Source of the DNA: Microbacterium sp.
GTDB taxonomy: Bacteria; Actinomycetota; Actinomycetes; Actinomycetales; Microbacteriaceae
DNA length: 64,000 nt
NCBI RefSeq assembly: GCF_041641055.1
Contig: NZ_JBEPZB010000008.1
Coordinates: forward strand, 46,600-110,599
Direction of reading: 5' to 3'
Below are positions 1-64,000 of this stretch, piece by piece (the stretch's first letter is position 1; each line of letters opens with the position of its first letter). Below the pieces are notes generated by a model that worked only from the letters and a program-made list of their open reading frames with translations, did not search any database and was not told the origin of the DNA. Both the position numbers and the translations under genes were made by a program.

Positions 1-178
1 TGCGAGACGAGATCAGATGCGCGGACTCGTACATCGTGCTGCGGGGGTTGTCGATGTCCCACAGCCCGCCGACGCCGGTCGAGGCCTCGTAGCCGTCGAC
101 GCCGATCCCGCGTCGGGTCAGCGCCCTGGCCGCGGCGAGCCCGGACGGCCCCGCGCCGATGACGGCGTATCTGTTCAT
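1..178 (-). CDS. Flavin-containing monooxygenase, N-terminal part (runs off the window edge)
   Basis: Manual translation from ATG at 178: MNRYAVIGAGPSGLAAARAL...GVGGLWDIDNPRSTMYESAHLISS. GxGxxG FAD motif plus GGLW/MY pattern of FMOs; GAGGAG SD upstream. Not in the ORF track. Confidence 0.85.
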   Translation of the reverse strand, partial: MNRYAVIGAGPSGLAAARALTRRGIGVDGYEASTGVGGLWDIDNPRSTMYESAHLISSR

Positions 179-273
179 GCTGCTCCTCGCACGTCGCTGT
201 GCTCGCTTCCGCGCCCCGTGCCGATCGTATCGGCACGGCGGCACGGGGCGGCAGGGATGCGAGGAGCTGACGG

Positions 274-1431
274 CTAGGCGGAGCGCAGCGCCGTCTGCCG
301 CGACTCGACGGCGTCGCGGACGGCGGGGAACAGCGGATGCTCCGGATCCAGGCCTGTCGCGCGCACGGTGAGGGCGAGCGCATCCTCGGTGCGCAGCAGC
401 GACTGCAGCTCGACCGCCTGCTCGTCCTCGGCGTCCTCGAACTCGAGGGCGGCGGTGACGGCACCCACGAGGGCGATCGTCGGCAGACCGCGCTCGGCGG
501 CCATCGCGGCCGGTCCGATGAAGCGCTCATGGCGCGAGATCTTCCGCAGCGGCTGACGTCCCACCCGCCGCACGGTGTCGACGAGCGCGGGATTGCGGAA
601 CCGCTCGAGGATCGTCGCGCGGTACTCGGCGAGGTCGGCGGGGTCGAGTCCGTGCTCGGCGACGAGGACCGCCGACGTCTCCTCGAGGGTCGCCGACACG
701 CGCGCGGCGATGTCGGGGTCGGCGAGGGCGTCGGAGATGCGGTCGATGCCGGCTCGCGCACCGAAGTACGCGGTGGCCGCGTGCCCGGTGTTCACCGTGA
801 AGAGCTTGCGCTCGATGTAGGGGGCGAGGTTCTCGACGAAGTGCGCTCCTGGTATGCGGGGGAGGTCCCCGCCGAACGCTCCGGATTCGATCGCCCACTC
901 GAAGTAGGGCTCCACCGTGACATCGACGCCGCCGTCGGCGGGCTGCCCGGGGACGATGCGGTCGACGGCGGTGTTCGCGAACACGGCGCGGGCGAGCAGC
1001 TGCTCGGCATCCGCTCCCGCCGCTTTCTCGATCTCGTCGCGCAGTGTGTCGGTGGCGCCGATCGCGTTCTCGCAGGCCATGACCTGCAGCGGCACGGCGT
1101 CAGGGGAGCGGCGCGCTAGGCCCGCCACGATCGTCGGGGCCACGAACCGCAGCACGGTCGGGCCGACGGCCGTCGTCACCACGTCTGCCGACGCGACCTC
1201 GTCGGCGACGGCATCCGGGTCCGTTCTGCTGTTGACCGCGCGGAACCCGGTCACCACATGGTCTGTGCCACCGGGCCCCGCTTCGTGCACCGTGTACGAA
1301 TCGACGGCGTTGATCGCATCGACCAGAGCGTCGGCGACGTCGGAGAAGACGATCTCGTAGCCTCCCTCGTGCAGCAGCAGGCCGACGAAGCCCCGACCGA
1401 TGTTGCCGGCGCCGAAATGGACGGCCTTCAT
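274..1431 (-). CDS. mtlD: Mannitol-1-phosphate 5-dehydrogenase
   Basis: MKAVHFGAGNIGRGF, ACEN, VDRIVP and ERKLFTVNTGH motifs; last gene of the mannitol PTS operon. Confidence 0.95.
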   Translation of the reverse strand: MKAVHFGAGNIGRGFVGLLLHEGGYEIVFSDVADALVDAINAVDSYTVHEAGPGGTDHVVTGFRAVNSRTDPDAVADEVASADVVTTAVGPTVLRFVAPTIVAGLARRSPDAVPLQVMACENAIGATDTLRDEIEKAAGADAEQLLARAVFANTAVDRIVPGQPADGGVDVTVEPYFEWAIESGAFGGDLPRIPGAHFVENLAPYIERKLFTVNTGHAATAYFGARAGIDRISDALADPDIAARVSATLEETSAVLVAEHGLDPADLAEYRATILERFRNPALVDTVRRVGRQPLRKISRHERFIGPAAMAAERGLPTIALVGAVTAALEFEDAEDEQAVELQSLLRTEDALALTVRATGLDPEHPLFPAVRDAVESRQTALRSA

Positions 1432-1862
1432 CAGTCGTTCACCGCCGAGAGCAGCGCGTAGAGCTCTTCGGGGGTCTGGGCGGCGTTGAGCTTCGCGACG
1501 TCGTCCTCGTCGGAGAAGAGGATCGCGATCTGCGACAGGATCTCGAGGTGCTCGTCGCCGCGTCCGGCGATGCCGACCACGAACGTGGCCTGCTCGCCAT
1601 CCCAGTCCACGCCGCCGTCGTAGCGGACGACCGACAGGGCGGATCCGAGGATCGCGTCCTTCGCGTCATTCGTGCCGTGCGGAATCGCCAGACCGTTGCC
1701 CATGTACGTCGAGACCGTCTGCTCGCGCTGGCGCATCGCGTCGACGTACGCCGGGGTGACCGCGCCGGCGGCGACGAGGATGTCAGTCGCCTCCTGGAGG
1801 GCGGCCTCCTGCGTGCTGCCTCCGGAGTGGATGCGGACCTGGTCGAGGGAGAGAACGCTCAT
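1431..1862 (-). CDS. mtlF: PTS mannitol-specific EIIA
   Basis: STYMGNGLAIPHGT phospho-His motif of Fru/Mtl-family EIIA; stop overlaps the mtlD start. Confidence 0.92.
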   Translation of the reverse strand: MSVLSLDQVRIHSGGSTQEAALQEATDILVAAGAVTPAYVDAMRQREQTVSTYMGNGLAIPHGTNDAKDAILGSALSVVRYDGGVDWDGEQATFVVGIAGRGDEHLEILSQIAILFSDEDDVAKLNAAQTPEELYALLSAVND

Positions 1863-1893
1863 GGTGATTCCTTCTTCTTTCTGAGGATGTGAA

Positions 1894-1925
1894 GGCGGGG
1901 CGGATGCCGGAGCACCCGCCCCGCC
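1894..1925. other. Intra-operon stem-loop between mtlA and mtlF
   Basis: ggcggggcgg (1894-1903) pairs with ccgccccgcc (1916-1925), with an inner tgc/gca stem. Confidence 0.55.
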
Positions 1926-1932
1926 CGGTCTG

Positions 1933-3546
1933 TCACGCGTCGGAGTCGCGCTGCGCGCGCACCATCTCGACGACCTCTTCGTACTTCGGAGAGTTCATGA
2001 AGTTGTCGACGGACACGTGGATCGAGTTCGGCGACTGCGCCTGGGCGCGATCGGTCAGCTGCTGCTGCGTGATCACGAGGTCGGCGCTGCCGTCGAGGTT
2101 CGCGATGGCCTGGTTCGTGACGGTGACGCCCTCGACCCCTGCCTTCTTGAACTTGTTGCGCAGCACGCTCGCGCCCATCGCCGAGGAGCCCATCCCGGCG
2201 TCGCAGGCGAACACGACGTTCTGGATGCGGCGGTCGGTGGCGACGGCGGTCGGTGCGGCCGCGCCGGAGGAGGCGCGGAGAGCATCCATCGCTGCCGAGG
2301 ACTTGCCCTTGTTCGCCTCGGTCTGCGCGATCGCGTCGCCGAAGCTGTCGCCCTCGGCCTCCAGGTCGCGCTTGCGCGATGCCCGCAGGATGACACCGGT
2401 GATGAGGAACGTCACGACGGCGGCGATGATGACCGACAGGTACACGACCAGCAGGTTCGGCACGCCGGGGCCGATGGCTGCCGCGGTGACGGCGATGATG
2501 CTTCCCGGCGCTGCGGGGAATGCCAGTCCGCCGCCGAGCAGCATGTTCGTGGTGACGCCGGCGGCTCCACCCGCGATCAGGGCGAGGATGGTGGTCGGCT
2601 TGCTGAGCGCGTACGGGAAGTAGATCTCGTGGATGCCACCGAAGAACTGGATGATCGCGGCTCCCGGTGCGGATGCCTTGGCGGCACCGACACCGAAGAA
2701 GGTGAAGGCGAGCAGAAGACCGAGACCGGGGCCGGGGTTCGCCTCGATGAGGAACAGGATCGACTTGCCGGTCTCTGTCGCCTGCTCGATGCCGAGAGGG
2801 GTGAAGACGCCGTGGTTGATGGCGTTGTTGAGGAACAGCACCTTCGCGGGCTCGACGATGATCGACACGAGGGGGAGCAGGTTGAGCGCGACCAGCCAGT
2901 CGACGGCACCGCCGAGAATAGCGCTGATGCCGAGCATCACGGGGCCGAACGCGAAGAATCCGAAGATCGCCAGCAGCATTCCCAGGATGCCGGCAGAGAA
3001 GTTGTTGACCAGCATCTCGAATCCGGGGCGGATCTTGCCGTCCCACAGCCTGTCCATCTGCTTGGTGATGTAGGCCGCGAGCGGGCCCATGATCATCGCA
3101 CCGAGGAACATCGGGATGTTCGTGCCGACGATGACACCCATCGTCGCGATCGTCGCGACGACACCGCCTCGCTCGCCGTAGACCATGCGCCCAGCGGTGT
3201 TGGCGATGAGAAGCGGGAGCAGGTAGGTGACCATCGGTCCCACGAGTCCGACGTAGGCGAAGATGTTGCCCCCGTCGCCTTCGGCGAGGCCCGTCATGGC
3301 TCCCTGCCATCCGACGATCGCGGAGTCGCCACCGCCGCCGATGAGCTCGGCCACCGGGTACCAGTGCCACTTGAACGGACTGTCCTCACCGAAGAACCCT
3401 GCGGGGATGAAGAGCATGGTGATGAATCCCCACGCGATGAACGCGGCGATGTTGGGCATGATCATGCCCGAGAGGAACGTGCCGAAGCGCTGCACGCCCG
3501 TTCGGAGGCCGCCTGACTTCGTGGCGGCCGGTGACGTCGTCGTCAT
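1933..3546 (-). CDS. mtlA: PTS mannitol-specific EIICB
   Basis: FLSGMIMPNIAAFIAWG, NNAINHG, EANPGPGLG, GGIHEIYFPY and EIIB FACDAGMGSSAMGA; start reassigned to MTTTS at 3546. Confidence 0.95.
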   Translation of the reverse strand: MTTTSPAATKSGGLRTGVQRFGTFLSGMIMPNIAAFIAWGFITMLFIPAGFFGEDSPFKWHWYPVAELIGGGGDSAIVGWQGAMTGLAEGDGGNIFAYVGLVGPMVTYLLPLLIANTAGRMVYGERGGVVATIATMGVIVGTNIPMFLGAMIMGPLAAYITKQMDRLWDGKIRPGFEMLVNNFSAGILGMLLAIFGFFAFGPVMLGISAILGGAVDWLVALNLLPLVSIIVEPAKVLFLNNAINHGVFTPLGIEQATETGKSILFLIEANPGPGLGLLLAFTFFGVGAAKASAPGAAIIQFFGGIHEIYFPYALSKPTTILALIAGGAAGVTTNMLLGGGLAFPAAPGSIIAVTAAAIGPGVPNLLVVYLSVIIAAVVTFLITGVILRASRKRDLEAEGDSFGDAIAQTEANKGKSSAAMDALRASSGAAAPTAVATDRRIQNVVFACDAGMGSSAMGASVLRNKFKKAGVEGVTVTNQAIANLDGSADLVITQQQLTDRAQAQSPNSIHVSVDNFMNSPKYEEVVEMVRAQRDSDA

Positions 3547-5228
3547 GATGTCGTCTCTTTCTGGTGAGGGGGAAGGGATGCCGCGGCATCGGCCACGGCC
3601 AGTCGGGCTCCGGCGGCGTCGTCCGCCGACAGGGCCCGTTCGGCGAGGGTGCGAGCCTCGTCGAGAGTGTGCTGTGCGAGGGTGTGGCGCACATCCGCGA
3701 GTGCGGAGGGCGCCATCGAGAGGCTCGTGGCGCCGAGACCGACGAGGACCACGGCGAGCATCGGATCTGCGGCGGCCTCGCCGCAGATGCCCACCGGCTT
3801 GCCCAGGCGTGCGCCGGCCGCGCCGACCTCGCGCACGAGGCGCAGGACGGCCGGATGCCACGGGTCCTGGAATCCGGCGACGGACCCCAGCATGCGATCA
3901 GCGGCCATCGTGTACTGAGTGAGGTCGTTCGTGCCGATCGACGCGAAGTCCGCATGCGCGAGGATCCGGTCGGCGAGCAGGGCGCTGGCCGGAATCTCGA
4001 CCATGACGCCGGCGGTCTTGAGGCCGTACTCCCGCGCGAGCGAGGTGAAGTACTGCGTCTCCTCGACGGTCGCGACCATCGGCGCCATGACCCACAGGTC
4101 GGCGTCGGTGGCGGCATCCGCCTCGGCCAGCGCGGTCAGCTGCTCGCGCAGGATGTCTTCGCTCGCCCGCAGTGCGCGCAGTCCGCGCAGCCCGAGTGCG
4201 GGGTTCTCCTCGTGGGCGTCGTTGAGGAAGGCCAGAGGTTTGTCGGCGCCGGCGTCCAGCATCCGCACCACCACCTTCTTCCCGGGGAAGGCCGCGAGGA
4301 GCTCCCGATACGACTCGCGCTGCTGCTGCACGGTCGGCGCCTGGGCCGATGAGAGGAACAGGAACTCCGTGCGGAACAGCCCGACGCCCTCGGCCCCGCG
4401 CTCGACGGCATCCGATGCGTCTGCGGGCTTCCCCAGGTTCGCCAGCAGCGGGATCAGCGTGCCGTCGGCGAGGGCGCCGGGGGTAAGCGGTGCGGAATCC
4501 GCGGAGCGACGGGCGGCGGCGCGCTGTTCGGCGCGCTGCTTCTCGTCGTCCGTCGGATCCAGGGTGACGATGCCGGCAGCGGCGTCGACGATCACGGGCT
4601 GGCCGGTGATGAGCTCCGAGGCGGCCGCAGCGCCGACGATCGCGACGATGCCCTTCTCGCGGGCGAGGATCGCCGTGTGCGAGGTCGGCCCGCCGTCGAA
4701 GGTGACCAGCGCGAGCACCTGGTCGAGGTTCAGCAGCGCGGTGTCGGCCGGAGCGAGATCGCGGGCGACGAGCACGAACGGATGCCCCGGATCCGGCACT
4801 CCCGGCGCATCCACGCCGCGGAGACGGGCGAGCACGCGCTGCGCGATGTCGTCGAGGTCGGCTGCGCGCTCGCCGAGGTAGCCGCCGACGGCCTCCAGCG
4901 TCGCGCGGAAGCCGGCGAATGCATCGTGCACGGCCCATTCGGCGGTGGCGCCGTCGTCGATGCGCGCATCGACCTCGTCCTGCAGCGTCGGATCCTCCGC
5001 GATCATCGCCTGCGCCTCGAGCACCTCCTGGGCCGAGCCGCCGGCAGTCTCTCCGCGCGCCGTGAGCTCCTGTGCGACGGCCGCGACCGCATCGCGGACT
5101 CGCGCGCGCTCGGCATCAGCCCCCTGCGTGCTCGGCGTGCTGTCCGGAGCCGGCAGCGCCTCGGTCATCCGCACGACGACGCCCTGGGCGACGCCGAGGC
5201 CGATGCCGACTCCGCGCAGCTCGCCCAT
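3543..5228 (-). CDS. ptsI: PTS enzyme I (PEP-protein phosphotransferase)
   Basis: GGPTSHTAILAR phospho-His, GVGLFRTEFLF, SIGTNDLTQY and GICGEAAAD motifs. Confidence 0.95.
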   Translation of the reverse strand: MGELRGVGIGLGVAQGVVVRMTEALPAPDSTPSTQGADAERARVRDAVAAVAQELTARGETAGGSAQEVLEAQAMIAEDPTLQDEVDARIDDGATAEWAVHDAFAGFRATLEAVGGYLGERAADLDDIAQRVLARLRGVDAPGVPDPGHPFVLVARDLAPADTALLNLDQVLALVTFDGGPTSHTAILAREKGIVAIVGAAAASELITGQPVIVDAAAGIVTLDPTDDEKQRAEQRAAARRSADSAPLTPGALADGTLIPLLANLGKPADASDAVERGAEGVGLFRTEFLFLSSAQAPTVQQQRESYRELLAAFPGKKVVVRMLDAGADKPLAFLNDAHEENPALGLRGLRALRASEDILREQLTALAEADAATDADLWVMAPMVATVEETQYFTSLAREYGLKTAGVMVEIPASALLADRILAHADFASIGTNDLTQYTMAADRMLGSVAGFQDPWHPAVLRLVREVGAAGARLGKPVGICGEAAADPMLAVVLVGLGATSLSMAPSALADVRHTLAQHTLDEARTLAERALSADDAAGARLAVADAAASLPPHQKETTS

Positions 5229-5230
5229 GC

Positions 5231-5506
5231 TCAGGCGTCCTGGTCGTGATCGGTGGTGAGGAGCTCGGTGAGCGTGTCGAGGACACCCTCGGCGCCGTCG
5301 CCGTCCGCGGTGAGCGTGACGTAGTCGCCGTGCTCGATCGCGAGCGCGATCACCCCGAGGATGCTGGCCGCGTTGACCGCCTTGCCCGAGTCCTTCGCGA
5401 TCGTGACAGGGATGCCGGAGTCCTTCGCGGCCTGCGCGAACAGCTTCGCGGGGCGCGCGTGGAGTCCGTGCGACGAGCCGATCCGGACGGTGCGGGAGAC
5501 GGTCAT
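5231..5506 (-). CDS. ptsH: Phosphocarrier protein HPr
   Basis: GLHARPA (His15) and NAASILGV (Ser46); start MTVSR at 5506 follows an AAAGGA SD. Confidence 0.92.
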   Translation of the reverse strand: MTVSRTVRIGSSHGLHARPAKLFAQAAKDSGIPVTIAKDSGKAVNAASILGVIALAIEHGDYVTLTADGDGAEGVLDTLTELLTTDHDQDA

Positions 5507-5820
5507 GATGTTCCTTTCGGGAGGGTCCCCGCCTCGGCGAGGATCGAGCGGGCCAGCGCCAGCGTGCGGGTGCCGTCGCGGTCTGCGAAGACGTCGTCGG
5601 GGAGCACCGCCACCGGGGCGGGCGCTGCCTGGCGGATCGCTTCGAGACGATCGGCGAGGTGAGGTCCGACGAGGATCAGATCGTGGTCGCCGCCCGCGAC
5701 GGAATGCTCCATCCCTGCGGCGGCATCCCACTGGAGGCCGGCCTCGGAGGCCGCCCTGCGCAGTCGCTGTGCGACGAACGTGCTCGACGCACCGGCGCCG
5801 CACACCACGAGGATCTTCAT
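5503..5820 (-). CDS. Stand-alone PTS EIIB (Cys-phosphorylated, lactose/cellobiose-like fold)
   Basis: MKILVVCGAGASSTFVA Cx5S-type P-loop, DLILVGPHL; first gene of the operon. Confidence 0.8.
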   Translation of the reverse strand: MKILVVCGAGASSTFVAQRLRRAASEAGLQWDAAAGMEHSVAGGDHDLILVGPHLADRLEAIRQAAPAPVAVLPDDVFADRDGTRTLALARSILAEAGTLPKGTS

Positions 5821-5884
5821 CGATGCTCACCTTTCCTGAGAACAGTCTGAGAAGCGGCGGGGTGGTGTCGCCAACACGTTCCTT

Positions 5885-5900
5885 TCCGCCCCTGCGGAAC
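5885..5900. promoter_or_regulatory. Inverted repeat in the divergent mtl promoter region, possible operator
   Basis: ttccgc-ccct-gcggaa, between the operon start and the regulator. Confidence 0.35.
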
Positions 5901-5987
5901 ATCCGTTTCGGAGCGGGGGCACCGGAGTACTGACATCATGGAAGTCACGCCAGGACAGTGCAGTCGGCACGGAGCACGGGGAGGATC

Positions 5988-7910
5988 ATGTCGCGTCAGC
6001 GCCAGGACCAGCTCCTCTCGACCCTGCTCCGCCAGGGCGACTGGGCGACGGCCGCCAGCCTCGCCGATCAGCTCGGGGTCACTCCCCGCAGCATCCGCTC
6101 GTATGTCGCGGCGTTGAATTCACGCACGCCTGGGTCGGATGCCGTGGAGTCGGGGCCTGCCGGGTACCGCGCAGGGTCCGGTGCGCGCGGCGCACTGCGC
6201 ACGAGGCAGAGCGGTGAGTCCGCTCCGCGCGATCGGCTGCACACCCTCGTCCGCACCCTGCTCGACGTGCCGGAGGGTGTCGACGTCTTCGAGGCGGCCG
6301 ACAGGCTCCACGTGAGTGAGGCGACGCTCGAGGCCGACCTGGCGCGTGTCCGAGGTCTCCTCGGCGGCACGGACCTCACGCTCGAGCGGGACCGGGAGAT
6401 CGTGCGTCTGCGCGGCGACGAGGCGGCGCAGCGTCGTCTGCTCAGTCGCCTTGCCCATGACGAGATGGATGCGGCATCGTTCCATCCCGAGACGTTCCGC
6501 CGTGCTCTGTCGGGGAGTGCCGTCACCGCGCATGCAGTCGCACCGTTCAAGTCGGAGCTCGTACGGGAGCTGGGGGAGCTGGGCTACTACGTCAACGAGC
6601 TCGCGATCGCCGACGTGCTGCTGCACATCGCCATTGCAGCCGACCGGGTCGCCGCGGGGCACGCTCTCGAGGATGCGCCCGCCGGGGCGCGCGAGGAGAT
6701 CCCGCGCGTCGGCGCGGTGATCGCCCGACTCGCTCAGGCGCACTTCTCGGTGGCGCTCGGCGACGGAGACAGCGGGCACCTCGCCTCCCTCGTGCTCACC
6801 CGCATCGTCGCGCCGGGCGTTGACGCGGCGGGCGACGTCGCTCGCAGCGGCGTCGACCCCGCGGTGGAATCGGCCGTCCGGGCCGAGATCACCAGGGCGG
6901 CCGAGGACTTCCAGGTCGACCTCGTCGACGAGCCGTTCGTGCTCCGCCTCGCCCTGCACGTGCAGAATCTGCTGCGCCGCGCCCAGGAGCGCGCGCTGAC
7001 CCGCAATCCGCTGACGCGGTCGCTGAAGACGACGTACCCGATGATCTTCGAGGTCGCCGTCTCGATCGCCAGCGGTCTGCACGACCGTCTGGGCACTCCC
7101 ATCCACGATGACGAGATCGCCTACATCGCCATGCACGTCGGCGGGCGTCTCGAACGCAGCCGCAAGGCCGAGTCGATCCTCACGGCGACCATCGTGTGCC
7201 CCGGGTACTACGAGCTTCACGAACTGCTCCGCTCCAGCGTGGACCGGTCCCTGGGGTCGGCGATCGAGGTCACGAGCGTCGTCACCAACGTCGACCCGGA
7301 GTGGACCTCCTTCGACACCGATCTGGTGCTCAGCACGATCGAGCCGGGCGCGACCGGAGACCGGTTCGTGCGGATCCAGCCGTTCCTGACGGACGCCGAC
7401 GTCGACCGCATCCAGCAGGCCGCAGCCCGCGTTCGCCGCGGACGACGCCTGACGCGCCTCCGTGCCGAGCTCGCGCGGTACTTCGTCGCCGACGCCTTCG
7501 TCTATCCGCTCGCCGACGAGGGGGAGGAAGCGATCATCCGCCGACTCGGTGGGCTGCTCGTCGACGCAGGGCTGATCGGCGACGACTACGTGGAGAACAC
7601 CATCGTGCGCGAGCGGATGTCGTCCACAGCCTTCACTGATGCGCTCGCCGTGCCCCACGCGCTGCAGATGACCGCGACGAGGACCGCGATCGCGGTCGGC
7701 GTCGCCGACGGTTCAGCCGCCTGGGGCGAGGGAAGGGTGCAGGTGGTCGCCCTCGCCGCATTCAGCGAGAGCGACCGCGCCGCGTTCCAGACCGTGTTCG
7801 AACAGCTCGTCGAGGTGTTCAGCGAGCGCGACAGCGTGCAGCGGATCGTGCGCCGGGGCACCAGCTTCGAGGCGTTCCTCGACGAGCTCGTCGCCGTCAT
7901 CGACGGCTGA
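5988..7910 (+). CDS. PRD-domain transcriptional regulator (MtlR/LicR type)
   Basis: N-terminal HTH (LADQLGVTPRSIRSYV), two PRD-like segments (DDEIAYIAMH), EIIB-like IVCPG, and C-terminal EIIA (SSTAF...AVPHA); divergent from the mtl operon. Confidence 0.88.
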   Translation: MSRQRQDQLLSTLLRQGDWATAASLADQLGVTPRSIRSYVAALNSRTPGSDAVESGPAGYRAGSGARGALRTRQSGESAPRDRLHTLVRTLLDVPEGVDVFEAADRLHVSEATLEADLARVRGLLGGTDLTLERDREIVRLRGDEAAQRRLLSRLAHDEMDAASFHPETFRRALSGSAVTAHAVAPFKSELVRELGELGYYVNELAIADVLLHIAIAADRVAAGHALEDAPAGAREEIPRVGAVIARLAQAHFSVALGDGDSGHLASLVLTRIVAPGVDAAGDVARSGVDPAVESAVRAEITRAAEDFQVDLVDEPFVLRLALHVQNLLRRAQERALTRNPLTRSLKTTYPMIFEVAVSIASGLHDRLGTPIHDDEIAYIAMHVGGRLERSRKAESILTATIVCPGYYELHELLRSSVDRSLGSAIEVTSVVTNVDPEWTSFDTDLVLSTIEPGATGDRFVRIQPFLTDADVDRIQQAAARVRRGRRLTRLRAELARYFVADAFVYPLADEGEEAIIRRLGGLLVDAGLIGDDYVENTIVRERMSSTAFTDALAVPHALQMTATRTAIAVGVADGSAAWGEGRVQVVALAAFSESDRAAFQTVFEQLVEVFSERDSVQRIVRRGTSFEAFLDELVAVIDG

Positions 7911-7940
7911 GTGCCGCAGAGCCCAGTGCGAGCGAGCCTC

Positions 7941-8204
7941 TCAGCCGCGCGGAGCCAGCACGTCGGCCAGCGTGTCGAGCAGCGACTCGGCGTCGACCGA
8001 CTCCCTCGTCTCCAGCACCACGGCGTCGCCGGGTGCGAGGGCGAGGTCCATCAGCGCGAGCACGCTGCTGAGGTCCACGACCGCCCCCGACGACGTGCGC
8101 AGGGTCACGGGATGGGGGTGCGCCTGCACGAGCCGCACGAGTTCTGCGACCGGTCGGGCGTGCACACCGTTATGCGCGGTGATGACGACCTGTCTCCTCG
8201 GCAT
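7941..8204 (-). CDS. Second HPr-family phosphocarrier
   Basis: NGVHARPVAELV and DLSSVLALM motifs; 87 aa. Confidence 0.85.
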   Translation of the reverse strand: MPRRQVVITAHNGVHARPVAELVRLVQAHPHPVTLRTSSGAVVDLSSVLALMDLALAPGDAVVLETRESVDAESLLDTLADVLAPRG

Positions 8205-8211
8205 CCGGCAC

Positions 8212-9882
8212 CTAGGAGCGCTCGTCGAGCAGCGAGCGGATCGCGGCCTCGAGCTCGCCGACGATCTCGCCGGCCCTCTCAGCGGACTCGGCCTTGGCGT
8301 CGATGTACACCTTGAGCTTCGGCTCCGTGCCGCTCGGACGCACGATGATGCGGGAGCCGTCCGTCAGCCGGTAGCGCAGGACGTCGCCGGAGGGCTGTCC
8401 GTCGCCCGCCTGCAGCAGGTCCTCAGCCGAGGCGATGGCATGGCCGCCGAACTGCGTCGGAGGGAGCGTGCGCAGCGACAGCATGACTCTGCCGATCACC
8501 GAGAGGTCGTCGACGCGCACCGACACCTGGCCGCTCGCGAAGTGCCCGTAGGTGTCGCCCAGCTCGGCGAGCAGGCCCGTCAGCGACGAACCGCGCTCGT
8601 GCGCCTCCGCCGCGAGACCTAAGATCGCGACGGCGGCGGAGATGCCGTCCTTGTCGCGCACCGTCTCGGGGTTCACGAGGTAACCGAGCGCCTCCTCGAA
8701 TCCGAACACGATGCCGGGTGCGCGGGAGATCCACTTGAAGCCGGTGAGCGTCTCGTGGAAGTCGAGTCCGTGATGTGCGGCCACGGCGCCGAGGCCGGGG
8801 GAGGACACCAGCGAGCAGGCCAGCGACGCCCCCGGGGTGCCGGCGGCTGCACGCGCTGCGCGAGCTCCGAGCAGCAGCCCGACCTCGTTTCCGGTGAGAC
8901 GACGCCAGCCGCTCTCCGCCGACGCATCGGGCACCGCCACGGCGAGACGATCGGCATCCGGGTCGTTCGCGAGGATGAAGTCCGCCTGCACACGGCGTGC
9001 GCGGGAGAACGCCAGGTCCATCGCTCCCGGCTCCTCGGGATTGGGGAACGACACGGTGCGGAATGTGGCGTCGGGCTGAAGCTGCTCGCCGACGACCATC
9101 GGCTGCGGATACCCCGCCGCCGCGACCACCTTCGAGACGGTCTCCCAGCCCACGCCGTGCATGGCCGTGTAGACCCAGCGCAGGTCCGCGGCGCCGGCGG
9201 GCGCTGGTGCGACGGCGGCGGTGGCCGCGATGTAGGCCTCGACGACTTCCTCGCCCGCGGTCTCGTACTGCGTGGAGCGGGGGAGCGCCGACACGTCTCC
9301 GGCGTCGGCCACGCGCTGGATGTGCGCCGCGATCTCGGCATCCGCGGGAGCCACGATCTGAGACCCCTGGTCCGGCCCGCCGAGGTAGACCTTGTAGCCG
9401 TTGTCGTTCGGGGGGTTGTGCGAGGCGGTCACCATCACGCCGGCATCCGCGCCGAGGTGGCGCACCGCGAACGCGAGCACCGGAGTCGGCAGGAGCCGTG
9501 GGAGCAGGATCGCTCGCAGACCGGCACCCGCGAACAGCTCGGCCGAGTCGGCGGCGAAGACGCGGGAGTTGCGGCGTCCGTCGTATCCGATCACGACGGT
9601 GGGCGTGGACCCCCGCGCTCGTTCGTGCAGGTACGCCGCGAAGCCTGCCGCCGCCTGAGCCACGAGGACGCGGTTCATGCGGTTGCTCCCGGCACCGAGC
9701 GCTCCGCGCAGACCGGCGGTGCCGAAGGCGAGCCTGGTGTGGAAGCGGTCGTCGAGGTCGGCGGATGCCGCCTCGTCGCCGCCCGCCGCGCGGGTGATCA
9801 CCGCGGCGAGCTCGTCACGGGTCTCGTGATCGGGATCCTGCCGCATCCAGGCCCGCGCCTGGGCGAGGCGCTCGTCGTTCAC
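8212..9882 (-). CDS. Alpha-D-phosphohexomutase family phospho-sugar mutase (PmmB-like)
   Basis: FGTAGLRG, VTASHNP phospho-Ser, NDPDADR metal loop, RPSGTEPKLK. Confidence 0.9.
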   Translation of the reverse strand: MNDERLAQARAWMRQDPDHETRDELAAVITRAAGGDEAASADLDDRFHTRLAFGTAGLRGALGAGSNRMNRVLVAQAAAGFAAYLHERARGSTPTVVIGYDGRRNSRVFAADSAELFAGAGLRAILLPRLLPTPVLAFAVRHLGADAGVMVTASHNPPNDNGYKVYLGGPDQGSQIVAPADAEIAAHIQRVADAGDVSALPRSTQYETAGEEVVEAYIAATAAVAPAPAGAADLRWVYTAMHGVGWETVSKVVAAAGYPQPMVVGEQLQPDATFRTVSFPNPEEPGAMDLAFSRARRVQADFILANDPDADRLAVAVPDASAESGWRRLTGNEVGLLLGARAARAAAGTPGASLACSLVSSPGLGAVAAHHGLDFHETLTGFKWISRAPGIVFGFEEALGYLVNPETVRDKDGISAAVAILGLAAEAHERGSSLTGLLAELGDTYGHFASGQVSVRVDDLSVIGRVMLSLRTLPPTQFGGHAIASAEDLLQAGDGQPSGDVLRYRLTDGSRIIVRPSGTEPKLKVYIDAKAESAERAGEIVGELEAAIRSLLDERS

Positions 9883-10712
9883 AGCGCCTCGACCACTCGT
9901 GCCAGCAGAGCGGAGATCACCGGCTCGGCCTCTCGACCGGCCTCGATGACCTCGGCGTGGCTGAGAGGGGTCAGCTGGATGCCGGCCGCGAGGTTGGTGA
10001 TGAGCGAGAAGCCGAGGATCTCCATGCCGGCCTCGCGCGCGGCGATCGCCTCGAGGGCGGTCGACATGCCGACGATGTGCCCACCGATGTGCTTCGCCAT
10101 CTGCACCTCGGCTGGTGTCTCGTAGTGCGGACCGCGGAACTGCGTGTAGACGCCCTCGTCGAGGCTGGGGTCGACACCGCGGGCGATGTCGCGCAGGCGC
10201 TTCGAGTAGAGGTCGGTGAGGTCGATGAAGGTGGCACCCTCGAGCGGGGAGTCGGCGGTCAGGTTGATGTGGTCGCTGATCAGCACCGGCTGTCCGGGCG
10301 TCCAGGTCTCGCGGACGCCGCCTGCGCCGTTGGTGAGCACCATGATCTCGGCGCCCGTCGCCGCGGCGGTGCGGACCGAGTGCACCACGCGGCGCACACC
10401 GTGTCCCTCGTAGTAGTGGGTGCGCGCGCCGATGACGAGGACGTTCTTGCCGTCGGGGGTGCGGATGCTGCGCAGAGTGCCCACGTGCCCCTCGAGAGCG
10501 GGCTTCGAGAAGCCGGTCACCTCGGTGGCGGGGATCGTCGCTGTGGTCTCGCCGATGATGTCGGCGGCCTTGCCCCAGCCGCTGCCGAGGGTGAGGGCGA
10601 TGTCGTGCTTCTCGACTCCGGTCAGGCGCGCGATGTCGGCGGCTGCCTCGGCCGCGATCTCGAACGGATTCGCGTTCGGGTCGTCGAGGGGGTTGCTGTG
10701 TGTGTCAGACAT
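9879..10712 (-). CDS. punA: Purine nucleoside phosphorylase (trimeric type)
   Basis: LGSGWG, RTHYYEG, GPHYETPAE, VGMSTALE and TNLAAG; start MSDTH at 10712. Confidence 0.92.
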   Translation of the reverse strand: MSDTHSNPLDDPNANPFEIAAEAAADIARLTGVEKHDIALTLGSGWGKAADIIGETTATIPATEVTGFSKPALEGHVGTLRSIRTPDGKNVLVIGARTHYYEGHGVRRVVHSVRTAAATGAEIMVLTNGAGGVRETWTPGQPVLISDHINLTADSPLEGATFIDLTDLYSKRLRDIARGVDPSLDEGVYTQFRGPHYETPAEVQMAKHIGGHIVGMSTALEAIAAREAGMEILGFSLITNLAAGIQLTPLSHAEVIEAGREAEPVISALLARVVEAL

Positions 10713-10770
10713 GGGTTCCACTCTAGGAAGGTGCAGGCTCCGGTGCCAGGATTGCGGAAGAATGGAGATC

Positions 10771-12216
10771 ATGTCTTCCACCCCTTTTGAGCGCACTCAG
10801 CGCGTCGCCGTCCTCGGCGGCGGTCCCGGCGGTTACGAGGCGGCCCTCGCGGCCGCTCAGCTCGGAGCGGAGGTGACCCTCGTCGAGCGGGTGGGTGTCG
10901 GCGGGTCGGCTGTCCTCACCGACGTCGTGCCGTCCAAGAGCCTGATCGCCACGGCGGATGCCGCCGTGGCCATCTCGGAAGCCTCCGACCTCGGTGTGCA
11001 GTTCTACGCGAAGGGTGAGTACGGCAAGCCGCTGAAGCCCGAGATCGCGATCAACCTCGCAGCCGTGAACAAGCGCCTGATCGCACTCGCCGGTCAGCAG
11101 TCCGAGGACATGCGCACGACCCTGCTCGAGGCCGGAGTCCGCATCCTGTCGGGTCACGGACGGCTCGAGGGTCCCAACGCGATCATCGTCTCGACCGGTC
11201 AGGACGGCACCGACTTCGACCGTGTCGAAGCCGACACCATCATCGTGGCCGTCGGTGCTTCGCCGCGCGAGCTGGATTCGGCGAAGCCCGACGGAAAGCG
11301 CATCCTCACCTGGACGCAGCTGTACGACATGAAGGCGCTCCCCGAGCACCTCATCGTCGTCGGCTCCGGTGTGACCGGCGCCGAGTTCGCCTCCGCCTAC
11401 ATGAACCTGGGCGCCAAGGTGACGCTGATCTCCAGCCGTGAGCAGGTGCTCCCCGGTGAGGACCAGGATGCCGCCCACGTGCTCGAGAAGGTCTTCAAGC
11501 GCGGCGGCATGACGGTGCTCTCCAAGTCCCGCGCCGAGAAGGTCGAGGTCACCAAGGACGGCGTCACGGCGACGCTCTCCGACGGCCGTACGGTCGACGG
11601 CAGCCACTGCCTCCTCGCGGTCGGGTCGATCCCGAACACCGCAGGCATCGGGCTCGAGGACGCCGGGGTCGAGCTCGACGAGACCGGGCACGTCAGGGTC
11701 AACCGCGTGGCGCGCACCTCGGTGCCCAACGTCTACGCGGTGGGGGACTGCACGAACTTCTTCCCGCTCGCCTCGGTCGCGTCGATGCAGGGCCGCACCG
11801 CGGTCTTCCACGCGCTGGGTGACATCGTGATCCCGCTCGAGCTCATCAAGATCACCTCCAACATCTTCACCGCCCCCGAGATCGCGACGGTCGGCTACTC
11901 GGAGAAGGACGTCGAGGACGGCGTGGCCGACGGACTCGTCTACAAGCTGCCGCTGGCCGCCAACCCGCGGGCGAAGATGATGGGCATCAAGGACGGCTTC
12001 GTGAAGCTGATCGCCCGCAAGGGATCGGGCACCGTGATCGGTGGCGTCATCGTGGCCCCGAAGGCCTCGGAGCTGATCTACCCGATCGCCGTCGCCGTCG
12101 AGCGTCGCCTCACGGTCGACCAGGTCTCGCGTGTGTTCGCGGCCTACCCGTCGCTGTCGAGCAGCATCACCGACGCCAGCCGCGCCATGCATCTCGTCAA
12201 CGCGAAGATCTCCTGA
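10771..12216 (+). CDS. lpdA: LpdA-type NAD(P)H-quinone reductase (flavoprotein disulfide reductase family)
   Basis: GGGPGGYEAA FAD motif, GSGVTGAEFA NAD motif; redox-disulfide motif is degenerate (GGSAVLTDVVPSKSL); next to punA. Confidence 0.85.
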   Translation: MSSTPFERTQRVAVLGGGPGGYEAALAAAQLGAEVTLVERVGVGGSAVLTDVVPSKSLIATADAAVAISEASDLGVQFYAKGEYGKPLKPEIAINLAAVNKRLIALAGQQSEDMRTTLLEAGVRILSGHGRLEGPNAIIVSTGQDGTDFDRVEADTIIVAVGASPRELDSAKPDGKRILTWTQLYDMKALPEHLIVVGSGVTGAEFASAYMNLGAKVTLISSREQVLPGEDQDAAHVLEKVFKRGGMTVLSKSRAEKVEVTKDGVTATLSDGRTVDGSHCLLAVGSIPNTAGIGLEDAGVELDETGHVRVNRVARTSVPNVYAVGDCTNFFPLASVASMQGRTAVFHALGDIVIPLELIKITSNIFTAPEIATVGYSEKDVEDGVADGLVYKLPLAANPRAKMMGIKDGFVKLIARKGSGTVIGGVIVAPKASELIYPIAVAVERRLTVDQVSRVFAAYPSLSSSITDASRAMHLVNAKIS

Positions 12217-12231
12217 CCCGAGGTCGCACCG

Positions 12232-12275
12232 ACACGACGAAGGCGCCCCGCTCCTGCGGGGCGCCTTCGTCGTGT
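12232..12275. terminator. Bidirectional intrinsic terminator between convergent lpdA and accA
   Basis: Perfect 20-bp stem acacgacgaaggcgccccgc / gcggggcgccttcgtcgtgt with a tcct loop. Confidence 0.85.
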
Positions 12276-12286
12276 GAGGCCAGGTG

Positions 12287-14053
12287 TCAGCTGATCGTGA
12301 GCAGCTGGTGCCCTGCCGAGACGGTCGCACCGGCGACGGCGCCGATGTTGCCGATCGTGCCGTCCTTGTGAGCCTGCAGCGGCTGCTCCATCTTCATCGC
12401 CTCGAGGACGACGACCAGATCGCCCTTGACGACCTGCTGGCCCTCTTCGACGGCGACCTTGACGACGGTGGCCTGCATGGGCGACTTGACCGCGTCTCCG
12501 GAGGCGCCGGCGCTCACCGAGGTGGCGTGGCTGCGGCGGGACGGCGGGACTGCGGCCGGACGACCGGTGGTGCCGGCGGCCACGGCCACGCGGTCGGGGA
12601 GACTGACCTCGAGGCGCTTGCCGCCGACCTCGACGACGACGGTGTGACGGTTCTCGCCGGCGCCGGGTGCCTCGAGCTCGCCGTCCCACGCCGGGATGTC
12701 GTTCTCGAACTCGGTCTCGATCCAGCGGGTGAAGACGCCGAACTCGCCGTCGACGGCGGTGAACGCCGGATCGTTCACGACCTTGCGGTGAAACGGCAGC
12801 ACGGTGGGCAGACCTGCGACCTCGAACTCCTCGAGGGCGCGGCGCGAGCGCTCCAGGGCCTCGGCGCGGTCCTTGCCGGTGACGATGATCTTCGCGAGCA
12901 GCGAGTCGAAGGCGCCGGAGACCGAGTCGCCGGCGGTGACGCCGGAATCGAGACGGATGCCGGGGCCGCCGAAGGTCTTGAAGACGTGGATGGGACCGGG
13001 CTGCGGCAGGAAGCCGCGACCGGGGTCCTCGCCGTTGATGCGGAACTCGATGGAGTGCCCGGTCGGCTGCGGGTCGTCGTAGTCGATCGTGCCGCCGGCG
13101 GCGATGCGGAACTGCTCGCGCACGAGGTCGATTCCCGTGACTTCTTCGGAGACGGGGTGCTCGACCTGCAGACGGGTGTTCACCTCGAGGAACGAGACGG
13201 TGCCGTCTGCGCCGATGAGGAACTCGCAGGTGCCCGCTCCGACGTAGCCGACCTCCTTGAGGATGGCCTTCGAAGCGGAGTAGAGCTGGGCGTTCTGCTC
13301 ATCGGTGAGGAAGGGCGCGGGCGCCTCCTCGACGAGCTTCTGGTGGCGACGCTGCAGCGAGCAGTCGCGCGTGGAGATGACGACGACATTGCCCTCGGCA
13401 TCCGCCAGGCACTGTGTCTCGACGTGGCGGGGCTTGTCGAGGTACTTCTCGACGAAGCACTCGCCGCGTCCGAAGGCCGTGACGGCCTCCCGGGTCGCCG
13501 ACTCGAACAGCTCAGCGACCTCGTCGAGCTCGCGCGCGACCTTGAGGCCGCGGCCGCCGCCGCCGTAGGCCGCCTTGATGGCGATGGGGAGGCCGAACTC
13601 CTGCGCGAAGGCGATGACCTCGTCGGCTCCGGAGACGGGGCCCGGCGTGCCGGGGGCGAGCGGTGCGCCCACCTTCTCGGCGACGTGGCGGGCGGTGACC
13701 TTGTCTCCGAGGGCCTCGATGGCTTCGGGGGAGGGGCCGATCCAGGTCATGCCTGCGCCGATCACGGCGCGGGCGAACTCGGCGTTCTCGGCGAGGAAGC
13801 CGTACCCGGGGTGCACGGCGTCGGCGCCGGCACGGCGGGCGACGGAGAGGATCTTCTCGATCTGCAGGTAGGTCTCGGCGCTCGTGGCTCCGCCGAGGGC
13901 ATAGGCCTCGTCGGCGAGGCGGGTGTGCAGAGCGTCGCGATCCTGGTCGGCGTACACGGCGACCGAGGCGATCCCCGAGTCACGGGCGGCACGGATGATG
14001 CGTACGGCGATCTCGCCGCGGTTGGCGATGAGCACCTTGGCGATATCAGGCAT
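12287..14053 (-). CDS. accA: Acyl-CoA carboxylase alpha subunit (biotin carboxylase + BCCP)
   Basis: [46 protein letters not shown], and biotin site EAMKM; start MPDIAK at 14053. Confidence 0.95.
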
Positions 14054-14131
14054 GATTGCCAGCCTAGCGAGTAGGCTCCCGATCCATTTGACGACTCTCC
14101 ACAAGAAAGAGGGAGAAACGTCGACGGGACT

Positions 14132-14770
14132 CTACGACCAGAGGTCGGTCCAGGTCACTCCGAGCTCGGCAGCGAGGCGGCGCACGGTCGACAGCGACAT
14201 GCCGACGACGGTGGAGGGATCCCCGTCGACACGGGTGATGAACGCGCCGCCGAGGCTGTCGACCGTGAAGGCCCCCGCGACGAGCAGGGGCTCGCCGGAG
14301 GCGACGTACGCCTCGATCTCGGCATCGCCGATGTCGTCGGCGAACGTCACGGACGCCTGAGCCGTCGCCGTCGCCTCGACCGGGGCGATTCCCGGGGAGA
14401 CGCGGAAGACCGAATGGCCCGAATGCAGGATGCCGGTGGCGCCGCGCATCTCGTGCCAGCGCCGCGTCGCCTCCTCCGGCGTGTACGGCTTGCCGTACAC
14501 GCGGCCGTTCAGCGCGAACATCGAGTCGCCCCCGATCACGATCCCGTCGAAGGAGCCTCCATCGGCGAGCCGTCGGGCGACGTCGGCGGCCTTGGCGCGG
14601 GCGAGCAGCAGGACGAGCTCGTCCGGCGCGAGCTCCGCGCCCCGTTCGGCTTCGGCCGCTGCGGCGACGGCATCCTCATCGACGTCGGGGGACTGGGTCA
14701 GCGGCTCGATACCGGCCTGCCGCAGCAGCATCAGGCGGGCGGGAGAGGTGGAGGCGAGGCAGACGCGCAT
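14132..14770 (-). CDS. maf: Maf family nucleotide pyrophosphatase
   Basis: LASTSPARLMLL, GGDS, GKP, AGAFTVDSLG and VVGMSL. Confidence 0.9.
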   Translation of the reverse strand: MRVCLASTSPARLMLLRQAGIEPLTQSPDVDEDAVAAAAEAERGAELAPDELVLLLARAKAADVARRLADGGSFDGIVIGGDSMFALNGRVYGKPYTPEEATRRWHEMRGATGILHSGHSVFRVSPGIAPVEATATAQASVTFADDIGDAEIEAYVASGEPLLVAGAFTVDSLGGAFITRVDGDPSTVVGMSLSTVRRLAAELGVTWTDLWS

Positions 14771-14793
14771 GTTCACCACCGTATCCTCGAAGG

Positions 14794-16023
14794 ATGACTT
14801 CCTCCCCGAACCTGCTCGATCTGGACATCACCGGCATCGCGCACGGCGGTACCTTCATCGCCCGCCACGAAGGACGCGTCGTGTTCGTCTCCGACGCCGT
14901 CCCCGGCGAGCGGGTGCGTGCGCGCCTGACCGAGGACTCGACGGGGGAGTCGAAGAGCTTCTGGCGTGCCGAGACCGTCGAGGTCCTCGAAGCCTCGCCG
15001 CACCGACGCCCGCACATCTGGGCGGAGGCCGACGTCTCGCGCGCTCCCGAGGATCGCCCCGGCGGGGCCGACCTCGGCCACATCGACCTCGAGCACCAGC
15101 GCGTGCTCAAGCGGCAGGTGCTGACCGAGGCACTGGACCGCTTCGCCGGCCCCGGTCTCGAGGCGCCCGAGATCGAAGCGGTCGATTCGACCGACGGCAC
15201 CGGGTGGCGCACCAGGGTGACGCTGCACGTCGACGACGCCGGACTCGTGGGTCCCTTCGCCGCGCGCAGCCATCGGGTGATCCCGGTCGGCACGCATCCG
15301 CTCGCGCGCCCGGCGATCGCCGAGGCAGCGCGCCGTCTCGCCGGAGGCGAGGCGGGCAGCGTCGACCTCATCGAACCGGGAGATGGCGAGGTACGCGTCG
15401 TCCGTCGGGAGCGGATGGACCAGCGCCCTGCGCGCGGACAGGGCCGTCGCCCCGCGCCGGAGGTCGTGTACGAGCAGGTCGGCGACCGACGGTTCCAGGT
15501 GGATGCCGGGGGCTTCTGGCAGGTGCATCCCCGTGCCGCGTCCGTGCTGGATGCCGCCGTCTACGGCGTGCTCGACGACCACGTGGATCCGGATGCGACG
15601 CACTTCGACCTGTACGGGGGTGTCGGCCTGTTCGCCGCGACGCTCGCCGATCGCGGAGCGACCGACATCGTCACCGTCGAATCGAGCCGACGGGCCACGG
15701 CGCACGCGCAGCGGAACCTGGCCCCTCTCGACGTCACCGCCGTCACGGCGCGCGTCGACCGCTATCTCGCCGGCGTCCCGGCCGGCACGAAGGCCGGCGC
15801 CGTCGTCCTCGACCCGCCGCGCGCGGGCGCAGGACGCGCCGTCGTCGACGCTCTCGATGCGCTGGCCCCCGAGGCCATCGCGTACGTCGCGTGCGACCCT
15901 GTCGCGCTGGCACGGGACCTCGGCACCTTCCGCGGTCACGGGTGGAACGTCACGACCATGCGCGGGTTCGACCTGTTCCCGCACTCGCACCACTTCGAGG
16001 TCGTGGCGCTGCTCACGCGGTGA
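14794..16023 (+). CDS. TRAM-domain RNA m5U methyltransferase (RlmD/TrmA family)
   Basis: N-terminal TRAM (IAHGG...VPGERV), FWQVH, DLYGGVGLF, LDPPRAG, YVACDP and DLFPHSHHFE. Confidence 0.88.
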   Translation: MTSSPNLLDLDITGIAHGGTFIARHEGRVVFVSDAVPGERVRARLTEDSTGESKSFWRAETVEVLEASPHRRPHIWAEADVSRAPEDRPGGADLGHIDLEHQRVLKRQVLTEALDRFAGPGLEAPEIEAVDSTDGTGWRTRVTLHVDDAGLVGPFAARSHRVIPVGTHPLARPAIAEAARRLAGGEAGSVDLIEPGDGEVRVVRRERMDQRPARGQGRRPAPEVVYEQVGDRRFQVDAGGFWQVHPRAASVLDAAVYGVLDDHVDPDATHFDLYGGVGLFAATLADRGATDIVTVESSRRATAHAQRNLAPLDVTAVTARVDRYLAGVPAGTKAGAVVLDPPRAGAGRAVVDALDALAPEAIAYVACDPVALARDLGTFRGHGWNVTTMRGFDLFPHSHHFEVVALLTR

Positions 16024-16064
16024 GCGATGATCGGGTCTCCGCACGGACTCAGTAGGCTGGGCTG

Positions 16065-16727
16065 ATGAGCAGGGTCGCACTCATCGACGATCACGAATCC
16101 GTCCGCCTCGGTCTCGAGGCCGCGTGCGCTCGTGACGGTGCGCAGACCGTCGTCTTCTCCGGGAGCACGGTGGTCTCCTATCTCGACTGGCGTTCGGCCA
16201 CCTCGTCTCCGCCGGCGGACGTCGTGGTGCTCGATCTGACCCTCGGCGACGGCACGACCGTGACCGAGAACGTCAGGTCGCTCGTGGCGGACGGCGCGAG
16301 CGTGGTCATCCACAGCGTCGCCGACCGACCCGCAGCTGTGCGCGAGGCGCTCGTCGCCGGTGCGGCGGGCGTCGTGAGCAAGTCCTCGGCCCTCGACGAC
16401 GTGCTCGACGCCATCCGCACGGTCGCCCAGGGCGAGGCCCTCAACAACGTCGAGTGGGCGAGTGCGGTCGACGGCGACCGCGACTTCGCCGACGCCCAGC
16501 TGTCCACCCGCGAGCGTGAGGTGCTGCGCCTGTACGCCACGGGCCTGCCGCTGAAGGCGGTGGCCGAACGACTCGGCGTCGCGTACTCGACGGCCAAGGA
16601 GAACATCACCCGCATCCGCGTCAAGTACGTCGAGGTCGGCCGGCCGGCTCCGACGAAGGTCGACCTGCTGCGCCGCGCGATGGAGGACGGCATCGTGGCG
16701 GCCGACGGGGCGCCGAGTGCCCGCTGA
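16065..16727 (+). CDS. NarL/LuxR-family response regulator
   Basis: LIDDH acidic pocket, VVLDLTLGDG phospho-Asp, and LSTREREVLRLYATGL LuxR-type HTH. Confidence 0.9.
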   Translation: MSRVALIDDHESVRLGLEAACARDGAQTVVFSGSTVVSYLDWRSATSSPPADVVVLDLTLGDGTTVTENVRSLVADGASVVIHSVADRPAAVREALVAGAAGVVSKSSALDDVLDAIRTVAQGEALNNVEWASAVDGDRDFADAQLSTREREVLRLYATGLPLKAVAERLGVAYSTAKENITRIRVKYVEVGRPAPTKVDLLRRAMEDGIVAADGAPSAR

Positions 16728-17949
16728 CCCGCTCAGCATCCGCGAGGCCTGGAGCAAGATCCCCTCTCCGGGCAGTGTGGAGACCGAGTTCGAGCGCTTC
16801 ACGGGCAAGCGCATGGAGCGGATCCTCGCGACCGTCGTCGCGATCGGATCGGGCATCCTCGGCGCGCAGGCGCTGATCGCGGGCATCACGACGATGGCAT
16901 GGGCGGATGCCGCGCGCATCGCGATGCTGCTCGTCGTCTTCGTCCCGCTCGTGGTGATGCTGGTCGCCTGTGTGGTCGGCCGCGGGGTGCGCACAGCCTC
17001 GGGCGCGTTCGCGATCGTGTACACGGCGGCGCTGGCGGCGTGGCCGAGCTTCGTCGATCCGATGGTGAAGGCGGCGGATCAGCCGTGGATCTTCTTCCTC
17101 GTGAACGTCGGCGTCGTCGCGGCGATGCTGGCCTTCCCGCTCTGGCTCCAGTTCACCTGGGCGGTGTGCCTGCCCTTCGTGTACGGGTACGTCCGGCTGG
17201 TCGAGGGGGAGTTCTCCCGCGATTACTGGGTGATCACGGCGTTCGACGTCTCGTTCACCCTGATCCTCGGCATCGTGATCATCTCGCTCGGCTGGATGTT
17301 CCGCTCCGTGGCGGCGGGCGTCGACGAAGCCCGTGCACGCGCAGTGGCCTCCTATGCCGCGGCCGCCGCGGCAGCGGCCGCAGAGGAGGAGCGCGCCACG
17401 ATGTCGGCGCTCATGCACGACAGCGTCCTCGCCGCGCTGATCGCCGCCGAGCGGGCGGAGGGCGAGCGCGCCCAGGAGCTCGCCGTCGGCATGGCACGGG
17501 AAGCGCTCACCCGCCTCGCCAACACCGAGGCGGCCGTGGCCCAGGAGGGGAGCGATGAGCCGGTCGGCGCGGCGCAGATCGTGATCGAGCTCCGGCGGGC
17601 GCTCTCCGAACTCGGTGCGGATGCGATCGTCGAGGAGCGCGGCGGCATCGGCCTGATCCCCGGCCGCGCCGCCAGAGCGCTCGTCCTCGCGGCGAGGCAA
17701 GCACTCGGCAACGCGGTGACCCACGCCCACGGTCGAGGCCTGCACATCATCGCCGAGGGGCGAGGTGACGAGGGCATCACCGTGACCATCTCCGATACCG
17801 GGCCCGGATTCGACATCGAGGCGATCGGGGCCGACCGCCTCGGCATCCGCGCGTCGATCTTCGCCCGCATGGCGGGCGTCGCCGGCACCGCCGACATCGA
17901 CTCGAGCCGATTCGGCACGACGGTGACGCTGGGCTGGGAGGCGCGATGA
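16717..17949 (+). CDS. Membrane sensor histidine kinase (NarX/HisKA_3-like)
   Basis: About 5 hydrophobic segments, H-box ERATMSALMHDSVL, N-box QALGNAVTHA, G1 DTGPGFD, LGIRASI and GTTVTL. Confidence 0.85.
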   Translation: MPADPLSIREAWSKIPSPGSVETEFERFTGKRMERILATVVAIGSGILGAQALIAGITTMAWADAARIAMLLVVFVPLVVMLVACVVGRGVRTASGAFAIVYTAALAAWPSFVDPMVKAADQPWIFFLVNVGVVAAMLAFPLWLQFTWAVCLPFVYGYVRLVEGEFSRDYWVITAFDVSFTLILGIVIISLGWMFRSVAAGVDEARARAVASYAAAAAAAAAEEERATMSALMHDSVLAALIAAERAEGERAQELAVGMAREALTRLANTEAAVAQEGSDEPVGAAQIVIELRRALSELGADAIVEERGGIGLIPGRAARALVLAARQALGNAVTHAHGRGLHIIAEGRGDEGITVTISDTGPGFDIEAIGADRLGIRASIFARMAGVAGTADIDSSRFGTTVTLGWEAR

Positions 17950-18950
17950 ACCGCACTGTCCGCAGCGTCGCGACCTCGCTCGCCGTCGGCTTCGCGATGT
18001 ACTTCGCGGCGCGGGGAGTGTGGTGGATCGAGCAGCCGACCGGACCGCTGCTCATGGTGGCGGCGATCGCCCTCTACCTCGTCGTCGTGAACGTGGCGAT
18101 TCTCTGGGACTCCGCCATCGCCGTCCGGATGCCCCTCTGGGTCGCGCTCCTGACGCTCGTCGCGAGTGCGCTGATCCCGGCACTGGTGACGCTCTCGCTC
18201 GATCCGCTCACGCGGACGGCACCGTTCGCGACCTGGTACATCGGAGCGCTCGGGCTGATCGGCGTCGTCTGCGTCGTGCGGCGACGATTCGTCGTCGGCT
18301 GGTCTGTCGTGCTCGTGCTCGTCGCGGCGTCCTCCCTCGCGCTGGGCTTCTTCGTGGCGCTGTCGCTCGGACTCGTCGGCTCGATCATGTGGGTCGCCGT
18401 CGCGCACCTCCTCGTCATGTTCTGGGACCGCGCGGTGCGCGACACCGAGCGGCTCGCCGGGATCCAGCAGGCGGTGTCCGCCTGGCACGCCACACAGCAG
18501 GTGCGGCAGAAGGAGCGACGGCTGCGCACGCAGTTCGCTCTGGCGGTCGCGGGGCCTGTGCTCAGCAGGGCGGTGGCGACCCAGGGCCTGCTCGACGACG
18601 AGGAGAGGCTGCAGGCACGGCTGGCGGAGGGGCGGCTGCGCGACGAGCTGCGCGGCGCCGACCTCCTCAACGATGCGGTGCGGGACGCGATCGAGGATGC
18701 CCGTCGCCGCGGCGCGGTCGTGACGGTGTTCGACGAGGGCGGTATGGACGAGGTCGACGAGGAGCGGCGCGGGGAGATCCGGGATGAACTCGCGGAGGTG
18801 CTCCGCAACGCGGAGGCCGAGCGCTGGATCATCCGGGCAGCGAGAGACCCTCGAACGGCCGTGACGGTGGTCGGCCGAGCGGGTGCCGGCGGACAGAGCG
18901 ACGACGACGCCGTCGACGTCTGGCACGAGATTCCACGCGACGCCTCGTGA
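17946..18950 (+). CDS. Multi-pass membrane protein resembling a degenerate histidine kinase
   Basis: About 6 hydrophobic segments, then a coiled segment ERRLRTQFALAVAGP with no H-box His and no N or G boxes; overlaps the kinase stop (ATGA). Confidence 0.65.
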   Translation: MNRTVRSVATSLAVGFAMYFAARGVWWIEQPTGPLLMVAAIALYLVVVNVAILWDSAIAVRMPLWVALLTLVASALIPALVTLSLDPLTRTAPFATWYIGALGLIGVVCVVRRRFVVGWSVVLVLVAASSLALGFFVALSLGLVGSIMWVAVAHLLVMFWDRAVRDTERLAGIQQAVSAWHATQQVRQKERRLRTQFALAVAGPVLSRAVATQGLLDDEERLQARLAEGRLRDELRGADLLNDAVRDAIEDARRRGAVVTVFDEGGMDEVDEERRGEIRDELAEVLRNAEAERWIIRAARDPRTAVTVVGRAGAGGQSDDDAVDVWHEIPRDAS

Positions 18951-18982
18951 CCGTTCGGCATCACCGCTGCGCCAGGACCTGC

Positions 18983-19019
18983 CCTCGGCTCTGATCGGGG
19001 GAGGAGATCAGAGTCGAGG
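18983..19019 (+). terminator. Hairpin downstream of the two-component operon
   Basis: 14-bp stem cctcggctctgatc / gatcagagtcgagg; its one G-U pair is valid on the plus strand; loop gggggagga. Confidence 0.6.
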
Positions 19020-19020
19020 C

Positions 19021-19153
19021 GAAAGAGTGGGCGAGGGGCGGCGAATCCGCCAGCCCCTCGCCGTGCGGAACAGTTACCCGAAAACCGTCCGCTGGTGGCC
19101 GGTCTGCGTCTATCTACCCTGGGACAGAGAGACCAGCCGAACGCGAAGCGTCT
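19021..19153 (-). ncRNA. Candidate structured small RNA (three hairpins, last one terminator-like); 5' end uncertain
   Basis: Hairpins at 19097-19138, 19065-19092 and 19030-19062, followed by CACUCUUUC. Three G-U pairs form only on the minus strand. No convincing upstream minus-strand gene nearby. Confidence 0.55.
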
Positions 19154-19242
19154 CCCTTAGTCTCACGGGTCTTCGCATCCTTGTCTGTAGGTATTTTGGG
19201 GGACACGGAACCGTGCGGTGTGCGAGATGATGAGGCATGGGC

Positions 19243-20466
19243 ATGCGCCGCGGAACCAACCTCCCCCGGATGGGCGACTTCAACCAGTCGGTGATCCTGG
19301 AGGCCGTCCGGCGCTCGGTCGAGGGGCTCAGCCGCATCGAGCTGGTCGAGGCCACGGGCCTCTCCGCCCAGACCGTCACCAACATCACCCGGCGGCTCCT
19401 CGACGAGGGATTCATCACCGAGGCCGGTCGCACCATCACCGGGCCGGGCAAGCCCCGCGTCACTCTGCGCCTGGTGGCCGAGAGCCGTTACTCGGTCGGC
19501 GTGCATCTGGACCCGGCGGTGATCACCGTGGTCCTGCTCGACATGTCCGGCGCCGTCGTGGAGCGGCGGGCTGAACGCACTCCCGACAAGGATCCGCGGC
19601 GGATCGTGGACATCATGGCGCAGACCGTCGCCGACCTCATCGACGAGGCAGGGATCGACCGATCGCTGGTGGCCGGAGTCGGCGTCGCGGCCCCAGGACC
19701 GCTCGACGCCGAGCGCGGCACCGTGATCGATCCGCCCAAACTCCAGGGGTGGGAGCGGGTGCCGCTGAGGTCGGTCCTGGCCGAGGCCACCGGCCTGGAG
19801 GTGACCGTCGAGAAGGACACCACGGCCGCAGCGGTCGGCGAGCTGTGGACCGGCGGTGGTGGCCAGGGGTCATTCGTCTTCGTCTACCTCGGGACGGGTC
19901 TCGGTGCCGCGGTCGTCCGCGACGGCGAGGCGATCGCCGGCAGCTCCCACAATTTCGGGGAGATCGGACACATCATCGTCGATCCGGACGGGCCTCCGTG
20001 CGCATGCGGCCTCAGAGGCTGTGTGGAGGTCGTCTGCACTCCGCAGGCGATCGTCGAGCGAGCGGAGGCCGCGGGTCTCTGGCGCGATTCACCGACAGGC
20101 GGCGCCGAGGCGGCGATAGACGAGCGGTTCACCCAGCTCTGCGCGCGGGCGGATGCCGGTGAGCAGCCGGCCCTCGACCTGGTCCGCACAGCGGCCGATC
20201 ACCTCGCCGTCCTGATCGCGACGCTGACGAACATCCTCGACGTCGATCGCGTCGTGCTCGGCGGTCCCTTCTGGGAGCGCCTCTGCGGGGTCTATCTGCG
20301 CGAGCTGCCCGATCTCCTGCACGCCCGAAGCGCGACGCGGGCTGTGCGCACGCTGCCGGTGGAGGGGACCGTGGTCGGAGACGATGTCGGTGCAGTGGGT
20401 GCCGCCTGCGTGGTGTTGGATGCGGTCCTGACTCCGCGTGCCTCCGATCTGTACCTGGAGGACTGA
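19243..20466 (+). CDS. ROK family transcriptional regulator
   Basis: N-terminal HTH (SRIELVEATGLSAQTVTNITRRL), GVAAPGP, FGEIGH and CACGLRGCVE zinc motif. Confidence 0.9.
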   Translation: MRRGTNLPRMGDFNQSVILEAVRRSVEGLSRIELVEATGLSAQTVTNITRRLLDEGFITEAGRTITGPGKPRVTLRLVAESRYSVGVHLDPAVITVVLLDMSGAVVERRAERTPDKDPRRIVDIMAQTVADLIDEAGIDRSLVAGVGVAAPGPLDAERGTVIDPPKLQGWERVPLRSVLAEATGLEVTVEKDTTAAAVGELWTGGGGQGSFVFVYLGTGLGAAVVRDGEAIAGSSHNFGEIGHIIVDPDGPPCACGLRGCVEVVCTPQAIVERAEAAGLWRDSPTGGAEAAIDERFTQLCARADAGEQPALDLVRTAADHLAVLIATLTNILDVDRVVLGGPFWERLCGVYLRELPDLLHARSATRAVRTLPVEGTVVGDDVGAVGAACVVLDAVLTPRASDLYLED

Positions 20467-20661
20467 ATCCCCCTTCAGTGCATACCGGTATATCGGTGGG
20501 AGCTTCGAAGTGATAACTCCAATCGATGTACTATTGGAGCGATGCGCAGACTGGGGTGATGCTCGGGACGACGGTCCCGCATCGATCGACGGAGGGTCGG
20601 CTGCGTGGCCCGCGAGCTGGGGGGCTCCGCGGGTCTCGCAGACCTTCCGTCTCTCTGCGGC

Positions 20662-20907
20662 TCAGCCGGCGAACCGGCCCCAAGGGATGTCGCGACGCAG
20701 TGGCCGACGCAGCGGACGCTGCGTCCGCATCCAGGCCGAGACGACGGGCTCTTCGACGACGGCTTCCGCCGCCTCCTGCGCGTACGCGTCGCTCACGACG
20801 GCGATCAGCGCGGCGAGCTCCTCTTCGGTCGCCGCGCCGCGGGTGATCTCGATCGTCGGCGGGCGCTGGGCCTCGCCTGACCCGTCCTCTGGTGCGTGCA
20901 CGCTCAC
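20662..20907 (-). CDS. accE: Acyl-CoA carboxylase epsilon subunit
   Basis: [20 protein letters not shown] and SAW; GTG start overlaps the accD stop (GTGA). Confidence 0.85.
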
Positions 20908-22493
20908 AGCGGGATGTTCCCGTGCTTCTTCGGCGGCAGGTCCTGGCGCTTGCCCCGCAACGCGCGCAGGGCCTTCGCGATCGAGACGCGGGTGTTCGCC
21001 GGTTCGATGATGCCGTCGATCTCGCCGCGCTCCGCAGCCAGGAACGGCGAGGTCACGCTGTACGTGTACTCGTTGGCGAGCCGGGTGCGTACGGCGGCGA
21101 CGTCCTCGCCGGCCTCCTCCGCCTTCTTGATCTCGTTGCGGTAGAGGATGTTCACGGCGCCCTGGCCGCCCATGACGGCGATCTCGGCCGTCGGCCACGC
21201 GAGGTTCACGTCGGCGCCGAGCTGCTTCGAGCCCATCACGATGTACGCGCCGCCGTAGGCCTTGCGCAGGATGACGGTGACGAGGGGGACCGTTGCCTCG
21301 GCGTACGCGTAGATGAGCTTCGCGCCGCGGCGGATCACGCCCGTCCACTCCTGGTCGGTGCCTGGCAGGTAGCCCGGTACGTCGACGAGCGTGACGATCG
21401 GGATCGAGAACGCGTCGCAGAAGCGCACGAACCGGCTCGCCTTCTCGCCGGCCTCGATGTTGAGGGTGCCGGCCATCTGCGACGGCTGGTTGGCGATGAT
21501 GCCGACCGAGCGGCCCTCGACGCGACCGAATCCGATCACGATGTTGGGAGCGAACAGCGGCTGGACCTCGATGAAGTCCCCGGCGTCGACGACGTGCTCG
21601 ATCACTGTGTGGATGTCGTACGGCTGGTTGGGGGAGTCGGGGATGATCGCGTTCAGCGAGCGATCGGCATCCGTCGTCTCCCACTCGAAGCCGCTCTCGT
21701 AGCCGGGGATCTCCGCCATGTTGTTGTCGGGCAGGAAGCCGAGGAGGGTGCGGGCGTAGTCGATCGCGTCGTCTTCGTCCTCCGCCAGGTAGTGCGCCAC
21801 ACCGGAGCGGGTGTTGTGCGTGAGGGCACCGCCGAGCTCCTCCATGCCGACGTCCTCGCCGGTGACCGTCTTGATCACATCGGGACCGGTGACGAACATC
21901 TGGCTGGTCTTGTCGACCATGATGACGAAGTCGGTCAGCGCCGGGCCGTAAACCGCTCCACCGGCGGCCGGGCCCATGATGATCGAGATCTGCGGGATCA
22001 CGCCGGACGAGCGCGTGTTGAGACGGAAGATCTCGCCGTATTTGCTCAGGGCGAGCACACCCTCCTGGATGCGGGCGCCGCCGGAATCGAGGATGCCGAT
22101 GATCGGCATCCCGCCGGACAGCGCGAACTCCATGATCTTGATGATCTTGTCGCCCGAGACCTCGCCCAGCGAGCCGCCGAAAGTGGTGAAGTCCTGCGAG
22201 TAGACGGCGACGGTGCGTCCGTGGATGGTGCCGACGCCGGTGACGACCGAGTCGCCGTACGGGCGGTTCCGGTCCATTCCGAAGGCGGTGGTGCGGTGCC
22301 GCACGTACTCGTCGAACTCGACGAAGCTTCCGGGATCGACGAGCAGCTCGATGCGCTCGCGGGCGGTCATCTTGCCCTTGGCGTGCTGCTTGTCGTGCGC
22401 GACCTTCTCAGCGTCGACAACGGCTTCGTTGTAGCGAGCGCGGAGGTCTGCGATCCTGCCGGCGGTGGTCGAGAGTTCGGGCTTGTCCGTCAC
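20904..22493 (-). CDS. accD: Acyl-CoA carboxylase carboxyltransferase beta subunit (AccD5/PccB-like)
   Basis: [35 protein letters not shown] and KKHGNIPL; start GTG at 22493. Confidence 0.93.
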
Positions 22494-22625
22494 GGATTCC
22501 ACCCTATCGTCGGCTCGGCCCGCTCCGTTGGATGCTCGCCACAACGGGTCGCCCGATCCTTTGGCGTCTCTCGTGCACGCTCAGGGAACGCGGTCGGTGC
22601 GTGTCGGGGGTCCGGGTGTCAGGTC

Positions 22626-23609
22626 TCAGCGTGTCGGGTCCGGGCGATCGGCGCCGAGCTCGCCAGGGAGATCGTGCGTGCCCGACTGCTCGAGCTCACC
22701 GGCGTCCTTGCGGCGGCCCCGACCGACCGAGGCGATCCGGCGTCCGGCCCAGCCGACGCCTCGTACCGCAGAACCCGCTGCCCCCGCGACCGCGCCGCCG
22801 ACGAACTGCGCGCCGTGCAGCATCCGCAGCTCCAGCTTCTCGGCCCCGTCCACCGGTTCGAGTTCGAGCGGCAGATCGAGAGGCGCGGCGCCGAACGCGT
22901 GGTGCGAGGTGGTGAGGACACGGCGCCCCAGGATGTGGTTACCCGCACCGCCGACCGCCGCACCGACGCCGAACGGCAGCGCCTTGCCGACGAACGACGC
23001 ACCGCCCTTGGCCGCGAACTGCTTCACGAACATGCTCTTGAGTCGGTCGACGAGTGGGCCGACAGCCGCGCGGGGGAGCGACTTGGTGACCATCTCGCCC
23101 CAGTACGACGAGCGTGTGCCGCCGCGGCCGGTCGCCTGACCGGCGAGCTGGCCGACGAGCGCGACGCCCTCCTTGCCCAGCATCAGCGTCATGACGAGGG
23201 CTCGGGCTCGGTCGGGGTTCGAGACGGCGATGCCGTGCACCTCGGCCACGGACTGGGCGAACAGCGCGGTCGACTCCACGAACCCCACGGTCTCGACTCC
23301 CGAGAGCGCGAGTGTGATGCCCGTGCCGATCCCCGGCACCACCGCCGTGGCACCGACGGCGGCACCGCCCGTGGTCACCGCAGTCAGGTAGCGACGTTCG
23401 AGGATGCGGATGATCTGCTCGGGGGAGGCGTGCGGGTTGCGGAGACGGATGCTGCGGATGTGCGCGAGCACGAGAGGGCGCTGGATCGCGAGGACGCGAT
23501 CCAGGCCGCGGACCATCAGCGGATGCTCCGTCGAACCCACGGGCGGCACTCCCCGGTCCCACGGGGCGTCGTCGGGGAGGGAGTGGATCTTGTGCACCTT
23601 GGGGGCCAT
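22626..23609 (-). CDS. Conserved hypothetical protein (EcsC-like Gly/Ala-rich helices)
   Basis: 327-aa ORF with typical codon bias; GAAVGATAVVPGIGT and GKALPFGVGAAVGG; TAGGAT -10 box 6 nt upstream. Confidence 0.6.
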   Translation of the reverse strand: MAPKVHKIHSLPDDAPWDRGVPPVGSTEHPLMVRGLDRVLAIQRPLVLAHIRSIRLRNPHASPEQIIRILERRYLTAVTTGGAAVGATAVVPGIGTGITLALSGVETVGFVESTALFAQSVAEVHGIAVSNPDRARALVMTLMLGKEGVALVGQLAGQATGRGGTRSSYWGEMVTKSLPRAAVGPLVDRLKSMFVKQFAAKGGASFVGKALPFGVGAAVGGAGNHILGRRVLTTSHHAFGAAPLDLPLELEPVDGAEKLELRMLHGAQFVGGAVAGAAGSAVRGVGWAGRRIASVGRGRRKDAGELEQSGTHDLPGELGADRPDPTR

Positions 23610-23643
23610 GGATCGATCCTAGGAAGACAGTCCGCGAATACGC

Positions 23644-23679
23644 CGAAAGCCCGGCACCCTTGACGGGGCCGGGCTTTCG
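23644..23679 (-). terminator. Intrinsic terminator after the nucleotidyltransferase gene
   Basis: 12-bp stem cgaaagcccggc / gccgggctttcg. Confidence 0.7.
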
Positions 23680-23689
23680 TGAAACGAGA

Positions 23690-24382
23690 TCAGACGAACA
23701 GGTTCGCCCGCTCGAGGTCTTCGGCGAAGTCGACCTCCACCGCGTAGAGGTCCGACACGTCCATCGGCTCGAGCAGCAGGCCGTCTTCGGCGATGGCGAG
23801 CTCGAGGCCGCGCTCGAAGTAATCCTGGTCCTCGACGCGCTGCAGCTGGCGCATGAACGCCTTCTTGTTCGCGGAGGAGATGTAGTTGATGCCCACGGCC
23901 TCGCCGAGACCGCCCTTGACCGTCTTGGACAGCTCGTTGATGAAGCCCTCGGCGGTCACGGTGTACTTGACCTCTTCGTCGCTCACCTTGGAGGTGTTGA
24001 CGGTGACGAACGACTGATCGCGCTCGATGTAGGCCGCAGCGCGTCCCAGGATCATCGGGTCGAAGACGACGTCGCCGTTCATCCAGAGCACGCCCGACTT
24101 GCCGGTCGCGCCGAGGGCGCGCAGCAGGCTCTTCGACGTGTTCGTCTCGTCGTAGCGCTCGTTGTGGACGTAGTTCACGTTCGGGAACGCCTCGATGATG
24201 GTCTCGGCGCGGTAGCCGACGACGGCGGTGATGCGGGCGTCCGATCCGAAGGCGGCGCGGATGTTGTCGTGCTGCTGACGCATGATCGTGCGGCCGTCGC
24301 TCAGCTCGGTGAGCGGCTTCGGCAGCGCGCGGCCCAGGCGTGAGCCCATGCCGGCGGCGAGGATGACGGTCTGAAGAGTCAC
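23690..24382 (-). CDS. Nucleotidyltransferase, phosphocholine cytidylyltransferase (LicC)-like
   Basis: VILAAGMGSRLG...PKPL, TNTSKSL, NGDVVF and EVDFAEDL. Confidence 0.8.
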   Translation of the reverse strand: MTLQTVILAAGMGSRLGRALPKPLTELSDGRTIMRQQHDNIRAAFGSDARITAVVGYRAETIIEAFPNVNYVHNERYDETNTSKSLLRALGATGKSGVLWMNGDVVFDPMILGRAAAYIERDQSFVTVNTSKVSDEEVKYTVTAEGFINELSKTVKGGLGEAVGINYISSANKKAFMRQLQRVEDQDYFERGLELAIAEDGLLLEPMDVSDLYAVEVDFAEDLERANLFV

Positions 24383-24634
24383 GAGTGCTCCTAAAGGAAG
24401 TATGTGTTCACGGTCGGTTCACCGACCAGACACTTCGTCGTGCCGAGAGTCATGCTAGCGATACAGCCTGGGAAGCCCCGGGGCTGGTCGCCCCTGTTGC
24501 CAATTCGTGACCCAGTACACACCGAACACTCAGATTCGTCCAGATCCCTGCGACGATCGGGCGAATCCAGATTTTCCGCGCCCAATTGTTGCGGCGACCC
24601 CAAGAATCGGAGCACCCGTTGATACCTTAGGACG

Positions 24635-26452
24635 GTGACTGCTGCTTCCGACGACTCCACCGATCAGGCGGCTGACGCTGCCCCCTCGACCCCGAAGAAG
24701 ACGCCGGCGCGGAAGAGTCCGGCGAAGAAGACGACCGGTGGTCGGACCTCCACGAAATCCGCTGCGGACAAGGCTGCGACAACCATCGAGGTGGTCGCGG
24801 AGCCGACGCTGAAGCTGGACCGTCCGGTCGATGGCGCAGTGACGAAAACGCCGGCGAAGAGGACCACGTCGACAGCAGCCCGCACGGCCGCCGCGAAGAA
24901 CTCGGCGCGTGCCTCGGGCTCTCGATCCACTACTGCGAAGCCCGCTGCTGCGCGCACGACCGCGGCGAAGACGACGGCTGCGAAGACGACGACGACTGCG
25001 AAGGGCGCGACCGCGAAGACGTCAGCGTCCAAGACGACGGCCGCGAAGCCGACCGCGGCGAAGGGTGCGGCCTCGAAGACGGTCGCAGCGAAGGCGGCCG
25101 CGGAGAGGAGCGCCGCAGCGAAGTCCTCCGCTCGAACGACCGCGGCTCGCAGCGCCGCCGCCAAGACGGCTGCTGCGAAGGCGGCAGCCGCGAAGGCCGC
25201 CGCAGCCAAGGCTGCTGCGGCGGAGGCGGCCGCGGCGGAAGCTGAGGCCGCGGACGCCGACGCAGCGGAGGCGACTGCGACCGCAACTGCGGCCGCGACC
25301 GCGGCATCCGCCGAGGCGGATCCCACCGGAGGCCCCTCGGCCGACGTGCAGTCCGAGTCGGACGCATCCCGCCCGGACCGCGCCGAGGCCGATGAGCCTC
25401 TGATCGCGTTCCCCGCCGAAGTCGGCGACGGCGCCGCCCTCGAACAGACGACCGCGGACGCCCCGATCGCCGACGAGACGATCGCGGAGGAGACGGTCGC
25501 CGACGAGACGCTCGCCGAAGAGTCCTCGGTGGAGGAGACGATCGCGGAGGAGACGATCGCGGAGCTCCCTGCGGAGGAGGCCACGGCGGACGACGCGACC
25601 GATGAGGCGCGACCATCGGACTCGGAAGCGGACGGCGTCTCCGATGCTGACGCCTCCGACGAGGCGGTCGGCGACGTGGGCGCGGCATCCGCGACCGAGG
25701 CCATCCGCATCCGCGGTCTCGTGAAGACGTTCGGCGATCACGTCGCCGTCAACGGCATCGACCTGACGGTTCCGGCGGGGTCCTTCTACGGCATCGTGGG
25801 CCCGAACGGCGCAGGCAAGACGACCACGCTCTCGATCGTCGCCGGTCTGCTGCGCGCGGACGAGGGCGAAGTCGTGATCTGCGGCATCGACCAGGCGGCC
25901 AAGCCGCTCGCTGCGAAGCGCATGATGGGAGTGCTGCCCGACCGTCTGCGCACGTTCGACCGGCTCACCGGGCGTCAGCTCCTCTACTACTACGGTCTGC
26001 TGCGAGGACTCACTTCGGACGTGATCGAGAAGCGCGTCGGCGACCTCGCGCGGGCGTTCGATCTCGGTGAGGCACTGAACCGCGTCGTCTCCGACTACTC
26101 GGCCGGCATGACGAAGAAGATCATGCTCGCCGGCGCCATGATCCATTCGCCCCGGGTGCTCGTCCTCGACGAGCCCTTCGAGGCGGTCGACCCGGTGTCC
26201 TCCGCGGTCATCCTCGACATCCTGCGCGCGTACGTCGCGCACGGCGGCACCGTCATCCTCTCCAGCCACGGCATGGACCTGGTTGAGCGGGTGTGCTCTC
26301 GTGTGGCGATCATCGTCGGCGGAGACGTCCTCGCCGAGGGGACCATCGACGACGTTCGCGCGGGGCAGACCCTCGAGGCACGGTTCGTCGAGCTCTCCGG
26401 CGGCATCGGAGAGGTGGAGGGGCTCGAGTGGCTGCACACGTTCTCCGACTGA
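24635..26452 (+). CDS. ABC exporter ATP-binding subunit with a long low-complexity N-terminal extension
   Basis: Walker A GPNGAGKTT, signature YSAGM, Walker B LVLDEP and H-loop SSH; TACCTT -10 box 6 nt before the GTG at 24635. Confidence 0.85.
   Translation: MTAASDDSTDQAADAAPSTPKKTPARKSPAKKTTGGRTSTKSAADKAATTIEVVAEPTLKLDRPVDGAVTKTPAKRTTSTAARTAAAKNSARASGSRSTTAKPAAARTTAAKTTAAKTTTTAKGATAKTSASKTTAAKPTAAKGAASKTVAAKAAAERSAAAKSSARTTAARSAAAKTAAAKAAAAKAAAAKAAAAEAAAAEAEAADADAAEATATATAAATAASAEADPTGGPSADVQSESDASRPDRAEADEPLIAFPAEVGDGAALEQTTADAPIADETIAEETVADETLAEESSVEETIAEETIAELPAEEATADDATDEARPSDSEADGVSDADASDEAVGDVGAASATEAIRIRGLVKTFGDHVAVNGIDLTVPAGSFYGIVGPNGAGKTTTLSIVAGLLRADEGEVVICGIDQAAKPLAAKRMMGVLPDRLRTFDRLTGRQLLYYYGLLRGLTSDVIEKRVGDLARAFDLGEALNRVVSDYSAGMTKKIMLAGAMIHSPRVLVLDEPFEAVDPVSSAVILDILRAYVAHGGTVILSSHGMDLVERVCSRVAIIVGGDVLAEGTIDDVRAGQTLEARFVELSGGIGEVEGLEWLHTFSD
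25472..25561 (+). repeat. Six 15-bp coding repeats, (D/E)ETIA-like
   Basis: Units gacgagacgatcgcg, gaggagacggtcgcc, gacgagacgctcgcc, gaagagtcctcggtg, then gaggagacgatcgcg twice. Confidence 0.75.
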
Positions 26453-27993
26453 GGGCCGCGCTCCTGATCGGATCGCTCCGCGGCGAACGTCGGGTGCGGA
26501 CCCTGGTCATGCTCGCTGTCGTCGTCATCCTCACCGCGCTGGTGTGCAGCGCTGTCCTGAGTCTCGATGACGCTCCGGTGGCCGTCGCACGCACGGTCAT
26601 CGTGCTGGGCAGCGCCGCACTGCTGCTCGGCTTCCTCGTGGGGCCGATCCTCGTCGGCGCGGTCGACCAGCTCGATCCGCGACGGTTCGCGGTGTTCGGG
26701 GTCGACGAGCGGCAGATGCCGTGGATCCTCGCGCTTGCGTCATTCATCAGCGTCCCGAGCCTGGCGCTGATCGCCGTCAACGTCAGCGTCTGCGTCGTCG
26801 CGATCAGGCTCGGCGCCCCCTGGGTGGTGGCCGTCCTGACGAGCCTGGTCGGACTCCTGAGCATGGTGCTGTCCGCGCGCATCGGCATGGCCGTCAACGC
26901 ACTGCTCCTGCCGGAGCGCCGCTCCCGCGAGCTGACCGCCCTCTTCGCGCTGGCGGTCATCGTCATCGCCTTCCCTGTCGCGGTCTTCCTCGCCTCGCTG
27001 AAGTGGGACGGACAGGTGCCGGCCGCGGTCGCCGCGCTGACGGCTTCCGTCGGCTTCACCCCGTTCGCCGCCTCGTCGCGATTCCTCTTCTCCTTCGCCA
27101 CGGACGACGCCGCCGGTGCCTGGGCGAGCGGCATCATCGCCCTCCTCACCGCCGTCGGCCTGTGGGCGCTGTGGACCTGGCTCGTGCGACGACTGCTGAC
27201 CACCACAGAGCGCCCCGCCGCGTCGAGGGAGCGCTCCGGCCTCGGCTGGTTCGGGCTGCTGCCCTCGAACGCCTTCGGGGCGATCGCGGCACGCAGCCTC
27301 GTCTACTGGCTCCGCGATCGCCGGTACATCATGAACCTCATCGTCGTGCCGATCGCCGGCGTGCTGACGGTCTTCCCGCTGCTGATCGCCGGCGTCCCGC
27401 TCGAGATCGCCGCGCTGGTGCCCGTGCCGGTGATGGCATTGTTCTTCGGGTGGCTCCCGCACAACGACGTCGCCTACGACTCGACCGCGCTGTGGACCCA
27501 CGTGGCCAGTGGGGTCCGCGGCATCCCGGACCGCCTCGGCCGACTCGTGCCCGTCATCCTGGTGGCCGTGCCCGTGCTCGCGATCGCCGTGCCGCTCACC
27601 CTGCTGTGGATCGACGACTGGCGGCTGCTGCTGCCGCTCACCGGCCTGGGCGCGAGCCTGCTGCTGTCCGCCCTGGGCTTCTCGAGCATCGTCTCGGTCA
27701 TCGCGCCGTACGCCGTGTCGCGCCCGGGGGACAGCCCCTTCCAGCAGCCGCAGAGGCCGACCTCGCGGGGTGCCTACGGCCCGGCCGCGGCGTTCCTCGG
27801 AGCCATCGCGGTGAGCATCCCGACGATCTGGCTGCTCGTGCTCACGATGGTCGAAGGATCACAGTTCGCACCGGCGACCTTCTGGGTGGGGCTCGCCACG
27901 GGGATCGTCGTCCTCGCGGCCGGAGTCACGATCGGCGGGCGCATCTTCGAGCGCGAGGGCGAGCGGCTGATGGAGTTCGTCGAGACGGCGTGA
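26428..27993 (+). CDS. ABC-2-type multi-pass permease
   Basis: Roughly a dozen hydrophobic segments; LDPRRFAVFG and HNDVAYDSTALW; overlaps the ATPase end. Confidence 0.8.
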   Translation: MAAHVLRLRAALLIGSLRGERRVRTLVMLAVVVILTALVCSAVLSLDDAPVAVARTVIVLGSAALLLGFLVGPILVGAVDQLDPRRFAVFGVDERQMPWILALASFISVPSLALIAVNVSVCVVAIRLGAPWVVAVLTSLVGLLSMVLSARIGMAVNALLLPERRSRELTALFALAVIVIAFPVAVFLASLKWDGQVPAAVAALTASVGFTPFAASSRFLFSFATDDAAGAWASGIIALLTAVGLWALWTWLVRRLLTTTERPAASRERSGLGWFGLLPSNAFGAIAARSLVYWLRDRRYIMNLIVVPIAGVLTVFPLLIAGVPLEIAALVPVPVMALFFGWLPHNDVAYDSTALWTHVASGVRGIPDRLGRLVPVILVAVPVLAIAVPLTLLWIDDWRLLLPLTGLGASLLLSALGFSSIVSVIAPYAVSRPGDSPFQQPQRPTSRGAYGPAAAFLGAIAVSIPTIWLLVLTMVEGSQFAPATFWVGLATGIVVLAAGVTIGGRIFEREGERLMEFVETA

Positions 27994-28033
27994 CACCCGC
28001 CCGACGAGGCTCCTGCGCGGCTAGACTCTCGGC

Positions 28034-28300
28034 ATGAGTACTCCGCTGGACAGCCCCGATCAGGGCGGCGTGACAACGCTCGATCGCGAACTAGAAGAAC
28101 TTCTCCGCGAGGAGAATCTGGAGCCGGGCGACCACGAGCGCTTCTCGCACTACGTCAAGAAGGACAAGATCCTCGAGTCCGCCATCACCGGCAAGCCGGT
28201 GCGGGCGCTGTGCGGCAAGAAGTGGACGCCGGGTCGCGACCCGGAGAAGTTCCCGATCTGCCCCACCTGCAAGGAGATCTACGAATCGATGATGGGCTGA
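28034..28300 (+). CDS. DUF3039 domain protein
   Basis: GDHERFSHYV...ALCGKKWTP...PICPTCKEIY; actinobacterial Cys4 protein. Confidence 0.85.
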   Translation: MSTPLDSPDQGGVTTLDRELEELLREENLEPGDHERFSHYVKKDKILESAITGKPVRALCGKKWTPGRDPEKFPICPTCKEIYESMMG

Positions 28301-28339
28301 GCCGGGCGCACAGCCGTCGTCCGCTCGCGTCGGACCGTA

Positions 28340-29665
28340 TCAGCTCGCGTCGACGTAGACGGTGGGGATCGCCGGATCCGACTTGCTGAGCGCCAGCGCT
28401 CGCACGGGCAGCTCCTCGCGCACACGCAGGTGGTGCTCGCGAGCGGATGCCGTGCCCTGCGGCCCTTCGAAGGAGGTGTCGATGTCGCCGGCCTCGACGA
28501 ACGTCGTCTGCAGTGCTCGTCCGTCCGGGTGCTCGCTCGGGGTGTCGAGCTCCTCGAAGCCGTCCGACACGACCACCGTCTCGGCCTCGGCGACCCCGTC
28601 GACCAGCGTGCGGAAGGCGGCCTTGCGCCCGCCGTGCGACGCCTTGTCGGTCGAGGCCTTGGCGACGCCGATCCAGGCGCCGTTCGGATCCTGTCTCGCG
28701 ACCAGCTTGTAGACCATGCTCGCCGTGGGGTATCCGGATCCGGTCACGACCGAGGTGCCCACGCCGTAGGAATCCACCGGCGACGCAGCCAGAGCGGCGA
28801 TCGCGTACTCGTCCAGATCGCTGGTGACGGTGATCCTGGTGCCGGTGGCGCCGAGCTCGTCGAGTTGCGCCCGCACCTCCGCTGCCACGATCGGGAGGTC
28901 GCCCGAGTCGATGCGCACGCCGCCCAGCCCGGTTCCGGCGACGCGGATCGCGGTCTCGACGCCGGTGCGGATGTCGTAGGTGTCGACGAGGAGCGTCGTC
29001 CCGGTGCCGAGGCTGTCGATCTGCGATCGGAACGCCTCCTCCTCGCTCTCGTGCAGAAGGGTCCAGGAATGGGCCGCCGTGCCCATGGTCGGGATGCCCC
29101 AGCGCCGCCCTGCTTCGAGGTTGCTCGTCGCCCGGAACCCGGCGATGTACGCGGCGCGAGCTGCGGCGACCGCGGACTGCTCGGCGGCTCGGCGGGAGCC
29201 CATCTCGGCCAGGGGGCGCTCACCGGCGGCGATGCTCATCCTGGACGCCGCCGTGGCGACAGCGGAGTCATGATTGAGGACGCTGAGCGCCAGCGTCTCC
29301 AATACGACGGCGTCGGCGAAGCTGCCCTCGACCGTGAGGATGGGGGAGCCGGGGAAATACAGCTCACCTTCGCGGTAGCCGCGGATGGATCCGGTGAAGC
29401 GGTAGTTCTCGAGGTAGGTCAGGGACTCGGCGTCCACCACGTCGTTGTCGCGGAGGAAACGCAGCTCGTCGTCCTCGAAGCGGAACTCGCGCAGCAGCGT
29501 GAGCAGACGGCCGGTGCCGGCGACGACGCCGAAACGGCGCCCGCCGGAGAGTCGACGCGAGAAAAGCTCGAACACGCTGGGGCGTGATGCGGTGCCGTCG
29601 CGCAGGGCGGCGGCGAGCATCGTGAGTTCGTAACGGTCGGTCAGCAGCGCCGTGGACGTCGTCAT
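28340..29665 (-). CDS. pncB: Nicotinate phosphoribosyltransferase
   Basis: [37 protein letters not shown] and VYKLV; start MTTST at 29665. Confidence 0.93.
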
Positions 29666-29741
29666 GCGGTTCAGCTTAGTGACGACATCCGTTCGAGTTG
29701 CTGAGCGTGACGCGGGGTGGGCGCGGGTAGGCTGGGGAGTC

Positions 29742-30575
29742 ATGAACGACGCCCCGATCGGAATCTTCGACTCCGGTGTCGGCGGACTCACGGTGGCCAG
29801 GGCCATCAGAGCCCAGCTGCCGCGGGAATCGTTCGTCTACATCGGTGACACGGCGCATTCGCCGTATGGCCCGAAGCCGATCGCCGATGTGCGCCGCTAC
29901 AGCCTCGAGGTCCTCGACACACTGGTCGATCAGGGCGTCAAGATGCTCGTGATCGCCTGCAACACGGCATCCGCCGCCATGCTGCGTGATGCCAGGGAGC
30001 GCTACGACGTCCCGGTCGTCGAGGTGATCGGCCCCGCCGTGCGCCGCGCCGTCTCGACCACGCGCAACGGACGGGTCGGCGTGATCGGCACCGTCGGGAC
30101 GATCGGGTCGCGCGCCTATCAGGACATGCTCGAGGTGAATGAGCGGCTCGAGGTCTTCACGGCTGCCTGCCCTCGCTTCGTCGAGTTCGTCGAGGGAGGG
30201 ATCACCGGCACCCCGGAGGTCCTCGCCACCGCCGAGGAGTACCTGGCGCCGCTGCGCGAGGCGGAGGTCGACACCCTCGTGCTGGGCTGCACGCACTACC
30301 CGTTCCTGCGCGGCGCCATCAGCTACGTCATGGGCGAGGGCGTCACCCTCGTCTCCAGCGACGACGAGACCGCGGGCGACGTCTACCGCCAGCTCGTGCG
30401 CGGCGACCTGCTCGCCTCGCCGGACGCCACCGCGTCGTACGTCTACGAGGCGACCGGCGATTCCACGATCGAGTTCACGGCGCTCGCTAACCGTCTGATG
30501 GGCCGCGAGGTGCGCGACGTCCAGCTCGTGCAGACCGGCGTCATCACTCTTCCTGAACTGACCCCCGGTTCCTGA
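29742..30575 (+). CDS. murI: Glutamate racemase
   Basis: [18 protein letters not shown] and LGCTHYP. Confidence 0.95.
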
Positions 30576-30622
30576 TCCCTTCCGCAGCATCCGCGTCACC
30601 CGCCCCCACCCGAAAGAAGCCC

Positions 30623-31357
30623 ATGACCAGCATCGTCCGTGCCGACGGCCGCTCCACCGACCAGCTCCGCGAGATCACCATCGAACGAGGCTGGAGCAGC
30701 CATGCCGAGGGATCGGCGCTGATCAGCTTCGGCGGAACGAAGGTGCTGTGCACCGCATCGTTCACCAACGGCGTGCCGCGCTGGCTGACCGGCAAGGGCA
30801 AGGGGTGGGTGACCGCCGAGTACTCGATGCTGCCCAGGGCGACGAACAGCCGCAACGACCGCGAGAGCGTCAAGGGTCGCATCGGCGGACGCACGCACGA
30901 GATCTCCCGTCTGATCGGTCGCGCCCTGCGCGCGGTCGTCGACACCAAGGCTCTGGGTGAGAACACGATCGTGATCGACTGCGACGTGCTGCAGGCCGAC
31001 GGCGGCACCCGCACCGCGGCGATCACCGGCGCCTATGTGGCGCTGGCCGATGCGATCGAGTGGGGCCGCGAGAAGAAGTTCATCGGCAAGAACGCGACGC
31101 CGCTGCTCGACTCGGTCGCCGCCGTCTCGGTCGGCATCATCGACGGCGAGCCCATGCTCGATCTCGCATATGTCGAGGACGTCCGGGCGGAGACCGACAT
31201 GAACGTCGTCGTCACCGGCCGCGGCCTGTTCGTCGAGGTGCAGGGCACGGCCGAGGGAGCGCCGTTCGACAAGCGCGAGCTCGATGCCCTGCTCGATCTG
31301 GGTGTGGCCGGCTGCGCAGACCTCAAGGATCAGCAGCTGAAGGCTCTGGCGGGCTGA
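30623..31357 (+). CDS. rph: Ribonuclease PH
   Basis: [23 protein letters not shown] and [13 protein letters not shown]. Confidence 0.95.
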
Positions 31358-31950
31358 TGAAGGTCGTCCTCGCCACGCACAATCCGCACAAGGTCGCGGA
31401 GTTCCAGCAGATCGTCGCGGCGACGCGACCCGATCTCGAGGTCGTGGGCTACGACGGCCCCGAGCCGGTCGAGGACGGGGTCACCTTCGCCGAGAACGCC
31501 CTGATCAAGGCGCGGGCTGCCTCGGCGCACACCGGGCTCGCGGCGCTCGCCGACGACTCCGGCATCTGCGTCGACGTGCTCGGCGGATCGCCCGGCGTCT
31601 TCTCCGCCTACTGGGCCGGGCAGAAGAAGGATGCCGCCGCGAACCTCGAGCTGCTGCTCGATCAGCTGCGTGACATCGCGGATCAGCACCGCAGCGCCCA
31701 CTTCACCTCGACCATCGCGCTCGTGACCCCGGAGGGTGCAGAGCACGTGGTCGTGGGGGACTGGCCAGGACGCCTGGCGACCGAGCCGTCGGGACTCGGC
31801 GGCTTCGGCTATGACCCGATCTTCGTCCCCGACGGCCAGCCCGCCGGAGCCGAGCGCACCGTGGGCCAGTTCACCGCGGAGGAGAAGCAGGCGCAGTCGC
31901 ACCGCGCCCGCGCCTTCGAGAAGCTGGCACCGCTGCTCACGACGCTCTGA
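31357..31950 (+). CDS. rdgB: Non-canonical purine NTP pyrophosphatase
   Basis: LATHNPHKVAE, ADDSG, GFGYDPIF and SHRARA; start coupled to the rph stop (TGATG). Confidence 0.92.
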   Translation: MKVVLATHNPHKVAEFQQIVAATRPDLEVVGYDGPEPVEDGVTFAENALIKARAASAHTGLAALADDSGICVDVLGGSPGVFSAYWAGQKKDAAANLELLLDQLRDIADQHRSAHFTSTIALVTPEGAEHVVVGDWPGRLATEPSGLGGFGYDPIFVPDGQPAGAERTVGQFTAEEKQAQSHRARAFEKLAPLLTTL

Positions 31951-31959
31951 GCCGCGCGA

Positions 31960-32012
31960 TACGTCAACCACTACGCTTGACGTACTTCATTCGTAGTGGT
32001 TAATCTGGCGGC
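31960..32012 (+). promoter_or_regulatory. Sigma-A-type leaderless promoter covered by two inverted repeats
   Basis: -35 TTGACG (31977-82), -10 TAATCT (32001-06), ATG at 32013. IRs: aaccactacg/cgtagtggtt and tacgtcaa/ttgacgta. Confidence 0.7.
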
Positions 32013-32588
32013 ATGAGAGAACTCACCTACTACATCGGCGTGACCCTCGACGGGTTCATCGCTGGGCCCGCCGACGAGGTCGATTTCTATCCGGTGACCC
32101 CCGCATTCGCCGAGATGATGGGCACTGAGCTGGCCGACATCCAGCCGGCGTTCGTCCGCGCGGATCGTGGAGGAGTCGACGAGCCGCTCACCCGCTTCGA
32201 CACCGTGCTGATGGGGCGCCGCACGTATGAGCCGGCGTTGCAGATGGGCATCACCGACCCTTACTCGCAGTTGCGGACGGTGGTGTTCAGCACCACGCAG
32301 GCGGACCCGCAGGATCCGAACGTCGAGATCGTGCGGACGGACCCCGTCGCTCGGGTACGAGAGCTCAAGGCCGAGCCGGGCCTCGGAATCTACCTCGCGG
32401 GTGGGGCGGTGCTCGCCGGCGTCCTCCTCGACGAGATCGACCGACTGATCGTCAAGAAGTACCCGGTCATCGCCGGGTCCGGCATCCCGATGGTCAGCCA
32501 CTCGTTCGCTCCGACGCAGTTCGGCCTGGAGCAGGTGCGGTCGTTCGACAACGGCTGCGTCGTGCTCGAATACGCCCGCCTGCGCTGA
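32013..32588 (+). CDS. RibD C-terminal domain / dihydrofolate reductase-like protein
   Basis: YIGVTLDGFIA, LMGRRTYE, IYLAGG and YPVIAGSG. Confidence 0.85.
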   Translation: MRELTYYIGVTLDGFIAGPADEVDFYPVTPAFAEMMGTELADIQPAFVRADRGGVDEPLTRFDTVLMGRRTYEPALQMGITDPYSQLRTVVFSTTQADPQDPNVEIVRTDPVARVRELKAEPGLGIYLAGGAVLAGVLLDEIDRLIVKKYPVIAGSGIPMVSHSFAPTQFGLEQVRSFDNGCVVLEYARLR

Positions 32589-32671
32589 GGCCGAGGCTAC
32601 TGAGAATCATCACCATTCCCGACTGGGCGGATACCGGCCGGCGACCGGGGACGCCGGTCTAGCCTGGAGAC

Positions 32672-33592
32672 ATGCACGATCACGCGCCCGCCGCCGGCGG
32701 CATCCGCTCCGCCGGCCATCGTCGACTTCTGGCGATCTCGCTGACGCTCACGGCGACCGTCATGGTGGTGCAGATCGTGGGCGCCGTGCTCACCGGATCG
32801 CTGGCGCTGCTGGCCGATGCCGCGCACATGTTCACCGACGCCTCGGCCCTCGTGATCGCGCTGATCGCCGCCGCAGTCGCAGCGCGACCCGCGGACGACC
32901 GACGTACATTCGGATACCAGCGGGCCGAGGTGTTCGGAGCGCTGATCAATGCGATCATCCTGATCCTGCTCGCCGGCTGGGTCGCGATCGAGGCTATCGG
33001 CCGCCTGCTGAACCCGGGCGAGACCGAGGTCGTCGGAGGGCTGATGCTCGTCGTCGCGGTCGTCGGTCTCATCGCCAACGCGATCTCGATGTGGCTTCTG
33101 AGCCGTGCGCAGCGCACCAGCATCAACGTGCGAGGCGCCTACCTCGAGGTCATGGGCGACCTGATCGGCTCGGCGATGGTGATCATCGCCGCGATCGTGA
33201 TCGTCACGACCGGATGGATGCCGGCGGACGCGATCGCGTCCATGCTCATCGCCGTGCTCATCATCCCGCGAGCGATCGCACTGCTGCGGGAGGTGTTCTC
33301 GGTGCTCGCCGAGTCAGCGCCGAAGGGAACGGCGGTGAGCGACATCCGCCAGCACCTCCTCGACTACGACGGGGTCATCGGCGTCCACGACGTGCACGTC
33401 TGGCAGCTCACGCGCGGTGCGCCGGTGTTCAGCGCGCACGTCAGCGTGGATCCGACCCTGCTCGCCGACGGTCGATCGGCGACCCTGCTCAACGATCTGC
33501 AGTCCTGCCTCGCCGATCACTTCGACGTCGCGCACTCGACGTTCCAGATCGAGCCGGCCGAGCAGTCCGACTGCGAACCGCATCACGCCTGA
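32672..33592 (+). CDS. Cation diffusion facilitator (CzcD/ZitB-like)
   Basis: ALLADAAHMFTD, TFGYQRAE, AYLEVMGDLIGS, HDVHVW and HSTFQIE. Confidence 0.92.
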   Translation: MHDHAPAAGGIRSAGHRRLLAISLTLTATVMVVQIVGAVLTGSLALLADAAHMFTDASALVIALIAAAVAARPADDRRTFGYQRAEVFGALINAIILILLAGWVAIEAIGRLLNPGETEVVGGLMLVVAVVGLIANAISMWLLSRAQRTSINVRGAYLEVMGDLIGSAMVIIAAIVIVTTGWMPADAIASMLIAVLIIPRAIALLREVFSVLAESAPKGTAVSDIRQHLLDYDGVIGVHDVHVWQLTRGAPVFSAHVSVDPTLLADGRSATLLNDLQSCLADHFDVAHSTFQIEPAEQSDCEPHHA

Positions 33593-33596
33593 GGTC

Positions 33597-35591
33597 TCAG
33601 CTCTCGACGACGACCTCGTCGGGTGTCTTGTCGGGCCGCAGACCCCGCCACCGGGAATGACGCAGGATGCCGTCGGGCGTCCAGTTCGCGAACTCGACCT
33701 CGCCCACCAGCTCAGGCTCGACCCACAGCGCGTCGGAGGCATCCAGTGCAGGGACATCCGCGAGGGGCGCCTTCTCGATGCGCAGCGGCGCGAGACGTGA
33801 CAGCAGGTCGCGGAGCATCCGGTCGGTGAAGCCCGTGCCGACGCGGCCGACGTAGCGCAGCCGTCCCGAATCCGGCACCGCGAGCAGCAGCGAGCCGAAT
33901 GTGCCCTCGCGATCCCCCTTGCCCGGACGGATGCCGACGATCACCACTTCCTGCATCCGGGTGTGCTTGAGCTTGAGCCAGGCGGGAGATCGCTGCCCCG
34001 GGCGATAGCGGGAACCCGGATCCTTGACGACGACGCCCTCGAGGCCGAACTCGTCACTCGTCGCGAGCGCCGCGTCGACGTCGTCGAACACCGGAGGCAC
34101 CTGCACCGGGGCGTCGAGCTCGGAGATGACCTCGTCGAGCAGGGTGCGACGCTGCGAGAGGGGCATCGTGGTGAGGTCGTGGCCGTCGAGCCGCAGCAGG
34201 TCGAAGACCATGTAGATGATGGGGGTCCGCACGACCTCGCGCTCGATCTCGCGGGGGCGCTCGAGGTGCATGCGGTTCTGCAGCTTCGAGAAGCTCGGTC
34301 TGCCCTGCGCGTCGAAGGCGACGATCTCGCCATCGAGGATCGCATCGGAGACGGGGAGGAAGGGTGCCCCGTCGGCGGTGAGCTCGGGGTACCGGGCGGT
34401 GATGTCCGTGCCGCTGCGGGCATGCAGCAGCATCCGTCCGTCCGACCACGTGCCGATCGCCCTGATCCCGTCCCACTTCACCTCGACCCAGGAGGGGGTG
34501 CTCAGGCCGCGCGCGATCGCCGGCGTGCCGTTCTCGGCGAGCATCGGGGAGAGGGAGGCGGCGGTGACGGATGCGGGCGAGGCGGCGCCGCCTGCACCGC
34601 GGGCATGGCGGCGCGCAGGCCTGCCCCGCTCGCGCGGCTCTTCGGTCGGCGCCGTCGCCTGAACCTCGGCAGTGGCGCGACCGGTGCTGAGCGATTCCGC
34701 GGGTGCGATGCGGAGCGGCGCGATCGGATCGACGCCGGACTCTGCGCGCTCGAGCACGGTCGAGAAGTCGAGTTGAGCCAGGTCGGGGTCGTCGAGCTCC
34801 TCCCAGGTGCGGGGTGCGGCGACCCAGGGCTGCGCGCGGCCACGCAGGGAGTACGGCGAGATCGTCGTCTTCTTGCCGTTGTTCTGGCTCCAGTCGAGGA
34901 AGACCTTGCCGCCGCGGGCGGCCTTCGCCATGGTGCTGGTCGCCAGGTCGGGGTGATCGGTCTCGATGAGCCGGGCGATCTCCTTCACCACGGCCGAGAT
35001 CTCAGCGCTGGTCTGCTGACCGGGAAGAGCGGCATACAGGTGGATGCCCTTACTGCCGCTCGTGACGGGGACAGGGTCGAGGCCGATGTCGGTGAGGAGG
35101 CCCCGAGCGATGCGGGCGACCTCCGCGCACTGGGCGAGTCCCACTCCGGGGCCGGGGTCGAGGTCGAGCACGAGACGGTCCGGCCTGCCGGGCAGGCCGT
35201 CGGGTGCGAAGCGCCATTGCGGCACATGGAGCTCGATCGCCGCGACCTGCGCGAGCCAGACGAGGGTGGGCACGTCCTCGACGAGCGGATACTCCTTGGG
35301 GCCGTCGGAATGCTGGATCGGCTGCCGCGGGATCCAGTCCGGCGCTCCCGGTTCGAGCTGTTTCGTGAAGAACGCGTCGGCGGGAGCATCCGCTGTCCCC
35401 ACTCCCTCGACCCAGCGTTTGCGGGTGACCGGGCGCCCGTCGAGCAGGGGGAGCAGATGCGGCGCGATCGCCGTGTAGTAGGCGATGATCTCGCCCTTGG
35501 TGGTGCCGGTCTCGGCGTAGACGACCTTGTCGAGGTTCGTGATGCGCAGCCGGCGGCCGTCGATCTGCACGTTCTGCGCCTCCGGAACCAT
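33597..35591 (-). CDS. ligD: NHEJ LigD: polymerase-ligase fusion without a phosphoesterase domain
   Basis: Pol motifs LDLDPG, TSGSKGIHLY and FLDWSQN; ligase motifs EVKWDG and EGVVVK...WLKLK; start MVPEA at 35591. Confidence 0.9.
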   Translation of the reverse strand: MVPEAQNVQIDGRRLRITNLDKVVYAETGTTKGEIIAYYTAIAPHLLPLLDGRPVTRKRWVEGVGTADAPADAFFTKQLEPGAPDWIPRQPIQHSDGPKEYPLVEDVPTLVWLAQVAAIELHVPQWRFAPDGLPGRPDRLVLDLDPGPGVGLAQCAEVARIARGLLTDIGLDPVPVTSGSKGIHLYAALPGQQTSAEISAVVKEIARLIETDHPDLATSTMAKAARGGKVFLDWSQNNGKKTTISPYSLRGRAQPWVAAPRTWEELDDPDLAQLDFSTVLERAESGVDPIAPLRIAPAESLSTGRATAEVQATAPTEEPRERGRPARRHARGAGGAASPASVTAASLSPMLAENGTPAIARGLSTPSWVEVKWDGIRAIGTWSDGRMLLHARSGTDITARYPELTADGAPFLPVSDAILDGEIVAFDAQGRPSFSKLQNRMHLERPREIEREVVRTPIIYMVFDLLRLDGHDLTTMPLSQRRTLLDEVISELDAPVQVPPVFDDVDAALATSDEFGLEGVVVKDPGSRYRPGQRSPAWLKLKHTRMQEVVIVGIRPGKGDREGTFGSLLLAVPDSGRLRYVGRVGTGFTDRMLRDLLSRLAPLRIEKAPLADVPALDASDALWVEPELVGEVEFANWTPDGILRHSRWRGLRPDKTPDEVVVES

Positions 35592-35649
35592 GACGCCCAG
35601 CGTAGTCAAGGACTGGCCGTGAACCGGGCGGCTGGTGTTCACTGGGGGC

Positions 35650-36504
35650 ATGAGAACGATCTGGAAGGGCGCGCTGACCTTCGGCCTGGTGAATGTCCCG
35701 GTCAAGGTGTATTCCGCGACGGAGGACCACGACGTCCCGCTGCACCAGGTGCACGAGAAGGACGGCGGGCGTATCCGGTATCAGCGCACGTGCGAGGTGT
35801 GCGGTGAGACCGTGGCGTATGCCGACATCGACCGCGCGTATGTCGATGAAGGCCAGACGGTCGTGCTCACGAAGGACGACCTCGCGGCGCTCCCGTCGGA
35901 GAAGAGCCGCGAGATCGATGTGGTCGAGTTCGTGCCCTCCGACCAGGTCGACCTGCTGACGCTCGACAAGCCGTACTACCTCGAGCCCGACTCGAAGTCG
36001 CCGAAGGCGTACGTGCTGCTGCGCAAGACGCTCGAGCAGACCGACCGGACGGCGATCGTGCGGTTCACGCTGCGTCAGAAAACGCGGCTCGCGGCGCTGC
36101 GGGTGCGCGGCAAGGTGCTCGTGCTGCAGACGCTGCTCTGGGCCGACGAGGTGCGCGAGGCGGCGTTCCCGTCGCTGGATGAGGACGTGCGGATCTCGAA
36201 GAAGGAACTCGACCTGTCGGCATCCCTCGTCGACAGCTATTCGGCCGACTTCGACCCCGAGTCGTTCGTCGACGAGTACCAGAAGGAACTGCGCACGCTG
36301 ATCGACGCCAAGATCGACGCCGGCGACACCTTCGATGTCTCCGAGACGTTCGGCGAGGGAGAGGGCGACGCAAAGAGCGGCGAGGTCATCGACCTGATGG
36401 AGGCGCTGCGCGCCAGCGTCGCGCGCACGAAGGCTGCGCGGTCGGAGTCGTCGGACGAGAAGAAGACCACGAAGAAGGGTCCGAGCAAGAAGAAGGCCGG
36501 CTGA
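35650..36504 (+). CDS. ku: NHEJ Ku protein
   Basis: MRTIWKGALTFGLVNVPVK, GGRIRYQR, YYLEP and VIDLMEALRAS; basic C-terminal tail. Confidence 0.95.
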   Translation: MRTIWKGALTFGLVNVPVKVYSATEDHDVPLHQVHEKDGGRIRYQRTCEVCGETVAYADIDRAYVDEGQTVVLTKDDLAALPSEKSREIDVVEFVPSDQVDLLTLDKPYYLEPDSKSPKAYVLLRKTLEQTDRTAIVRFTLRQKTRLAALRVRGKVLVLQTLLWADEVREAAFPSLDEDVRISKKELDLSASLVDSYSADFDPESFVDEYQKELRTLIDAKIDAGDTFDVSETFGEGEGDAKSGEVIDLMEALRASVARTKAARSESSDEKKTTKKGPSKKKAG

Positions 36505-36518
36505 GGTCAGCCGGCCTT
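36493..36518. terminator. Hairpin overlapping the ku stop, between convergent ku and dedA
   Basis: aaggccggctga-gg-tcagccggcctt, a perfect 12-bp inverted repeat. Confidence 0.6.
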
Positions 36519-36538
36519 GCTCTGAGCCTGCGCGGGTG

Positions 36539-37327
36539 TCAGTGCTTGCCGTCGCCGTCGAGGTCGGGGGCGCGGTCGAACACCTCGGCGTCGAGCGTGA
36601 GCTCCTGCGCCTCGATCGCGTCGGTCTCGCCCTCACCGGCCGCGGCGGCCTTCTTCGCCTTGTGGCGCTCGGAGAGGTAGTGCCAGAGCGTGACCAGCGC
36701 GGTGCCGCCGACGGCGGCGAGCAGGATGAGGTCGATGTACTCGGTCACGAACCACTTGATCGGCGGAATGAAGCCGATCGCGTAGCCGAGCATCGTGAGC
36801 CCGAATCCCCACAGCATCGCGCCGATCAGGTTGTAGAGCGAATACTTCCGCCACGGCATATGCCCGACGCCGGCAGCGACCGGGGCGAACGTGCGGACGA
36901 TCGGCACGAAGCGGGCCAGGATGACGGTGATGCCGCCGAATCGCTCGAAGAACGCGTTCGTGCGCTCGACGTTCTTCTTGCTGAAGAGACCCGATTCCTT
37001 GCGCTCGAAGATCGCGGGACCGCCCTTATGGCCGATGACGTATCCGACTTCTCCGCCGACGAACGCAGCGAGCGCGATAAGCAGCGCCACGATCCAGACG
37101 TTGATCCCGAAGATTCCGTTCTCGGAGCCTGCGATCGGGTGCGAGAGCAGGCCGGCGATGACGAGAAGCGTGTCCCCGGGGAGCAGGAAGCCGACCAGGA
37201 GCCCGGTCTCGGCGAACACGATGAAGCACACCACGAGCAGCGCCCAAGGCCCAGCCCCGCGGATGATGGTCTCCGGATCGAGCCAGGGGATGAGAGCGGT
37301 CGGTGCGTGCAGCATCGTTTCGAGCAC
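36539..37327 (-). CDS. DedA family membrane protein
   Basis: VFAETGLLVGFLLPGDTLL and LARFVPIVRTF; start either GTG 37327 or ATG 37315. Confidence 0.9.
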   Translation of the reverse strand: MLETMLHAPTALIPWLDPETIIRGAGPWALLVVCFIVFAETGLLVGFLLPGDTLLVIAGLLSHPIAGSENGIFGINVWIVALLIALAAFVGGEVGYVIGHKGGPAIFERKESGLFSKKNVERTNAFFERFGGITVILARFVPIVRTFAPVAAGVGHMPWRKYSLYNLIGAMLWGFGLTMLGYAIGFIPPIKWFVTEYIDLILLAAVGGTALVTLWHYLSERHKAKKAAAAGEGETDAIEAQELTLDAEVFDRAPDLDGDGKH

Positions 37328-37408
37328 TGGAGGATTCCCGTCGGTCGTAAGGGTCGGCGGTGGAGCTGATTGAGTGACGGCGGCCGACAACGGCACCATC
37401 GTCTCTCG

Positions 37409-37490
37409 TGCGGAAGGTGGGACTTGAACCCACACGCCCTAGGGCACAGGAACCTAAATCCTGCGTGTCTGCCAATTTCACCACTCCCGC
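37409..37490 (-). tRNA. tRNA-Leu, anticodon TAG
   Basis: Acceptor GCGGGAG/CTTCCGC plus A, anticodon arm CAGGA-TTTAGGT-TCCTG, long variable arm, GGTTCAAGTCC T-arm; CCA not encoded. Confidence 0.95.
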
Positions 37491-37610
37491 GCGGTGAAAA
37501 ACAGTCTACTGATCGGGGGATCGTGCATTGCTGGGGATCCGCCCGCAGCAGCGCTTCGGGGCTGTGGATAACTCCGACGGCGACGGCGGCATTCTTGCGA
37601 GGATGCTCGG

Positions 37611-38798
37611 GTGATCCCTCCTTCCATCGTCGTCGCCGAGCGCGTGCGGCAGCGACTCCGAGGGGAGGGGATGGATCCGACTCTGGATGCGGAGGGTGCG
37701 CGAGCCGTCGCGGTGGGGGAGGTGCGGCGGTTCAATGACGTGGCTCTCGCGCGCGGCGAGGCGATGATCGACGACGAGCCGGGGTGCGTGCGCGATGTGC
37801 TGGCCGCGGTGACGGGGTTCGGGGCGCTGCAGCCGCTGCTCGACGACCCGGAGGTCGAGGAGATCTGGCTCAACGGCCCCGACAGCATCCATGTCGCGCG
37901 GGCTGGGGTGTCGGAGAGGATCGGTCTGCAGCTGAGCGAGGTGATGCTGCGCGATCTCGTCGAGCGGATGCTGCAGTCGACGGGCCGCCGTGTCGACATC
38001 GGTCAGCCGTTCGTCGATGCGTCACTTCCGGACGGTTCGCGGCTGCACGTGGCGATCGCGGATGTGGTGCGCGGCTCGTGGTCGGTCAACATCCGCAAGT
38101 TCCTGCCCCGGTACCGGTCGCTCGATGCGCTGGTGGGCGAGGGAGCGCTCACCCCTGACCTTGCGGCGGTGCTGCGACGGGCGATGGAGGACGGCCGGAG
38201 CGTCATCGTCTCGGGCGCGACGCATGCGGGCAAGACCACCCTGCTCGGGGCGCTGCTCGATTCGTGTTCCGAGCGTCAGCGCATCGTGACGGTCGAGGAG
38301 ACCTTCGAGATCGCCGTCGAGGGTCCGGACGTCGTGTCTCTGCAGGGAAGGCAGGCGAGTCTGGAGGGAACCGGCGAGATCACGCTGCGACGCCTCGTCA
38401 AGGAAGCCCTCAGGATGCGGCCGGACCGCATCGTGGTGGGAGAGGTGCGCGACGCGGAGGCACTCGACCTGGTGCTGGCGCTGAACACCGGCGTGCCCGG
38501 TGCCGCGACCGTGCATGCCAACTCGGCAGCGGATGCGCTCGACAAGCTCACGCTGCTTCCGCTGCTCGCCGGGCGCAACATCGATCGCTCCTTCATCGTG
38601 CCCGCTCTCGCCGCTTCCGTCGACCTGGTGGTGCACTGCGTCCGCGATGACGACGGCGTGCGACGGGTGCACGAGGTCATCGCGCCGACGGGAGAGATCG
38701 ATGCCGGGCGGATCGTGACCCGACAGGTGTTCTCGCACGGTGCGGCGACGACCCCCGGCCGGCGCGGCGACCTCCGGCGAGTCGGGGCGCCCGGATGA
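37611..38798 (+). CDS. tadA: Tad pilus assembly ATPase TadA/CpaF
   Basis: EEIWLNGP, VDASLPDGSR, Walker A SGATHAGKTT, ALRMRPDRIVVGEVR and TVHANSA. Confidence 0.92.
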   Translation: MIPPSIVVAERVRQRLRGEGMDPTLDAEGARAVAVGEVRRFNDVALARGEAMIDDEPGCVRDVLAAVTGFGALQPLLDDPEVEEIWLNGPDSIHVARAGVSERIGLQLSEVMLRDLVERMLQSTGRRVDIGQPFVDASLPDGSRLHVAIADVVRGSWSVNIRKFLPRYRSLDALVGEGALTPDLAAVLRRAMEDGRSVIVSGATHAGKTTLLGALLDSCSERQRIVTVEETFEIAVEGPDVVSLQGRQASLEGTGEITLRRLVKEALRMRPDRIVVGEVRDAEALDLVLALNTGVPGAATVHANSAADALDKLTLLPLLAGRNIDRSFIVPALAASVDLVVHCVRDDDGVRRVHEVIAPTGEIDAGRIVTRQVFSHGAATTPGRRGDLRRVGAPG

Positions 38799-39652
38799 CC
38801 GCTCTGCTGGGTGCGATGCTGGCGGCGGGCGTGCTGCTGTGCGTCTCACCGTGGCTCTGGCCGCCTCGATCTGAGCGGGACGCCACCCGGCGAGCCGGTC
38901 TCTTCACCCGGATGCTGGCTGACGCCGGACTCGCGGCAGTACGACCGCGCGTGCTGGTCGTGATCATGGCTGCGCTCGCGCTCGCCGCCGCATCCGTCGT
39001 CTTGCTCGTCTCCGCGATACCAGTGCTGGCGGTTCTGGCGGCCGTGGCCGCGGCCGCTTCGCCCCTCGCACTTCTCCGCTCGCGGCGTGTGCGCCTGCGT
39101 CGTCAGCGCCGACAGCTCTGGCCCGACATATGCGATCTGCTCATCGCGTCGATCCGGGTCGGACTGTCCCTTCCCGACGCGGTCGCGAGCCTCGCCGAGT
39201 CCGCTCCGTCGATGATGCGGCCGGCGTTCGAGGTGTTCGCCCAGGATCTGCGCTCGACGGGCCGCTTCGAGACGAGCCTCGATCGGCTCAAGCGCTCGCT
39301 CGCCGATCCGACAGCCGACCGCATCATCGAGACCCTGCGTATGGCACGCCAAGTCGGAGGCACCGAGCTCAGCGGCGTCCTGCGAGCGCTGTCGCTCTCG
39401 GTGCGTGCGGATGCCGCGCTTCGTGGCGAGGTGGAGGCCAGACAGTCGTGGATCCGCGGTGCGGCCGTGCTCGGGTCGATCGCACCGTGGGCGATCCTCG
39501 GGCTGCTCGTTCTGCGTCCGGAGGGTGCGGTGGCGTACGGCACGCCGGAAGGGATGCTGGTGATCGTCGCGGGAGCCGGGGTCTCGCTGGTCGCCTATCG
39601 GATCATGATCCGGATCGGTCGGCTGCCGGAACCCGGGCGGTGGTTCGGATGA
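38795..39652 (+). CDS. tadB: Tad pilus platform protein TadB
   Basis: WPDICDLLIASIRVGLSL and GGTELSGVL; T2SSF-type; follows tadA. Confidence 0.82.
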   Translation: MTALLGAMLAAGVLLCVSPWLWPPRSERDATRRAGLFTRMLADAGLAAVRPRVLVVIMAALALAAASVVLLVSAIPVLAVLAAVAAAASPLALLRSRRVRLRRQRRQLWPDICDLLIASIRVGLSLPDAVASLAESAPSMMRPAFEVFAQDLRSTGRFETSLDRLKRSLADPTADRIIETLRMARQVGGTELSGVLRALSLSVRADAALRGEVEARQSWIRGAAVLGSIAPWAILGLLVLRPEGAVAYGTPEGMLVIVAGAGVSLVAYRIMIRIGRLPEPGRWFG

Positions 39653-40587
39653 GCATGGCTTCCGCAGCAGCGTTCGCGATACTCATCGGGGGGACGATGG
39701 GCGTCGGGGTGATCTTTCTCCTCGCTGCGCTTCCCCGATGGTCGGCGGTCCCACTGGCGCGCCGGATCGCACCGTATCTGCGCGACGTCGTCGCTGAGGA
39801 GGATCTGCCGCCGAGCGCCCGCTCACACCGAGGAATCCTTCCGGCGGGTGATCTGCGGCTGTGGGCGAGGGCTCAGGCGCTGTTCGGGCGAGTCCTCGGC
39901 GGAAGCGACGCTCTTCGTCGCCGACTCGCCCAGTCCGGGTCGCCCATGGAGCAGAGCGCATTCCGAGGTCGTCAGCTCGGATGGGTCCTCGTCGGGATCG
40001 CCGCGGGCGCCGTCGTCCTCATCTCCGCAGCCGTGCTGGGCAGGATGAGTCCGCCTATCGCATTCGCGCCGGCGCTCTTCGGCGCCGGCGCCGGTATCGC
40101 GTACGACATGCTGCTCACCGCGCGCGTGCGTTCCCGACGTCGACGACTCACCGACGAGCTTCCGACCGCCCTCGAGTTCCTCGCCCTGTGCCTGTCCGCG
40201 GGGGAGGGTTTCCTCGATTCGCTCCGGCGGGTCGCTGCCGTCGGATCCGGCGAGATGACGAACGAGTTCCGTCGAGTCGTGCTCGCTGCGGGCACCGGGT
40301 CATCACTCGCGGACGCTTTGGCCGAGATGTCCCGCCGCCTCGAGCTTCCTGGTCTCACCCGGGCCATCGACCAGGTGATCGCGGCGCTGGAACACGGCGC
40401 GCCGCTCGCCTCGGTCTTGCACGCGCAGGCAGGCGACGCTCGCGAGGACGCCAAGCGGGTCCTGATCGAGCAGGCTGGCCGCAAGGAGATCCTCATGCTC
40501 CTGCCACTGGTCTTCCTGATCCTGCCGCTGTCCGTGCTTTTCGCCATCTATCCCGGGCTCTTCATCCTGCGACTCGGCATCGGCTGA
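39649..40587 (+). CDS. tadC: Tad pilus platform protein TadC
   Basis: ELPTALEFLALCLSAGEG, EHGAPLASVL and LLPLVFLILP; start ATG at 39649. Confidence 0.82.
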   Translation: MSMASAAAFAILIGGTMGVGVIFLLAALPRWSAVPLARRIAPYLRDVVAEEDLPPSARSHRGILPAGDLRLWARAQALFGRVLGGSDALRRRLAQSGSPMEQSAFRGRQLGWVLVGIAAGAVVLISAAVLGRMSPPIAFAPALFGAGAGIAYDMLLTARVRSRRRRLTDELPTALEFLALCLSAGEGFLDSLRRVAAVGSGEMTNEFRRVVLAAGTGSSLADALAEMSRRLELPGLTRAIDQVIAALEHGAPLASVLHAQAGDAREDAKRVLIEQAGRKEILMLLPLVFLILPLSVLFAIYPGLFILRLGIG

Positions 40588-40611
40588 GTGCCCACTGAAA
40601 GGACGACCGAC

Positions 40612-40812
40612 ATGAACACGTCTCGAGAGCTCCGCGGAAACTTCACGTTCGTGGAACCCGAGCCGATGCTGGGCGATGAGCGAGGAGACGTACCCGGCTG
40701 GGTGCTGGTCACACTCATGACGGCCGGACTCGTGGTACTCATTTGGGCGGTTGCAGGACCGGCGCTGAGCACGCTGTTCGAGCAGGCCATCCAGCGCGTG
40801 TCCGGTATCTGA
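40612..40812 (+). CDS. Flp-like major pilin candidate
   Basis: 66 aa; leader ending DERG, then one hydrophobic helix; AAAGGA SD; in the usual pilin position after tadC. Confidence 0.7.
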   Translation: MNTSRELRGNFTFVEPEPMLGDERGDVPGWVLVTLMTAGLVVLIWAVAGPALSTLFEQAIQRVSGI

Positions 40813-40824
40813 CCTGCTTTGTCC

Positions 40825-41232
40825 ATGTCTGTCATCCCACTCGGCGGCATCTCGGACGACCGCGGGTCGAGCCCCGTCGAGTTCGTCATGGTCGGCACTC
40901 TGCTGACGCTTCTGACCCTGGGCGTGCTGCAGCTCGCGCTCGCCGTGTATGTGCGCAACGTCGTGCACGACGCGGCCGTCGAGGGGGCGTACCACGCGGC
41001 GCTCGCAGACACGGAGCTCGCCGAGGGCGCTGCCGTCACCCGACGGAGCATCACGCGCGCGGTGGGCGACGCGTATGCGAAGGATGTGGTCGTCGGACGC
41101 GCGACCGCCCTCGGACGACCGATGATCGAGGTGCGCGTGCGCACGACGCTGCCGCTCATCGGACTCCTCGGGATCCCGCTCGCGCTCGATGTGGAGGCGC
41201 ATGCGCCGGAGGAGTCCTTCGATGACGGATGA
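40825..41232 (+). CDS. TadE-like pseudopilin
   Basis: DDRG|SSPVEF class III signal with E+5; VHDAAVEGAY. Confidence 0.8.
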   Translation: MSVIPLGGISDDRGSSPVEFVMVGTLLTLLTLGVLQLALAVYVRNVVHDAAVEGAYHAALADTELAEGAAVTRRSITRAVGDAYAKDVVVGRATALGRPMIEVRVRTTLPLIGLLGIPLALDVEAHAPEESFDDG

Positions 41233-41656
41233 CGACGGCTCGGCGGCGCTCGAGTTCATCACGGTCGGGGTCATCCTGCTCGTCCCGCTCGTGTACCTCA
41301 TCATCGCGCTCGGAGCGATCCAGGAGCAGACCTTGGGTGTCGAGGCTGCCGCCCGCCAGGTGGCGCGAGTGATGGCCACGACATCGGACCCGGAGGCGGC
41401 TGCCTCCCAGGGGGATCGAGTGCTGGCGGACGTCGCCGAGCAGTACGGTCTCGACCACGACGCGACCGAGGTGTCGATGTCGTGCGCCCCCGACGGTATC
41501 GACTGCCCCTCAGCGGGGGCGGTGGTGACCATCACGGTCACCACCAGGGTCACGCTGCCGCTGATCCCAGCCCTGTTCGGAGGGGACGACGCTGCATCGG
41601 TCGGAGTGGAGGGGACTGCCGTCCAGAAGATCTCGCGCCTGTGGGGCACAGGATGA
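41222..41656 (+). CDS. TadE-like pseudopilin 2
   Basis: DDDG|SAALEF class III signal with E+5. Confidence 0.78.
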   Translation: MTDDDGSAALEFITVGVILLVPLVYLIIALGAIQEQTLGVEAAARQVARVMATTSDPEAAASQGDRVLADVAEQYGLDHDATEVSMSCAPDGIDCPSAGAVVTITVTTRVTLPLIPALFGGDDAASVGVEGTAVQKISRLWGTG

Positions 41657-42063
41657 CGCATCCCGACGAGGACGGGAGCGTGATCCTGCTCACCCTGGGG
41701 TACGCACTGCTTGCCATCGCGCTGATCATCGTGAGCGTGTGCGCCACGGATCTCTACATCGCGCAGAAGCACCTCGACGCGCTCGCCGACGCGGCCGCGC
41801 TCGCCGGAGCCGACGGGTTCACGGTCGTCGTCGAGGGGAACGCCGTGCACGCCGACCTCACGGACGATGCCGTCCGCACGGAGGCGGAGGCGCTGCTGCG
41901 TCAGCTGCCCGGCGACGCAATGCTGGTCTCCGCAGAATCACCGGACGGGTCGTCGGCGCGGGTGCACCTCTCGGTCGACTGGCATCCGCCGCTCGTCTCC
42001 GTGTTCGTGCCCGACGGTGTGCGACTCGACGCGACGGGCACGAGCCGCACCGCGCTGCGATGA
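41653..42063 (+). CDS. TadG-like pilus assembly protein
   Basis: DEDG|SVILLT and LDALADAAALAGA motif typical of the TadG N-terminus. Confidence 0.72.
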   Translation: MTHPDEDGSVILLTLGYALLAIALIIVSVCATDLYIAQKHLDALADAAALAGADGFTVVVEGNAVHADLTDDAVRTEAEALLRQLPGDAMLVSAESPDGSSARVHLSVDWHPPLVSVFVPDGVRLDATGTSRTALR

Positions 42064-42083
42064 CGTCCGTCAGATGACGCCTG

Positions 42084-42635
42084 TCAGACCGCGAGGCGAT
42101 CTCGCAACCGCCGCACCCGTCCCTCGAACCCGGAAGGGACCTGCGCCGGCAATGCGTCGATCGGCCACCACCGCACATCCTCCGACTCCGCGCTCACCAC
42201 GAGTGCGGCATCCTCGTCGGCCACGACCGCCATTCCGATGTCGAGGTGCGACGCGCAGCGACCGAAGGCCGAAGACAGCGCATGATGATCGAGGTCGTAC
42301 ACGAGCGGTTCGGCGAGAGCAGATACGACGACGCCGGTCTCCTCCCGCAGCTCGCGCAGCGCGGCATCCGCGATCGACGCATCGCCCGGCTCGAGGTGCC
42401 CACCGGGCTGCACCCAGAACCGCCCCTTACCGTGGAAGACGAGGAGCGTGCGGGTGAGCGACCGGTCGAACACGATCGCCGATGCCGTCGCATGGTGCGG
42501 GCCGTCGTCTCGCGAGACCGGGCCGAGATCATCCGGGAAGAAGGTCGAGAAGTCAGCCCGGGCCGCGCGCTCGCGCTCGGTGGCCACGGCGGCGCCGACG
42601 ACGAGTCGGCGCACGTCCGCGCCAAGCGAGCTCAC
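42084..42635 (-). CDS. NUDIX hydrolase
   Basis: GGHLEPGDASIADAALRELREETG Nudix box; GTG start overlaps the MFS stop. Confidence 0.85.
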   Translation of the reverse strand: MSSLGADVRRLVVGAAVATERERAARADFSTFFPDDLGPVSRDDGPHHATASAIVFDRSLTRTLLVFHGKGRFWVQPGGHLEPGDASIADAALRELREETGVVVSALAEPLVYDLDHHALSSAFGRCASHLDIGMAVVADEDAALVVSAESEDVRWWPIDALPAQVPSGFEGRVRRLRDRLAV

Positions 42636-43912
42636 GAGGGATCCTTCGCTGTGCGCGGCACGAACCGGGGGATCCAGCGGATGAACCCGAGCGCACCCAC
42701 CAGGCCGACCACGCCCATCGTGGCCGCCGCGATCGGCAGGGACGCGATCGCGATGATGCCGGAGACCAGCAGAGGAGCGACCGCGCCACCGGCATCCGTC
42801 AGCGTGCGCCAGGAGCCGAGGAACGCCGCCGGCTCGGTCTTCGGGGCGACGTCGGCGCCGAGAGTCAGCAGGATGCCGCTCGACAATCCGTTGCCGACGC
42901 CGAGCACCGCCGCGAACATGCCGAACCACAGCACAGCCGCATCGAGGTCATGGGTGAACGACAGGGCGAGGAACCCCGCGCCCATCAGCACCATCGCGGG
43001 CATCGCCGCCCACAGCCTGCCGAAGCGGTCCATCACCTGGCCGCTCGCGTAGAACAGGGCGAAGTCGATCGCACCCGAGACGCCGACGACGAGGGCGATC
43101 GTGGAGGCATCCAGACCCAGCGAGAGGCCCCACAGCGGAAGCACGACCTGACGCGCCGACCGGACGGCCGACAGTGACGCTGCAGCGAGCCCGAGGCGAC
43201 CGAGCACACTGCGCTGCTGCCACATCGTGCGGAAGATGCCGGTGCGCTCGACCGTCGGGATCGACCCGGTCACGACCTCACCCGAGTCGTCGGAGAGAGA
43301 GGCGGTGCGCACCGCGGTGGTCGGCGGGGTCGTCTTCTCGGGATCCGGGCCGAACAGCACCAGCAGAACCATCACGATGAGGCAGCCGAGGAAGAACCAG
43401 ATCGCGGCGGACTCCGACCCGAACAGCTGCAGAAGTCCGGCCGCCACGAACGGGCCGATGAAGATGCCGAGACGGAAGCTGCCGCCGAGCAGCGAGAGCG
43501 CCCTGGCGCGGAATGCGATCGGCACCCGCGTGGTCATGAACGCGTGGCGCGCGAGCCCGAAGGCGGCCGCGCAGAAGCCCAGCAGGAAGACCGACGCAGC
43601 GAGCACGGCCAACGACGGGGCGAGCACCATCCCGACTCCCGCCGCGATCGCGATCACGCCGGCGATCACCATCGTGAACCGCTCGCCGATGCGGGCGACC
43701 GCCCAGCCCGCCGGCAGGTTGCCGCACAGCTGACCGACCACCAGTGCGGAGGCCACGAGCGCCGCGAATGCGACATCCGCGCCCATCGCCGATGCGATCA
43801 CCGGGATCAGCGGGATGACGGCACCCTCGCCGAGGGAGAAGAGGACCGTGGGGAGATACACCATCGGTCCGAATCGCCTCAGGACCGTGGATGCGCTGCT
43901 CACTCGTTTCAC
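42632..43912 (-). CDS. MFS transporter
   Basis: About 12 hydrophobic segments; VARIGER and VMDRFGR motif A in both halves; start approximate. Confidence 0.85.
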
Positions 43913-43972
43913 GCTACTCCCGTTCCCGGGCCGTCGCCGTCCGCACAGGCGGCACGGTACGCTGGAGCCGAC

Positions 43973-45082
43973 ATGCTCGAACTCGATCTCTCCGCCGACA
44001 TCCAGGCCCTGCGACTCACCTACGGTGACATCCGCGAGGTGCTCGATGTCGAGACCATCCGCTCCGACATCGCCCGCCTCAGCGAGGAAGCCGGCGCGCC
44101 GGACCTCTGGGACGACCCCGAACGCGCCCAGAAGGTGACCAGCGCGCTGAGCCACCGGCAGTCGGCGCTCGCCAGGGTCGAGGGGATCGGTCGTCGGCTC
44201 GACGACCTCGAGGTGCTCGTCGACCTCGCGAACGAGATGGGCGACGAGGACTCCGCGGTCGAGGCTCGCGCCGAGCTCACCGCGCTCACCGAGATCATCA
44301 ACCAGCTCGAAGTGCAGACGCTGATGGACGGCGAGTACGACGAGCGGTCCGCGATCATCACCATCCGCTCCGGTGCCGGTGGCGACGACGCCACCGACTT
44401 CGCCGAGATGCTGATGCGCATGTACCTGCGCTGGGCCGAGCGTCACAAGTACCCCGTGAAGGTGCTCGACACCTCCTACGCCGAGGGCGCGGGCATCAAG
44501 TCCGCGACCTTCGAGATCGACGCCCCCTACGCCTTCGGCACCGTGTCGGTCGAGGCCGGCACTCACCGCCTGGCCCGGATCAGCCCCTTCGGCTCGGCCG
44601 ACAAGCGCCAGACCTCGTTCGCCGCGGTCGAGGTCATCCCGCTCATGGAGGAGGCGACCGAGGTCGACATCCCCGAGAGCGACATCCGCGTCGACGTCTT
44701 CCGCTCGTCGGGCCCCGGTGGCCAGTCGGTCAACACGACGGACTCCGCCGTGCGCCTCACGCACCTTCCGACCGGCATCGTCGTGTCGATGCAGAACGAG
44801 AAGTCGCAGATCCAGAACCGCGCTGCCGCGATGCGCGTGCTGCAGACTCGCCTCCTGCTGCTGCAGAAGGAAGAGGAGGCTGCGAAGAAGAAGGAGCTCG
44901 CCGGGAACATCACCGCGAGCTGGGGCGACCAGATGCGCTCCTACTTCCTCTACGGCCAGCAGCTCGTCAAGGACCTGCGCACAGGACACGAGTCCGGCAA
45001 CCCTGCCGCCGTGTTCGACGGCGACCTCGACGGGTTCATCTCGGCCGGCATCCGCTGGCGCAAGCGCAAGGACGAGGACTGA
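43973..45082 (+). CDS. prfB: Peptide chain release factor 2
   Basis: ISPF stop-recognition motif, [17 protein letters not shown]; continuous frame with no programmed frameshift. Confidence 0.95.
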
Positions 45083-45127
45083 GCTCAGCGCTCTGACTCA
45101 GGGCTCTGACCTCGCGCCGCGCTCAGC

Positions 45128-46174
45128 TCAGCGGGCGGCACCTTCGAGCGTGCCCGTGATCTCCTCGTAGCTCACCGCGATGCACTGGATCGCGCGATCG
45201 TTCCAGCGATTCCACGACCCCTCGGTGGGCACGAACCAGTAGTTGTCGAGCTCGGACTCCTCGTACGGCACACCGACGAACGTCGCGAAGCCCGCGTCGC
45301 ACTTCTCCGTGGCGAGCCTCTGGAGTTCGTCGTCACCCGGGAACTCGCCGTCCGGCGCGTCGAAGATGAGGTAGACCTCGTCGGTGTGCGGCTGGTCGCA
45401 GGGCACGATCGGGAGCTCGTAGATCTCCTCGTCCCACTCGATCAGCGGCAGGCAGTGCCCGACCTCGAGGTCGCCGATCGGCACCGTCTCGGTGCCTTCG
45501 GGAAGCCCGCCGTCCGCGCTCGGATCCTCGGACTCCTCGGCGGTGGCCGACGGTGACGGGGTGGGGGAGGCGAGCCCGGTCATGCCGAGCGAGAGCAGCC
45601 CGACGCCGATCGCGAGCACCGAGCCGACGACACCGAGCGCCAGGCCGGTGATGCCCGGCCACTTCATCCCCGGCAGGAAGAGCGAGACGAGCGAGGCGAC
45701 GAAGCCCGCTCCGAGCAGCACCCAGCCGATGACGGAGATCACCGGGATGCACGACAGGACGACGCCGACCACGACGACCGCGAGTCCGATGATGCCGAGG
45801 ATCGACACCCGGTTCTTCGCCTGCGCGGGCGCGGTGTGACTCGGGTGCGCGCCGGGCTGGCCCGACCACGGATACGGGTTCTGCGGCATCGCGGAGGGGC
45901 CGTCGGCACGCGGATACGCGTCGACGCCCGCATCCGCTGCCGGGCTCGGCGCCTGCCACACGTGCGGAGCGACGAAGGGCTGCTCCGACGGCGCGGACGA
46001 GAGCGCGTTCTGTTCAGGAGCGGCCTGCACCGGCGCGGACGAGTCCGGCACCGGTGCAGACTCGGCCTGTGGGGCAGGAGGGGCGGACTCGACGGTGTGC
46101 TGCGTCCACCCCGAGCCGTCCCACCAGCGCTGACGGCCCGAGCCGTCGTCGTACCACCCCGCCGGGGTCGTCAT
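45128..46174 (-). CDS. DUF2510 membrane protein with a septum-formation-like C-terminal ectodomain
   Basis: MTTPAGWYDDGSGRQRWWDG, a 3-helix hydrophobic block, then LEVGHCL...VPCDQPHTDEVY...DRAIQC. Confidence 0.75.
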   Translation of the reverse strand: MTTPAGWYDDGSGRQRWWDGSGWTQHTVESAPPAPQAESAPVPDSSAPVQAAPEQNALSSAPSEQPFVAPHVWQAPSPAADAGVDAYPRADGPSAMPQNPYPWSGQPGAHPSHTAPAQAKNRVSILGIIGLAVVVVGVVLSCIPVISVIGWVLLGAGFVASLVSLFLPGMKWPGITGLALGVVGSVLAIGVGLLSLGMTGLASPTPSPSATAEESEDPSADGGLPEGTETVPIGDLEVGHCLPLIEWDEEIYELPIVPCDQPHTDEVYLIFDAPDGEFPGDDELQRLATEKCDAGFATFVGVPYEESELDNYWFVPTEGSWNRWNDRAIQCIAVSYEEITGTLEGAAR

Positions 46175-46196
46175 CGATCCTGCCCGCTGTTCGGGA

Positions 46197-47612
46197 TCAG
46201 CCGGCGGACGGCGTGATCGAGACGCGAGCGACCTCTTCGAGGAGCTCGTCGGTGAAGATGATCTCGTACGACTCGCTCTGCGCGACATCGAACGTGATGG
46301 TGCCGGTGATGGTGTCGCCGGCCGCGAGCTCCTCGGCGACGATCCCGTCGACGTAGTAGTCGTAGGTGCCCTCGGCGCCTTCGGCGGTCTCGATCGAGAA
46401 GTAGAACGGGTTCACGTAGCTCGTGCCGGAGATGCCCTCGAAGGTGACGTCGAGGATGACGTAGCCGCCGTTGGTCGACTCGATGCTCGATCCGTCGGTG
46501 GTCGCCCACTTCGCCGAGTTGATCGTGACCTCGCTGGTGCCCGAGAGCTGCTCGATCGTCACGGGAGCACCGAGCTCGCCTTCGACGACCTCAGGGGTGT
46601 CGGTGCCGTCTTCGGTGCCGCTGGACGGCGAGTCCGTCGGCAGGTCGTCGACCGCGTCGGCGACGCTCGCGACCGCGAACACGATCGCGACGATGACGGC
46701 GATGATCGTGCCGACCACGGAGAGGATGAGTCCGGTGATGCCCGGCCACTTCTTGCCCTTGAGGAAGAGCGAGATCAGCGACACGATGAAGCCCGCGGCG
46801 AGCAGGATCCAGCCGAACACGAAGGTCACCGGGATGCAGGCGAGCAGCGTGCCGAGGGCGGCGAGACCGAGGCCGACGATGCCGACGATCGATACGCCCG
46901 CAGGAGCTGCGGGCGCAGCGGCGCCGTAGGCGGGCGGGTAGCCGCCGGGCGCGCCGTAGTTCTGGCCGGCGGGGGCGTACGCAGGGGCGCCGGGGTAGCT
47001 GGGAGCAGCCGCGGGGTACCCGGGCGCCGTCGGGTATGCCTCAGGCTGCGCCGGTGCCGCACCGGGGTAGGAGGGGGCGGCGCCCGGGTAGGAAGGCGCT
47101 GCGGCGGGGTACGAAGGTGCGGCGTTCGCATACGGCGGCACGTCGCCGCCGAACGGCTCGGTCGGACCGGTGGCTCCCGGGGCGATGAAGTCCTGCTGCG
47201 AGGCGGACTCGACGGGGGAGTCGGCAGGCGCGGCCGCCGGCGACTCGGCGGCCGCCCATGCGGGTGCGGCCTCAGGGGCGGCGACCTCTTCTGCGGGTGC
47301 CTCCGGGGAGCTCTGCGCAGCAGTCTCGTCTGCGGCATCCGTCGGAGCCGGGGTGCTCCAGGACTGGCTCTCGACCGCGGCCACGGACTGGATCGAATCG
47401 GCGGTCTCGGCCTCCGCGGCCGACCCCGTCGACGTCTCGGCCGATGCCCGGTCGTGGGTGGCATCCAGATCGTGCTCGGCGGGGGTCGCCTCGACGGCGG
47501 GCTCTGCGGCCGCGGCCTCCGCGACGGGAGCGAAGTGCTCCGTCCACTGCGTGCCGTCCCACCAGCGCTGGCGCCCGGATCCGTCGTCGTACCAGCCTGC
47601 AGGCGTCGTCAT
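46197..47612 (-). CDS. DUF2510 membrane protein with a DUF4352-like acidic ectodomain
   Basis: Same N-terminal motif and hydrophobic block as its neighbour; Pro/Tyr repeats; beta-rich C-terminus (GELGAPVT...LAAGDTITGTITF). Confidence 0.72.
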   Translation of the reverse strand: MTTPAGWYDDGSGRQRWWDGTQWTEHFAPVAEAAAAEPAVEATPAEHDLDATHDRASAETSTGSAAEAETADSIQSVAAVESQSWSTPAPTDAADETAAQSSPEAPAEEVAAPEAAPAWAAAESPAAAPADSPVESASQQDFIAPGATGPTEPFGGDVPPYANAAPSYPAAAPSYPGAAPSYPGAAPAQPEAYPTAPGYPAAAPSYPGAPAYAPAGQNYGAPGGYPPAYGAAAPAAPAGVSIVGIVGLGLAALGTLLACIPVTFVFGWILLAAGFIVSLISLFLKGKKWPGITGLILSVVGTIIAVIVAIVFAVASVADAVDDLPTDSPSSGTEDGTDTPEVVEGELGAPVTIEQLSGTSEVTINSAKWATTDGSSIESTNGGYVILDVTFEGISGTSYVNPFYFSIETAEGAEGTYDYYVDGIVAEELAAGDTITGTITFDVAQSESYEIIFTDELLEEVARVSITPSAG

Positions 47613-47751
47613 GGTGTTCCCCTCGAAGTCGTGGTCCACGCAGACGGCATGGATCGGCATCTCCATGTATATCAGTGGAGGCAGACGCTCAGGGAGTGCC
47701 CGGGGTGTCGCTCGCGGGCACACGACACCGCGCGCTTAGGCTCGAACAGCC

Positions 47752-48837
47752 ATGATTCGGTTCGAGAACGTCACGAAACGCTACCGCGGGACCGCGAGGC
47801 CCGCGCTGTCCGGTGTCGACTTCGAAGTGCAGCGCGGGGAGTTCGTCTTCCTCGTCGGCGCCTCGGGGTCCGGCAAGTCGTCCTGCCTGCGGCTCATCCT
47901 GAGGGAGGACGTGCCGACGACCGGTCGCGTCGCCGTGCTCGGACGTGATCTGCGCTCGCTTGCCAACCGCAAGGTGCCGTACTTCCGCCGCCACATCGGA
48001 TCCGTCTTCCAGGACTTCCGACTGCTCCCGTCGAAGACGGTCTACCAGAACGTGGCGTTCACGCTCCAGGTCACCGGCTCCTCCCGCGGCTTCATCCAGC
48101 AGGCGGTGCCGGAGGCTCTCGCGCTCGTCGGACTCGACGGCAAGCAGAAGCGGATGCCGCACGAGCTCTCCGGTGGAGAGCAGCAGCGCGTCGCGATCGC
48201 CAGGGCGCTCGTCAACCGCCCCCAGGTGCTGCTCGCCGACGAGCCGACCGGAAACCTCGACCCCGCCACCTCGGTCGACATCATGCAGCTGCTCGCGCGC
48301 ATCAACGCCGGAGGCACCACCGTGCTCATGGCCACCCACGAGGCGGCGTTCGTCGACCAGATGCAGCGCCGGGTCATCGAGCTCCGTGACGGCGAGATGG
48401 TGCGTGACGAGGTGCACGGCGGATACGGCGACACCTCCAACATCCCCCGACTCGTGCCGGAGGAGGTGCGGGGCGCCGCAGCCGCCGCAGCCCTCACCGC
48501 GGTCCAGGAGGTGCAGCGCCAGACCTCTGACCTGTCGATCGTCCGTGCGGCCCTCGCCGAGGAGCTGAGCGCCCAGCGCAAGGCCGCAGCGGCGTCGTCC
48601 GACGCCGTGCCGACCGCATCCGAGACCCCGGAGGCGCAGGCCGCACCGCTCGAGGAGCCGGTCGTCGAGCAGCCGGCCGCCGCGCGGATGCCCGGTGAGA
48701 CCGCTCCGGTCGCACCCGCCGCGGGCCCGCGCACGCACCCGATCGTGCTCCCGGAGGTCGACGTCGCCGAACTCGGGGTGGCCGATCGACTCGGCCTGTC
48801 CGATGACGGCGCAGAGGAAGTGGGACCGACCTCATGA
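47752..48837 (+). CDS. ftsE: Cell division ATP-binding protein FtsE with a C-terminal extension
   Basis: [30 protein letters not shown] and ADEPTGNLD; upstream of ftsX. Confidence 0.93.
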
Positions 48838-49748
48838 GAATCGGACTCATCCTCACCGAGGTCCTCGGCGGCCTGCGGCGCAACATCTCGATGGTGATCT
48901 CCGTCGTGCTGGTGACCTTCGTCTCGCTGACCTTCGTCGGCGCCGCCATCCTCATGCAGGCGCAGATCGGCACCATGCGCGGTTACTGGACCGAGCGGGC
49001 GCAGGTCGCGGTCTACATGTGCTCGGAGATCTCCGAGCAGGACACCTGCGTCGACGGCGGCGCCTCCGAGGACCAGGTCAACGCCGTCCGCGACCAGCTG
49101 GAGGGCGAAGCGCTCGCGCCGCTCATCAGCGATGTCACCTTCGACTCGAAGGAGGACACCTACGCCAAGCTGGTCGACCAGCTGGGCGAGGACCAGGCCA
49201 GCGTGATCACGCCGGACCAGGCGTTCGAGGTGTTCTTCGTCACGATGAAGGACCCGGGGCAGTCCCAGGTCATCGCGGAGGCGTTCAACGGCGTCGCCGG
49301 GGTCGAGCAGGTCCAGGACCAGCTGCAGTACCTCGAACCCCTCTTCTCGGCCCTCACCGTCGCGACGTACATCGCCGTCGGGATCGCCGTGCTCATGCTC
49401 ATCGCCGCCATCCTCCTGATCGGCACGACCATCCGGCTGTCCGCCTATGCGCGGCGCAAGGAGATCGGGATCATGCGTCTGGTCGGCGCCTCGAACCGCT
49501 TCATCCAGACGCCGTTCGTCCTGGAGGGCGTCTTCGCCGCATTCCTCGGGTCCGTACTGGCGAGTGCTGCCGTGGTCGCAGGTGTGCACTTCGGCGTCGA
49601 CGGCTACCTGCGAGGACGCGTGCCGTTCATCACGACCTGGGTCTCGATGAACGACGCCGCGATCGTGGTGCCGGTCCTGATCGGCATCGGGGTGGTGCTC
49701 GCCGCGCTCTCGGCAGGGTTCGCGATCCGTCGCTGGCTGCGCACGTGA
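48834..49748 (+). CDS. ftsX: Cell division permease FtsX
   Basis: [22 protein letters not shown] and IQTPFVLEG. Confidence 0.93.
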
Positions 49749-49834
49749 GCCGCCTGTCGGTATAGACTGACAGGCTGTCGTGCGCCCGCCATCGGGCTCT
49801 GGAACCACTGCACGGCACGGATCAGGAGAGAATC

Positions 49835-50311
49835 ATGCCCAGGGAACGCGGGGAGAAGGTCATCGCGACCAATCGTCGCGCACGTCACGACTACAACATC
49901 GAGAAGTCGTACGAGGCGGGGATGGTGCTCACCGGCACCGAGGTGAAGTCGCTGCGCCAGGGGCGCGCGAATCTGAGCGACGGATACGCGTTCGTCAAGG
50001 GCAACGAGGTGTTCCTCGATTCCGTGCACATCCCGGAGTACTCGCAGGGGCACTGGACCAACCACTCCGCCAAGCGCGTCCGCAAGCTGCTGCTGCACCG
50101 CGAGGAGATCGCGAAGCTGCAGCATGCCGTCTCGGCCGGTGGCTACACGCTGATCCCGCTCAAGCTGTACTTCTCCGACGGTCGGGCCAAGGTCGAGATC
50201 GCTCTCGCCAAGGGCAAGCGCGAGTTCGACAAGCGCCAGACGCTGCGCGAGCGTCAGGACACCCGCGAAGCCGAACGCGCGATGCGCCTGCGCAACCGCG
50301 TCGGCGAGTGA
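49835..50311 (+). CDS. smpB: SsrA-binding protein
   Basis: NRRARHDY, GTEVKSLR, RKLLLHR and GKREFDKR. Confidence 0.95.
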   Translation: MPRERGEKVIATNRRARHDYNIEKSYEAGMVLTGTEVKSLRQGRANLSDGYAFVKGNEVFLDSVHIPEYSQGHWTNHSAKRVRKLLLHREEIAKLQHAVSAGGYTLIPLKLYFSDGRAKVEIALAKGKREFDKRQTLRERQDTREAERAMRLRNRVGE

Positions 50312-52171
50312 TCAGCTCTCGGTAGCGAACCCGAAGACGCGGCCGAGGAACGCGTACTCGCGCTCGAGCGCATCCACGATCGTCTCCTTCGCACGGAACC
50401 CGTGTCCCTCACCCGGGTAGAGGACGTACTCGTGGTCGATCCCGCGCGCAGCCAGTGCGTCGCGGATGGCCTCCGACTGCGACGGCGGCACCACCCGATC
50501 GTCCGCTCCCTGCATCAGCAGCACCGGCACCTGGATCCGGTCCGCGTGGGTCAGGGGAGAGCGTTCGACGTAGAGAGCCTCGGCCTCCGGCAGTGGGCCG
50601 ACCAGACCGTCGATGTAGTGCGCCTCGAAGTCGGGGGAGTGCGCGGTCAGCATCCGCAGGTCGGCCACGCCGTAGCGGCTGATGCCCGCCGCGAACGTGC
50701 CGCCGCGGACGAGGGCGGACAGCACCGTCCAGCCGCCGGCCGATCCGCCGCGGATCGCGATGCGGGCAGGGTCCGCGAGGCCGGCCTCGGCGAGACCGCG
50801 GGCGGCGGCGATGACATCGTCGACGTCCACGACGCCCCAGGCGCCGTCGAGGCGCTCACGATAGGCACGGCCGTAGCCGGTGGAGCCGCCGTAGTTCACG
50901 TCGAGTACGCCGATGCCCCGGCTCGTCCAGAACGCGATGGCGGCGGATGCGGCTCCCGTGACGTGCGCGGTGGGACCGCCGTGCACCCACACGACGTAGG
51001 GCGCGAGCTCGCCATCGGGAGCGGATGCGGTCGGATTCGCCGGGGCGTACACGAAGGCGTGCACGTCGCCGTGGGCGCCGGCGACGACGAGCTCGGAGGG
51101 CGCGGGCATCCAGTCGGCATCGACGGGCTGGGCGCCGGTGATCGCCGTGACCTCACCCGAGTCGACGTCGACGCACCACACTCCCGGCGACGTCGTCGAG
51201 CTGTTCCCGGAGAGCAGCACCCGGGTGCCTGAGACGTCGTCGACGCTGACGTGTCCGTCGGCGGGGAGTCCCTGCACCCGTGCGGCACCGTCATGATCGA
51301 GGAGGACGACCTCATCGCGTCCCTCGGTCCGCACGGCGACGAGACGGCCGTCTCCGAGCGGTCGGTACCAGCGGTTGCCCAACACCCAGAGCCCGTATCC
51401 GGTGTCCGCGTCGACTTCGTCCACGGGCACTGCGGGCCCGACCGCGTGCAGATGCTCGAAGCGTTGACGGTGCAGCGCCCAGCGACCGGAGGGATCGTCG
51501 GCGTAGACGAGTTCTGCGTCGTCAAGCCATTCGGGCTGCAGAGCCGCGCGCGTGGGCAGCTCGATGCGGGTCGCACCGTCCGAGACCATGAGAGCGGCGT
51601 GCTGCCACGGCATCCGCTCTCCCGACCACTCGACCCACGCGATGCGGGTGCCGTCCGGCGAGAGGGCGGGATGCGCGTAGAACGCCTCACCCTCCACGAT
51701 GACGCTCAGCCGAGACGCGTCGTCGTGTGCCGAGCCGTCGGTGGGGATCTCGATGATCGCTCGGCGGTGAGGGTCCTGCGTGAGGTCTTCCCTGACGGCG
51801 AACAGGCGGCCGTGCTGCAACCGCAGGCCTCCGTGGGCGGCACCCTGGGGGGTCAGTGGGACCGGTGCGCCGCCCCGCGGCATCCGATGCACGCGCTGGT
51901 CGGTAGCTGCCACGAAGTACAGCGTGCCGTCGTGGTCGGCTGTCCATGCTCCTCCGCCGTACTCGTGCACGCGCGAGCGGGCGCTCCACGGCGCGGGAAG
52001 GATCTCGACCCCGGTCGAACTGCGCACGGTCACGCGGCCGCCCTCGGAGGGGACGGATTCGCCCCACCAGATCTCATCGCCGACGAACAGGGCGCCGTCG
52101 ATCCGTGGTGAGGCGGTGGCGACAGAGGCGGGGGAGAAGGGGGAGGGCCAGGTACCGAACGGCGACGACAT
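50312..52171 (-). CDS. S9 family (prolyl oligopeptidase / acylaminoacyl) peptidase
   Basis: VHGGPT, GGSAGG nucleophile elbow, GADDRVVP and EGHGF. Confidence 0.9.
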   Translation of the reverse strand: MSSPFGTWPSPFSPASVATASPRIDGALFVGDEIWWGESVPSEGGRVTVRSSTGVEILPAPWSARSRVHEYGGGAWTADHDGTLYFVAATDQRVHRMPRGGAPVPLTPQGAAHGGLRLQHGRLFAVREDLTQDPHRRAIIEIPTDGSAHDDASRLSVIVEGEAFYAHPALSPDGTRIAWVEWSGERMPWQHAALMVSDGATRIELPTRAALQPEWLDDAELVYADDPSGRWALHRQRFEHLHAVGPAVPVDEVDADTGYGLWVLGNRWYRPLGDGRLVAVRTEGRDEVVLLDHDGAARVQGLPADGHVSVDDVSGTRVLLSGNSSTTSPGVWCVDVDSGEVTAITGAQPVDADWMPAPSELVVAGAHGDVHAFVYAPANPTASAPDGELAPYVVWVHGGPTAHVTGAASAAIAFWTSRGIGVLDVNYGGSTGYGRAYRERLDGAWGVVDVDDVIAAARGLAEAGLADPARIAIRGGSAGGWTVLSALVRGGTFAAGISRYGVADLRMLTAHSPDFEAHYIDGLVGPLPEAEALYVERSPLTHADRIQVPVLLMQGADDRVVPPSQSEAIRDALAARGIDHEYVLYPGEGHGFRAKETIVDALEREYAFLGRVFGFATES

Positions 52172-52236
52172 GCTTCGAGCCTATGGTGCTCTCCGACGGC
52201 TCGCAGCGGCCCGAGGCGGAGACCGGTCCGCGCATG

Positions 52237-52270
52237 ACGAAGGCCCCTCCTATGCAGGAGGAGCCTTCGT
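52237..52270 (-). terminator. Probable terminator after lexA
   Basis: acgaaggc...cctcct-atgc-aggagg...gccttcgt stem-loop. Confidence 0.6.
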
Positions 52271-52275
52271 GGAAG

Positions 52276-52962
52276 TCAGACGGCGCGCAGCACGGCGACG
52301 ATCTTGCCGAGGATGACGGCTTCGTCGCCCAGGATCGGCTCGAACGCGGAGTTGCGCGGCAGCAGCCACGTGTGGCCGTCGCGGCGACGGAGCACCTTGA
52401 CCGTGGCCTCGCCGTCGAGCATGGCGGCGACGATCTCGCCGTTCTCCGCGTTGTTCTGCGACCGGACGACGACCCAGTCGCCGTCGCAGATCGCCGCGTC
52501 GATCATCGATTCGCCCGAGACGTTGAGCATGAAGAGGTCGCCCTTGCCGACGAGCTGCCGGGGGAGGGGGAAGATCTCCTCGACCTGCTGATCGGCGGTG
52601 ATGGGAACCCCGGCGGCGATACGCCCGACCAGGGGGACGAGCGCGGCGTCGCCGACGGGCGTCGCGACGTCGGCGGGGTTCTCGCCGCTCGTGCCGGGCA
52701 GGTCGATGAGGACCTCCATGGCCCGCGTCTTGCCCGGGTCGCGGCGCAGGTAGCCGCTGAGCTCCAGCTGACCGAGCTGATGGGTGACGCTCGACAGCGA
52801 CTTCAGCCCGACGGCGTCGCCGATCTCGCGCATGCTCGGCGGGTAGCCGTGCCGGCTGATCGAGGCCTGGATGACCTCGAGGATCGCCATCTGCTTGGGG
52901 CTCAGGCTCTTCCGGCGGCGGGTTCGCGGGACGTCGGACTCGGGTGCGGAGTTCTCGCTCAT
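52276..52962 (-). CDS. lexA: SOS repressor LexA
   Basis: [10 protein letters not shown] winged HTH, IAAGVP cleavage site, GESM Ser and TVK Lys. Confidence 0.95.
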
Positions 52963-52995
52963 GGTGCTCCTCAGGTGTGCGATCCGGCGTCTCGG

Positions 52996-53150
52996 TTCGA
53001 ATGTCGGAGGCCCGTGATGGGGTGTCCGTATCGAAACCGTATCCGAGAATCGCGCCGATGTGGAAGATCTGTTCGAGCGTGTCGGCCGAATATCGGATGT
53101 GTTTTTCGAAGAACGCTTGACAGATGTTCGAATTCGAAGATACCTTCGGA
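52996..53150. promoter_or_regulatory. lexA/LysM divergent promoter with degenerate SOS-box-like sites
   Basis: Plus-strand -35 TTGACA (53117-22) and -10 TACCTT (53141-46). TGGAAG-ATCT-GTTCGA (53061-76), TCGAAG-ATAC-CTTCGG (53134-49) and further TCGAA/TTCGA half-sites resemble the actinobacterial TCGAAC-N4-GTTCGA. Confidence 0.65.
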
Positions 53151-53243
53151 ACGTAGCTTCGCATCCAAGGCTCCCGGCCGAGACGCGGATGCGAACGCTA
53201 CGCCAACTTCACCGCTTCGGCGGGAATGCAGAGGAGCCACGAC

Positions 53244-53609
53244 ATGAGCACCATCACCTTCAGCACCGCAGCAGCAGTCCTTCCGGCTCGTCCGGCGACG
53301 CGGCTCAAGCTGACGGCGCGTGGCCGTCGTGTCGTCCTCGCCATCGCAGCGGTGCCGCTCGCCGTGGGGATCGGCTTCGCCGCTCTCAGCGGCGGCAGCG
53401 CGATGGCGTCGGGGGAGCAGGTCGCCACCGCGTCGTTCGCGACGGTGACGGTGATGCCGGGCGACACCCTGTGGTCGATCGCAGAGAGCATCGCTCCGGC
53501 GGCGGATCCGCGAGAGGTCATCGGCGACATCACCCGCCTGAACGTCCTGCGCGGCGGCGAGCTGCAGATCGGCCAGGAGCTGGCCATCCCCGCGCAGTAC
53601 TCCGAGTGA
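53244..53609 (+). CDS. Membrane-anchored LysM protein (YneA/ChiZ-like SOS division inhibitor candidate)
   Basis: LTARGRRV, one TM helix, then LysM VMPGDTLWSIA; divergent from lexA; GAGGAG SD. Confidence 0.82.
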   Translation: MSTITFSTAAAVLPARPATRLKLTARGRRVVLAIAAVPLAVGIGFAALSGGSAMASGEQVATASFATVTVMPGDTLWSIAESIAPAADPREVIGDITRLNVLRGGELQIGQELAIPAQYSE

Positions 53610-53676
53610 GGCCTCGCGCAGTCCTTCTCCGTCACGACGCGAGTCGAGAGGTCTGACGCGGCCTACCATGGGAAGG

Positions 53677-54762
53677 GTGACTGCATCACTGTCTGACCTC
53701 CCGCTTCGCGACGACCTTCGAGGGCTCACGCCGTACGGCGCTCCTCAGGCCCCGCTTCCGATCGCCCTGAACGTCAACGAGAACACGCATCCCGTGCCGG
53801 ATGCTGTGGCGAGTGACATCCTCGACGACATCGCGGTCGCACTGCGGGACGTGAACCGCTACCCCGACCGCGAGTTCACGACACTGCGCGAAGGATTTGC
53901 CGAGTATCTCGGGCACGGGCTCCAGCCCGAGCAGATCTGGGCGGGCAACGGGTCGAACGAGGTGCTCCAGCACATCCTCCAGGCGTTCGGCGGACCGGGG
54001 CGCACGGCGTTCAGCTTCGCGCCGACGTACTCGATGTACCCGCTCATCGCCCAGGGCACGGGGGCGCGCTGGATCGCGGGCACCCGCCAGCCCGACTACA
54101 CGATCACGCCCGACGAGGCGGCCGCCCAGGTCGAGGAACTCGACCCCGACGTCATCCTGCTGTGCTCCCCGAACAACCCGACCGGAACGCCGCTCGGCCT
54201 CGACGTCGTCGAGGCGGTCTACGAGGTGTCGCGCGGCATCGTGATCGTCGACGAGGCGTACCAGGAGTTCGCCCCGCACGAGGCGCCGTCTGCGCTGACT
54301 CTGCTCGAGGGTCGGCCACGCCTCGCGGTGTCGCGCACCATGAGCAAGGCGTTCGCGTTCGCCGGGGCACGCGTGGGCTACCTCGCCGCCGACCCCGCGT
54401 TCATCGACGCTCTGCGCCTCGTGCGCCTGCCATACCACCTGAGTGCCCTGACGCAGGCGGCCGCGATCGCCGCCCTGCGCAACTCCGAGGTCATGCTGGG
54501 CATGGTCGAGGAGATCGTGGAACAGCGCGATCGCATCTCCGCCACTCTGGAGGCCCTGGGTTACACGCCCCACGAGTCGTGGTCGAACTTCGTCCTGTTC
54601 GGCGGCGTCGCCGAGCCGCAGCGGGTCTGGCAGCAGCTCTACGACCGGGGCGTGCTCATCCGCGACGTCGGGATTCCCGGGCACCTGCGCGTCACCGCGG
54701 GCACGGAGGCGGAGACCACCGCGTTCCTCGACGCCCTCGCCTCGATAGGATCGGCTTCATGA
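53677..54762 (+). CDS. hisC: Histidinol-phosphate aminotransferase
   Basis: [24 protein letters not shown] and [17 protein letters not shown]. Confidence 0.95.
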
Positions 54763-55376
54763 GCAGCCCCGTCCAGACCCCGCGCACCGCCTCGCGTGTG
54801 CGCAGCACGTCGGAGTCCACCGTCGAGCTCGAACTGAACCTCGACGGCACCGGTGCGAGCCGCATCGACACGTCGGTGCCGTTCTTCGACCACATGCTCA
54901 CGGCGTTCGCGAAGCACTCGCTCACCGACCTCACCGTGCGAGCCTCCGGTGACACGCAGATCGATGCGCACCACACGGTCGAGGACGTCTCGATCGTGCT
55001 CGGACAGGCCATCCTCGAGGCGCTCGGCGACAAGTCGGGAATCTCCCGCTACGGCGATGCGCTGGTGCCTCTCGACGAGGCGCTCGCGCAGGCGGTCGTC
55101 GACATCTCGGGGCGCCCGTACCTCGTGCACACCGGGGAGCCCGCCGGGTTCGAGCACCACCTGATCGGTGGCCACTTCACGGGGTCGCTGGTGCGTCACT
55201 CGTTCGAGGCCATCAGCTTCAACGCCGCCCTCACCGTGCACGTCCGGGTTCTCGGCGGACGCGACCCGCACCACATCGCGGAGGCGGAGTACAAAGCGTT
55301 CGCCCGCGCGTTCCGTCAGGCCAAGGCTCTGGATCCCTCGGTGGACGGCATCCCCTCGACCAAGGGCGCGCTGTGA
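54759..55376 (+). CDS. hisB: Imidazoleglycerol-phosphate dehydratase
   Basis: [14 protein letters not shown] and [13 protein letters not shown]; start ATG at 54759. Confidence 0.95.
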
Positions 55377-56014
55377 GCAGCGCACCTCGGGTCGCCGTCT
55401 TCGACTACGAGTCCGGCAATGTCCACTCGGCGGTGAAGGCCCTCGTCGCGGCGGGAGCGGATGCCGTGCTCACCCGCGACCGCAAGGAGGCGCTCGAGGC
55501 CGACGGCCTCGTCGTGCCAGGAGTCGGCGCCTTCCAGGCCGTCCGCGAGGCGCTCCACGCGCACGGCGGCGACGAGATCATCGATCGACGCCTCGCCGGA
55601 GGCCGCCCCGTGCTCGGCATCTGCGTCGGCATGCAGGTGCTGTTCGCCCACGGGGTCGAGCGCGGCCACGACACCGAGGGCCTGGCCGAGTGGCCCGGAG
55701 CGGTGACGGAGCTCAACGCTCCCGTGCTTCCGCACATGGGATGGAACACGGTCGAGCCGGGCTCCGACTCGGTGCTCTTCCGCGGCATCGAGAACGAGCG
55801 CTTCTATTTCGTGCACTCCTACGCCGCGCAGTCGTGGGAGCTCGATGTGATCCCGCCGTTCCCGCAGCCGGTGCTCACGTGGTCGACGTACGGCGACCCG
55901 TTCCTCGCGGCCGTCGAGAACGGACCGCTGTCGGCCACCCAGTTCCACCCGGAGAAGTCCGGCGACGCGGGCATCCAGCTCCTGCGCAACTGGGTCGACA
56001 GCCTTCGCGGCTGA
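55373..56014 (+). CDS. hisH: Imidazole glycerol phosphate synthase glutaminase subunit
   Basis: PGVGAF, GICVGMQ, YFVHSY and QFHPEKS. Confidence 0.95.
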
Positions 56015-56059
56015 CAGCGCCGGCTGACGGGCGTCGGACGCCTCTGGCGACCCTCGTCG

Positions 56060-57757
56060 TCAGAATCCGCGCGCGACGGCGGCTGCGGCGGACAGCCACG
56101 CCTGCTGCGTCGGCGCCGCAAGACCCCGCAGGCGCAGGTGACCGTCGACCATCTCGCGGTCGAAGGGGATGCTGACGACCTCACGGGCCAACGGCTGGTA
56201 GCCCGCGACGACCTCAGCGACATCCGCAGACGACGCCTTCGGGTCGGCCTGACTGACGACGACGACCGAATCGCGGGCGAGGCGGGCCGACCGCTCGTCG
56301 CGGTCCTCCAGTGCCTCGAGGAGCAGCGCGCCTGCTTCGGCGTGGTCGTCGCGGGTCGTCGTGGCGACGACGATCTGGTCGGCGAGGTCGATCATCCGCA
56401 GCCACATCGGGTCGGATTCGTCGTTACCGGAATCGATGATGATCAGGCGGTAGAACTTCGCTGCGACGGCGTGGATCGAGTCGACGTCCGTGGGGCTCAG
56501 CCTGTTCTCATGCGCCAGCCGGATGGGCTTGGACCGCAGGACGTCGTACTTCTCCTGCGGCTGATGGTGCACGAAGTGCGCGAGGTCGGCCGACTGGCCC
56601 TGGGCGCCGAGGAGCCGCTGCGTCTGGGGCAGGAGCTCGAGCAGAGTGCGGTCGTGGGCACCGGCCTCGGTGCGCCAGCCGAGTGTCCCTCGAGTCTGGT
56701 TGTTGTCCCACGCGAGCACGCCGGCACCGCCGTACTGGGCGAAGACGGCCGACAGCAGCACGGTGGCCGGGGTCTTCCCCGCGCCGCCCTTGCCGTTCAC
56801 CACGGCGACGGTTCGAGGGCCGGGCCAGTGGCGACTCACCTCGTGCTCGTCGTCGCGCATGGCACGTTCGCGCGCGTTCGGGCCGATCGAGAAGCCGACC
56901 TTGTTGAGGAATCCGCGTCCGCCTCTACGGGCCGGTTCCTCGCGGCGCTCCTCCTGCAGGAACGAGCGTCGTTCGATGCCCTGCTCCCGCTGCTCGCGGC
57001 GTGACGGCGGCGCGACCGGCGACGGAACGGGGGCGTGTGCCGGCGACGCGGATGGCGTGGCCGGGGTCGACGGCAGAGACGGCGCCGGTGACAGAGACGG
57101 CGCCGGTGACACAGACGGCGCGGGCGACAGAGACGGCGCGGGTGACAGAGACGGCGCGGCGGGCGCGGAGGGGCTCGTGGGGACGCCGGTGATCGGCACC
57201 GGAGGTGTCGCGGGCGCTGCGGGGGTCTGCTGCGCGGGCGCGACGACCGGCGGTGCCGGCCAGGACGGAGCTGTCGGAACGCTCGGAGTGGCGGGCGAGA
57301 CCGGAGATGCAGGCGCAGCGGCATCGCGCCGGATCGAGGTCGGGGCGGTCTGAGCGGTCGGCGTCATCGGAGGAGTCGGGGCGGCCGGCGCGGACGAGGC
57401 CGGGCTCGCGGCCGGTGTTCCCGGTGCGGCCGCCGGTGCCGCAGTGGGAGCCGGTGCCGCAGGGGGAGTCGGGACCGCAGCCGCCGCAGCGGCGGCCTCC
57501 GCCCGCGTGGCGGGCGCGGTCGGCGCCGGAGTGGCCGCGGTGCTCGCCGCTCTCGGTGCCCTGGGCACCGTCATCTCGGGCACGGAGTCGTCGATGTCTG
57601 CGGCCGCGGTGGCATCCGCCGGGCGCGGAGGCCGTGCCAGGGGAGCGGCATCCTCCGGGTTCAGCGGGACGTGCGCCACGATGTCCGGGTTCTCCGGCGG
57701 CATCGGGTTCCCGCGTCGCAGGGGTCCGCCTCCTCGCGGTTCCGCATCGCGCACCAT
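56060..57757 (-). CDS. MinD/ParA-family ATPase with a Pro/Ala-rich N-terminal region
   Basis: Deviant Walker A NGKGGAGKT, WDNN and IIDSGN; GAGGAG SD before ATG 57757 (alternative start 57703). Confidence 0.8.
   Translation of the reverse strand: MVRDAEPRGGGPLRRGNPMPPENPDIVAHVPLNPEDAAPLARPPRPADATAAADIDDSVPEMTVPRAPRAASTAATPAPTAPATRAEAAAAAAAVPTPPAAPAPTAAPAAAPGTPAASPASSAPAAPTPPMTPTAQTAPTSIRRDAAAPASPVSPATPSVPTAPSWPAPPVVAPAQQTPAAPATPPVPITGVPTSPSAPAAPSLSPAPSLSPAPSVSPAPSLSPAPSLPSTPATPSASPAHAPVPSPVAPPSRREQREQGIERRSFLQEERREEPARRGGRGFLNKVGFSIGPNARERAMRDDEHEVSRHWPGPRTVAVVNGKGGAGKTPATVLLSAVFAQYGGAGVLAWDNNQTRGTLGWRTEAGAHDRTLLELLPQTQRLLGAQGQSADLAHFVHHQPQEKYDVLRSKPIRLAHENRLSPTDVDSIHAVAAKFYRLIIIDSGNDESDPMWLRMIDLADQIVVATTTRDDHAEAGALLLEALEDRDERSARLARDSVVVVSQADPKASSADVAEVVAGYQPLAREVVSIPFDREMVDGHLRLRGLAAPTQQAWLSAAAAVARGF
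57074..57159 (-). repeat. About 4.8 copies of an 18-bp coding repeat (SPAPSL)
   Basis: Plus-strand unit cagagacggcgc(c/g)gg(t/c)ga starting at 57074, 57092, 57110, 57128 and 57146. Confidence 0.85.
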
Positions 57758-57912
57758 GCAATATCTCCTCACCGACCGAACAGGGGCGTCATCGAGGCTA
57801 CCGCCTGATGCCGGATGTTCTCTGCGGTCATCATTTTGGAGCGGGCGGATGCGCGGGCTAGTGTCGATTCTCGTGCCGACGAATCGGCCCTCCCATCTCA
57901 CCTGAGGACGTC

Positions 57913-58659
57913 ATGAACGACTTCGCGCAGTCTCCTTCGCTCACCCTGCTTCCCGCTGTCGACGTCGCCGGGGGCAAGGCGGTCCGGCTCACCCAGGGCG
58001 AGGCCGGCACCGAGACCAGCTACGGCGACCCGCTGGATGCCGCAGGGGAGTGGGTGGCGCAGGGCGCGAAGTGGATCCACCTCGTCGACCTCGACGCCGC
58101 GTTCGGTCGTGGCACCAACGCGCCGATCCTCCGCAAGGTCATCAAGCAGTTCAAGAACGTCAACGTCGAGCTCTCCGGTGGCATCCGCGACGACGCGACG
58201 CTCGAGGCCGCACTCGAGAGCGGTGCGAGCCGTATCAACCTCGGCACCGCTGCGCTGGAGAACCCGGAGTGGGCGGCCGACGTGATCGGCCGCTTCGGTG
58301 AGGCGATCGCCGTCGGACTCGACGTCCGGGGCACGACGCTCGCCGCACGGGGCTGGACGAAGGAGGGCGGCGATCTCTGGGAGGTCCTCGAGCGTCTCGA
58401 GGATGCCGGGTGCAGCCGCTACGTCGTGACCGACGTCACCAAGGACGGAACCCTCAAGGGCCCGAACCTCGAGCTCCTCCGCGAGGTCACGGCCCGTACC
58501 CCGAAGCCCGTCGTCGCCTCCGGCGGCATCTCCAACCTCGACGACATCGCGGCCCTCCGCGAGCTGGTGCCGCTCGGTGTCGAAGGCGCCATCGTCGGCA
58601 AGGCACTCTATGCCGGCGCGTTCACGCTGGCCGAGGCACTGGATGTCGCGGGGGACTGA
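57913..58659 (+). CDS. priA: Bifunctional HisA/TrpF isomerase PriA
   Basis: [38 protein letters not shown] and ASGGI. Confidence 0.93.
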
Positions 58660-59464
58660 CGACACCGGCGCCCACGGTTCGCACGACCACGGCGCCCACG
58701 ACGCTCCGCGCAACGACGGCGATTCCGCCGGCGTCCCGTGGGAGGGCCGCAGCTTCGAGTCGAATCCGCACGCGGGTGACGACGGCTCGGCCGACCCCGC
58801 GCTGCTCGACGCGCTGCTGAGGTTCCGCGCCGGTGACGGGTCGCAGGCCGAGGTCGTCGACGCGTTCCGCAACGCCAGGGTGCTCATCCCGCTCATCGCG
58901 GAGAAGGGCGAGGAGGGCGTGGCGCCCAGCGGGCTCGCCGTCGACAAGACGCAGGAGCTCTCGATCGTCACGGTCGCGGCCCCTGACGGACGCCGTGTGC
59001 AGCCGGTCTTCTCCTCGGTCGAGGCGATGCAGCGGTGGGATGCCGCGGCGCGCCCGATCCCCGTCGAGGCGACGCGCGTGGCGCTCGCGGCGTCGGCGGA
59101 GGACACCGACCTCATCGTGCTCGATCCGACCTCCGACACCGAGTTCGTCATCCGCCGCCCCGCCGTGTGGGCGATCGCTCAGGGGCATCGGTGGGAACCG
59201 AGCTTCCTCTCACCCGAGGTCTTCCACGCGCTCCAGGAGAGCGTCGCCCATGAGCTGGCCGTCATCGACGTGTCGGTCGCAGCGGGGGATCCGGACGCCC
59301 GGCTGCGCGGACCCGAGCTGGTCGTCGTCCTCGAGCTCGTGGATGGGCTCGAGCGCGAGGTCCTCGATGCGGTGCTCGCCCGGCTCGCGCAGCGCTGGGC
59401 TGCCGATGACCGCATCGCGGTCCTCGCGGACTCCCTCACCGTGAAGCTCCGCCGCTCGCTCTGA
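58643..59464 (+). CDS. SseB family protein
   Basis: [30 protein letters not shown] and RPAVWAIA; usual position after priA. Confidence 0.78.
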
Positions 59465-59491
59465 GTGCTCGTCGCATCGTAGGGTGACGGC

Positions 59492-59893
59492 ATGCGCCGA
59501 ACAGCCGCCGTGATCATGGCCCTGACGCTCATGATCGGCCTGGCCGGCTGCGAGACATACTGTCCGGCGATCGGATGGTCCAACAGCGTGCGAGTCGACA
59601 CCAGCGCGATCGACGGCGTCACCGACCTGCAGTTCTGCATCGATGAGGAATGCTCGCCGCGTGCAGACGGGACGCAGCCGACGGGCTCGGTGGCGACCAT
59701 GTTGCGGGCGGATCAGGACGGCGACGACTGGACGCTGAACCTCGATATGACCGCACCCGAGTCCGTCGTCATCCGAGTGTTCGCCGCCGACGGCACGCTC
59801 CTGGGGGAGTCGGAGCACACGATCGAGTGGACGCCTCCGACCGGCCAATGCGGCGGGGCGTCGACGGCCCCGCCGGTCGTTCTCGCGGGCTAG
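59492..59893 (+). CDS. Putative small lipoprotein
   Basis: Signal MRRTAAVIMALTLMIG with lipobox LAGC; TAGGGT -10 box 6 nt upstream. Confidence 0.7.
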   Translation: MRRTAAVIMALTLMIGLAGCETYCPAIGWSNSVRVDTSAIDGVTDLQFCIDEECSPRADGTQPTGSVATMLRADQDGDDWTLNLDMTAPESVVIRVFAADGTLLGESEHTIEWTPPTGQCGGASTAPPVVLAG

Positions 59894-60288
59894 TTGACCG
59901 GCCCGGTCCACTTCTCGCCCGGGCCCTTGCCGATCGGGTCGGGGATGGTCGAGGCCTCGCGGAAGGCGAGCTGCAGAGACCGCAGACCGTCGCGAAGGGA
60001 GCGCGCGTGCATGTCGCTGATCTCCGGAGCGCCGGCGGTGATGAGCCCTGCGAGCGTGTTGATCAGCTTGCGGGCCTCGTCGAGGTCGAGCTGGGCGGCG
60101 GCATCCGGGTCGTCGGCGAGGCCGAGCTTGACCGCGGCGGCGCTCATCAGGTGCACGGCGGCGGTGGTGATGACCTCCACGGCCGGCACGTCCGCGATGT
60201 CCCGTGTGGCGGATGAGGCCGCCTCCTCCTGCCGGGCCCAGCGCTCTTCGCGCTCGCGTGCTGCCTCGTCCGATGCCTGGTTCGTCAC
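59890..60288 (-). CDS. DUF1844 domain protein
   Basis: ADVPAVEVI...DLDEARKLI...LQLAFREAS...GPGEK; divergent from infC. Confidence 0.8.
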   Translation of the reverse strand: MTNQASDEAAREREERWARQEEAASSATRDIADVPAVEVITTAAVHLMSAAAVKLGLADDPDAAAQLDLDEARKLINTLAGLITAGAPEISDMHARSLRDGLRSLQLAFREASTIPDPIGKGPGEKWTGPVN

Positions 60289-60542
60289 TTCGCCTTGCCT
60301 TCTGTTAGACTGTGTCGGGCTCCGGAGCGTCATGCTCCGGCACGAAAGAGGATTCACTTCCCACCCGCGCTTGCCGTTCCAGGCTACCGGGTCTTGCACT
60401 CCACCGGCTTCGTCGTCAGACGGATCCGGCAGACAGGGTGTGGAGCCGGCGTCTGAATGCCGGTGGGTGGGGACGATTCTGATTTCGCCCGGGATGCTGA
60501 CAGCGTTCCGGTGGCCGAATCCCATCGTCTAAGGAGTTCCGC

Positions 60543-61169
<627 letters not shown>

Positions 61170-61240
61170 TTCCGCCCCAGAACTCCCGCACCGCGGGTTG
61201 ACACCGTCGCCTGAGAAGGCGCCATACGAAGGAAGAGAAG

Positions 61241-61435
61241 ATGCCGAAGCAGAAGACCCACTCGGGTGCTAAGAAGCGCTTCAAGATCACCGGCAGCGGC
61301 AAGCTGAAGAAGCAGCAGGCCGGAATGCGCCACAACCTCGAGCACAAGTCGAGCCGTCGCACCCGTCGCCTCAACCAGGACCAGGTTCTGTCGAAGGCAG
61401 ACTTCAAGGTCGCCAAGAAGCTTCTCGGCCGCTGA
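61241..61435 (+). CDS. rpmI: 50S ribosomal protein L35
   Basis: [21 protein letters not shown]. Confidence 0.97.
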
Positions 61436-61468
61436 CGCGCCCGAACGCACGAATAGGAACACAGGAAA

Positions 61469-61855
61469 ATGGCAAGAGTCAAGCGGGCGGTAAACGCCCA
61501 CAAGAAGCGTCGCGTCATCCTCGAGCGCGCCTCCGGCTACCGCGGTCAGCGTTCGCGCCTCTACCGCAAGGCCAAGGAGCAGGTCATCCACTCCCTGGTG
61601 TACTCGTACCGGGACCGTCGCAAGCGCAAGGGCGACTTCCGTCGCCTCTGGATCCAGCGCATCAACGCCGCTGCACGCCAGAACGGCATCACGTACAACC
61701 GCTTCATCCAGGGCCTCGGCCTCGCGGGTGTCACCGTCGACCGTCGTATGCTCGCTGACCTCGCGGTCAACGACGCTGCGACCTTCACGACGCTGGTCGA
61801 GACGGCGAAGAAGGCTCTGCCCTCTGACGTCAACGCCCCGAAGACGGCTGCGTAA
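61469..61855 (+). CDS. rplT: 50S ribosomal protein L20
   Basis: [15 protein letters not shown] and [14 protein letters not shown]. Confidence 0.97.
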
Positions 61856-61869
61856 GCAGACTCTTCTTC

Positions 61870-61905
61870 ACAGAGGACGCTCTCCTTCGGGAGGGCGTCC
61901 TCTGT
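61870..61905 (+). terminator. Terminator of infC-rpmI-rplT
   Basis: 16-bp stem acagaggacgctctcc / ggagggcgtcctctgt with a C(UUCG)G tetraloop. Confidence 0.85.
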
Positions 61906-61958
61906 CGTTATCCCGTCGTTTGCACGGAGGGACGCCCGCGGTTCTCTAGACTGAGGAC

Positions 61959-62771
61959 GTGCTGGAGAACCCCCGTTCGCCCCGAGTCCGTGCTGTCGCG
62001 AAGCTGACCAAGCGCAGCGCGCGCACCGAGACCGGTCTGTACCTGCTCGAAGGCCCTCAGGCGGTGCGCGAAGCGCTGACCTACAGCCCCGAGGCGATCG
62101 TCGAGCTGTTCTCGACACCGACCGGCTGGGAGAAGCACCCGGACATCCGCTCGAAGGCGGCCGATGCCGACATCGAGGTCGAGTACGTCACCGAGTACGT
62201 GCTGAACGCGATGGCCGACACGGTCACCCCGCAGGGTCTCGTCGCGGTCGTCCGGCAGACGCCGACCTCTGTCAAGGACATCTTCGCCGCGGCGCCCCGT
62301 CTCGTGGCCATCTGCGAAGAGGTCAGGGATCCCGGCAACCTCGGCACGATCATCAGGGCAGCGGATGCCGCCGGTGCGGACGCCGTCGTGCTCACCGGTC
62401 GCACGGTCGATCCGTACAACCCGAAGGTGGTGCGAGCCACCACCGGCTCCCTCTTCCACCTGCCGGTGTCGGTGGGGGCCGAGCTCGCCGACGTCGTCGA
62501 GAAGGCGCATGCCGCGGGGCTGCGGATCCTCGCCGCGGATGTGAAGGGCGACGACCTGCTGCGCGCCCGAGCGGAGGGCGTGCTCGCCGAGCCCACCGCC
62601 TGGCTGTTCGGCAACGAGGCCCGGGGCCTCGAGGACGAGGCGCTGGCACGAGCCGACCGCGTGCTCAAGCTGCCGATCTTCGGCCGCGCCGAGTCGCTGA
62701 ACCTCGCGACGGCGGCGAGCGTGTGCCTGTACGAGAGCGCCTTCGCGCAGCGCGCCGCCACTGTGGCCTGA
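61959..62771 (+). CDS. TrmH/SpoU family RNA methyltransferase
   Basis: TPQG, DPGNLGTIIRAADAAG, FGNEARGL and ESLNLA. Confidence 0.92.
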   Translation: MLENPRSPRVRAVAKLTKRSARTETGLYLLEGPQAVREALTYSPEAIVELFSTPTGWEKHPDIRSKAADADIEVEYVTEYVLNAMADTVTPQGLVAVVRQTPTSVKDIFAAAPRLVAICEEVRDPGNLGTIIRAADAAGADAVVLTGRTVDPYNPKVVRATTGSLFHLPVSVGAELADVVEKAHAAGLRILAADVKGDDLLRARAEGVLAEPTAWLFGNEARGLEDEALARADRVLKLPIFGRAESLNLATAASVCLYESAFAQRAATVA

Positions 62772-62847
62772 CCCCCGTCGGTCCGCTCGACGCCTGCACG
62801 GCTGGTAGGTTTAGGCCTGCTCGAGCGGAGAAGGGGACCCAGAGTCG

Positions 62848-63516
62848 ATGAGGATTCTGATCGTGGAGGACGACGAGCGCGTCGCCGCCGCCCTCGAAGC
62901 ATTCCTGGCGCGGTCGGGCTATGCGACCGCCCGGGCAGCCGACGGAGCATCCGCTCTGGAGATGCTCGGGGCCGACACCGAGGTGGTGCTGCTCGATCTC
63001 GGACTGCCCGACGTCGACGGCATCGATCTGTGCCGCCGCATCCGTGGCCGATCCGAGGTGCCGATCGTCATCGTGACGGCACGGAATCAGGTGACCGAGC
63101 GCATCAAGGGCCTCCGAGCCGGGGCCGACGACTTCGTCGTGAAGCCGTACGACGTGCACGAGCTCCTGGCGCGGATCGAGGCGGTCACGCGCCGCTCGAG
63201 GCCGATGCGACCGGAGTCGGAGGCACGGGTGCAGCTGCAGGGCGGGGTCGTGGAGATCGACCTCGTGGCTCGTCAGGTGACGATCGATCGGTCGCCGGTG
63301 GAACTCACGCGCAAGGAGTTCGACATCGTCGCCGTGCTCGCCCGCTATCCGGGGGTGGCGGTGCCCAAGGAACGCCTGATCCGCGAGGTGTGGAACACCG
63401 ACTGGCGCGGCTTCGGTCACTCGCTCGAGGTGCATGTCGGCGCGATCCGCCGCAAGGCGGGGCAGCACAGGCTGATCGAGACGGTGCGCGGCGTCGGCTA
63501 CCGGCTGGCTGGATAG
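62848..63516 (+). CDS. OmpR-family response regulator
   Basis: IVEDD, LLDLGLPD, GADDFVVKP, LTRKEF and ETVRGVGY. Confidence 0.92.
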   Translation: MRILIVEDDERVAAALEAFLARSGYATARAADGASALEMLGADTEVVLLDLGLPDVDGIDLCRRIRGRSEVPIVIVTARNQVTERIKGLRAGADDFVVKPYDVHELLARIEAVTRRSRPMRPESEARVQLQGGVVEIDLVARQVTIDRSPVELTRKEFDIVAVLARYPGVAVPKERLIREVWNTDWRGFGHSLEVHVGAIRRKAGQHRLIETVRGVGYRLAG

Positions 63517-63522
63517 CGGACG

Positions 63523-64000
63523 ATGCGCCGCCGTCTCATCGTCGTCTTCCTGGTGCCTCTCGTGGCGATCCTCCTGTCGCTCGGGGGCACGGCCGCATGG
63601 AGCGCGACGCGCAGCATCCAGCAGGCCTTCTACACCGAGCAGCTCGGCGACCTCGGGTACTTCGTCACCAGCGCGCGTCAGGCCCTGAGGTCGGGGAGCG
63701 CGACCGTGATCGACGCCGAGGTGAAGCGGTTCGAGGAGGTGTACGGCATCCGGGTGTTGGTCTTCGACCTGGCCGGCGGCCTCTGGGCGTCCGGGGGTGA
63801 GGGCGACGACGTGCTCGCCGAGGACGAGGCGGCGAGGGTCGACCTCGCGCTCTCCGGACGTCGCGCCGAGGCGCCTGAGCCGGTGTTCCCGTGGATCGCC
63901 GCCGAGTCGTCGCTGGTGGAGCCCGTCTTCGACGACGGCGACGTGATCGGCGCGGTCATGGTGTCCGCTGACGTCGAGACGCCGCGTGCGCAGATCCTGC
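63523..64000 (+). CDS. Sensor histidine kinase, N-terminal part (runs off the window edge)
   Basis: ATG at 63523: MRRRLIVVFLVPLVAILLSLGG..., a TM helix followed by an extracytoplasmic region; directly after the regulator. Confidence 0.7.
   Translation, partial: MRRRLIVVFLVPLVAILLSLGGTAAWSATRSIQQAFYTEQLGDLGYFVTSARQALRSGSATVIDAEVKRFEEVYGIRVLVFDLAGGLWASGGEGDDVLAEDEAARVDLALSGRRAEAPEPVFPWIAAESSLVEPVFDDGDVIGAVMVSADVETPRAQIL

Follow-up and report, generated by a model that had tools for sequence, protein, structure and literature searches.

Several bacterial small RNAs (sRNAs) are outputs of two-component systems, including RsmY/RsmZ and CsrB under GacA/UvrY, the csRNAs under CiaRH, OmrA/B under OmpR, and MgrR under PhoP. 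GacA and UvrY are NarL/FixJ-family regulators, which act from an upstream activating sequence. To our knowledge, few actinobacterial small RNAs have been described outside Mycobacterium, Streptomyces, and Corynebacterium, and we know of neither a general RNA chaperone nor CsrA in Actinobacteria. A literature search found nothing on Microbacterium sRNAs, and the motif reported here was not found in two Breaker-laboratory surveys.

The DNA analysed was a 64-kb stretch from a Microbacterium genome (the window), in which a first-pass annotation had flagged a possible minus-strand RNA next to a two-component operon. Judged by sequence comparison, the flagged stretch is a real, conserved small non-coding RNA gene of ~130 bases on the minus strand, which had not been catalogued before. 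The features of the locus, in window coordinates, are as follows.

16065-18950, plus strand: convergent three-gene operon (Pfam and NCBIfam)
16065-16727, plus strand: NarL/LuxR-type response regulator
16717-17949, plus strand: histidine kinase
17946-18950, plus strand: polytopic membrane protein of no known family (Pfam and NCBIfam)
18983-19019, plus strand: separate hairpin, lying past the operon stop codon (18950) and before the RNA gene
19022-19062, minus strand: H3 unit including its tail, given as CACUCUUU / CACUCUUUC
19030-19062, minus strand: H3, terminator-type hairpin, 14 pairs, G+C-rich
19065-19092, minus strand: H2, stem GCGGACGGUU/AACUG-UCCGC
19097-19138, minus strand: H1, two-part stem GGCUGGUC/GACCGGCC plus UCUGUC/GAUAGA
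19140-19152, minus strand: P0, 5'-terminal hairpin GACGC-UUC-GCGUU
19152-19153, minus strand: predicted transcription start, 6-7 nt past the hexamer, where conservation restarts
19159-19164, minus strand: -10-like hexamer GAGACT, family pattern nAgACT
19165-19181, minus strand: promoter spacer, 17 nt here, variable in sequence and fixed in length
19182-19205, minus strand: invariant 24-bp box TGTCCCCCAAAATACCTACAGACA, dyad TGTCY-N14-RGACA

The locus resembles the two-component-output sRNAs in having a small RNA gene with a terminator-type 3' hairpin beside or under a response regulator, a conserved putative regulator-type element upstream of or over the -35 position, and a predicted weak core promoter. 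Unlike those systems, it has a single gene copy, and control by the regulator is a candidate relation drawn from synteny. The box is also unlike the operators of GacA and CiaR, which we take to be TGTAAG-N6-CTTACA and TTTAAG-N5-TTTAAG, respectively. As in the Rsm/Csr RNAs, the hairpin loops share a short recurring motif, but it is GGGUA here, not GGA or the anti-Shine-Dalgarno CCUCC; where a Csr/Rsm-type RNA would show many GGA loops, only two loops were found, each with GGGUA. The 6C RNA (RF01066) is likewise actinobacterial and ~100 nt long, and its hairpins are most conserved in their loops; those loops are C-rich, whereas the ones found here are G-rich, and its covariance model gave no match even at E = 10.

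Three further systems share parts of the arrangement. As with GadY and gadX, the RNA gene and a regulatory operon are arranged tail-to-tail, and read-through of the operon would be fully complementary in the 3' UTR; here, however, the transcript overlap is putative, and the invariance of the loops points to a further partner in trans. Like MicL and DapZ, the ancestral RNA follows protein-coding genes (carboxylase beta and epsilon) on the same strand at less than ~100 nt and has its own predicted promoter, although this promoter lies past the stop codon and not within the coding sequence. In the window, a sugar-type regulator gene (ROK) is divergent from the small RNA gene as in SgrR-SgrS/SgrT, but ROK appears to have been inserted late, the peptide ORF is not conserved, and ROK and SgrR belong to unrelated families.

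Results

The RNA gene forms four conserved hairpins on the minus strand

The RNA extends from ~19152/3 to ~19022 on the minus strand, with P0, H1, H2, and H3 in 5' to 3' order. The coordinates and sequences given in the first-pass annotation for H1, H2, H3, an ORF, an inverted repeat, and the separate hairpin were exact, and P0 is a fourth helix that it had overlooked. The region 19015-19185 folded on the minus strand with -84.6 kcal/mol (z = -4.58, equalled by 0 of 200 shuffles), and the plus strand of the same region gave z = -2.12. For the trimmed transcript (19022-19153), the values were -72 kcal/mol and z = -5.60, and the minimum-energy fold was identical to the comparative consensus. In a MAFFT alignment of 67 Microbacterium genomes, 99.4% of 2813 cells were paired, with compensatory changes and with double-sided changes at nine pairs, and none of 500 shuffles matched any of these measures; controls with slid alignments were just 35-51% paired. 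When metagenomes were included (87 distinct sequences), 27 of the 42 pairs showed double-sided changes. The alignment held 265 G-U cells versus 2 A-C cells, which establishes the minus strand as the functional one, and without H3 a plus-strand reading dropped pairing to 85%. The fold scores, the covariation, the G-U bias, and the lack of an Rfam match supported the earlier proposal of an unannotated structured element on the minus strand with three genuine hairpins, and both conservation and covariation, which it had named as checks, were present in relatives.

All four helices contributed to this result. P0 was paired in 100% of the 67 genomes with a varying loop (UUC, UCA, UAC, UAU), and 4 of its 5 pairs had double-sided changes in the wider set. 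H1 carries the invariant loop CCAGGGUA at 19115-19122 (minus strand), and its stem switched frequently among G-U, G-C, and A-U, with compensatory changes at 6 of 13 pairs among the genomes and at 10 of 13 in the wider set. The loop of H2, UUCGGGU at 19076-19082 (minus strand), is also invariant and has GGGUA in common with that of H1; H2 was 98% paired, and in the wider set 6 of its 10 pairs had changed on both sides. Among species, its 3' arm often carries a 1-nt indel, which rules out coding. H3 was paired at 99.9%, and its compensatory changes replaced C-G by A-U and by U-A. Its proposed role as a terminator was supported insofar as H3 is a conserved 3' hairpin of the terminator type, but its U tract is weak, and for this reason a simple terminator scan did not call it. 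One contig from an RNA run begins at 19026, 4 nt past the H3 stem. An alternative GCUGGU/ACCAGC helix, also suggested before, was rejected: it was 91.5% paired, yet 191 of 500 shuffles were as good, and it showed no covariation.

The window was compared with Rfam 15 at gathering thresholds, a check that the first-pass annotation had named, and the sole match was a tRNA at 37409-37490; the element itself reached the threshold of no family. With E values up to 10, the best match of 18900-19300 was Pseudomonas P18, at 19.4 bits (threshold 60), and five homologous loci gave zero matches. The earlier statement that the sequence is not tmRNA, SRP, RNase P, 6C, or Ms1 was borne out by Rfam 15, in which it likewise matched no 6S RNA and no riboswitch. 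The RNA family appeared to be confined to Microbacterium and its close relatives.

An invariant box and a promoter-like architecture precede the RNA

The box showed 100% median identity in 66 Microbacterium loci and, over 113 unique sequences, ~2 bits at each position, and it preceded every homologue, those without ROK included. Within it, variation was limited to an A-rich centre between two fixed half-sites. Counted from the predicted start, the box extends from -53 to -30 with its centre at -41.5, and its six 3' bases, CAGACA (19182-19187), occupy the position of the -35 hexamer, agreeing with TTGACA in just 4 of 6 positions. Each locus has one copy; a second was found neither elsewhere in the window nor in 1.49 Mb of loci, and no copy was found upstream of the regulator's own operon, so the assignment of the response regulator is one by synteny alone. 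The box also replaced an element proposed earlier, since the cacgg/ccgtg repeat that had been considered a possible operator (cacgg-tt-ccgtg, 19204-19215) is not conserved and differs at 19211-19215 in a near-identical strain; the real conserved element is evidently the 24-bp box beside it.

Of 135 unique sequences, 115 have a 17-nt spacer after the box and 19 an 18-nt one; the information content of the spacer is low. No hairpin or palindrome beyond chance was detected in the spacer (median z +0.4); such a hairpin would have favoured a longer RNA. The nANNNT hexamer was present in 134 of the 135 sequences, in the variants CAGACT, GAGACT, GATACT, CATACT, GAAACT, CAGAAT, and GAAAAT, with A at -11 and T at -7 invariant and T never occurring at -12. 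A consensus scan called no sigma-70 site at the RNA promoter. Positions -6 to -1 vary, and conservation picks up again at GACGC; in divergent members the distance from the -10 element to P0 is 10-12 nt, and the conserved 5' leader still starts ~6 nt past the hexamer. Along the promoter region, information content is high in the box, drops in the spacer and the discriminator, and recovers at +1. A variable spacer of fixed length, nANNNT, and conservation restarting 6-7 nt on are, on comparative grounds, the signature of a promoter and not that of an RNA. A second promoter candidate, made up of a TTGAC-like word in the spacer and GACGCT, was discarded because its spacing held only within Microbacterium and was lost in divergent members.

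The RNA gene adjoins a two-component operon in all loci long enough to show it

The three-gene operon adjoins the RNA gene convergently in 66 of 66 Microbacterium genome loci, and the same adjacency was found in the divergent metagenome loci that were long enough, down to 42-50% protein identity. The suggested tie to the neighbouring NarL-type two-component operon was thus confirmed as conserved synteny. The third gene had been read as a pseudokinase, and its product showed no sequence similarity to the kinase (BLASTP E = 0.17). Median nucleotide identity was 92% for the RNA and 100% for the box versus 42-57% for the flanking intergenic DNA, and it was 86, 80, 76, and 74% for the regulator, kinase, membrane-protein, and ROK genes, respectively. 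The hairpin at 18983-19019 probably belongs to the operon as its 3' hairpin; at one position it has a G-U pair when read on the plus strand, where the minus strand would have A-C.

The RNA was found in all 66 Microbacterium loci and in none of 14 ROK loci of other genera, and its covariance model detected no copy upstream of the ROK orthologues in Agromyces, Arthrobacter, and Cellulomonas. Divergent homologues retain the two-component operon and lack ROK. By this distribution, ROK is a late, lineage-specific insertion beside the RNA gene, and the proposed link to ROK with its SgrR-SgrS analogy was abandoned because the divergent loci keep the RNA without it. In these loci the RNA lies just downstream of acyl-CoA carboxylase genes, with the box 25-50 nt past the stop codon of the carboxylase epsilon subunit on the same strand, and in many ancestral loci a hairpin lies between this stop codon and the box. 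In the lineage of the window, ROK separates the carboxylase genes from an unchanged RNA unit, which suggested that the RNA unit is autonomous.

Coverage of the RNA region in public runs

Expression was read from Logan contigs of public runs, which are strandless. In the genuine metatranscriptome run X36, coverage extended from the membrane-protein gene across the RNA region and ended at the equivalent of 19166; the box and the beginning of ROK had none, indicating that the RNA region was transcribed and the box was not. The contig that includes the RNA region had a mean depth of 10.5, versus 10.9 for the adjacent contig wholly inside the membrane-protein gene, and with depths this equal the X36 sample did not point to an abundant small RNA. 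Contig depth is itself confounded, because several strains collapse onto the conserved core. Three contig ends fell at 19163-19168, which is 10-15 nt upstream of where the RNA is predicted to start, and some contigs from RNA-labelled runs crossed the box up to the ROK start. Contigs seemed to break near the H3 palindrome, and contig boundaries matched the predicted RNA ends inexactly.

Discussion

The reading we favour, at somewhat better than even confidence, is that the locus encodes an independently transcribed, non-coding structured sRNA which depends on an activator, is a probable output of the two-component system, and acts in trans through its loops. Transcription would start from a sigma-A-type promoter with an imperfect core (-35 CAGACA, 17-nt spacer, -10 GAGACT), the -35 element being embedded in the invariant 24-bp dyad, whose centre at about -41.5 would be the class II activator position. 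Such a position of the box suggests that transcription of the RNA is most likely activated by a DNA-binding regulator. The top candidate would be the NarL-type response regulator of the convergent operon, which adjoins the RNA in every genome examined, and the RNA would then be the post-transcriptional output of that sensor system. Its two invariant G-rich loops (CCAGGGUA and UUCGGGU) may engage conserved partners, either UACCC-type mRNA sites or a protein. In the single 64-kb window searched, no complement of at least 9 nt to either loop was found, and the only matches were G+C-rich, stem-derived noise. In a more specific version, which we consider quite unlikely, the RNA would be the dedicated and perhaps sole output of the NarL-type regulator, and its twin GGGUA loops would titrate a dimeric RNA-binding protein with no base-pairing; if true, this would be a Gac/Rsm-like protein-titrating RNA circuit in a phylum without CsrA, Hfq, and ProQ.

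Given the tail-to-tail arrangement, an operon transcript that reads through would have a 3' UTR perfectly complementary to the RNA, and extra cis feedback would be possible. A related reading makes this pairing the main function: the operon would read through the weak hairpin at 18983-19019, and the sRNA would pair over ~130 bp with the 3' UTR to control processing or stability of the operon mRNA, as GadY does on gadX in E. coli. We regard this as rather unlikely, and it is not exclusive of the favoured reading, as both can hold. It would explain why the tail-to-tail arrangement is unbroken, given the convergent adjacency in every one of the 66 genome loci and in long-enough metagenome loci down to 42% protein identity, and it is consistent with the lack of a good plus-strand U tract at either hairpin. 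One X36 contig covers both the membrane-protein gene and the RNA region at uniform depth, up to ~19166, which also looks like read-through, but the contigs are strandless and the joined contig is equally compatible with read-through on the minus strand. Automatic complementarity leaves two invariant loops amid freely varying stems unexplained. It is distinctly improbable that the RNA is longer and starts upstream of the box, with the C-rich box (UGUCCCCCAAAAUACC) serving as a single-stranded seed as in 6C and RoxS, the short form arising by processing, and read-through of the acyl-CoA carboxylase genes being the ancestral source. C-rich seeds are usual in Gram-positive sRNAs, contigs from RNA-labelled runs do cross the box (X37, X35, X32, X45, and X46), and in divergent loci the box follows the carboxylase epsilon-subunit gene closely on its strand. 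Yet a variable spacer of 17/18 nt, nANNNT, and the restart of conservation 6-7 nt later make up a promoter signature, and the box varies only in its A-rich centre between fixed half-sites. No conserved promoter was seen upstream of the box, where the plus-strand ROK gene starts 31 nt away in the lineage of the window, and a longer RNA would also have to be squared with the zero X36 coverage over the box and with the hairpin that precedes the box in many ancestral loci.

The strand statistics bring a function of the plus strand, as a 3' UTR structure belonging to the two-component operon or as a long 5' leader or riboswitch of ROK, close to refuted, and we hold it to be exceedingly improbable. 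In its favour, the plus strand carries the genes on either side and still folds into the mirror hairpins (z = -2.12), and X36 coverage is continuous from the membrane-protein gene; however, with 265 G-U versus 2 A-C cells, 10-15% of pairs would mismatch on that strand, divergent loci keep the element without ROK, and neither a plus-strand terminator or expression platform nor an Rfam riboswitch match was found. The chance that the RNA has a dual function and also encodes the 22-residue peptide MRRPVRLRETLRVRLVSLSQGR, or another small protein, is vanishingly small. The 22-codon ORF on which the first-pass annotation based this suggestion is present in the window, but its ATG (19176-19178) lies inside the variable promoter spacer, upstream of the predicted +1, and only 9 of 62 genome and 6 of 73 metagenome sequences have an ATG at any place in that segment. 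Indels of one nucleotide, in H2 and in the loop of H3, disrupt all six reading frames, no ATG, GTG, or TTG is present in the conserved part when it is read on the minus strand, and the genome and metagenome comparison, which ruled the peptide out, found no conserved small ORF with a ribosome-binding site at the RNA gene.

The candidate is unusually clean, with strong covariation and an unambiguous strand, and comparison by itself suffices to read its promoter. It combines a putative 24-bp activator site at the class II position with an invariable link to an uncharacterised three-gene sensor operon. The regulator that binds the box, the signal of the sensor, and the partners of the two invariant loops would be testable in a fast-growing and tractable genus, and the RNA would add a family to Rfam and improve the annotation of several hundred Microbacterium genomes.

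Structure and strand of the predicted small RNA

The RNA discussed here would run on the minus strand from 19152 or 19153 to 19022, and its surroundings are as follows.

17946-18950, plus strand: membrane protein gene, third of the NarL-type operon; its product has around five membrane-spanning helices and a charged tail in the cytoplasm
18983-19019: hairpin between the operon stop codon and the RNA terminator; one pair is G-U on the plus strand and A-C on the minus strand
19182-19205: the box, an invariant 24-bp dyad upstream of the RNA
19237-20466, plus strand: ROK regulator gene, between the box and the carboxylase genes
about 20662-20900, minus strand: acyl-CoA carboxylase epsilon subunit gene, beyond ROK
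20904-22544, minus strand: acyl-CoA carboxylase carboxyltransferase gene, beyond ROK
37409-37490, minus strand: tRNA gene, the sole Rfam match within the window

The three minus-strand hairpins described in the first-pass annotation (H1, H2 and the terminator-type H3) were all found where it had placed them, within 19015-19185, together with an additional small 5' hairpin, P0 (19140-19152), which it had overlooked. The minus-strand fold of this region reached -84.6 kcal/mol (z = -4.58), a stability equalled by none of 200 dinucleotide shuffles, against only z = -2.12 on the plus strand. For the transcript trimmed to 19153-19022, the minimum-energy fold was -72 kcal/mol (z = -5.60) and identical to the comparative consensus.

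That consensus, obtained with RNAalifold from a MAFFT alignment of 67 sequences, contained 42 pairs in five helices (P0, H1 outer, H1 inner, H2 and H3). Standard pairs occupied 99.4% of 2813 alignment cells, double-sided changes were seen at nine pairs, and none of 500 shuffles matched the real alignment on any of five measures; when the 3' partners were slid by 1-3 columns as a control, only 35-51% of cells were paired. Compensatory changes included GGCU/GGCC to GAUC/GAUC, and UCUGUC/GACAGA to either UCUGCC/GGCAGA or UCUCUC/GAGAGA. A wider set of 87 distinct sequences gave double-sided changes at 27 of the 42 pairs (221 cells), in an alignment fitted to the covariance model and biased towards structure. 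In the MAFFT alignment there were 265 G-U cells versus 2 A-C cells, and the helices other than the near-palindromic terminator were only 85% paired when read on the plus strand. These comparative data point unambiguously to the minus strand as the functional strand of the structure. The alternative GCUGGU/ACCAGC helix suggested earlier was given up, with 191 of 500 shuffles equally good and no covariation. In some species (among loci L045, L053, L044, L014 and L049) the H3 loop carries a 3-nt insertion that lengthens the apical stem-loop of the terminator, others having 1 nt, with the lower 10 pairs unaffected.

No Rfam 15 family matched the RNA, either in the whole window at gathering thresholds or in 18900-19300 at E up to 10; five homologous loci likewise gave no Rfam 15 match.

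Conservation and coding potential

Homologous loci were collected by similarity to the neighbouring ROK protein, one genome per species. Among the 80 loci, 66 were from Microbacterium or unnamed close relatives, and 14 from Agromyces, Arthrobacter, Cellulomonas and one unclassified Actinomycetales metagenome-assembled genome. The intergenic element was present in all 66 Microbacterium-type loci. Median nucleotide identity to the window was 92% for the RNA (19022-19153) and 100% for the box, compared with 86% for the regulator, 80% for the kinase, 76% for the membrane protein and 74% for the ROK coding sequence, and 42-57% for the remaining intergenic DNA. A non-coding stretch better conserved than all neighbouring genes strongly supports function.

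A covariance model built from the 67-sequence alignment was used to search the contigs of a single metagenome pattern scan, which had returned 114 stretches. The first 80 contigs yielded 56 full-length matches (60-182 bits), with more from the remaining contigs; these members were selected with both loop sequences, therefore loop invariance among them is by construction. The model found a single copy in the window. A weak full-length match at 61470-61616 on the plus strand (12.4 bits, E = 0.17), with many pairs broken, is most likely due to chance.

By comparison, the RNA is non-coding. Between species, the 3' arm of H2 often gains or loses a single nucleotide and the H3 loop often changes length, which disrupts all reading frames on both strands. 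The previously proposed 22-codon peptide did not hold up: its ATG (19176-19178) sits in a segment without sequence conservation, where any ATG occurs in 9 of 62 genome and 6 of 73 metagenome sequences. A 115-codon plus-strand ORF (18883-19230) was rejected, its frame being broken by the same indels.

A putative activator-dependent promoter upstream of the RNA

Every homologue showed the same minus-strand order upstream of the RNA: the box, a spacer, a hexamer, six variable bases and then conserved sequence. The box (TGTCCCCCAAAATACCTACAGACA) was present in every homologue. The spacer was unrelated in sequence but fixed in length: of 135 unique sequences, 115 have 17 nt and 19 have 18 nt. It showed no propensity for hairpins or palindromes (median z +0.4). 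The hexamer, GAGACT in the window, fitted nANNNT in 134 of 135 unique sequences, with CAGACT, GATACT, CATACT, GAAACT, CAGAAT and GAAAAT as variants. It lies 7 nt from P0, a distance increasing to 10-12 nt in more divergent members, whose conserved leader (GCUGGA...) begins about six bases past the hexamer. Judged by sequence, this layout is the signature of a -35, spacer, -10, discriminator and +1, not that of an RNA element.

With a start at G19152 or A19153, the box would occupy -53 to -30, with its CAGACA end at -35 to -30 and its centre at -41.5, the classical class II activator position in bacterial promoters. The box is a dyad, TGTCY-N14-RGACA, with variable positions confined to its A-rich centre. 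T at -12 was found in 0 of 113 sequences, and the -35 CAGACA matches TTGACA at four of six positions. Such an imperfect core has the look of an activator-dependent promoter; where it starts, that an activator binds and which protein this would be are inferences. A search of the window and of 1.49 Mb of loci turned up no further copy of the box, the region upstream of the regulator's operon included. The cacgg/ccgtg repeat beside the box, once suggested as an operator, is unconserved and differs even in a near-identical strain. Many Microbacterium species carry a semi-conserved TTGAC-like word inside the spacer (equivalent to 19171-19176, GCGAAG in the window), which, together with a GACGCT located 18 nt further on, could make up a second promoter; this spacing is lost in divergent members.

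The RNA remains with the NarL-type operon and not with ROK

All 66 Microbacterium genomes had the same order: regulator, kinase and membrane protein on the plus strand, RNA on the minus strand, and ROK on the plus strand. The covariance model gave no match beside ROK orthologues of other genera. In divergent metagenome matches (60-157 bits), the RNA was still immediately convergent with the three-gene operon, with protein identity as low as 75% for the regulator, 44% for the kinase and 42% for the membrane protein, and ROK was absent. Its place was taken by the minus-strand carboxyltransferase and epsilon subunit genes, and the box lay 25-50 nt past the epsilon-subunit stop codon, often behind a hairpin (L082, L116, L119, L113, L117 and L127 among the loci listed). 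ROK therefore looks like a later, lineage-specific insertion, and since the unit stayed intact across it, the box and RNA are autonomous and ROK is not their regulator. Thus, of the two partners first considered, the NarL-type operon was retained and ROK discarded.

The regulator is of NarL/LuxR type, and the kinase weakly resembles MacS-type kinases (below threshold). The third gene had been labelled a pseudokinase, and its product does not resemble the kinase; the copies searched matched neither a Pfam nor an NCBIfam family. A precomputed PF26994 tag is attached to some homologues. The membrane protein's family is small and seems confined to Microbacterium and its near relatives, its named members being Microbacterium or "Microbacteriaceae bacterium", with a single exception, a record under the label Streptomyces sp. 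that is 80% identical. The hairpin at 18983-19019 probably belongs to the plus-strand operon, because its G-U pair would become A-C if read on the minus strand. It lacks a U tract, which makes read-through into the RNA gene plausible.

Two plus-strand ORFs (20892-23663, 923 aa; 20438-21010, 190 aa), rich in Arg, Ala, Asp and Gly and without family match, were rejected as antisense shadows of the carboxyltransferase and epsilon subunit genes; they still show 60-78% tblastn identity across species and could mislead annotation.

Transcription in public sequencing runs

Expression was assessed on Logan contigs of public runs, which are unstranded and give depth as a mean per contig. Apparent peaks of depth over the RNA, seen in run X38 as well as in soil metatranscriptomes, came from many strain variants stacked on the conserved core, and contig ends concentrated in or near the H3 palindrome are probably assembly breaks. 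Run X36, labelled metatranscriptome, was compared with the closer reference locus L009. Coverage extended without a break from the membrane-protein gene across the RNA region, stopped at the equivalent of 19166, was zero for about 130 nt over the box and ROK start, and returned at low depth inside ROK. This pattern indicates that the RNA region was transcribed and the box was not, with little DNA carry-over. The contig with the RNA region and the adjacent membrane-protein-gene contig shared the same mean depth, therefore this sample gave no sign of an abundant small RNA.

In three runs labelled RNA, contigs, all from L009-type strains, ended at 19163-19168 (L009:3927-3931), where the -10 hexamer has its upstream edge. 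This point is 10-15 nt upstream of the predicted start, and 16-19 nt separate it from the box. Among other possibilities, these ends may represent plus-strand operon read-through trimmed back to the structured region, read-through stalled about 16-19 nt short of a box-bound protein, or a strain-specific start. Other contigs across the box to the ROK start came from runs only guessed as RNA and may be DNA; one contig starts at 19026, four bases past H3. In runs X45 and X46, labelled RNA and from different organisms and studies, one contig of about 190 nt recurred unchanged, variants included (L033:3817-4010); it reaches from H2 over H1, P0 and the promoter to the box and the ROK start, and may be RNA or DNA. 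A dozen more runs have the same share of words, and a common Microbacterium contaminant is suggested. A discrete minus-strand RNA is a prediction with which these data are consistent.

Discussion

We propose that binding of a regulator at the box switches the RNA on, and the neighbouring NarL-type response regulator would be the obvious candidate. The RNA would then act via its two invariant loops, CCAGGGUA and UUCGGGU-A, which have GGGUA in common. Because these loops sit on stems that vary freely in sequence, a conserved trans partner is indicated; it could be a protein, perhaps acting as a dimer, or two UACCC-type mRNA sites. As a second mechanism, compatible with loop action, a GadY-like effect on the mRNA of the operon itself deserves serious consideration: the RNA gene and the operon lie tail-to-tail, and both hairpins between them lack a good plus-strand U tract, so a transcript reading through from the operon would be complementary to the RNA over its full length. 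The C-rich box could instead be read as an RNA seed within a longer transcript. We disfavour this reading, which is opposed by the promoter signature, by the ROK insertion and by the X36 coverage gap over the box.

The logic is similar to that of sRNAs that are outputs of two-component systems, such as RsmY/Z and CsrB under GacA/UvrY, the csRNAs under CiaR, OmrA/B and MgrR; GacA and UvrY are themselves NarL-family regulators controlling RsmY/Z and CsrB. The form is similar to that of the 6C RNA of Actinobacteria. The RNA lies outside all these families, however, with no model match, a differing operator and a single copy, and its loops are G-rich, whereas those of the compared families are C-rich or GGA. 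Our literature search found no paper on Microbacterium sRNAs or on the motif of this RNA. The operon and RNA together look like a lineage-specific module of Microbacterium and its close relatives. The RNA brings no new principle. It makes up a new family within a familiar kind and is worth recording and testing.
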